DNA from: Naegleria gruberi
Lineage: Eukaryota
Assembly: GCA_000004985.1 (NCBI GenBank)
Contig: GG739563.1
DNA length: 1,098 bases
Direction: 5' to 3' (one strand)
In this document: positions 1 through 1,098 of the stretch, piece by piece
Numbering within the stretch: position 1 is the first letter of the stretch
Layout of the letters: each line of letters starts with the position of its first letter
Program-made: the position numbers and the translations under genes
Notes under the pieces: model-generated
Databases searched by the model: none
What the model was told of the DNA's origin: nothing
The model's input: the letters and a program-made list of their open reading frames with translations, nothing else

Positions 1-20
1 GTTCCAAAATTTTTTCCAGG

Positions 21-74
21 CCTCCTAAAAAAAATACGAAATTGTTTATATGACACAACAGGTCCATAAGTCAC
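21..74 (-). promoter_or_regulatory. Possible minus-strand promoter plus RBS for a gene running leftward off the window
   Basis: On the minus strand, AGGAGG (reverse complement of 21-26) is a consensus Shine-Dalgarno sequence. A -10-like TATAAA (reverse complement of 45-50) lies 18 bp below a -35-like GTGACT (reverse complement of 69-74). No ATG lies within the window; the only candidate start is TTG (reverse complement of 5-7), 13 nt after the SD. Confidence 0.25.
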
Positions 75-117
75 CCTAAAAAAGTCGTGAAAAATGAATA
101 CCCCTGTTGTGTCATAT
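48..117. repeat. Perfect 15-bp inverted repeat ATATGACACAACAGG ... CCTGTTGTGTCATAT with a 40-nt spacer
   Basis: 48-62 is the exact reverse complement of 103-117. It is followed by TTTT (118-120). Candidate operator, cruciform or structured-RNA stem. Confidence 0.7.
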
Positions 118-131
118 TTTGATATTTATTT

Positions 132-191
132 TCGCCTGAATCGCAAGTTACGAAGTAAATGACAACTCCCGAACGGCTGCGATTCAGACGA
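132..191. repeat. Long imperfect inverted repeat or hairpin: inverted half-motif GCCTGAATCGC (134-144) pairs with GCGATTCAG of the 18-mer at 179-187
   Basis: Stem is 132-145 against 178-191, 13 of 14 positions paired (10 contiguous, 136-145 with 178-187), around a 32-nt loop. The reverse complement of 134-144 is gcgattcaggc, identical to 557-567. Confidence 0.6.
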
Positions 192-196
192 TTCCG
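163..196 (+). repeat. 34-bp motif CAACTCCCGAACGGCTGCGATTCAGACGRTTCCG, copy 1 (lies outside the 373-bp repeat)
   Basis: Identical to 461-494 and 834-867 except A191 against G489/G862. Confidence 0.9.
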
Positions 197-258
197 ATGT
201 ACGAACTACTTCTCAACAGTTCCGAAAATAGACAACCATGAAGTCAGAGACCCGAAGT

Positions 259-285
259 GCATGTTTTTGGGTTTTTGAAACATGC
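259..285. repeat. Inverted repeat GCATGTTT ... AAACATGC (8 bp, 11-nt spacer) at the left boundary of the tandem repeat
   Basis: 259-266 is the reverse complement of 278-285. At the unit1/unit2 junction the half-sites are adjacent, forming the palindrome ATGTTTgAAACAT at 644-656. Confidence 0.55.
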
Positions 286-326
286 TCAAAAATCAATTTC
301 TATAAAATAAAATCTTTACAAAAGGT

Positions 327-353
327 TATATAGATAATAGATAGATATATATT
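327..353. repeat. Simple-sequence tract (TATAGATAATAGATAGATATATAT) inside a block that is about 80 bp and over 85% AT; a second copy lies at 700-726
   Basis: ATAGA recurs at 330, 337 and 341. The flanking sequence 288-365 is almost entirely A/T. Confidence 0.7.
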
Positions 354-368
354 CATAAAAATCATTGT

Positions 369-395
369 CAACTTTTGAACGGCTGGGTTCTAGCC
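369..395 (+). repeat. Diverged relative of the 34-bp motif (CAACTtttGAACGGCTGgGtTCtAGcc); a second copy lies at 742-768
   Basis: Shares the core CAACTYYYGAACGGCTG (14 of 17 positions) with 163/461/834. The downstream half resembles CGATTCAG with a 1-nt indel. Confidence 0.6.
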
Positions 396-400
396 ATTTT

Positions 401-409
401 TGATATAAT
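401..409 (+). promoter_or_regulatory. Extended -10 element TGaTATAAT (perfect TGnTATAAT); a second copy lies at 774-782
   Basis: Exact match to the extended -10 consensus. No good -35 upstream, which extended -10 promoters can tolerate. The sequence context is AT-rich, so chance matches are possible. Confidence 0.4.
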
Positions 410-415
410 AGTTAT

Positions 416-443
416 TTGACTATACAATGATATATAATAATAT
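416..443 (+). promoter_or_regulatory. Alternative sigma-A-like promoter: TTGACT (416-421), 16-bp spacer, TAATAT (438-443); a second copy lies at 789-816
   Basis: 5 of 6 match at -35, 4 of 6 at -10 with the key A2 and T6 present. Predicted transcription start near 450. Confidence 0.3.
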
Positions 444-460
444 CAATTTTTTGAGGTACC

Positions 461-494
461 CAACTCCCGAACGGCTGCGATTCAGACGGTTCCG
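461..494 (+). repeat. 34-bp motif copy 2 (inside repeat unit 1)
   Basis: 33/34 identity with 163-196. Contains the 18-mer GCGATTCAGACGGTTCCG at 477-494. Confidence 0.9.
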
Positions 495-548
495 TAATTG
501 CATAATCAATGAATGTATCGCGTAGCTAACGTTTTCACAAATAGAAGT

Positions 549-557
549 GAAGGAGGG
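549..557 (+). promoter_or_regulatory. Shine-Dalgarno-like GAAGGAGGG with no substantial ORF downstream; a second copy lies at 922-930
   Basis: Core AGGAGG at 551-556. The only in-frame start nearby overlaps the SD itself: GTG at 547-549 in unit 1 and ATG at 920-922 in unit 2. It opens a 10-codon ORF, MKEGDSGDSD, that ends at TAA 577-579 (950-952 in unit 2). Confidence 0.35.
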
Positions 558-574
558 CGATTCAGGCGATTCCG
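557..574 (+). promoter_or_regulatory. 18-bp element of two tandem 9-mers GCGATTCAG-GCGATTCCG (candidate protein-binding direct-repeat site or iteron); a second copy lies at 930-947
   Basis: Same 18-mer architecture as 179-196 (GCGATTCAG-ACGATTCCG) and 477-494/850-867 (GCGATTCAG-ACGGTTCCG). The 9-bp internal period holds in every copy. Confidence 0.45.
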
Positions 575-617
575 ATTAAGAGACCGGTGTCCATAGATTT
601 AATTTGATTATAAATAT

Positions 618-643
618 AGTGACTTTCGGAATTCACTTTTTTT
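618..643 (+). terminator. Weak intrinsic-terminator-like hairpin plus T7 run at the end of repeat unit 1; a second copy lies at 991-1016
   Basis: AGTGA (618-622) pairs with TCACT (633-637) around a 10-nt loop, followed by TTTTTTT (637-643). The stem is only 5 bp with 2 GC pairs, so terminator strength is doubtful. Confidence 0.3.
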
Positions 644-833
644 ATGTTTGAAACATGCTCAAAAATCAATTTCTATAAAATAAAATCTTTACAAAAGGTT
701 ATATAGATAATAGATAGATATATATTCATAAAAATCATTGTCAACTTTTGAACGGCTGGGTTCTAGCCATTTTTGATATAATAGTTATTTGACTATACAA
801 TGATATATAATAATATCAATTTTTTGAGGTACC

Positions 834-867
834 CAACTCCCGAACGGCTGCGATTCAGACGGTTCCG
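834..867 (+). repeat. 34-bp motif copy 3 (inside repeat unit 2)
   Basis: Identical to 461-494 (+373). Confidence 0.9.
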
Positions 868-909
868 TAATTGCATAATCAATGAATGTATCGCGTAGCT
901 AACGTTTTC

Positions 910-920
910 AAAAAAAAAAA
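910..920. repeat. A11 homopolymer tract, present only in repeat unit 2
   Basis: Unit 1 has acaaatagaagt at the homologous position 537-548. Four point differences, all to A, separate the two copies. Confidence 0.9.
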
Positions 921-1020
921 TGAAGGAGGGCGATTCAGGCGATTCCGATTAAGAGACCGGTGTCCATAGATTTAATTTGATTATAAATATAGTGACTTTC
1001 GGAATTCACTTTTTTTACAT

Positions 1021-1038
1021 TCGATTTAGACGATTTAA
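1021..1038 (+). promoter_or_regulatory. Degenerate sixth copy of the 18-mer (TCGATTTAG-ACGATTTAA), 6 bp upstream of TATAAT at 1045-1050
   Basis: CGATT at 1022 and 1031 keeps the 9-bp phasing. The same 6-bp gap separates the 18-mer at 477-494 from the -10-like CATAAT at 501-506 (and 850-867 from 874-879). Confidence 0.35.
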
Positions 1039-1044
1039 TGGTAG

Positions 1045-1050
1045 TATAAT
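1045..1050 (+). promoter_or_regulatory. TATAAT -10 hexamer upstream of the terminal ORF
   Basis: Consensus -10 hexamer. The -35 region (1021-1027) matches poorly and is occupied by the degenerate 18-mer. ATG lies 18 nt downstream. Confidence 0.35.
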
Positions 1051-1068
1051 TGAGTATACAGGTCTATT

Positions 1069-1098
1069 ATGAAGAATATATTGGGTAGAAACGGGTTA
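1069..1098 (+). CDS. Possible 5' end of an ORF (MKNILGRNGL...), truncated by the window edge
   Basis: ATG at 1069-1071 with a weak AGG (1060-1062) 6 nt upstream. Only 10 codons are visible, so the product cannot be assigned. Confidence 0.25.
   Translation, partial: MKNILGRNGL

What the first reader, a model, noticed from the sequence alone, without database searches (positions are those of the whole stretch)
134..1038. Family of 18-bp elements (two tandem 9-mers) recurring six to seven times: candidate binding-site array for an unknown DNA-binding protein
The element GCGATTCAG-RCGRTTCCG is two tandem 9-mers of form RCGRTTCMG. It occurs at 179-196, 477-494, 557-574, 850-867 and 930-947, with a degenerate copy TCGATTTAG-ACGATTTAA at 1021-1038 and an inverted half-copy at 134-144. 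The pentamers CGATT and TTCCG are heavily over-represented on the plus strand. I count about 10 CGATT occurrences against roughly 1 expected, a rough by-eye estimate for this base composition. Two copies (477-494 and 1021-1038) sit exactly 6 bp upstream of -10-like hexamers (CATAAT 501-506, TATAAT 1045-1050) that lack a credible -35. That is the arrangement used by activators that bind direct repeats overlapping the -35 position. The 9-bp half-site phasing is unusual: OmpR/PhoB-type boxes are 10-11 bp and classical plasmid iterons about 22 bp, so this would be a binding mode I cannot assign to a known family.
Basis: partly seen in the sequence, partly recalled or inferred. Interest (0 to 1): 0.75.

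Follow-up and report, generated by a model that had tools for sequence, protein, structure and literature searches.

The report
Naegleria rDNA-plasmid spacer repeat elements

Summary
RCGRTTCMG occurs 12 times at up to 1 mismatch, against 0.95 expected. However, window 274-1017 is a 373-bp tandem duplication, so 477/850 and 557/930 are each one site counted twice.

The window is not bacterial. It is 99.3% identical to a 13.8-kb circular-type unit (L124) that carries eukaryotic 18S, 5.8S and 28S rRNA genes. It lies 1.15-2.25 kb upstream of the 18S gene, on the rRNA-sense strand, in the non-ribosomal spacer of a Naegleria gruberi-type rDNA plasmid (CERE). Published N. gruberi repeats of "34 bp to 371 bp" match the two repeat families seen here.

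Comparison of four Naegleria lineages shows a modular element:
- Box A, AACTYYYGAACGGCTG, with GAACGGCT invariant in 13 of 13 copies.
- Box B, CGATTCAG, with or without a second GATTC half.

A 21-nt run, TCCCGAACGGCTGCGATTCAG, is the only long invariant block in spacers that are otherwise about 30% invariant.

Best reading: conserved protein-binding elements of the rDNA upstream control region. I favour a role in RNA polymerase I promoter, enhancer or terminator function. The main rival is a replication-origin element like the Tetrahymena type I elements. The function is untested.

This is an ordinary kind of feature and of modest interest.

The parts
163..196 (+). Composite element, copy 1: Box A (AACTCCCGAACGGCTG) plus Box B 18-mer (GCGATTCAGACGATTCCG, 179-196)
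   Evidence: Member of the 34-nt repeat family. The 27-nt stretch CAACTCCCGAACGGCTGCGATTCAGAC is 100% identical in the diverged loci L121 and L122. Corresponds to L124 13179-13212, 2083 nt upstream of the 18S start.
369..402 (+). Variant Box A element (CAACTTTTGAACGGCTGGGTTCTAGCCATTTTTG), copy in repeat unit 1, lying 92 nt upstream of the composite element
   Evidence: The 92-nt spacing to the composite copy is kept in L121 (6145 to 6237). It matches the N. andersoni-type locus L129 at 87.5% over 40 nt. This is the only spacer match between L124 and L129 found beyond about 220 nt upstream of the 18S gene.
461..494 (+). Composite Box A plus Box B element, copy in repeat unit 1 (18-mer at 477-494)
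557..574 (+). Box B-only 18-mer (GCGATTCAGGCGATTCCG), repeat unit 1
   Evidence: In the three-lineage alignment it pairs with GGGTTCCAGTCAATTCTG in L121.
742..775 (+). Variant Box A element, repeat unit 2 (duplicate of 369-402)
834..867 (+). Composite Box A plus Box B element, repeat unit 2 (duplicate of 461-494); the copy nearest the rRNA gene
   Evidence: Corresponds to L124 13850-13883, 1412 nt upstream of the 18S start. The equivalent last copies lie 1425 nt (L123), 1231 nt (L121), 1201 nt (L131) and 1344 nt (L129, degenerate) upstream.
930..947 (+). Box B-only 18-mer, repeat unit 2 (duplicate of 557-574)
1021..1038 (+). Degenerate Box B (TCGATTTAGACGATTTAA)
   Evidence: family D3, 93%. 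In alignment A1 it pairs with ACTTTCGAATCAGGAC in L121, a recognisable Box B at the same position.
132..148 (-). Inverted Box B (ACTTGCGATTCAGGCGA on the minus strand)
   Evidence: Inverted repeats I6-I8. It carries the CTTG prefix typical of Box B-only copies. L121 and L131 also have inverted copies at the distal side of their arrays.
274..1017 (.). 373-bp tandem duplication (2.0 copies, 98% identical) that carries parts 2-4 and their duplicates 5-7
   Evidence: TRF, the repeat finder and BLAST 274-644 against 647-1017. Present as one copy in L123 and two copies in L124 and L125.

Best explanation
The window is part of the non-ribosomal spacer (NRS) of a Naegleria gruberi-type closed circular extrachromosomal rDNA element (CERE). 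It lies 1.15-2.25 kb upstream of the 18S gene, on the rRNA-sense strand.

The 18-mers are the 3' module (Box B: CGATTCAG, with or without RSGATTCYG) of a modular spacer element. The 5' module (Box A: AACTYYYGAACGGCTG) is the most conserved part.

I read these as double-stranded recognition sites for a sequence-specific nucleolar DNA-binding factor that works in the upstream control region of the single rRNA transcription unit. The most likely role is as part of the RNA polymerase I promoter, spacer-promoter, enhancer or promoter-proximal terminator apparatus. The 373-bp module has been duplicated by unequal exchange, as in other rDNA spacers.

Shown: the genomic context, the modular anatomy, the restriction to the spacer, the cross-lineage conservation and the copy-number polymorphism.
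Inferred: that a protein binds, and that the process is Pol I transcription rather than replication.
For: Context:
- The window is 99.3% identical to L124 13017-14114.
- L124 carries eukaryotic SSU, 5.8S and LSU rRNA genes, with SSU starts 13,799 nt apart.
- The near-identical L123 carries a GIR1 twin-ribozyme intron.
- ORFs on these loci cluster at 90% identity or more with, or are 81% identical to, N. gruberi rDNA-plasmid proteins BAF74738.1, AUH25139.1 and AUH25140.1.
- PMC5805870 reports N. gruberi NRS repeats 'from 34 bp to 371 bp'. These are exactly the two repeat lengths BLAST finds here.

Restriction to the spacer: 14 exact RCGRTTCMG 9-mers fall in the NRS against 0.19 expected, and 0 in the 5.8 kb of rDNA.

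Conservation:
- TCCCGAACGGCTGCGATTCAG is the only invariant run longer than 7 nt in a three-lineage alignment whose background invariant fraction is 0.30. That gives P of about 7e-9 for the alignment.
- GAACGGCT is invariant in 13 of 13 copies from four lineages.
- Box A within 3 mismatches is expected 0.1 times per six loci by chance.

Orientation and position:
- All composite copies near the gene point in the direction of rRNA transcription.
- The last copy sits 1.2-1.43 kb upstream of the 18S start in four lineages.
- The 92-nt spacing between the variant and composite copies is conserved.

Other points:
- The module copy number is polymorphic, 1 against 2. N. australiensis shows the same for a 360-bp NRS repeat (PMC10586121).
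- The elements show no significant hairpin (z = +0.2 to +1.2; the variant element z = -1.5). This fits recognition of sequence rather than structure.
Against: - No transcription start site is known for any Naegleria rRNA gene. PMC13398248 says the sequences governing rRNA transcription are unknown. So the link to the promoter is purely positional.
- A second candidate start region exists at the AT-to-GC switch, about 240-290 nt beyond the window end. If that is the start, the boxes lie about 500-1200 nt upstream of the promoter.
- Other short conserved islands lie further upstream, for example window 6-41. The boxes therefore do not mark a clean boundary between conserved and unconserved DNA.
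- The single CERE origin maps somewhere in the NRS (PMC13315211). I could not place it relative to the window.
- No box was found in the more distant loci L132, L134 and L136.
- No binding protein has been identified.
Confidence: 0.45

Rival explanations
1. The elements belong to the replication origin. The boxes would be recognition sites for the CERE origin machinery or for fork-pausing factors, like the Tetrahymena type I elements. The 373-bp duplication would then be a duplicated origin domain.
For: - A single origin maps to a 2.1-kb NRS fragment in N. gruberi (Mullican 2019, as cited in PMC13315211 and PMC11008152).
- In Tetrahymena rDNA, two origins lie in a tandem 430-bp duplication in the 5' spacer. 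Each has a 32-33-nt type I element about 0.7-1.1 kb upstream of the rRNA start site (PMC9967165). The geometry here is very similar: a 34-nt element in a 373-bp tandem duplication upstream of the rRNA gene.
- The stretch between the variant and composite boxes is very AT-rich.
- Inverted copies flank the array distally in three lineages.
Against: - I could not obtain the position of the mapped 2.1-kb or 636-bp origin fragment.
- There is no identity or complementarity of 9 nt or more between the box and the rRNA genes. A 26T-RNA-type recognition as in Tetrahymena ORC is therefore not supported.
- The box is GC-rich, not A/T-rich like type I elements.
- L124 has no exact yeast ARS consensus.
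Confidence: 0.3
2. The repeats have no function. They were generated and homogenised by unequal crossing-over and gene conversion in a 4000-copy plasmid. Their similarity would reflect concerted evolution and not selection.
For: - The NRS is 31% repetitive (PMC5805870).
- The 373-bp unit varies in copy number.
- An 87-nt repeat pair elsewhere in the NRS is 100% identical, which suggests recent conversion.
- Box B copies are shuffled between contexts and orientations.
Against: - Concerted evolution homogenises copies within a lineage. It does not explain a 21-nt block that is identical in three lineages whose flanks are only about 30% invariant.
- It does not explain GAACGGCT being invariant in 13 of 13 copies across four lineages.
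- It does not explain the conserved 92-nt spacing or the conserved distance to the 18S gene.
Confidence: 0.15
3. One reading: binding sites for a bacterial transcription activator overlapping the -35 position of sigma-70 promoters, controlling adjacent genes.
For: -10-like hexamers do lie 6 bp after two copies. The consensus scan finds 7 promoter-like sites.
Against: - The locus is a eukaryotic rDNA plasmid.
- The promoter-like count is at background: 7 found against 5.4 ± 2.5 expected.
- No flanking protein genes exist.
- The ATG at 1069 is not conserved in a 99.3%-identical locus.
- There are no matches in the plasmid or phage collections.
- Hits to the 18-mer in prokaryotic genomes are single chance matches, mostly in high-GC genomes.
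Confidence: 0.01
4. The elements are read as RNA or protein. Every 18-mer translates to RFRRFR in short plus-strand ORFs, so this could be a peptide family; or they could belong to a structured small RNA.
For: Four short ORFs contain RFRRF(R).
Against: - The ORFs are 27-39 aa. The four ORFs I looked up (three of these, 31-39 aa, and a 35-aa minus-strand ORF) are not on record as called genes.
- The second codon triplet set is absent from L121 and L122, and the frames are not conserved.
- Rfam finds nothing above E = 1.7.
- There is no significant fold and no tRNA.
Confidence: 0.01

Closest known systems
Repeat families of the Naegleria gruberi CERE non-ribosomal sequence (MG699123 / AB298288; PMC5805870)
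   Same: The organism group and genomic compartment are the same. The reported repeat sizes, '34 bp to 371 bp', equal the 34-nt and 371/373-bp repeats found here. The reported ORF upstream of the 18S gene and the endonuclease-like ORF downstream of the 28S gene are both present in the related loci.
   Different: The announcement lists the repeats only by size and assigns no function. None of the literature I could read describes the Box A/Box B anatomy, the invariant GAACGGCT core or the conservation across lineages. L124's unit length (13,799 bp) differs from EGB (14,007) and NEG-M (14,128), and its post-28S ORF is only 81% identical to the EGB protein. The fetched loci are therefore close relatives, not those strains.
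Tetrahymena thermophila rDNA 5' NTS: type I elements within the tandem 430-bp Domains 1 and 2 (PMC9967165)
   Same: Both are extrachromosomal high-copy rDNA. Both have an element of about 33 nt repeated in the upstream spacer, carried on a tandem duplication of about 400 bp, about 0.7-1.1 kb from the rRNA start, and conserved within the genus.
   Different: There is no sequence similarity. The Naegleria box is GC-rich, whereas type I elements are A/T-rich (from my own knowledge). It has no complementarity to rRNA. Origin activity has not been tested here. Tetrahymena rDNA is a linear palindrome, whereas the CERE is a circle.
Spacer promoters, enhancer repeats and upstream promoter region arrays of rDNA intergenic spacers (for example the Didymium/Physarum UPR with 260-bp D-motif repeats, PMC13182076; Xenopus and Drosophila spacer repeats, from my own knowledge)
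   Same: These are direct repeat arrays in the spacer just upstream of the transcription unit. They point the same way as the gene, vary in copy number, and contain short conserved motifs inside longer, faster-evolving repeat units.
   Different: In those systems the transcription start site and enhancer function were mapped by experiment. Here the start site is unknown, so I cannot test whether the repeats duplicate the gene promoter.
Pol I terminator and promoter-proximal terminator sites bound by Myb-like factors (mouse TTF-I Sal box, yeast Reb1; from my own knowledge, not tested)
   Same: These are short, orientation-dependent elements of 11-18 bp, with one copy a short way upstream of the promoter. 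The invariant core GAACGGCT contains AACGG, which resembles a Myb-type core. This is a lead from memory only.
   Different: There is no cluster of boxes downstream of the 28S gene. The first Box B copy lies 3.4 kb beyond the 28S end. There is no sequence identity to the Sal box or Reb1 sites, and no protein evidence.

Membership tests
Bacterial activator direct-repeat sites at -35 (OmpR/PhoB-type) | Located in a bacterial genome, upstream of a sigma-70 -10 element and a regulated gene | tested here: not met
   The locus is a eukaryotic rDNA spacer. Promoter-like sites are at background, 7 against 5.4. No downstream or upstream protein gene exists.
Bacterial activator direct-repeat sites at -35 (OmpR/PhoB-type) | Two half-sites in direct repeat with 10-11 bp phasing | tested here: not met
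   The phasing is 9 bp (GATTC-N4-GATTC). The second half-site is missing in lineage L121/L122.
Plasmid iterons | Direct repeats of about 17-22 bp next to a rep gene and the origin of a bacterial plasmid | tested here: not met
   No rep gene is present. The replicon is a eukaryotic nuclear rDNA circle. No match was found in 72,556 plasmid records.
Naegleria CERE non-ribosomal sequence repeats | Lies between the 28S 3' end and the 18S 5' end of a roughly 14-kb unit holding a single rDNA cistron | tested here: met
   The window corresponds to L124 13017-14114. LSU ends at 7263, the next SSU starts at 15262, and the unit is 13,799 bp.
Naegleria CERE non-ribosomal sequence repeats | Naegleria identity of the rDNA unit | tested here: met
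   A GIR1 twin-ribozyme intron is present in L123 and L121. The intron endonuclease is 83-91% identical to proteins named Naegleria italica, N. andersoni and N. gruberi. The spacer ORFs cluster at 90% identity or more with, or are 81% identical to, N. gruberi proteins BAF74738.1, AUH25139.1 and AUH25140.1.
Naegleria CERE non-ribosomal sequence repeats | Repeat sizes as published for N. gruberi (34 bp to 371 bp) | tested here: met
   BLAST self-matches of 34 nt and 371 nt, compared with PMC5805870.
rDNA spacer promoter / enhancer repeats | Tandem repeats upstream of the transcription unit, in gene orientation, with variable copy number | tested here: met
   The 373-bp unit is present as 2 copies in the window, L124 and L125 and as 1 copy in L123. 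All composite boxes are on the rRNA-sense strand.
rDNA spacer promoter / enhancer repeats | The repeats duplicate the gene promoter or stimulate Pol I initiation | not testable with these tools
   The transcription start site is unknown in Naegleria (PMC13398248). No RNA data or functional assay was available.
Tetrahymena-type origin elements (type I) | Conserved element of about 33 nt repeated in a tandemly duplicated upstream spacer domain | tested here: met
   A 34-nt element in a 373-bp tandem duplication, conserved in three to four lineages. This is an analogy of layout only.
Tetrahymena-type origin elements (type I) | Recognition through base pairing with an rRNA fragment (26T RNA) in ORC | tested here: not met
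   No match of 9 nt or more between the box and the rRNA genes, on either strand.
Tetrahymena-type origin elements (type I) | Coincides with the mapped replication origin | not tested
Pol I terminators (Reb1 / TTF-I type) | Cluster of oriented sites just downstream of the 28S gene | tested here: not met
   No Box A or Box B lies within 3.4 kb downstream of the LSU 3' end in L124.
Pol I terminators (Reb1 / TTF-I type) | Single oriented site about 150-250 bp upstream of the transcription start | tested here: inconclusive
   The start site is unknown. The boxes lie about 500 nt upstream of the AT-to-GC switch and 1.2-1.43 kb upstream of the 18S gene.
Known RNA families (Rfam) | Covariance-model match | tested here: not met
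   The best hit has E = 1.7 and 14 bits against a gathering score of 80.

The most novel reading that the evidence does not exclude
The GAACGGCT-centred box (Box A, with or without Box B) would be the first conserved cis-element defined in the otherwise fast-evolving Naegleria CERE spacer. It would be the docking site of a lineage-specific factor that couples rRNA transcription with plasmid replication. This would be a dual-function element like the Tetrahymena type I elements, but recognised as double-stranded, GC-rich DNA without an rRNA guide. It would give a handle for building stable Naegleria episomal vectors.
Probability: 0.15. Interest if true: 0.55.

Novelty: new member of a known kind. 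Interest (0 to 1): 0.3.

Why it matters
The CERE is the sole carrier of the rRNA genes in Naegleria, including the pathogen N. fowleri, at about 4000 copies per cell. The field states that the sequences controlling its replication, origin licensing and rRNA transcription are unknown, and that the spacer is too poorly conserved for comparison (PMC13398248, PMC13315211, PMC10112140).

A short box that stays invariant across several lineages gives a concrete probe. It can be used for EMSA, for affinity purification and for promoter or origin dissection, and it may help the design of episomal vectors.

For the genome scan itself, the main value is negative. This is not a new bacterial DNA-binding mode. 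It is an ordinary class of rDNA spacer repeat, and its presence in N. gruberi was already recorded.

Tried and rejected
1. I scanned prokaryotic genomes with the bare 18-mer. The pattern was poorly chosen.
2. blastn against the plasmid and phage collections found no match. The viral contig scan found nothing.
3. Exact look-ups of four short window ORFs found none on record. I rejected the RFRRFR peptide reading.
4. Rfam, tRNA scanning and hairpin folding of the boxes found nothing significant.
5. L124 has no exact yeast ARS consensus, and the window shows only background matches at 1 mismatch.
6. I tested for complementarity between the box and rRNA, as in Tetrahymena 26T. None was found.
7. 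I tried to locate the mapped N. gruberi origin. The primary paper and the review are not held. The plasmid sequences in the PMC12845041 supplement are truncated. Further literature searches gave no coordinates.
8. I used the GC-rich ORF upstream of the 18S gene to fetch more species. It found only itself.
9. I considered the argument that the boxes mark the boundary of collinear conservation, and therefore the promoter. I weakened it after finding further conserved islands upstream.
10. The resemblances to the TTF-I Sal box, to Myb sites and to a tRNA B-box are from memory only. I did not test them and do not rely on them.
Full report
**Observation**

RCGRTTCMG with up to one mismatch occurs 12 times against 0.95 expected, and none of 200 shuffles reaches that count. 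CGATT occurs 12 times on the plus strand against 2.3 expected. CGATTCAG occurs 5 times on the plus strand and once on the minus strand against 0.02 expected.

Two corrections are needed. First, window 274-1017 is a 373-bp tandem duplication of 2.0 copies at 98% identity. The pairs 477/850 and 557/930 are therefore duplicates, not independent occurrences. The enrichment survives collapsing the duplication: CGATT 8 against 1.4, and CGATTCAG 3 plus 1 against 0.01. Second, three of the 18-mers are the 3' half of a 34-nt repeat, CAACTCCCGAACGGCTGCGATTCAGACGRTTCCG, at 163, 461 and 834. A related element, CAACTTTTGAACGGCTGGGTTCTAGCC, lies at 369 and 742.

**Where the window comes from**

blastn against the plasmid and phage collections found nothing. 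My scan of prokaryotic genomes with the bare 18-mer returned only chance hits, mostly in high-GC genomes.

A longer pattern found three metagenome contigs. L123 matches the window at 98.5-99.2%, but with a single copy of the 373-bp unit. Rfam finds a eukaryotic SSU, 5.8S and LSU rRNA gene set on L123, plus a GIR1 branching ribozyme. From background knowledge, GIR1 is characteristic of Naegleria and Didymium twin-ribozyme introns.

Homologues of an ORF downstream of the 28S gene led to L124 and L125. L124 contains the whole window at 13017-14114 at 99.3% identity, with both 373-bp copies. It has an intron-less 18S gene, and two SSU starts lie 13,799 nt apart. The contig therefore reads through more than one unit of a circular or tandem element.

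The spacer ORFs of these loci cluster at 90% identity or more with, or are 81% identical to, Naegleria gruberi rDNA-plasmid proteins BAF74738.1, AUH25139.1 and AUH25140.1. The N. gruberi EGB announcement describes seven repeat families in the non-ribosomal sequence (NRS), 'from 34 bp to 371 bp' (PMC5805870). BLAST of the window region against the whole NRS returns repeats of exactly 34 and 371 nt.

The window is therefore spacer DNA of an N. gruberi-type closed circular extrachromosomal rDNA element (CERE). It is on the rRNA-sense strand, and its last base lies 1148 nt upstream of the 18S 5' end. A switch from about 25% to about 70% GC lies 240-290 nt beyond the window end.

No protein gene flanks the window. 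The ATG at 1069 reads ATA in L124, and the frame there is at most 57 aa.

**Anatomy across lineages**

Using intron homing-endonuclease homologues, I fetched further Naegleria rDNA loci:
- L131, a third lineage of the gruberi complex.
- L129, which encodes an endonuclease named N. andersoni.
- L132, L134 and L136, which are more distant.

Together with L121 and L122, a lineage whose spacer is about 70% identical or unalignable, these loci show that the element is modular.

Box A, AACTYYYGAACGGCTG, is the conserved part. GAACGGCT is invariant in all 13 distinct copies from four lineages. Matches to Box A within three mismatches are expected 0.1 times per six loci by chance.

Box B is CGATTCAG, usually preceded by CTTG, CTTT or GCTG. 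It occurs fused to Box A and also alone. It appears 10 times in the L124 NRS, 10 times in L121, 4 times in L131, none in L129 and once in L132. In L121 it occurs in both orientations.

It occurs once in L131 and never in L121. There the composite element continues ...CGATTCAGACAAAAGCG instead. The 'two tandem 9-mers' are thus a feature of the gruberi type, not the conserved core.

In a three-lineage alignment of the region, TCCCGAACGGCTGCGATTCAG is the only invariant run longer than 7 nt. The background invariant fraction is 0.30, which gives roughly 7e-9 for such a run anywhere in the alignment.

Other positional features are also kept:
- The variant-to-composite spacing of 92 nt is the same in L121.
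- The variant element is the only spacer sequence beyond about 220 nt upstream of the 18S gene that still matches between the gruberi type and L129, at 87.5% over 40 nt.
- The gene-proximal copy lies 1412, 1425, 1231, 1201 and 1344 nt upstream of the 18S start in L124, L123, L121, L131 and L129.

All are in the NRS, 1.3-4.6 kb upstream of the 18S start, and none is in the 5.8 kb of rRNA genes.

**Readings tested and set aside**

- Bacterial activator sites. The context is eukaryotic, and promoter-like matches are at background, 7 against 5.4 ± 2.5.
- Peptide. Every 18-mer can be read as RFRRFR. However, the ORFs are at most 39 aa and the four I looked up are absent from gene catalogues. The second triplet set is missing in L121.
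- Structured RNA or DNA. Rfam finds nothing and there is no tRNA. The boxes fold no better than shuffles.
- rRNA-guided recognition as in Tetrahymena ORC. There is no identity or complementarity of 9 nt or more to the rRNA genes.
- Yeast ARS consensus. L124 has no exact match.

**Mechanism**

The following points are shown:
- The elements are restricted to the spacer.
- Near the gene they share the gene's orientation.
- They are conserved in sequence, spacing and distance to the gene.
- They sit on a module whose copy number varies: one copy in L123 and two in the window, L124 and L125. N. australiensis shows the same behaviour for a 360-bp NRS repeat (PMC10586121).

The simplest reading is an array of double-stranded recognition sites for a sequence-specific nucleolar factor.

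Which process they serve is inferred, not shown. I favour RNA polymerase I control, meaning a core or spacer promoter, an enhancer or a promoter-proximal terminator (confidence about 0.45). The reasons are the shared orientation with the gene, the conserved distance of the last copy to the 18S gene, and the resemblance to the spacer-promoter and upstream-promoter-region arrays of other rDNAs (PMC13182076).

The main rival, at about 0.3, is a replication-origin element. The CERE has a single origin somewhere in the NRS (PMC13315211). The layout also closely parallels Tetrahymena, where two origins lie in a tandem 430-bp duplication, each with a 32-33-nt type I element upstream of the rRNA start (PMC9967165). 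I could not obtain the coordinates of the mapped Naegleria origin, so this remains open.

A role as a replication fork barrier or main terminator is less likely, because no copy lies within 3.4 kb of the 28S 3' end. Purely neutral repeats, at about 0.15, do not explain the invariance across lineages.

**Comparison and novelty**

The kind of feature is well known: repeated cis-elements in an rDNA spacer. The presence of 34-bp and 371-bp repeats in the N. gruberi CERE is already published, without functional assignment (PMC5805870).

What I did not find in the literature I could read:
- the Box A/Box B dissection;
- the invariant GAACGGCT core;
- its conservation in a spacer the field describes as poorly conserved (PMC10112140, PMC10586121, PMC13315211).

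I rate it a new member of a known kind, of modest interest (0.3). It could be useful to those trying to define the CERE promoter and origin or to build Naegleria episomes.

**Limits**

- All related loci are metagenome or contaminant contigs. Species labels rest on protein names and rRNA similarity.
- The single 373-bp copy in L123 could be an assembly collapse.
- No transcription start site, origin coordinate or binding protein is available, so the functional assignment is inference.

Noticed in passing
window 48-62 and 103-117: A perfect 15-nt inverted repeat (ATATGACACAACAGG / CCTGTTGTGTCATAT) with a 40-nt loop; as single-stranded DNA it folds with z = -5.4. The arm TATATGACACAAC also recurs at the start of each roughly 1.9-kb super-repeat of the spacer (L124 9486, 11406, 13066; L126 1964, 3881). 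Only the window copy has an inverted partner. This is a possible cruciform just upstream of the box array.
   Followed up: partly
window 6-41: A second conserved spacer island, AAAATTTTTTCCAGGCCTCCTAAAAAAAATACGAAA. It is 92% identical over 36 nt to the diverged loci L121 and L122, while its surroundings do not align.
   Followed up: partly
window 274-1017; L123 1231-1601: The 373-bp unit is present twice in the window, L124 and L125 but once in the otherwise 99%-identical L123. This is either a copy-number polymorphism or an assembly collapse. The two window copies differ mainly at 535-552 against 908-925 (CACAAATAGAAGTG against an A-run).
   Followed up: partly
L124 14400-15100 (about 290-990 nt downstream of the window end): A block of 65-71% GC with CCAGCCAACC-type micro-repeats. 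It contains a 173-178-aa ORF annotated as a hypothetical protein in N. gruberi (BAF74738.1, AUH25139.1). The ORF has no homologues outside the clade. It is probably a spurious ORF within the 5' external transcribed spacer.
   Followed up: partly
L124 14365-14420 (about 250-300 nt beyond the window end): A conserved block at the AT-to-GC switch, AGTTCATCGACCCCCC..AAATGTCTGA.C.TC.GTTCCTAACCTTGCGGAC, shared with L131 and partly with L121. It is an alternative candidate for the Pol I start region.
   Followed up: no
L123 6341-7408 (-); L124 7861-8916: An intact 351-355-aa ORF just downstream of the 28S gene, with a His-Me finger endonuclease domain (PF05551). The corresponding ORF was called 'likely a pseudogene' in N. 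gruberi EGB (PMC5805870). It is absent from L121.
   Followed up: partly
L123 12619-14434 against L121 8145-9960: The 18S gene plus GIR1 twin-ribozyme intron are 99.4% identical between two loci whose spacers are only about 70% identical or unalignable. This shows how quickly the spacer diverges relative to the rDNA, or it may reflect intron or rDNA exchange between lineages.
   Followed up: no
L124 9268-13000: The spacer upstream of the window consists of roughly 1.9-2.1-kb diverged super-repeats. One 87-nt segment is 100% identical between copies (10696-10782 and 12834-12920), and it contains a Box B-only element, CTTGCGATTCAGAGGATTCTC.
   Followed up: partly
The longest frame there is 53 aa in L124.
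   Followed up: yes

What the first reader, a model, noticed from the sequence alone, without database searches (positions are those of the whole stretch)
163..867. Larger 34-bp conserved element and its diverged relatives mark several rounds of internal duplication
CAACTCCCGAACGGCTGCGATTCAGACGRTTCCG is present at 163-196 (outside the tandem repeat) and at 461-494 and 834-867 (inside it), with a single A/G difference. A diverged version, CAACTTTTGAACGGCTGGGTTCTAGCC, lies at 369-395 and 742-768. The region therefore grew by repeated duplication of a roughly 30-bp building block before the 373-bp duplication. The invariant core CAACTYYYGAACGGCTG may itself be a recognition sequence. In one frame the 34-mer reads TPERLRFRRFR, but no credible ORF or RBS supports translation.
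Basis: seen in the sequence. Interest (0 to 1): 0.5.

Follow-up and report, generated by a model that had tools for sequence, protein, structure and literature searches.

The report
Conserved spacer motif, Naegleria rDNA plasmid
The repeated 34-base element is real, but it lies in the non-coding spacer of the circular ribosomal-DNA plasmid of the amoeba Naegleria, not in a bacterium, and its core GAACGGCTG is the most conserved word in that spacer across four Naegleria lineages, so it is a testable candidate control site for transcribing or replicating the plasmid.

Summary
The 34-mer lies at 163, 461 and 834, and the diverged copy at 369 and 742, against 0 copies expected by chance. The window is 99% identical to metagenome contigs that carry eukaryotic 18S, 5.8S and 28S rRNA genes. 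A spacer ORF on these contigs clusters with Naegleria gruberi CERE proteins. The window therefore lies in the non-ribosomal spacer of an N. gruberi-type circular rDNA plasmid (CERE), 2245 to 1148 nt upstream of 18S, on the rRNA sense strand.

The 34-mer is composite. CAACTCCCG and GAACGGCTG occur across the genus. CGATTCAGRCGATTC occurs only in two lineages. In an unbiased screen of four Naegleria spacers, GAACGGCTG is the top shared 9-mer (2-5 copies per spacer against about 0.01 expected), and it is mostly in the sense orientation. Between two lineages whose spacers are only about 60-70% identical, 27 nt of the 34-mer are invariant. A colinear array of four units spaced about 90 bp apart predates their split. 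The 373-bp duplication is a recent copy-number polymorphism.

There is no support for an ORF, a hairpin or complementarity to rRNA. The elements are most likely protein-binding sites of the rDNA spacer. A role in Pol I upstream, enhancer or spacer-promoter control is favoured, a replication-origin role is the main rival, and neither has been tested.

The parts
163..196 (+). 34-mer copy 1, made of CAACTCCCG + GAACGGCTG + CGATTCAGACGATTCCG. It is the right arm of an inverted pair with 129-144.
   Evidence: The same arrangement exists in L122 at 5229-5298, but the segment is inverted there.
129..144 (-). Inverted stand-alone copy of the right-half motif. On the minus strand it reads ACTTGCGATTCAGGCGAAAA.
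   Evidence: (inverted repeats I6-I8).
369..395 (+). Block A (unit 1 of the array): CAACTTTTGAACGGCTGGGTTCTAGCC. It has syntenic counterparts in three other Naegleria lineages.
   Evidence: N. andersoni-type L158 has TAACTTTTGAACGGCTGGGTTTTAGGCC, and N. fowleri has GAACGGCTCGTTTCTAGGCG.
396..460 (+). AT-rich 65-nt spacer between block A and the 34-mer. It contains the partly conserved words GATATAA, TATA and GATATA and a T-run.
   Evidence: Alignments A1 and A3. The bacterial-type promoter hits here are not relevant in a eukaryote.
461..494 (+). 34-mer copy 2 (unit 2 of the array). Its first 27 nt are invariant in lineage L122/L123.
541..574 (+). Unit 3: GAAGGAGG followed by GCGATTCAGGCGATTCCG. 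The homologous site in L122 reads GGAGAGGGTTCCAGTCAATTC.
742..768 (+). Block A, second copy, produced by the 373-bp duplication.
834..867 (+). 34-mer copy 3, produced by the 373-bp duplication.
914..947 (+). Unit 3, second copy. Its upstream stretch is a poly-A variant.
1021..1036 (+). Unit 4: degenerate right-half motif TCGATTTAGACGATTT directly after a T7 run. It is syntenic with TTTTTTTTTGACTTTCGAATCAGGAC in L122.
274..1017 (+). Two tandem copies of a 373-bp unit, joined at T-runs. This is a copy-number polymorphism among Naegleria gruberi-type CEREs.
   Evidence: The N. gruberi EGB CERE is reported to have repeats of 34 to 371 bp (PMC5805870).
6..41 (+). Separate 36-nt conserved island, 92% identical in L122/L123.

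Best explanation
What is shown: the window is part of the non-ribosomal spacer (NRS) of a Naegleria gruberi-type closed circular extrachromosomal rDNA element (CERE). It spans -2245 to -1148 relative to the 18S 5' end and reads in the same direction as the rRNA. The 34-mer is a composite of short conserved DNA words. CAACTCCCG and GAACGGCTG are conserved across the genus. CGATTCAGRCGATTC is restricted to two lineages. Four such units sit about 90 bp apart, roughly 0.3-0.8 kb upstream of where the GC-rich 5' external transcribed spacer begins, and further copies lie upstream.

What is inferred: these words are recognition sites for one or more sequence-specific DNA-binding proteins. The AACGG core resembles a Myb-type site, but that resemblance is recalled from memory and was not tested. 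I infer that the array works like the repeated upstream elements of other rDNA spacers, namely enhancer, spacer-promoter or promoter-proximal elements that load or organise the RNA polymerase I machinery ahead of the gene promoter. The 373-bp duplication only adds one more set of sites and varies between plasmids.
For: Identity of the locus:
- L147 matches all 1098 nt at 99.3% and carries SSU, 5.8S and LSU rRNA on the same strand, in a 13,799-bp unit.
- The spacer ORF cluster includes N. gruberi NEG-M and EGB CERE proteins BAF74738.1 and AUH25139.1.
- The published EGB spacer has repeat families of '34 bp to 371 bp'.

Constraint on the motif:
- Between lineages with about 60-70% background identity, 27 nt of the 34-mer and GAACGGCTGGGTTC are invariant, and the four-unit array is colinear.
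- An unbiased word screen over four spacers ranks GAACGGCT, AACGGCTG and GAACGGCTG first. There are 2-5 copies per spacer against about 0.01 expected for the 9-mer.
- AACGGCT counts, sense/antisense, are 6/0, 2/2, 3/1 and 11/2. Markov simulations give a mean of 0.3 and a maximum of 3.
- N. fowleri, whose spacer is otherwise unalignable, has the word in six independent sequence contexts.

Promoter-like modules:
- In N. fowleri three independent contexts show AACGGCT-N32-GACTT(A/G)T..GGGG.
- N. fowleri and the N. andersoni-type lineage share AACGGCT-N25-GACAGGTRAC.
- Block A of the window has GACTATAC at nearly the same offset, 34 nt after AACGGCT.

Position and exclusions:
- No copy lies in the first ~3.6 kb after the 28S gene. 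A different repeat, CTCGACTTG followed by a T-run, occupies the terminator-like position.
- Structure is not what is conserved.
Against: - No experiment or transcript data bear on function, and the Pol I start site of Naegleria is unmapped.
- The putative gene promoter just upstream of TCGACCCCCCC carries no GAACGGCTG copy in the N. gruberi type.
- The similarity between the 34-mer and the start of the ETS is not above shuffled controls. The classic sign of spacer promoters, homology to the gene promoter, is therefore missing.
- In N. fowleri the copies spread over about 5 kb of spacer rather than clustering near the promoter.
- A single replication origin is known to lie somewhere in the N. 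gruberi spacer, and its coordinates could not be read here. An origin role fits the same data almost as well.
- The comparison rests on only four full spacers plus one partial. The N. fowleri sequence was retyped from PDF text.
Confidence: 0.42

Rival explanations
1. Origin-of-replication elements. The GAACGGCTG/CAACTCCCG sites flanking AT-rich stretches are where the plasmid's initiator (ORC or an accessory factor) binds. They would define the single CERE origin, much as type I elements do in the Tetrahymena rDNA 5' spacer.
For: - A single origin maps to a 2.1-kb spacer fragment in N. gruberi, and a 636-bp piece is used as 'the origin' in vectors.
- The array lies in the promoter-proximal spacer, where rDNA origins lie in several other protists and in yeast (my own knowledge).
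- GC-rich conserved islands flank a 65-nt stretch that is about 85% AT.
- The elements sit inside a duplicated ~370-bp domain, as in Tetrahymena.
- The motif is conserved across the genus although the spacers are otherwise unalignable.
Against: - The coordinates of the mapped origin were not available, so no overlap is shown.
- There are no exact matches to the yeast ARS consensus.
- There is no complementarity to rRNA of the kind used by Tetrahymena ORC; the longest match is 9 nt, with E about 0.8.
- In N. fowleri the copies are scattered over 5 kb, which is odd for a single origin.
Confidence: 0.28
2. Polar Pol I terminators or replication-fork barriers. A Myb-like factor of the TTF-I/Reb1 type binds the sites in one orientation. 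It would stop spacer or read-through transcription before the promoter and block head-on forks.
For: - The sites are biased towards the rRNA sense orientation: 22 sense against 5 antisense AACGGCT over four spacers.
- T-runs lie directly upstream of several copies: units 2 and 4 in the window, and several N. fowleri copies.
- The AACGG core is Myb-like (from memory).
Against: - No copy lies within ~3.6 kb downstream of the 28S gene, where terminators and barriers normally sit.
- A better candidate occupies that place in all lineages: tandem CTCGACTTG repeats followed by T-runs.
- Other copies are preceded by A-runs instead of T-runs.
Confidence: 0.1
3. No function. The words are leftovers of repeated internal duplication and gene conversion in a fast-evolving, repeat-rich spacer.
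For: - CERE spacers are 31-65% repetitive, and repeat copy number varies within strains.
- The 373-bp duplication itself is polymorphic.
- Within L122 the two neighbouring units have become more alike than their counterparts in the window.
Against: - Duplication cannot explain the same 9-mer being the top shared word in four lineages whose spacers otherwise share no BLAST-detectable similarity.
- It cannot explain six independent flanking contexts in N. fowleri.
- It cannot explain sharp conserved islands in a ~60-70% background.
Confidence: 0.1
4. Target sites of the spacer-encoded His-Cys box (I-PpoI-like) protein. The long invariant 27-mer, or the CGATTCAG half, would be bound or nicked by the free-standing homing-endonuclease-like ORF located downstream of the 28S gene. 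This could serve, for example, plasmid amplification or recombination.
For: - A 344-355 aa PF05551 ORF is conserved (58-99% identity) about 600 nt downstream of the 28S gene in N. gruberi-type CEREs.
- The length of the invariant stretch (27 nt) is in the range of homing-endonuclease sites (my own knowledge).
- CGATTCAG occurs only in the two lineages that have such an ORF or a remnant of one.
Against: - The co-occurrence rests on three lineages.
- The ORF in L122 is a 32%-identical antisense remnant, yet the 27-mer there is intact.
- The authors of the EGB sequence regard the ORF as a likely pseudogene.
- GAACGGCTG is conserved in lineages without the ORF.
Confidence: 0.05
5. RNA-level element. 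The repeats would be transcribed and act as a structured or protein-binding RNA.
For: Terminator-like hairpins followed by T-runs were called at 381-395 and 754-768.
Against: - There is no Rfam match; the best hit has E = 1.7.
- Folding energies are no better than shuffles, with z from -0.02 to -1.3, and a different fold is predicted in each homologue.
- Read from the sequences, substitutions in N. fowleri break two of the six stem pairs of the block-A hairpin.
Confidence: 0.03

Closest known systems
Repeat families of the Naegleria gruberi CERE non-ribosomal sequence (Mullican et al. 2018, PMC5805870; Maruyama & Nozaki 2007)
   Same: It is the same molecule and region. The window is 99% identical to contigs whose spacer ORF clusters (at least 90% identity) with the ORFs annotated on the NEG-M and EGB CEREs. 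The published repeat sizes (34 to 371 bp) match the 34-mer and the 371/373-bp duplication.
   Different: The papers I could read report only counts and sizes of repeats. They state that spacers are poorly conserved and that the cis elements for replication and transcription are unknown. None of them describes the word GAACGGCTG, its conservation across the genus, or its orientation bias.
Tetrahymena thermophila rDNA 5' non-transcribed spacer: type I elements within tandemly duplicated ~430-bp origin domains (from memory)
   Same: Both are extrachromosomal rDNA. Both have a ~33-nt element repeated in one orientation upstream of the rRNA gene, partly inside a tandemly duplicated domain of a few hundred bp and flanked by AT-rich DNA.
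   Different: Type I elements are A/T-rich, whereas these are GC-rich islands. The Tetrahymena duplication is fixed, whereas this one is polymorphic. No complementarity to rRNA was found. An origin function has not been shown here.
Spacer enhancer and spacer-promoter repeats of Xenopus, Drosophila, mouse and plant rDNA (from memory)
   Same: Both are arrays of short, similarly oriented repeats upstream of the gene promoter, with variable copy number and recurrent association with promoter-like sequences. In N. fowleri the association is with GACTTATAGGGGGGG modules.
   Different: Homology to the gene promoter, which defines those repeats, was not detectable here. The array has only four diverged units at ~90-bp spacing rather than dozens of near-identical copies.
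Sal-box/TTF-I and Reb1-type Pol I terminators and fork barriers (from memory)
   Same: Both are short, orientation-biased, repeated protein sites in the rDNA spacer. They share a Myb-like AACGG core and, in some copies, an upstream T-run.
   Different: These sites are not located after the 28S gene. A different conserved repeat (CTCGACTTG plus a T-run) holds that position.
Bacterial REP, MITE or iteron elements
   Same: Both are short repeated non-coding DNA.
   Different: This is a eukaryotic rDNA plasmid. There is no palindromic hairpin. No terminal inverted repeats or target-site duplications were seen. The spacing is not regular like that of iterons, and no copies were found dispersed in bacterial collections.

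Membership tests
Naegleria CERE non-ribosomal spacer repeats | Lies on a ~14-16 kb unit carrying one 18S-5.8S-28S cistron | tested here: met
   L147 has SSU at 1463-3482, 5.8S at 3516-3660 and LSU at 3808-7263, and the window at 13017-14114. The unit repeats after 13,799 bp.
Naegleria CERE non-ribosomal spacer repeats | Organism is Naegleria | tested here: met
   The spacer ORF cluster contains BAF74738.1 and AUH25139.1 of N. gruberi. Intron endonuclease relatives are named N. italica, N. andersoni, N. gruberi and others. GIR1 twin-ribozyme introns are present in L122, L124, L158 and L162.
Naegleria CERE non-ribosomal spacer repeats | Repeat sizes reported for N. gruberi EGB (34 bp to 371 bp) | tested here: met
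   The window has a 34-nt family and a 373-bp tandem duplication that BLAST aligns over 371 nt, against the text of PMC5805870. A direct alignment to MG699123 was not possible.
Bacterial REP / MITE | Dispersed copies in bacterial genomes, plasmids or phages | tested here: not met
   There is no plasmid hit and only one trivial phage hit. None of the 120 loci it returned matched the window beyond about 22 nt, so the test is incomplete.
Bacterial REP / MITE | Stable imperfect palindrome (hairpin) | tested here: not met
   DNA folding of five homologues gives z-scores from -0.02 to -1.3 and inconsistent structures.
Spacer promoter / enhancer repeats of rDNA | Repeated array upstream of the gene promoter in the same orientation | tested here: met
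   Four colinear units at ~90-bp spacing lie 0.3-0.8 kb upstream of the GC-rich ETS start in two lineages. The sense bias is shown.
Spacer promoter / enhancer repeats of rDNA | Sequence homology to the gene promoter or initiation region | tested here: inconclusive
   Similarity of the 34-mer to the start of the ETS scores 19.5, against a mean shuffled maximum of 19.5-21. The true start site is unknown. In N. fowleri the word GACTTATAGGGGGGG recurs both in the repeats and near the ETS.
Spacer promoter / enhancer repeats of rDNA | Stimulates or initiates Pol I transcription | not testable with these tools
   This needs transcription assays or nascent-RNA mapping.
TTF-I / Reb1-type terminators | Cluster just downstream of the 28S 3' end | tested here: not met
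   There is no AACGGCT in the first ~3.6 kb of the N. gruberi-type spacer or in the first ~2.9 kb in N. fowleri.
TTF-I / Reb1-type terminators | Orientation-dependent sites bound by a Myb-like factor | tested here: inconclusive
   An orientation bias of 22:5 was observed. Factor binding is not testable here, and the Myb resemblance is recalled from memory only.
Tetrahymena type I origin elements | Complementarity to the 3' part of large-subunit rRNA (26T RNA pairing) | tested here: not met
   The longest match of any motif copy to the rDNA or ETS is 9 nt, with E about 0.8.
Tetrahymena type I origin elements | Coincide with the mapped origin of replication | not testable with these tools
   The coordinates of the N. 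gruberi origin fragment (Mullican 2019) were not readable. Only its existence is cited.
Plasmid iterons | Regularly spaced (~22 bp) direct repeats next to an initiator gene | tested here: not met
   Spacings are 80-300 nt, and there is no adjacent initiator gene.

The most novel reading that the evidence does not exclude
GAACGGCTG/CAACTCCCG modules are the sequence-specific recognition elements of the single CERE replication origin. Naegleria would then be a rare eukaryote with a sequence-defined origin, and the module would be a portable replicator for the episomal vectors that the field lacks.
Probability: 0.25. Interest if true: 0.7.

Novelty: new member of a known kind. Interest (0 to 1): 0.4.

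Why it matters
All rRNA genes of Naegleria, including the brain-eating N. fowleri, sit on about 4000 copies of this plasmid. The papers I read state that the sequences governing its replication, origin licensing and rRNA transcription are unknown. They also state that poor spacer conservation makes them hard to find by comparison. A short word that is the top shared, orientation-biased motif in four otherwise diverged spacers gives a concrete site to mutate, footprint or place on a vector. That turns an open question into a direct experiment. For the scan itself, the main lesson is that an apparently bacterial AT-rich intergenic region was a eukaryotic rDNA spacer.

Tried and rejected
- **Bacterial reading.** The largest ORF is 39 aa, and none of five window ORFs is on record as a called gene. 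Sigma-70 promoter counts equal the shuffled expectation, at 7 against 5.4. Rfam gives nothing below E = 1.7. BLAST against plasmids gives nothing, and BLAST against phages gives one 50-nt AT-rich hit.
- **Poorly chosen scan.** None matched the window beyond about 22 nt. That collection holds only bacteria and archaea. Viral contig scans gave single isolated matches, with no multi-copy locus like the window's.
- **Tetrahymena-like pairing to rRNA.** No match longer than 9 nt was found.
- **Hairpin or cruciform.** Folding is not better than shuffles.
- **Yeast ARS consensus.** There is no exact match in any spacer.
- **34-mer as a copy of the ETS start or promoter.** A resemblance seen by eye (CCCGAA..CTG..TTCAG..TTCC) did not exceed shuffled controls.
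- **BLAST-level alignment of N. gruberi-type and N. fowleri spacers.** Only the 3' ETS, low-complexity runs and a 12-mer align.
- **Origin coordinates.** The Protist 2019 paper is not held, and the vector supplements lack the 636-bp sequence.
- **In-frame RFRRFR reading.** This reading of the right half is a by-product of the 9-nt periodic CGATTCNGR repeat and is not coding.
Full report
The 34-mer CAACTCCCGAACGGCTGCGATTCAGACGRTTCCG is at 163-196, 461-494 and 834-867 with one A/G difference. The diverged form CAACTTTTGAACGGCTGGGTTCTAGCC is at 369 and 742. Both halves occur five times against 0.00 expected in dinucleotide shuffles. The right half also stands alone at 557-574 and 930-947. It is degenerate at 1021-1036 and inverted at 129-144. 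TRF finds two copies of a 373-bp unit at 274-1017.

**2. The bacterial frame fails.** The longest ORF is 39 aa. Promoter-like hits equal the shuffled expectation. Rfam finds nothing, and plasmid and phage collections hold nothing similar. None of those loci matched the window beyond about 22 nt.

**3. What the locus is.** A 20-mer scan of metagenome contigs found three loci.
- L124 matches the window at 99% but has only one 373-bp unit.
- Rfam shows that L124 and L122 carry eukaryotic LSU, 5.8S and SSU rRNA and the GIR1 branching ribozyme.
- A His-Cys box ORF downstream of the LSU led to L147. This 23-kb contig repeats after 13,799 bp. It holds SSU, 5.8S and LSU on the plus strand and matches all 1098 nt of the window, duplication included, at 99.3%.
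- The ORF-like stretch in the 5' ETS clusters at 90% identity or more with BAF74738.1 and AUH25139.1, the ORFs annotated on the N. gruberi NEG-M and EGB rDNA plasmids.
- The EGB paper describes 7 repeat families of '34 bp to 371 bp' in the spacer.

The window is therefore the non-ribosomal spacer of an N. gruberi-type CERE, from -2245 to -1148 relative to the 18S 5' end, on the rRNA sense strand. The GC-rich, conserved 5' ETS begins about 250 nt downstream of the window's end, at TCGACCCCCCC.

**4. The duplication is recent and polymorphic.** Two copies are present in L147 and L148. One copy is present in L124, L152, L154 and L155, all 97-99% identical to the window over their aligned parts. 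The junction lies in T-runs. The two copies differ at 538-547 and 645-646. Each variant at 538-547 resembles a different single-copy haplotype. A similar ~360-bp copy-number heterogeneity is reported for N. australiensis.

**5. Comparison with a second lineage (L122/L123).** The intron endonuclease of this lineage is 89% identical to that of N. italica.
- The spacers are colinear over about 360 nt with roughly 60-70% background identity. Within that background, CAACTCCCGAACGGCTGCGATTCAGAC (27 nt) and GAACGGCTGGGTTC are invariant (alignments A1 and A3).
- Four units follow one another at ~90-bp spacing in both lineages. At unit 3, L122 has GGGTTCCAGTC where the window has GCGATTCAGGC, so the two variants replace each other.
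- The inverted pair at 129-196 also exists in L122, but the whole segment is inverted there.
- The octamer CGATTCAG occurs 8-10 times per locus against 0.1-0.4 expected.

**6. Wider comparison.** I read the N. fowleri TY CERE from a paper's supplement and typed its last 7069 nt into a script. I also retrieved an N. andersoni-type CERE (L158) and a partial, more distant one (L162) through the intron endonuclease.
- N. gruberi-type and N. fowleri spacers share no BLAST-detectable similarity apart from the 3' ETS and low-complexity runs.
- In an unbiased screen for words present in all four full spacers, counting only independent flanking contexts, GAACGGCT, AACGGCTG and GAACGGCTG rank first at k = 8 and 9. 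Each spacer has 2-5 copies against about 0.01 expected for the 9-mer.
- AACGGCT counts, sense/antisense, are 6/0, 2/2, 3/1 and 11/2. Markov simulations give a mean of 0.3 and a maximum of 3.
- AACTCCCG occurs 3-4 times in four lineages against about 0.05 expected. N. fowleri has CCCAACTCCTCAATGGCTGC at -2340.
- CGATTCAG is absent from N. fowleri and L158.
- The 34-mer is thus a fusion of two genus-wide words and one clade-specific word.
- Block A has close counterparts at comparable positions, -1.3 to -1.9 kb. L158 has TAACTTTTGAACGGCTGGGTTTTAGGCC, and N. fowleri has GAACGGCTCGTTTCTAGGCG.

**7. What it is not.** It is not coding. It is not a conserved hairpin, since folding z-scores run from -0.02 to -1.3 and the predicted folds differ between homologues. 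Read from the sequences, N. fowleri substitutions break two of the six stem pairs of the block-A hairpin. It is not complementary to rRNA. It is not an ARS consensus. It is not detectably a copy of the ETS start.

**8. What it most likely does.** Sharp conserved islands, repetition, orientation bias and independent flanking contexts point to protein recognition sites.
- No copy lies in the first ~3 kb after the 28S gene. That position is held in all lineages by another shared repeat, CTCGACTTG followed by a T-run, which starts right after the stop of the His-Cys box ORF in the N. gruberi type. That repeat is the better terminator candidate.
- The GAACGGCTG modules cluster in the promoter-proximal spacer of the N. 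gruberi type, L122 and L158.
- In N. fowleri they recur with fixed spacing to promoter-like words. AACGGCT-N32-GACTT(A/G)T..GGGG appears in three independent contexts. AACGGCT-N25-GACAGGTRAC is shared with L158.
- I therefore favour a role as upstream, enhancer or spacer-promoter elements for RNA polymerase I (0.42).
- The main rival is a role at the single replication origin known to lie in the spacer (0.28), whose coordinates I could not obtain.
- The Myb-like appearance of AACGG is a recollection, not a test.

**9. Novelty.** The repeats as such are already published as sizes and counts. What I did not find in the papers I could read is a defined motif, its conservation across the genus, or its orientation bias. 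Those papers say the spacer is poorly conserved and its cis elements are unknown. This makes it a new member of a known kind, namely rDNA spacer cis-elements. It is of moderate interest and directly testable.

Noticed in passing
window 48-62 and 103-117: A perfect 15-nt inverted repeat, ATATGACACAACAGG / CCTGTTGTGTCATAT, with the arms 40 nt apart, lies just upstream of the first motif pair.
   Followed up: no
window 6-41; L122 5758-5793: A 36-nt island (AAAATTTTTTCCAGGCCTCCTAAAAAAAATACGAAA) is 92% conserved between two lineages in an otherwise diverged stretch.
   Followed up: partly
L147 about 9027 and 9146 (spacer positions 1764 and 1883); L122 about 750-1110 and 2600-2720; N. fowleri TY just after the 28S gene: (T)CTCGACTTG(G/T)AAATTTTTT occurs as sense-oriented tandem repeats in the 28S-proximal spacer of all lineages. 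TCTCGACTT is the second-best shared 9-mer in the four-spacer screen. In the N. gruberi type the repeats begin right after the stop of the His-Cys box ORF. They are candidate Pol I terminators and resemble the Xenopus T3 box GACTTGC (that resemblance is from memory).
   Followed up: partly
L124 6341-7408 (-); L147 7861-8916 (+): A free-standing His-Cys box (PF05551, I-PpoI-like) ORF of 344-355 aa lies about 600 nt downstream of the 28S gene. Copies are 58-99% identical between contigs. Only a 32%-identical antisense remnant exists in L122, and none in L158. The CGATTCAG motif is found only in the lineages that have this ORF or its remnant.
   Followed up: partly
L124 12619-14434 versus L122 8145-9960; L147 and L152: L124 carries the SSU twin-ribozyme intron (GIR1), while L147 and L152, whose spacers match the same window at 99%, lack it. 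The L124 intron is 99.4% identical to that of L122, whose spacer belongs to a different lineage. This reflects either intron presence/absence polymorphism or homing, or a chimeric metagenome assembly across the conserved SSU.
   Followed up: no
window 538-547 versus 911-920: The two copies of the 373-bp unit differ in one short stretch (CACAAATAGAAGTG against a poly-A variant). L124 carries the first variant, and L152, L154 and L155 carry a form close to the second. The single-copy plasmids may therefore be alternative deletion products of a two-copy ancestor, or the duplication arose by unequal exchange between two haplotypes.
   Followed up: partly
L124 about 885-900 (-); L122 about 6745; L158 about 6390: TCGACCCCCCC (TCAACCCCCC in L122) marks the switch from the AT-rich spacer to the GC-rich conserved 5' ETS in three lineages. 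It is a candidate neighbourhood for the unmapped Pol I start site.
   Followed up: no
L147 spacer positions 3529 and 5657; N. fowleri TY at about -1380 from 18S: The 12-mer ACTTGCGAATTT is shared by the N. gruberi-type (twice) and N. fowleri spacers. It resembles the ACTTGCGATTCAG form of the right-half motif.
   Followed up: no
L027 870-923 (Defluviitaleaceae MAG): This bacterial contig holds about 10 near-copies of the 18-mer GCGATTCAGRCGRTTCCG. They are probably an unrelated short tandem repeat.
   Followed up: no

What the first reader, a model, noticed from the sequence alone, without database searches (positions are those of the whole stretch)
274..1019. Near-perfect 373-bp tandem duplication of a non-coding module; the two copies differ only by a clustered all-to-A change that builds an A11 tract
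Two head-to-tail copies of 373 bp agree at 367 of 371 aligned positions. All four differences fall within 11 bp and all are X-to-A (c538a, t542a, g544a, g547a), converting acaaatagaagt into an 11-nt poly-A run immediately 5' of the GAAGGAGGG element. Four random substitutions would not cluster and point the same way, so this looks like selection, gene conversion or a deliberate alteration. The result is a slippage-prone homopolymer and a changed 5' context for the SD-like element (GTG to ATG) in one copy only. The flanks are unique, so the duplication is recent or maintained.
Basis: seen in the sequence. Interest (0 to 1): 0.6.

Follow-up and report, generated by a model that had tools for sequence, protein, structure and literature searches.

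The report
Duplicated spacer repeat on Naegleria rDNA plasmid
The 373-bp tandem duplication is real, but it lies in the repeat-rich non-coding spacer of the circular ribosomal-DNA plasmid of a Naegleria amoeba rather than in a bacterium, and it is an ordinary inherited copy-number variant of a spacer repeat.

Summary
Units 274-646 and 647-1019 differ only by four X-to-A changes (538, 542, 544, 547), which make an A11 run at 910-920, plus two junction bases.

The window is eukaryotic. [quoted passage not shown] "SD-like" and "GTG to ATG" therefore have no meaning here.

Two independently assembled 13,799-bp circles (L037, L038) carry the same two copies, the same junction and the same A11. They differ from the window at 8 other sites, so the duplication is neither an artefact nor brand new. 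One unit position (344/717) changed in both copies together, which indicates homogenisation between copies. A close relative (L003) has one copy and looks like a recombinational loss.

A sister lineage has an invariant A14 at the homologous spot in 16 contigs. The A-rich tract is therefore old and stable in length, not visibly slippage-prone.

The unit contains the best-conserved island of this NRS stretch, anchored by the motif GAACGGCTG(C/G)G. I infer a Pol I control or origin module, but this is untested. Copy-number variation of NRS repeats is already documented in Naegleria.

The parts
1..273 (+). Left flank, spacer (NRS) DNA. It holds a conserved patch at 6-41, a 15-nt inverted repeat at 48-62/103-117, an inverted half-motif at 132-145, and a full 34-nt M element at 163-196.
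   Evidence: Window 6-41 is 92% identical to L001 5758-5793. The flank is collinear with the sister lineage but only patchily similar.
274..646 (+). Tandem unit, copy 1 (373 bp), carrying the interrupted A-rich tract.
   Evidence: The same copy is present in L037 and L038.
647..1019 (+). Tandem unit, copy 2 (373 bp), carrying the A11 tract.
637..654 (+). Duplication junction TTTTTTT-ATG-TTTGAAAC. The breakpoints lie in T-runs. G646 is not templated by either flank under the simple 373-bp model; it is templated if the event was a 383-bp duplication from 261 followed by a 10-bp deletion. The left boundary lies in a weak GCATGTTT/AAACATGC hairpin.
   Evidence: The junction is identical in L037 and L038, so there was a single origin.
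369..402 (+). M' element CAACTTTTGAACGGCTGGGTTCTAGCCATTTTTG. It is repeated at 742-775. The bacterial 'terminator' call at 381-395 is spurious.
   Evidence: It is conserved in L001, and also in L030 (87.5% over 40 nt).
461..494 (+). M element CAACTCCCGAACGGCTGCGATTCAGACGGTTCCG. It is repeated at 834-867.
   Evidence: The 20-mer CCCGAACGGCTGCGATTCAG is invariant in the window, L001, L015 and L033.
541..574 (+). M-c variant ...GTGAAGGAGGGCGATTCAGGCGATTCCG. It is repeated at 914-947.
360..575 (+). Conserved island of the NRS: M', then an AT-rich stretch of about 55 bp, then M, the A-rich tract and M-c. It is repeated at 733-948.
   Evidence: (72-75% identity over 111-152 nt, in a spacer that is otherwise only patchily similar) and alignment A2.
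537..549 (+). Interrupted A-rich tract CACAAATAGAAGT in copy 1.
   Evidence: The same state is in L003 and in L037 copy 1.
910..920 (+). A11 tract in copy 2. It is homologous to the A14 of the sister lineage.
1021..1036 (+). Degenerate M core TCGATTTAGACGATTT in the right flank.
1020..1098 (+). Right flank of spacer DNA. The 18S gene starts about 1,148 bp beyond the window end.
   Evidence: window end = L037 14114, and the SSU starts at L037 15262.

Best explanation
Identity (shown). The window is part of the non-ribosomal sequence (NRS, the spacer) of a Naegleria clarki-like closed circular extrachromosomal rDNA element (CERE). It has the same orientation as the rRNA genes and lies 1.15-2.25 kb upstream of the 18S gene. 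The 373-bp tandem duplication is a heritable copy-number variant of an NRS repeat module.

Origin (inferred). It arose once, by unequal exchange or template switching at short T-runs next to a weak hairpin. The evidence is that the junction, which includes a base neither flank templates under the simple model, is identical in three sources.

Maintenance (partly shown). The copies are kept alike by gene conversion or unequal crossing-over among the thousands of CERE copies per cell, because unit position 344/717 differs between haplotypes in both copies at once. A copy can be lost again by recombination between the two copies: the L003 single copy is copy-1-like on the left and copy-2-like on the right.

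The four X/A differences are two alleles of an old A-rich tract lying between T4 and GGAG(G/A)GG. That tract is a pure A14 in the sister CERE lineage. Which allele is derived is unresolved.

Function (inferred, not shown). The unit carries the best-conserved island of this spacer stretch. The island is an array of subrepeats about 80-92 bp long, each anchored by an M element with core GAACGGCTG(C/G)G...GATTCAG. All copies inside the window's array point the way of rRNA transcription, and there is an AT-rich stretch plus a poly(dA) tract. I think it most likely carries cis-elements of the Pol I promoter, upstream control or enhancer region. Less likely, it carries the replication origin or a fork barrier. 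On either reading the duplication doubles a regulatory module, as spacer-promoter and enhancer repeats do in other rDNAs.
For: Eukaryotic rDNA context. L003 carries SSU, 5.8S and LSU rRNA genes plus a GIR1 branching ribozyme. Its intron homing endonuclease is identical to N. clarki CAJ44446.

Circle. L037 repeats with a period of 13,799 bp, and the L038 ends overlap by 127 nt.

Placement. Window 1-1098 matches L037 13017-14114 at 99.27% with no gaps, and the SSU starts at 15262.

Shared haplotype. L037 and L038 have the same junction, the same A11 in copy 2 and the same interrupted tract in copy 1. They differ from the window at 8 other sites, including 344 and 717 together.

Single-copy relative. 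L003 is 99% identical, carries the interrupted tract, and has T at unit position 628, like L037 copy 2.

The sister lineage (L001 type) is single-copy and collinear with the window. It has A14 at the homologous site in 16 contigs.

Conserved motif. GAACGGCTG occurs 2-4 times per CERE in 4 of 5 lineages, against 0.1 expected by chance, and always in the NRS. Ten of the 13 copies are on the rRNA-sense strand. GCGATTCAGRCGRTTC occurs 5 times in the window against 0 expected.

NRS repeat copy number is generally labile. The 119-bp array has 5.4 copies in L003 and 2.4 in L037.

Literature. N. australiensis has a repeat of about 360 bp whose copy number was in question (PMC10586121). N. fowleri isolates differ by one unit of about 167 nt (PMC11075319). 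65% of the N. fowleri NRS is repeats (PMC7714845). N. gruberi NRS repeats reach 371 bp (PMC5805870).
Against: No transcription start site, origin or protein-binding data exist for this species, so the functional step rests only on position and conservation. SNP density across 15 sister-lineage contigs shows no step that would mark a promoter. Matches to the yeast ARS consensus are at chance level. The claim that L003 lost a copy rests on one informative site (628/1001) and on clock-like rooting of three haplotypes. L037 and L038 come from consecutive JGI sample numbers and may not be fully independent of each other. Short-read assemblers could in principle swap which copy carries A11.
Confidence: 0.85

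Rival explanations
1. One reading: a bacterial non-coding module in which a slippage-prone A11 homopolymer next to a Shine-Dalgarno-like element acts as a phase-variable or engineered switch.
For: AT-rich sequence with promoter-like and terminator-like consensus hits. GAAGGAGGG resembles a Shine-Dalgarno sequence.
Against: Promoter-like hits are at chance level: 7 found against 5.4 +/- 2.5 expected. There is no blastn match in phages or plasmids, and the motif 20-mer has no exact match in 185,579 prokaryotic genomes. The sequence is physically linked to eukaryotic 18S/5.8S/28S genes on a Naegleria CERE. No ORF longer than 39 aa is present. The tract length is invariant in every source: A11 in three, A14 in sixteen.
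Confidence: 0.01
2. Assembly artefact: a single-copy region carrying two alleles was mis-threaded into a tandem duplication.
For: CEREs are present at about 4,000 copies per cell and NRS repeats are known to confound assemblers (PMC7714845; PMC10586121). Apart from the junction bases, the two copies differ only in the 10-nt cluster.
Against: The junction sequence TTTTTTTATGTTTGAAAC contains k-mers that are absent from the single-copy form, so it must be supported by reads. The same junction and the same order of alleles are found in two further assemblies, which differ from the window at 8 sites.
Confidence: 0.04
3. The single copy (L003) is ancestral. The duplication arose later in the ancestor of the window and L037, and copy 2 then acquired four substitutions to A in one mutational event, such as dislocation or template-switch mutagenesis in an A-rich context, or a short-patch conversion.
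For: The outgroup L001 type is single-copy. The interrupted allele is shared by L003 and copy 1. Outside the cluster the copies are 100% identical in the window.
Against: This model needs an extra substitution and a reversal at unit position 628, where the outgroup has G, L003 has T, and L037 has G in copy 1 and T in copy 2. L037 and L003 are closer to each other than either is to the window. No donor sequence with both flanks matching was found among the A runs of the CERE.
Confidence: 0.3
4. The duplication is selectively neutral spacer turnover. The module has no function of its own, and the conserved island reflects slow decay or concerted evolution rather than constraint.
For: 65% of the N. 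fowleri NRS is repeats and the NRS varies widely between species (PMC7714845). Other arrays vary in copy number between near-identical CEREs. One- and two-copy forms both exist.
Against: The GAACGGCTG(C/G)G core is retained in 4 of 5 diverged lineages, in an NRS that otherwise aligns only in patches. The 20-mer is invariant across the window, L001, L015 and L033. The A14 length is invariant although SNPs occur beside it.
Confidence: 0.35

Closest known systems
Tandem and direct repeats of the Naegleria CERE non-ribosomal sequence: the N. australiensis repeat of about 360 bp, the N. fowleri 168-bp tandem repeat, and the N. gruberi EGB repeats of 34-371 bp
   Same: Same genus-level element, same compartment (NRS) and a similar unit size (about 360-373 bp). 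Copy number differs between strains or between sequencing runs (PMC10586121; PMC11075319; PMC7714845; PMC5805870).
   Different: Sequence homology to those repeats could not be tested, because their sequences are not in the searchable collections. This instance is in an N. clarki-like lineage. It has a defined junction, evidence of homogenisation between copies, and a fixed four-base allelic difference between the copies.
Tetrahymena thermophila rDNA 5' non-transcribed spacer, tandem 430-bp Domains 1 and 2 (from my own knowledge, not from a tool)
   Same: A tandem duplication of a few hundred bp, upstream of the rRNA gene on an extrachromosomal rDNA. It carries reiterated A-rich cis-elements that also occur nearer the promoter.
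   Different: In Tetrahymena each domain is a mapped replication origin with Type I elements. Here no origin or promoter has been mapped, there is no sequence similarity, and one-copy forms exist.
Spacer promoters and enhancer sub-repeats of rDNA intergenic spacers: Xenopus 60/81-bp repeats, Drosophila 240-bp repeats, mouse 140-bp repeats (from my own knowledge)
   Same: Arrays of sub-repeats upstream of the gene, oriented with it, each carrying a short conserved factor-binding core. They evolve by unequal crossing-over and concerted evolution, and copy number is polymorphic.
   Different: The defining property, similarity to a mapped gene promoter and Pol I initiation or enhancement, cannot be tested here, because the Naegleria Pol I promoter is unknown.

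Membership tests
Naegleria CERE non-ribosomal-sequence repeat | Physically linked to a single 18S-5.8S-28S cistron | tested here: met
   Rfam hits for SSU, 5.8S and LSU on L003 and L037. The window maps to L037 13017-14114 at 99.27%.
Naegleria CERE non-ribosomal-sequence repeat | The element is a circle of about 14 kb | tested here: met
   L037 repeats with a period of 13,799 bp (genes at 736 and 14535, SSU at 1463 and 15262). The L038 ends overlap by 127 nt.
Naegleria CERE non-ribosomal-sequence repeat | Naegleria origin | tested here: met
   The intron homing endonuclease encoded on L003 equals N. clarki CAJ44446.1. The nearest other homologues are all Naegleria. A GIR1 ribozyme is present. 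L037 itself lacks the intron, so its assignment rests on 98-99.6% NRS identity to L003.
Naegleria CERE non-ribosomal-sequence repeat | Lies outside the rRNA genes, is repeated, and varies in copy number among strains | tested here: met
   It lies 1.15-2.25 kb upstream of the 18S gene. There are two units in the window, L037 and L038 and one in L003.
Bacterial phase-variable homopolymer or SD-containing leader | Prokaryotic genome context with a downstream ORF whose expression depends on the tract | tested here: not met
   Eukaryotic rDNA plasmid. No ORF exceeds 39 aa. No blastn match in phages or plasmids, and no exact match of the motif 20-mer in prokaryotic genomes.
Bacterial phase-variable homopolymer or SD-containing leader | Tract length varies between isolates | tested here: not met
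   A11 in the window, L037 and L038. A14 in 16 of 16 sister-lineage contigs.
rDNA spacer promoter or enhancer repeats (Pol I) | Upstream of the gene, in the same orientation, in the spacer, as reiterated sub-repeats | tested here: met
   The M elements at 163, 369, 461, 541 (plus 742, 834, 914) and 1021 are all on the + strand, spaced 80-92 bp within the array. They lie upstream of the 18S gene.
rDNA spacer promoter or enhancer repeats (Pol I) | Sequence similarity to the mapped gene promoter, and Pol I initiation or stimulation | not testable with these tools
   A full-text search found no paper mapping a Naegleria Pol I promoter or start site. No transcript data were available.
Duplicated replication-origin domains (Tetrahymena D1/D2 type) | Origin activity in each repeat | not testable with these tools
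   For Naegleria only a 2.1-kb origin-containing NRS fragment in N. gruberi is known (PMC13315211). ARS-consensus hits are at chance level.
Known structured RNA families (Rfam) | Covariance-model match or significant folding | tested here: not met
   The best Rfam hit scores 14 bits against a gathering score of 80. The unit folds no better than shuffled sequence, z = 0.16. No tRNA was found.

The most novel reading that the evidence does not exclude
The conserved island inside the unit (M', an AT-rich stretch, M, a poly(dA) tract and M-c) may be the so far unmapped core control region of the Naegleria CERE: the Pol I promoter or upstream element, the single replication origin, or both. The two-copy haplotype would then carry two functional modules, as Tetrahymena's D1/D2 domains do. 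On this reading the pure A11 versus interrupted-tract difference is kept by selection, for example as a nucleosome-excluding poly(dA:dT) in the gene-proximal copy, even though gene conversion homogenises the rest of the unit.
Probability: 0.2. Interest if true: 0.55.

Novelty: new member of a known kind. Interest (0 to 1): 0.25.

Why it matters
The main result is corrective. A feature that reads like a bacterial regulatory switch is ordinary turnover of a spacer repeat on a protist rDNA plasmid.

There is modest added value for Naegleria biology. [quoted passage not shown] The conserved GAACGGCTG(C/G)G / CCCGAACGGCTGCGATTCAG element and its neighbouring A tract, found 1.2-1.7 kb upstream of the 18S gene in several lineages, give a concrete candidate to test. 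That is relevant to building CERE-based vectors.

The three haplotypes also give a small, clean example of gain and loss of a repeat unit, and of homogenisation between copies, on a multicopy extrachromosomal element.

Tried and rejected
- Rfam scan at permissive E-values: only a 14-bit chance hit. tRNA scan: nothing.
- Bacterial promoter and terminator scan: at or near chance, and irrelevant in a eukaryote.
- blastn against phages and plasmids: no match.
- Exact 20-mer scans of prokaryotic genomes and viral contigs: no match.
- Alternative genetic codes, tried to explain the lack of ORFs on the related contigs: no code restored coding density. The real reason was rDNA plus spacer.
- Exact look-ups of three small window ORFs, including one spanning the junction: not on record.
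- About 25 intron-endonuclease-anchored contigs: all turned out to be the sister (L001-type) spacer or too short. The window-type two-copy circles were reached only through the NRS endonuclease-like ORF.
- Search for a donor of the A11 tract among all A/T runs of 8 or more on the CERE: no run has both flanks matching.
- SNP-density profile of 15 sister-lineage contigs, to look for a promoter or ETS boundary: no clear step.
- Yeast ARS consensus: at chance level.
- RNA folding of the unit (z = 0.16) and DNA hairpins at the left boundary and at the junction (z = -0.46 and -1.77): not convincing.
- The Mullican 2019 origin-mapping paper could not be read.
Full report
**1. The observation**

The tandem duplication is real. 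TRF finds a single array at 274-1017 with period 373, 2.0 copies, 98% matches and no indels. The repeat finder agrees.

Comparing 274-646 with 647-1019 base by base gives six mismatches:
- C538A, T542A, G544A and G547A, which build an A11 run at 910-920;
- the last two bases of each unit, 645-646 TG versus 1018-1019 CA, which belong to the junction.

Four random differences among 371 sites would fall within 10 nt with probability about 3e-5.

A 34-nt element, CAACTCCCGAACGGCTGCGATTCAGACGRTTCCG, occurs at 163, 461 and 834. Diverged versions lie at 369, 541, 742 and 914. A degenerate core lies at 1021 and an inverted half at 132-145. The core GCGATTCAGRCGRTTC occurs 5 times against 0 expected.

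**2. What the sequence is**

Nothing prokaryotic matched.
- There was no Rfam family and no tRNA.
- Promoter-like hits were at chance level.
- blastn found no match in phages or plasmids.
- The motif 20-mer had no exact match in 185,579 prokaryotic genomes or in viral contigs.

The same 20-mer did hit three metagenome contigs. One of them, L003 (VFQN01005947.1, 14.4 kb), is 99% identical to the window but holds only one 373-bp unit.

L003 has almost no ORFs under any genetic code. The reason is that it is a eukaryotic rDNA unit. It carries SSU, 5.8S and LSU rRNA genes plus a GIR1 branching ribozyme and a His-Cys-box homing endonuclease. That endonuclease is identical to a Naegleria clarki protein (CAJ44446), and all its close homologues are from Naegleria.

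[quoted passage not shown] The window is therefore NRS. It reads in the same direction as the rRNA genes and ends about 1,148 bp upstream of the 18S gene. The terms 'SD-like element', 'GTG to ATG' and the terminator-like hairpin have no meaning in this context.

**3. Relatives with the same arrangement**

I used the endonuclease-like ORF in the NRS as a handle and recovered L037 and L038 from two JGI metagenomes.
- L037 repeats itself with a period of 13,799 bp.
- The ends of L038 overlap by 127 nt, giving the same circle size.
- Their 18S gene has no intron.

Both contain the window's full arrangement. Window 1-1098 matches L037 13017-14114 at 99.27% with no gaps. Both have the identical junction TTTTTTTATGTTTGAAAC, the interrupted tract in copy 1 and A11 in copy 2.

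They differ from the window at eight other sites: 67, 84, 209, 344, 717, 1001, 1037 and 1071. Three conclusions follow.
- The duplication is not an assembly artefact. The junction needs its own reads, and it recurs in independent assemblies.
- It arose once, and it predates the divergence of these haplotypes.
- The A11 run has not changed length in any of them.

**4. Dynamics**

Sites 344 and 717 are the same position in the two units. The window has G at both, and L037 has T at both. With a single origin of the duplication, this needs homogenisation between the copies, by gene conversion or by cycles of unequal crossing-over. That is classic concerted evolution of rDNA spacers.

L003, the single-copy form, shares the flanking haplotype of L037: 67A, 84A, 209A, 344T and 1071A. 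It carries the interrupted tract, like copy 1. At unit position 628 it has T, as L037 copy 2 does, whereas L037 copy 1 has G. The sister lineage also appears to have G there.

The simplest reading is that L003 lost one unit by recombination between the copies, with the crossover between unit positions 547 and 628. This rests on one informative site and on clock-like rooting. I therefore keep the alternative alive at about 0.3: that the single copy is ancestral and the duplication came later.

The 119-bp array elsewhere in the NRS behaves the same way, with 5.4 copies in L003 and 2.4 in L037. Together with the 18S intron, these repeat copy numbers are the large structural differences between the two elements.

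The literature documents the same behaviour:
- a repeat of about 360 bp whose copy number was in question in N. australiensis (PMC10586121);
- a one-unit difference of about 167 nt between N. fowleri isolates (PMC11075319);
- repeats of 34 to 371 bp in N. gruberi (PMC5805870).

**5. The A tract**

A second N. clarki-like CERE lineage (the L001 type) has a spacer that is collinear with the whole window but much diverged. Roughly 50-65% of aligned positions match in the MAFFT alignments, with well-conserved patches.

At exactly the position of the four differences this lineage reads TTTT-A14-GGAGAGGG. The window reads TTTTC-A11-TGAAGGAGGG in copy 2 and TTTTC-ACAAATAGAAG-TGAAGGAGGG in copy 1.

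The A14 is identical in 16 contigs from many sequencing runs, although SNPs occur a few bases away. A more distant lineage, L033, has TTTT-GGAG with no A run.

So an A-rich tract at this site is old within the N. clarki group and is stable in length. If the interrupted state is older, a single multi-base event in an A-rich context is needed, such as dislocation or template-switch mutagenesis or a short-patch conversion. I found no donor sequence with both flanks matching. Which allele is derived remains open.

The difference has survived in both two-copy lineages while another site was homogenised. That observation is compatible with selection but does not establish it.

**6. How the duplication arose**

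Both breakpoints lie in T-runs: T5 at 272-276 and T7 at 637-643 and 1010-1016. The left breakpoint sits inside a weak hairpin, GCATGTTT...AAACATGC.

The junction has one base (G646) that neither flank templates under the simple 373-bp model. It can also be read as a 383-bp duplication starting at 261, followed by a 10-bp deletion. This points to microhomology-mediated template switching or unequal exchange. The hairpin energies are not significant, so this step is inference.

**7. What the module probably does**

This part is inferred, not shown.

The unit contains the best-conserved island of this stretch of spacer. Window 337-487 is 72-75% identical to the L001 type. The 20-mer CCCGAACGGCTGCGATTCAG is invariant in the window, L001, L015 and L033.

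The 9-mer GAACGGCTG occurs 2-4 times per CERE in four of five Naegleria lineages, against 0.1 expected. It is always in the NRS, and 10 of the 13 copies are on the rRNA-sense strand. Most lie 1.2-2.6 kb upstream of the 18S gene.

The elements form a degenerate array of about 80-92 bp (369, 461, 541, about 632), with an AT-rich stretch of 13-20% GC and the poly(dA) tract.

By analogy with spacer promoters and enhancer repeats in other rDNAs, and with the duplicated origin domains of the Tetrahymena rDNA minichromosome (my own knowledge), I think a Pol I control module is the most likely role. An origin or fork-barrier role is second.

The evidence against is real:
- SNP density shows no promoter or ETS boundary;
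- ARS-consensus hits are at chance level;
- the unit has no RNA structure signal;
- one-copy circles exist, so the second copy is dispensable.

A full-text search found no paper that maps a Naegleria Pol I promoter. For the origin, only a 2.1-kb fragment in N. gruberi is known (PMC13315211).

**8. Verdict**

In its biological framing it is wrong: the sequence is not prokaryotic, there is no SD element, the homopolymer shows no length variation, and nothing was engineered.

The feature is a new instance of a known kind, namely copy-number variation and concerted evolution of NRS repeats on Naegleria CEREs. Interest is low to moderate. The useful by-product is a concrete conserved motif, with its A tract, as a candidate for the unmapped control region of the CERE.

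Noticed in passing
L003 13282-14434 versus L037 1463-3482: CEREs with 98-99.6% identical spacers differ in whether the 18S twin-ribozyme intron is present. L003 has the GIR1 ribozyme plus a homing endonuclease. L037 and L038 have an uninterrupted 2,020-nt 18S gene. This is an intron presence/absence polymorphism within one CERE lineage.
   Followed up: partly
L003 6341-7408 (-) = L037 7861-8916 (+): A free-standing ORF of 351-355 aa in the spacer, shortly downstream of the 28S gene, has a His-Cys-box homing-endonuclease domain (PF05551, E = 1e-26). It is intact in L003, L037 and L038. N. gruberi is reported to have only a pseudogene-like relic at that place (PMC5805870).
   Followed up: partly
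L003 5658-6298 versus L037 8960-9243: A 119-bp tandem array has 5.4 copies in L003 and 2.4 in L037, and a 118-bp array has 3.1 copies in L001. This offsets the 373-bp difference, so the two spacers have nearly the same length, 8,005 versus 7,998 bp.
   Followed up: partly
window 48-62 / 103-117; L003 1815-1843, 3485-3513, 5405-5433: A perfect 15-nt inverted repeat, ATATGACACAACAGG / CCTGTTGTGTCATAT, has 40 nt between its arms. The arm motif TGTTGTGTCATAT is dispersed three times in the L003 spacer.
   Followed up: no
window 6-41; L001 5758-5793: The patch AAAATTTTTTCCAGGCCTCCTAAAAAAAATACGAAA is 92% identical between the two diverged N. clarki-like spacer types. In both it sits about 330-350 bp upstream of the conserved island.
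   Followed up: no
L002 and L003 (both from assembly GCA_006365155.1): Both spacer types, window-type and L001-type, occur in the same metagenome assembly. Two CERE lineages therefore co-occur in one sample. Whether they share a cell is unknown. This is relevant to a possible conversion source for the A tract.
   Followed up: no
L001 6313-6326 and the homologous site in L002, L005, L006, L009-L012, L014, L015, L020-L023 and L025: The A14 run is identical in length in 16 contigs from different sequencing runs, although SNPs lie within 10-30 bp of it. This is unexpectedly stable for a 14-nt homopolymer.
   Followed up: yes
L030 4754, 5711, 6028; L033 4537; absent from L034: The core GAACGGCTG(G/C)G is shared by N. 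andersoni-like and other Naegleria CERE lineages in the spacer upstream of the 18S gene. It is absent from one lineage, L034.
   Followed up: partly

What the first reader, a model, noticed from the sequence alone, without database searches (positions are those of the whole stretch)
288..450. AT-rich block with simple-sequence repeats next to the motif array: resembles a replication-origin layout (unwinding element plus iteron-like sites)
Each unit contains about 80 bp at over 85% AT (288-365) with ATAGAT/GATA-type and ATAAA repeats, and a second AT-rich block at 397-450. The repeated 18-mer/34-mer sites follow, and the ~1 kb shows no coding capacity. Plasmid theta origins and phage origins often pair an AT-rich DNA unwinding element with direct repeats bound by a Rep protein. 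A duplicated origin module could also explain the perfect tandem repeat, as an origin-amplification or incompatibility determinant. Against this, the sites are irregularly spaced rather than at a helical-repeat period, and no DnaA-box consensus (TTATCCACA) was seen.
Basis: inference. Interest (0 to 1): 0.5.

Follow-up and report, generated by a model that had tools for sequence, protein, structure and literature searches.

The report
Spacer module of Naegleria rDNA plasmid
The AT-rich block and repeated motifs lie in the non-coding spacer of the circular ribosomal-DNA plasmid of a Naegleria gruberi-type amoeba, just upstream of the rRNA genes; this known region holds the plasmid's control elements, possibly including its single replication origin, but it is not a bacterial-style origin.

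Summary
Window 288-365 is 85.9% AT and 397-450 is 87.0% AT, with ATAG/GATA and ATAAA repeats. The 18/34-mers are far beyond chance. Nothing codes. The tandem repeat is 373 bp x2 with 6 differences, so it is not perfect.

The window is eukaryotic. It matches at 99.3% a complete 13,799-bp circle carrying one 18S-5.8S-28S cistron. That circle's spacer ORFs cluster with Naegleria gruberi NEG-M and EGB rDNA-plasmid (CERE) proteins. The window lies in the non-ribosomal sequence (NRS), on the rRNA-sense strand, 1.15-2.25 kb upstream of 18S and about 0.25-1.35 kb upstream of the inferred pre-rRNA start.

The 373-bp unit is present once or twice in natural variants. The core of the 34-mer (AACTYYYGAACGGCTG...) recurs, mostly in sense orientation, in the same spacer zone of two other Naegleria lineages.

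The AT blocks are only the second-ranked predicted unwinding sites. The strongest site lies in the middle of the NRS.

The literature reports 34-bp to 371-bp NRS repeats and a single theta-type origin in a 2.1-kb NRS fragment. I could not obtain that fragment's coordinates.

Verdict: this is a known plasmid spacer control region. An origin role of the Tetrahymena 5'-NTS type is plausible but unproven. A bacterial iteron/Rep model is wrong.

The parts
1..1098 (+). Segment of the non-ribosomal sequence (NRS, intergenic spacer) of a Naegleria gruberi-type circular rDNA plasmid. It is on the rRNA-sense strand, at -2245 to -1148 relative to the 18S 5' end.
   Evidence: 99.27% identical over all 1098 nt to L003 13017-14114. 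L003 repeats with a period of 13,799 bp and carries SSU 1463-3482, 5.8S 3516-3660 and LSU 3808-7263, with the next SSU at 15262. The spacer ORF cluster includes N. gruberi BAF74738.1 and AUH25139.1.
274..646 (+). Spacer unit, copy 1 (373 bp).
   Evidence: TRF reports period 373, 2.0 copies, 98% matches. Variants L002, L007 and L010 carry a single copy.
647..1019 (+). Spacer unit, copy 2 (373 bp). It differs from copy 1 at 6 positions.
   Evidence: Two copies are also present in L003 and L004.
288..365 (.). AT-rich block 1 (85.9% AT, with an (ATAG)n microsatellite and ATAAA repeats). Predicted secondary stress-induced unwinding site.
   Evidence: The SIDD-type model gives opening probability 0.22-0.52 at sigma -0.05 to -0.06 for L003 13303-13384.
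661..738 (.). AT-rich block 1, second copy.
   Evidence: Identical sequence. Opening probability 0.25-0.60 for L003 13646-13758.
397..450 (.). AT-rich block 2 (87.0% AT).
770..823 (.). AT-rich block 2, second copy.
163..196 (+). 34-mer, variant 1: CAACTCCCGAACGGCTGCGATTCAGACGATTCCG (conserved core plus 18-mer).
   Evidence: PWM score 40 bits against a shuffle maximum of about 15.
461..494 (+). 34-mer, variant 1, in unit 1.
834..867 (+). 34-mer, variant 1, in unit 2.
369..402 (+). 34-mer, variant 2: CAACTTTTGAACGGCTGGGTTCTAGCCATTTTTG (GGCT...AGCC mini-palindrome followed by a T run). It directly follows AT block 1.
   Evidence: An almost identical element occurs in the N. andersoni-type plasmid at L013 5703.
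742..775 (+). 34-mer, variant 2, in unit 2.
557..574 (+). 18-mer-only copy: GCGATTCAGGCGATTCCG.
930..947 (+). 18-mer-only copy in unit 2.
1022..1035 (+). Degenerate 18-mer core (CGATTTAGACGATT) just after the last unit.
   Evidence: family D3.
132..145 (-). Partial inverted copy of the 18-mer core.
   Evidence: I6-I8.

Best explanation
Identity (near certain, about 0.97). The window is non-coding spacer (NRS) of a Naegleria gruberi-type circular extrachromosomal rDNA element (CERE). This is a roughly 14-kb nuclear plasmid carrying one 18S-5.8S-28S cistron. The flagged region lies on the rRNA-sense strand, 1.15-2.25 kb upstream of 18S. It is about 0.25-1.35 kb upstream of the point where a GC-rich block conserved across lineages begins, which I infer to be the pre-rRNA (5' ETS) start. 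The AT blocks and the 18/34-mers belong to a 373-bp spacer unit that natural variants carry once or twice.

Function (inferred, about 0.4-0.45). The unit is a cis-acting control module. The 28-34-bp element AACTYYYGAACGGCTG(G/C)G.TT..AG.C is a duplex binding site for a spacer-binding protein, and the AT tracts next to it are easily melted, probably nucleosome-poor DNA. I think the most likely role is the promoter-proximal replication-initiation and fork-control zone of the plasmid. It would work as Domains 1 and 2 of the Tetrahymena rDNA 5' non-transcribed spacer do: host ORC-type initiation at AT-rich DNA positioned by repeated, same-orientation elements of about 33 nt, with no plasmid-encoded Rep protein. 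Such elements can also serve Pol I transcription, so the two roles may overlap. The duplication arose by slippage or unequal exchange at T runs and is dispensable.
For: Identity:
- The window matches the complete circle L003 at 99.3%.
- Rfam places a full eukaryotic rDNA cistron on that circle. In variant L002 it also finds a GIR1 branching ribozyme next to a His-Cys box homing endonuclease.
- The spacer ORFs cluster with N. gruberi NEG-M and EGB CERE proteins. The intron endonuclease is closest to Naegleria species.
- The published EGB CERE description matches: 34-bp to 371-bp NRS repeats, an endonuclease-like pseudogene after 28S and an ORF before 18S. My BLAST hits show the same 34-nt and 371-nt repeats.

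Function:
- The CERE has a single origin in the NRS and replicates in theta mode, according to papers citing Mullican 2019.
- The AT block is the least stable 50-bp stretch of the plasmid and a predicted stress-opening site. A site at about -1.5 to -1.7 kb recurs in 3 of 4 lineages.
- The motif has 5 sense copies in L003. It recurs 7-8 and about 9 times, mostly in sense orientation, at -1.2 to -3 kb in the L013 and L015 plasmids, scoring 20-40 bits against a shuffle maximum of about 15. Its core is the best-shared 14-mer among the upstream regions.
- The 34-mers do not fold better than shuffles, so they are probably duplex sites.
- Precedents: the Tetrahymena origins sit in a tandem 430-bp duplication with type I elements about 0.7 and 1.1 kb upstream of the rRNA start. 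The main origin of the Entamoeba rDNA circle is promoter-proximal and upstream.
- The inferred ETS start is AGTTCATCGACCCCCCC, conserved in three lineages, with unalignable sequence upstream of it.
Against: - The strongest predicted unwinding site is elsewhere, in mid-NRS at L003 9542-9702 (5.6 kb upstream of 18S). Mid-NRS sites also dominate in L013, L015 and L016.
- I could not obtain the coordinates of the 2.1-kb origin fragment or of the 636-bp 'origin' fragment used in vectors.
- The motif is not detected in two more distant lineages, L016 and L018.
- The region is 97-100% identical between close variants, but much of the rest of the NRS is also 90-99% identical, so this does not single it out.
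- There is no yeast ACS match.
- Orientation bias and position just upstream of the promoter fit Pol I terminator or enhancer elements equally well.
- The transcription start is inferred, not mapped.
Confidence: 0.45

Rival explanations
1. The module has only a Pol I upstream-control role, and the origin lies elsewhere, for example at the mid-NRS unwinding site. The sense-oriented 28-34-bp elements would bind a Myb-like terminator factor of the TTF-I/Reb1 type. The core contains AACGG. Together with the T/AT-rich tracts upstream of them, they would stop Pol I that has read round the circle or started in the spacer, would act as polar fork barriers, and would keep the promoter region open. Alternatively the 373-bp unit acts as an enhancer or spacer-promoter repeat.
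For: - The module lies 0.25-1.35 kb upstream of the inferred pre-rRNA start.
- All strong motif copies in the window are in the sense orientation. Most copies in L013 and L015 are too.
- 6 of 16 motif copies have a run of 5 or more T within 35 nt upstream, against a background of about 18%. This is the arrangement of Pol I terminators (T-rich release element upstream of the bound factor; established knowledge of the yeast Reb1 and mouse Sal-box systems).
- Copy number of the unit varies between variants, as with rDNA spacer subrepeats. NRS repeat-number variation is also reported in N. australiensis.
- The strongest unwinding site is elsewhere.
Against: - No motif copy lies within 3.4 kb downstream of the 28S 3' end, where primary terminators normally sit.
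- The unit has no copy of the conserved sequence at the inferred start site, so it is not a spacer-promoter duplicate.
- The T-run enrichment is weak.
- GAACGG departs from the canonical Myb site YAACGG.
- One or two units is few for an enhancer array.
- No transcript mapping is available.
Confidence: 0.35
2. The region is neutral spacer DNA. The AT tracts, the microsatellite, the 34-mers and the 373-bp duplication would be products of slippage and unequal exchange in a repeat-prone spacer, with no sequence-specific function.
For: - Published work describes the NRS as repeat-laden and poorly conserved between species.
- The duplication is polymorphic, and its junction lies in T runs.
- Other AT blocks of similar stability exist in the NRS.
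- The motif is absent from L016 and L018.
Against: - The motif core recurs in multiple copies in three lineages whose flanking sequences are not alignable, with an orientation bias and a similar distance from 18S. Neutral repeats are not expected to persist in this way.
Confidence: 0.15
3. The region is a bacterial plasmid or phage theta origin, with iterons bound by a Rep initiator next to a DNA unwinding element.
For: Only the superficial layout: an AT block next to direct repeats.
Against: - The replicon is a eukaryotic nuclear rDNA circle.
- The only domain-bearing ORFs I found are homing-endonuclease-like, and there is no rep or par gene.
- There is no match in 50,697 phage or 72,556 plasmid records, nor for the 26-mer motif in 185,579 bacterial and archaeal genomes.
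- Site spacings of 80-298 bp are not helically phased.
- There is no DnaA box.
Confidence: 0.01

Closest known systems
[quoted passage not shown]
   Same: - A circle of about 14 kb with one rDNA cistron.
- The same repeat families: 34 bp and 371 bp reported for EGB, and 34-nt and 371-nt BLAST repeats here.
- An endonuclease-like ORF after 28S and an 'ORF' before 18S that fall in the same 90% protein clusters as the N. gruberi entries.
- Contigs carrying the EGB-type ORFs (L007, L010) are 99% identical to the window.
   Different: - I could not read AB298288 or MG699123 directly, so which strain the window comes from is not established.
- The best-matching full circle (L003, 13,799 bp) has an endonuclease-like ORF only about 81% identical to the cluster representative P0002, whose sequence carries the N. 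gruberi EGB accession AUH25140.1.
- The unit copy number (1 or 2) and the presence of the 18S intron differ between variants.
Tetrahymena thermophila rDNA minichromosome origin (5' NTS Domains 1 and 2 with type I elements)
   Same: - Extrachromosomal rDNA, with the control region in the spacer upstream of the rRNA promoter.
- A tandem duplication of about 400 bp (430 bp there, 373 bp here).
- Each copy has AT-rich DNA and a repeated, same-orientation element of about 33 nt.
- The elements lie about 0.7 and 1.1 kb upstream of the transcription start. Here the motif copies lie about 0.4-1.2 kb upstream of the inferred start.
   Different: - There is no sequence similarity.
- The Tetrahymena elements are A/T-rich strands bound by an ORC that contains 26T RNA. 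The Naegleria element is GC-containing (GAACGGCTG core).
- Origin activity is shown experimentally there and not here.
- The duplication here is polymorphic.
- The Tetrahymena molecule is a linear palindrome, not a circle.
Entamoeba histolytica rDNA episome, upstream intergenic-spacer origin
   Same: A circular nuclear rDNA plasmid with a repeat-filled spacer. In growing cells the preferred origin maps upstream, close to the rRNA promoter.
   Different: Entamoeba circles use several origins depending on conditions, whereas a single origin is reported for N. gruberi. The repeats are unrelated in sequence.
Pol I terminator and replication-fork-barrier sites (mouse Sal box/TTF-I, yeast Reb1/Nsi1, Xenopus T3)
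   Same: Short (about 18 bp) polar sites repeated in one orientation in the rDNA spacer, including a copy just upstream of the promoter, often preceded by a T-rich tract and bound by Myb-like proteins (established knowledge). Here the sites are sense-oriented, the core contains AACGG, and there is a weak association with T runs.
   Different: There are no copies near the 28S 3' end. The sequences are unrelated. No binding or termination data exist.
Iteron-type bacterial plasmid origins (for example pSC101, R6K, P1)
   Same: An AT-rich tract next to direct repeats, and theta replication of a circular plasmid.
   Different: The host and initiation machinery are eukaryotic. There is no Rep gene, no DnaA box and no helical phasing, and the repeats are 28-34 bp at irregular spacings of 80-300 bp.

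Membership tests
Naegleria CERE (circular extrachromosomal rDNA element), non-ribosomal sequence | The sequence lies on a circular molecule of about 11-16 kb that carries a single 18S-5.8S-28S cistron. | tested here: met
   L003 repeats with a period of exactly 13,799 bp, and L004 has a 127-nt terminal overlap. There is one SSU, one 5.8S and one LSU per period.
Naegleria CERE (circular extrachromosomal rDNA element), non-ribosomal sequence | Naegleria origin of the molecule. | tested here: met
   The spacer ORF clusters contain N. gruberi BAF74738.1, AUH25139.1 and AUH25140.1. The 18S intron has a GIR1 ribozyme plus a His-Cys box endonuclease 82-89% identical to Naegleria endonucleases.
Naegleria CERE (circular extrachromosomal rDNA element), non-ribosomal sequence | Position outside the rDNA cistron, non-coding and repeat-rich. 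| tested here: met
   The window corresponds to L003 13017-14114, between the LSU end (7263) and the next SSU start (15262). The longest ORF is 39 aa. The 34-nt and 371-nt repeats match those reported for EGB.
Eukaryotic rDNA spacer origin of the Tetrahymena 5' NTS type | Location in the spacer upstream of the Pol I start. | tested here: met
   The window is 1,148 bp upstream of 18S and about 250 bp upstream of the conserved GC-rich block taken as the 5' ETS start. The start site is inferred, not mapped.
Eukaryotic rDNA spacer origin of the Tetrahymena 5' NTS type | Repeated, same-orientation elements of about 30 nt that are conserved between related species while the flanks diverge. | tested here: met
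   The AACTYYYGAACGGCTG... element occurs in L003, L013 and L015, mostly in sense orientation. It is absent from L016 and L018.
Eukaryotic rDNA spacer origin of the Tetrahymena 5' NTS type | An easily unwound AT-rich region at the site. | tested here: inconclusive
   The site is the least stable 50-bp stretch and a predicted opening site (p 0.2-0.6). However, it ranks second to a mid-NRS site with p about 1.0.
Eukaryotic rDNA spacer origin of the Tetrahymena 5' NTS type | Initiation bubbles or ORC binding mapped to the element. | not testable with these tools
   This needs 2D gels, nascent-strand mapping or ChIP. The published mapping (Mullican 2019) is not in the held library.
Yeast-type ARS | A match to the 11-bp ARS consensus WTTTAYRTTTW. 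| tested here: not met
   There is no exact match in L002 or L003. The window has only 1-mismatch matches, at chance level. The two exact matches in the EGB-type contigs lie elsewhere.
Bacterial or phage iteron-type theta origin | A neighbouring rep (initiator) gene on a prokaryotic replicon. | tested here: not met
   The replicon is a eukaryotic rDNA circle. The only domain-bearing ORFs are homing-endonuclease-like. There are no phage, plasmid or prokaryote-genome matches.
Bacterial or phage iteron-type theta origin | Iterons of 17-22 bp in helical phase, and DnaA boxes. | tested here: not met
   Spacings are 80-298 bp. There is no DnaA box even with 1 mismatch.
Pol I terminator / fork-barrier sites | Polar (single-orientation) repeated factor sites in the rDNA spacer. 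| tested here: met
   5 of 5 18-mers in the window and 6 of 6 in L002 are on the rRNA-sense strand.
Pol I terminator / fork-barrier sites | Copies immediately downstream of the 28S 3' end. | tested here: not met
   The nearest copy (L003 10699) is 3.4 kb past the LSU end at 7263.
Pol I terminator / fork-barrier sites | Binding by a Myb-like factor, with transcript 3' ends or fork arrest at the site. | not testable with these tools
   This needs gel-shift, ChIP, run-on and 2D-gel assays.
rDNA spacer promoter / enhancer repeats | The repeat unit carries a copy of the gene promoter or start-site sequence. | tested here: not met
   The conserved boundary sequence TCATCGACCCCCC is absent from the window. 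Only a degenerate 14-nt motif copy is shared with the unique DNA after the last unit.

The most novel reading that the evidence does not exclude
The 28-34-bp element AACTYYYGAACGGCTG..., with its adjoining AT tract, is the sequence-specific replicator of the Naegleria rDNA plasmid, or the recognition site of its key spacer factor. That would be a defined, factor-positioned origin in a deep-branching eukaryote (Heterolobosea), functionally parallel to Tetrahymena type I elements but unrelated in sequence. A fragment of about 400 bp would then suffice to build stable episomal vectors for Naegleria.
Probability: 0.2. Interest if true: 0.6.

Novelty: already known. Interest (0 to 1): 0.3.

Why it matters
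The object itself is known. The Naegleria gruberi rDNA plasmid has been sequenced, and its 34-bp to 371-bp spacer repeats and single spacer origin have been reported.

Two questions remain open in the literature I could read. One is which spacer sequences form the origin. The other is which sequences control Pol I. [quoted passage not shown]

This analysis narrows the candidates to two zones. One is this promoter-proximal module, with a motif conserved across three lineages. The other is a stronger mid-spacer unwinding site. The analysis also points to a likely pre-rRNA start. If the module proves to be the replicator, it would help vector design for a genus that includes a lethal human pathogen.

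Tried and rejected
- BLAST of the window against the phage and plasmid collections found nothing.
- A 26-mer scan of the bacterial and archaeal genomes found nothing.
- An 18-mer scan of the viral contigs gave one high-GC chance hit inside a coding region, L001. I discarded it.
- Rfam on the window gave only a chance-level hit (E = 1.7) to a Salmonella sRNA model. There are no tRNAs.
- The bacterial promoter and terminator scan gave near-chance counts. It is irrelevant for a eukaryotic Pol I spacer.
- Exact look-up of 8 window ORFs found none in the protein collection.
- I tested whether sparse ORFs in L002 reflect an alternative genetic code. They do not; the contig is rDNA plus spacer.
- I looked for the 18S 5' exon at the low-coordinate end of L002 and did not find it. 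Mapping L002 onto L003 puts L002 position 1 next to the 18S start, and its other end falls in the 5' part of the S516 intron. I infer that the assembly broke at the borders of the missing exon.
- I tried to get the mapped origin coordinates. Mullican 2019, Nguyen 2021 and Clark & Cross 1987 are not held. The vector sequences with the 636-bp 'origin' fragment are truncated in the stored supplement. Further literature searches gave no coordinates.
- I tested a fixed motif-to-ATAG distance as a sign of spacer-promoter duplication. By my own count on the sequence the offsets are 49, 64, 59 and 55 nt. They are inconsistent, so I dropped the idea.
- The 34-mers as hairpins: they fold no better than shuffles.
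- Conservation between close variants as a functional footprint: not discriminating, because most of the NRS is 85-99% identical.
- I considered Logan contig 5' ends (L011, L012) as possible transcript starts. L011 starts exactly 30 nt before the end of the unit, which I attribute to an assembly break at the repeat (assuming a k-mer of about 31), not to a transcription start.
Full report
1. What is in the window.

The 1098-nt window is 67% AT. It contains a 373-bp unit repeated twice in tandem, at 274-646 and 647-1019, with 98% matches. The two units differ at only six positions.

Each unit holds two AT-rich blocks. The first is 78 nt at 85.9% AT (288-365 and 661-738) and includes an (ATAG)n run and ATAAA repeats. 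The second is 54 nt at 87.0% AT (397-450 and 770-823). A 78-nt stretch this AT-rich appears in only 15 of 2000 shuffles of the window.

A 34-mer family has seven members. Its 18-mer part, GCGATTCAGRCGRTTCCG, occurs five times, always on the + strand, with none expected by chance. No ORF exceeds 39 aa. There is no DnaA box, no tRNA and no credible Rfam match.

2. Where it comes from.

Nothing similar exists in the phage or plasmid collections. The 26-mer motif is absent from the prokaryotic genome set. A metagenome scan with that 26-mer found contig L002 (VFQN01005947.1, 14.4 kb), which matches the window at 99% but carries only one copy of the unit.

L002 is almost free of long ORFs under any genetic code. 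Rfam shows why. It carries a eukaryotic LSU, 5.8S and SSU rRNA cistron, with a GIR1 branching ribozyme next to a His-Cys box homing endonuclease. This combination is the mark of the Naegleria-type twin-ribozyme 18S intron.

Through the endonuclease-like spacer ORF I retrieved L003 and L004. L003 contains the whole window at 99.27% identity, including the duplication, and repeats itself with a period of exactly 13,799 bp. L004 has a 127-nt terminal overlap. The molecule is therefore a 13.8-kb circle with one rDNA cistron: SSU 1463-3482, 5.8S 3516-3660 and LSU 3808-7263.

The two spacer 'ORFs' fall in 90%-identity clusters with GenBank proteins BAF74738.1, AUH25139.1 and AUH25140.1 of the N. gruberi NEG-M and EGB rDNA plasmids. 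The intron endonuclease is 82-89% identical to Naegleria endonucleases.

The published description of the EGB plasmid fits point by point. It is 14,007 bp with an 8.2-kb non-ribosomal sequence (NRS) holding repeats 'from 34 bp to 371 bp'. It has an endonuclease-like pseudogene after 28S and an ORF before 18S. My own BLAST hits show the same 34-nt and 371-nt repeats. The window is thus NRS of a Naegleria gruberi-type CERE. It is on the rRNA-sense strand, at -2245 to -1148 relative to the 18S 5' end.

3. Local anatomy and comparison with relatives.

Directly upstream of 18S, every Naegleria plasmid I could fetch has a 0.5-1 kb block of 55-75% GC, followed upstream by AT-rich spacer. These plasmids are L003, L007, L013 (N. 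andersoni-type endonuclease), L015, L016 and L018.

In L003, L013 and L015 the GC-rich block starts with the same sequence, AGTTCATCGACCCCCCC. Upstream of it the three lineages cannot be aligned. I take this boundary (L003 about 14366, -896 from 18S) as the start of the pre-rRNA or very close to it. This is an inference; no transcript mapping was available. On that scale the window spans about -1350 to -250, and the two copies of AT block 1 lie at about -1060 and -690.

The GenBank 'hypothetical protein' upstream of 18S sits inside this GC-rich block. I think it is more likely a stop-free stretch of external transcribed spacer than a real gene.

The unit is single in L002, L007 and L010 and double in the window, L003 and L004. 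The duplication is therefore a natural copy-number polymorphism. Its junction lies in T runs.

The 5' half of the 34-mer is the conserved part. The element AACTYYYGAACGGCTG(G/C)G.TT..AG.C scores 35-40 bits at five sense-strand sites in L003. It scores 20-35 bits at seven to eight sites in L013 and at about nine sites in L015. These sites are mostly in sense orientation, at -1.2 to -3 kb. Shuffled sequences reach about 15 bits. Its core is also the best-shared 14-mer among all the upstream regions. It is not found in L016 or L018.

The 34-mers do not fold better than shuffles as single strands, so a duplex protein-binding site is the simplest reading. In the window each strong copy directly follows an AT block: 369 follows 288-365, and 461 follows 397-450. 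The best L015 copy is likewise preceded by an AT-rich tract.

4. Is the AT block an unwinding element?

By nearest-neighbour stability, the block at window 288-365 (L002 1510-1587) falls inside the least stable 50-bp stretch of the whole contig and inside the second least stable stretch at 80-100 bp.

I also ran a mean-field version of the stress-induced duplex destabilisation model, using Benham's parameters, on complete circles. The dominant opening site in L003 is mid-NRS, at 9542-9702, with p about 1.0. The two copies of the flagged block come second, with p 0.22-0.25 at sigma -0.05 and 0.52-0.60 at sigma -0.06.

In L013, L015 and L016 the strongest sites are also mid-NRS, at -4.1 to -7.1 kb. 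A secondary site at about -1.5 to -1.7 kb recurs in L003, L013 and L016 but not in L015. The block is therefore a real candidate, conserved in position in three of four lineages, but it is not the best unwinding candidate on the plasmid.

5. What is known about replication of this plasmid.

Papers in the held library state that the N. gruberi CERE has a single origin in the NRS. It was mapped to a 2.1-kb fragment, and replication is of the theta type (Mullican 2019, as cited). A 636-bp fragment 'known to contain the origin' has been used in vectors. [quoted passage not shown]

I could not obtain the primary paper. The vector sequences are truncated in the stored supplement. The coordinates therefore remain unknown to me.

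The two yeast ARS consensus matches reported for EGB probably correspond to the antisense matches in the EGB-type contigs, in and near the endonuclease-like ORF. They are absent from L002 and L003 and occur at chance frequency.

6. Explanation and rivals.

A bacterial iteron/Rep origin is excluded by the context. Three readings remain.

(a) A promoter-proximal origin and fork-control zone, as in Tetrahymena. There the two origins lie in a tandem 430-bp duplication with type I elements of about 33 nt, 0.7 and 1.1 kb upstream of the rRNA start. A second parallel is Entamoeba rDNA circles, whose main origin is promoter-proximal and upstream.

(b) Pol I upstream control only. This means polar terminator or barrier sites of the TTF-I/Reb1 kind, or enhancer repeats. 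It is supported by orientation, position and a weak T-run association (6 of 16 copies against 18% background). It is weakened by the lack of copies near the 28S end and by the lack of promoter similarity in the unit.

(c) Neutral spacer repeats. This is weakened by the recurrence of the motif across lineages.

I put (a) at about 0.4-0.45, (b) at about 0.35 and (c) at about 0.15. Readings (a) and (b) need not exclude each other. The identity of the region is near certain.

7. Novelty and verdict.

The molecule, its repeat families and the existence of a spacer origin are published, so this is already known. What this analysis adds:
- the placement of the flagged module relative to the inferred pre-rRNA start;
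- the polymorphism of the duplication;
- a motif core shared by three lineages;
- the finding that the strongest predicted unwinding site lies elsewhere.

As I recall its abstract, the Nguyen 2021 review already discusses cluster-level conservation of origin structures and the likely promoter and termination sites. That paper is not held, so parts of these additions may not be new either. Interest is modest.

Noticed in passing
window 48-62 / 103-117 (L003 13064-13133): A perfect 15-bp inverted repeat (ATATGACACAACAGG / CCTGTTGTGTCATAT) with a 40-nt spacer. As single-stranded DNA it folds at -14.1 kcal/mol, z = -5.4. The left-arm sequence TTTATATGACACAACA recurs at L003 9468-9496 and 11388-11416, but without the right arm. 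Function unknown.
   Followed up: partly
L003 9542-9702 (L002 about 5216-5375): The strongest predicted stress-induced unwinding site of the whole plasmid (p about 1.0). It is an 82-88% AT stretch in mid-NRS, 2.3 kb past the 28S end. Mid-NRS sites also dominate in L013, L015 and L016. This is an alternative candidate for the mapped origin.
   Followed up: partly
L003 about 14366 (-896 from 18S); L013 -980; L015 -766: The sequence AGTTCATCGACCCCCCC(G/A)AAATGTCTGA... marks an abrupt switch from unalignable AT-rich spacer to a conserved GC-rich block in three lineages. It is probably the pre-rRNA start or the 5' end of the external transcribed spacer.
   Followed up: partly
L003 736-1272 and 14535-15071; L002 184-858: The 'hypothetical protein' annotated upstream of 18S in N. 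gruberi plasmids (BAF74738.1, AUH25139.1) lies inside the 55-73% GC block that I take to be the 5' ETS. That block contains a CCAACCAGCC-type microsatellite and is stop-free on both strands. It has no Pfam hit and no homologues outside its own cluster. It is probably not a gene.
   Followed up: partly
window 538-547 vs 911-920: Four of the six differences between the two units turn CACAAATAGAAG into a run of 11 A (CAAAAAAAAAAA) in unit 2. This is a local homopolymer expansion just upstream of the 18-mer-only copy.
   Followed up: no
L002 13282-14434: Variant L002 carries the 18S twin-ribozyme group I intron, with GIR1 at 14046-14242 and a His-Cys box endonuclease ORF at 13318-14085. L003 and L007 lack it. 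L002 position 1 lies next to the 18S start, and its other end falls in the 5' part of the intron.
   Followed up: partly
L003 7861-8916; L002 6344-7501: An intact-looking 351-355-aa ORF with a homing-endonuclease zinc-loop domain (PF05551) lies in the spacer about 0.6 kb past the 28S end. It is only about 81% identical to the N. gruberi EGB version, which its authors called a likely pseudogene.
   Followed up: partly
L003 9268-10870 vs 11188-13000: The NRS contains a dispersed duplication of about 1.6-2 kb (copies 1.87-2.14 kb apart, 81-100% identical in blocks). It carries degenerate 18-mer copies (GCGATTCAGAGGATTCTC) at 10699, 12617 and 12837.
   Followed up: no
L013 (NCBI GCA_013558295.1, contig JACCDN010942333.1): A complete Naegleria rDNA plasmid of about 14.0 kb (127-nt terminal overlap), with an N. 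andersoni-type intron endonuclease, sits as a separate contig in an NCBI genome assembly. I did not identify that assembly's organism. The contig may be a contaminant or a co-sequenced amoeba.
   Followed up: no
L005 1168 and 2878; L007 10784 (antisense): Exact yeast ARS-consensus matches occur only in the EGB-type contigs, in and near the endonuclease-like ORF, and on the antisense strand, as reported for EGB. They are absent from L002 and L003. They are probably chance matches.
   Followed up: yes
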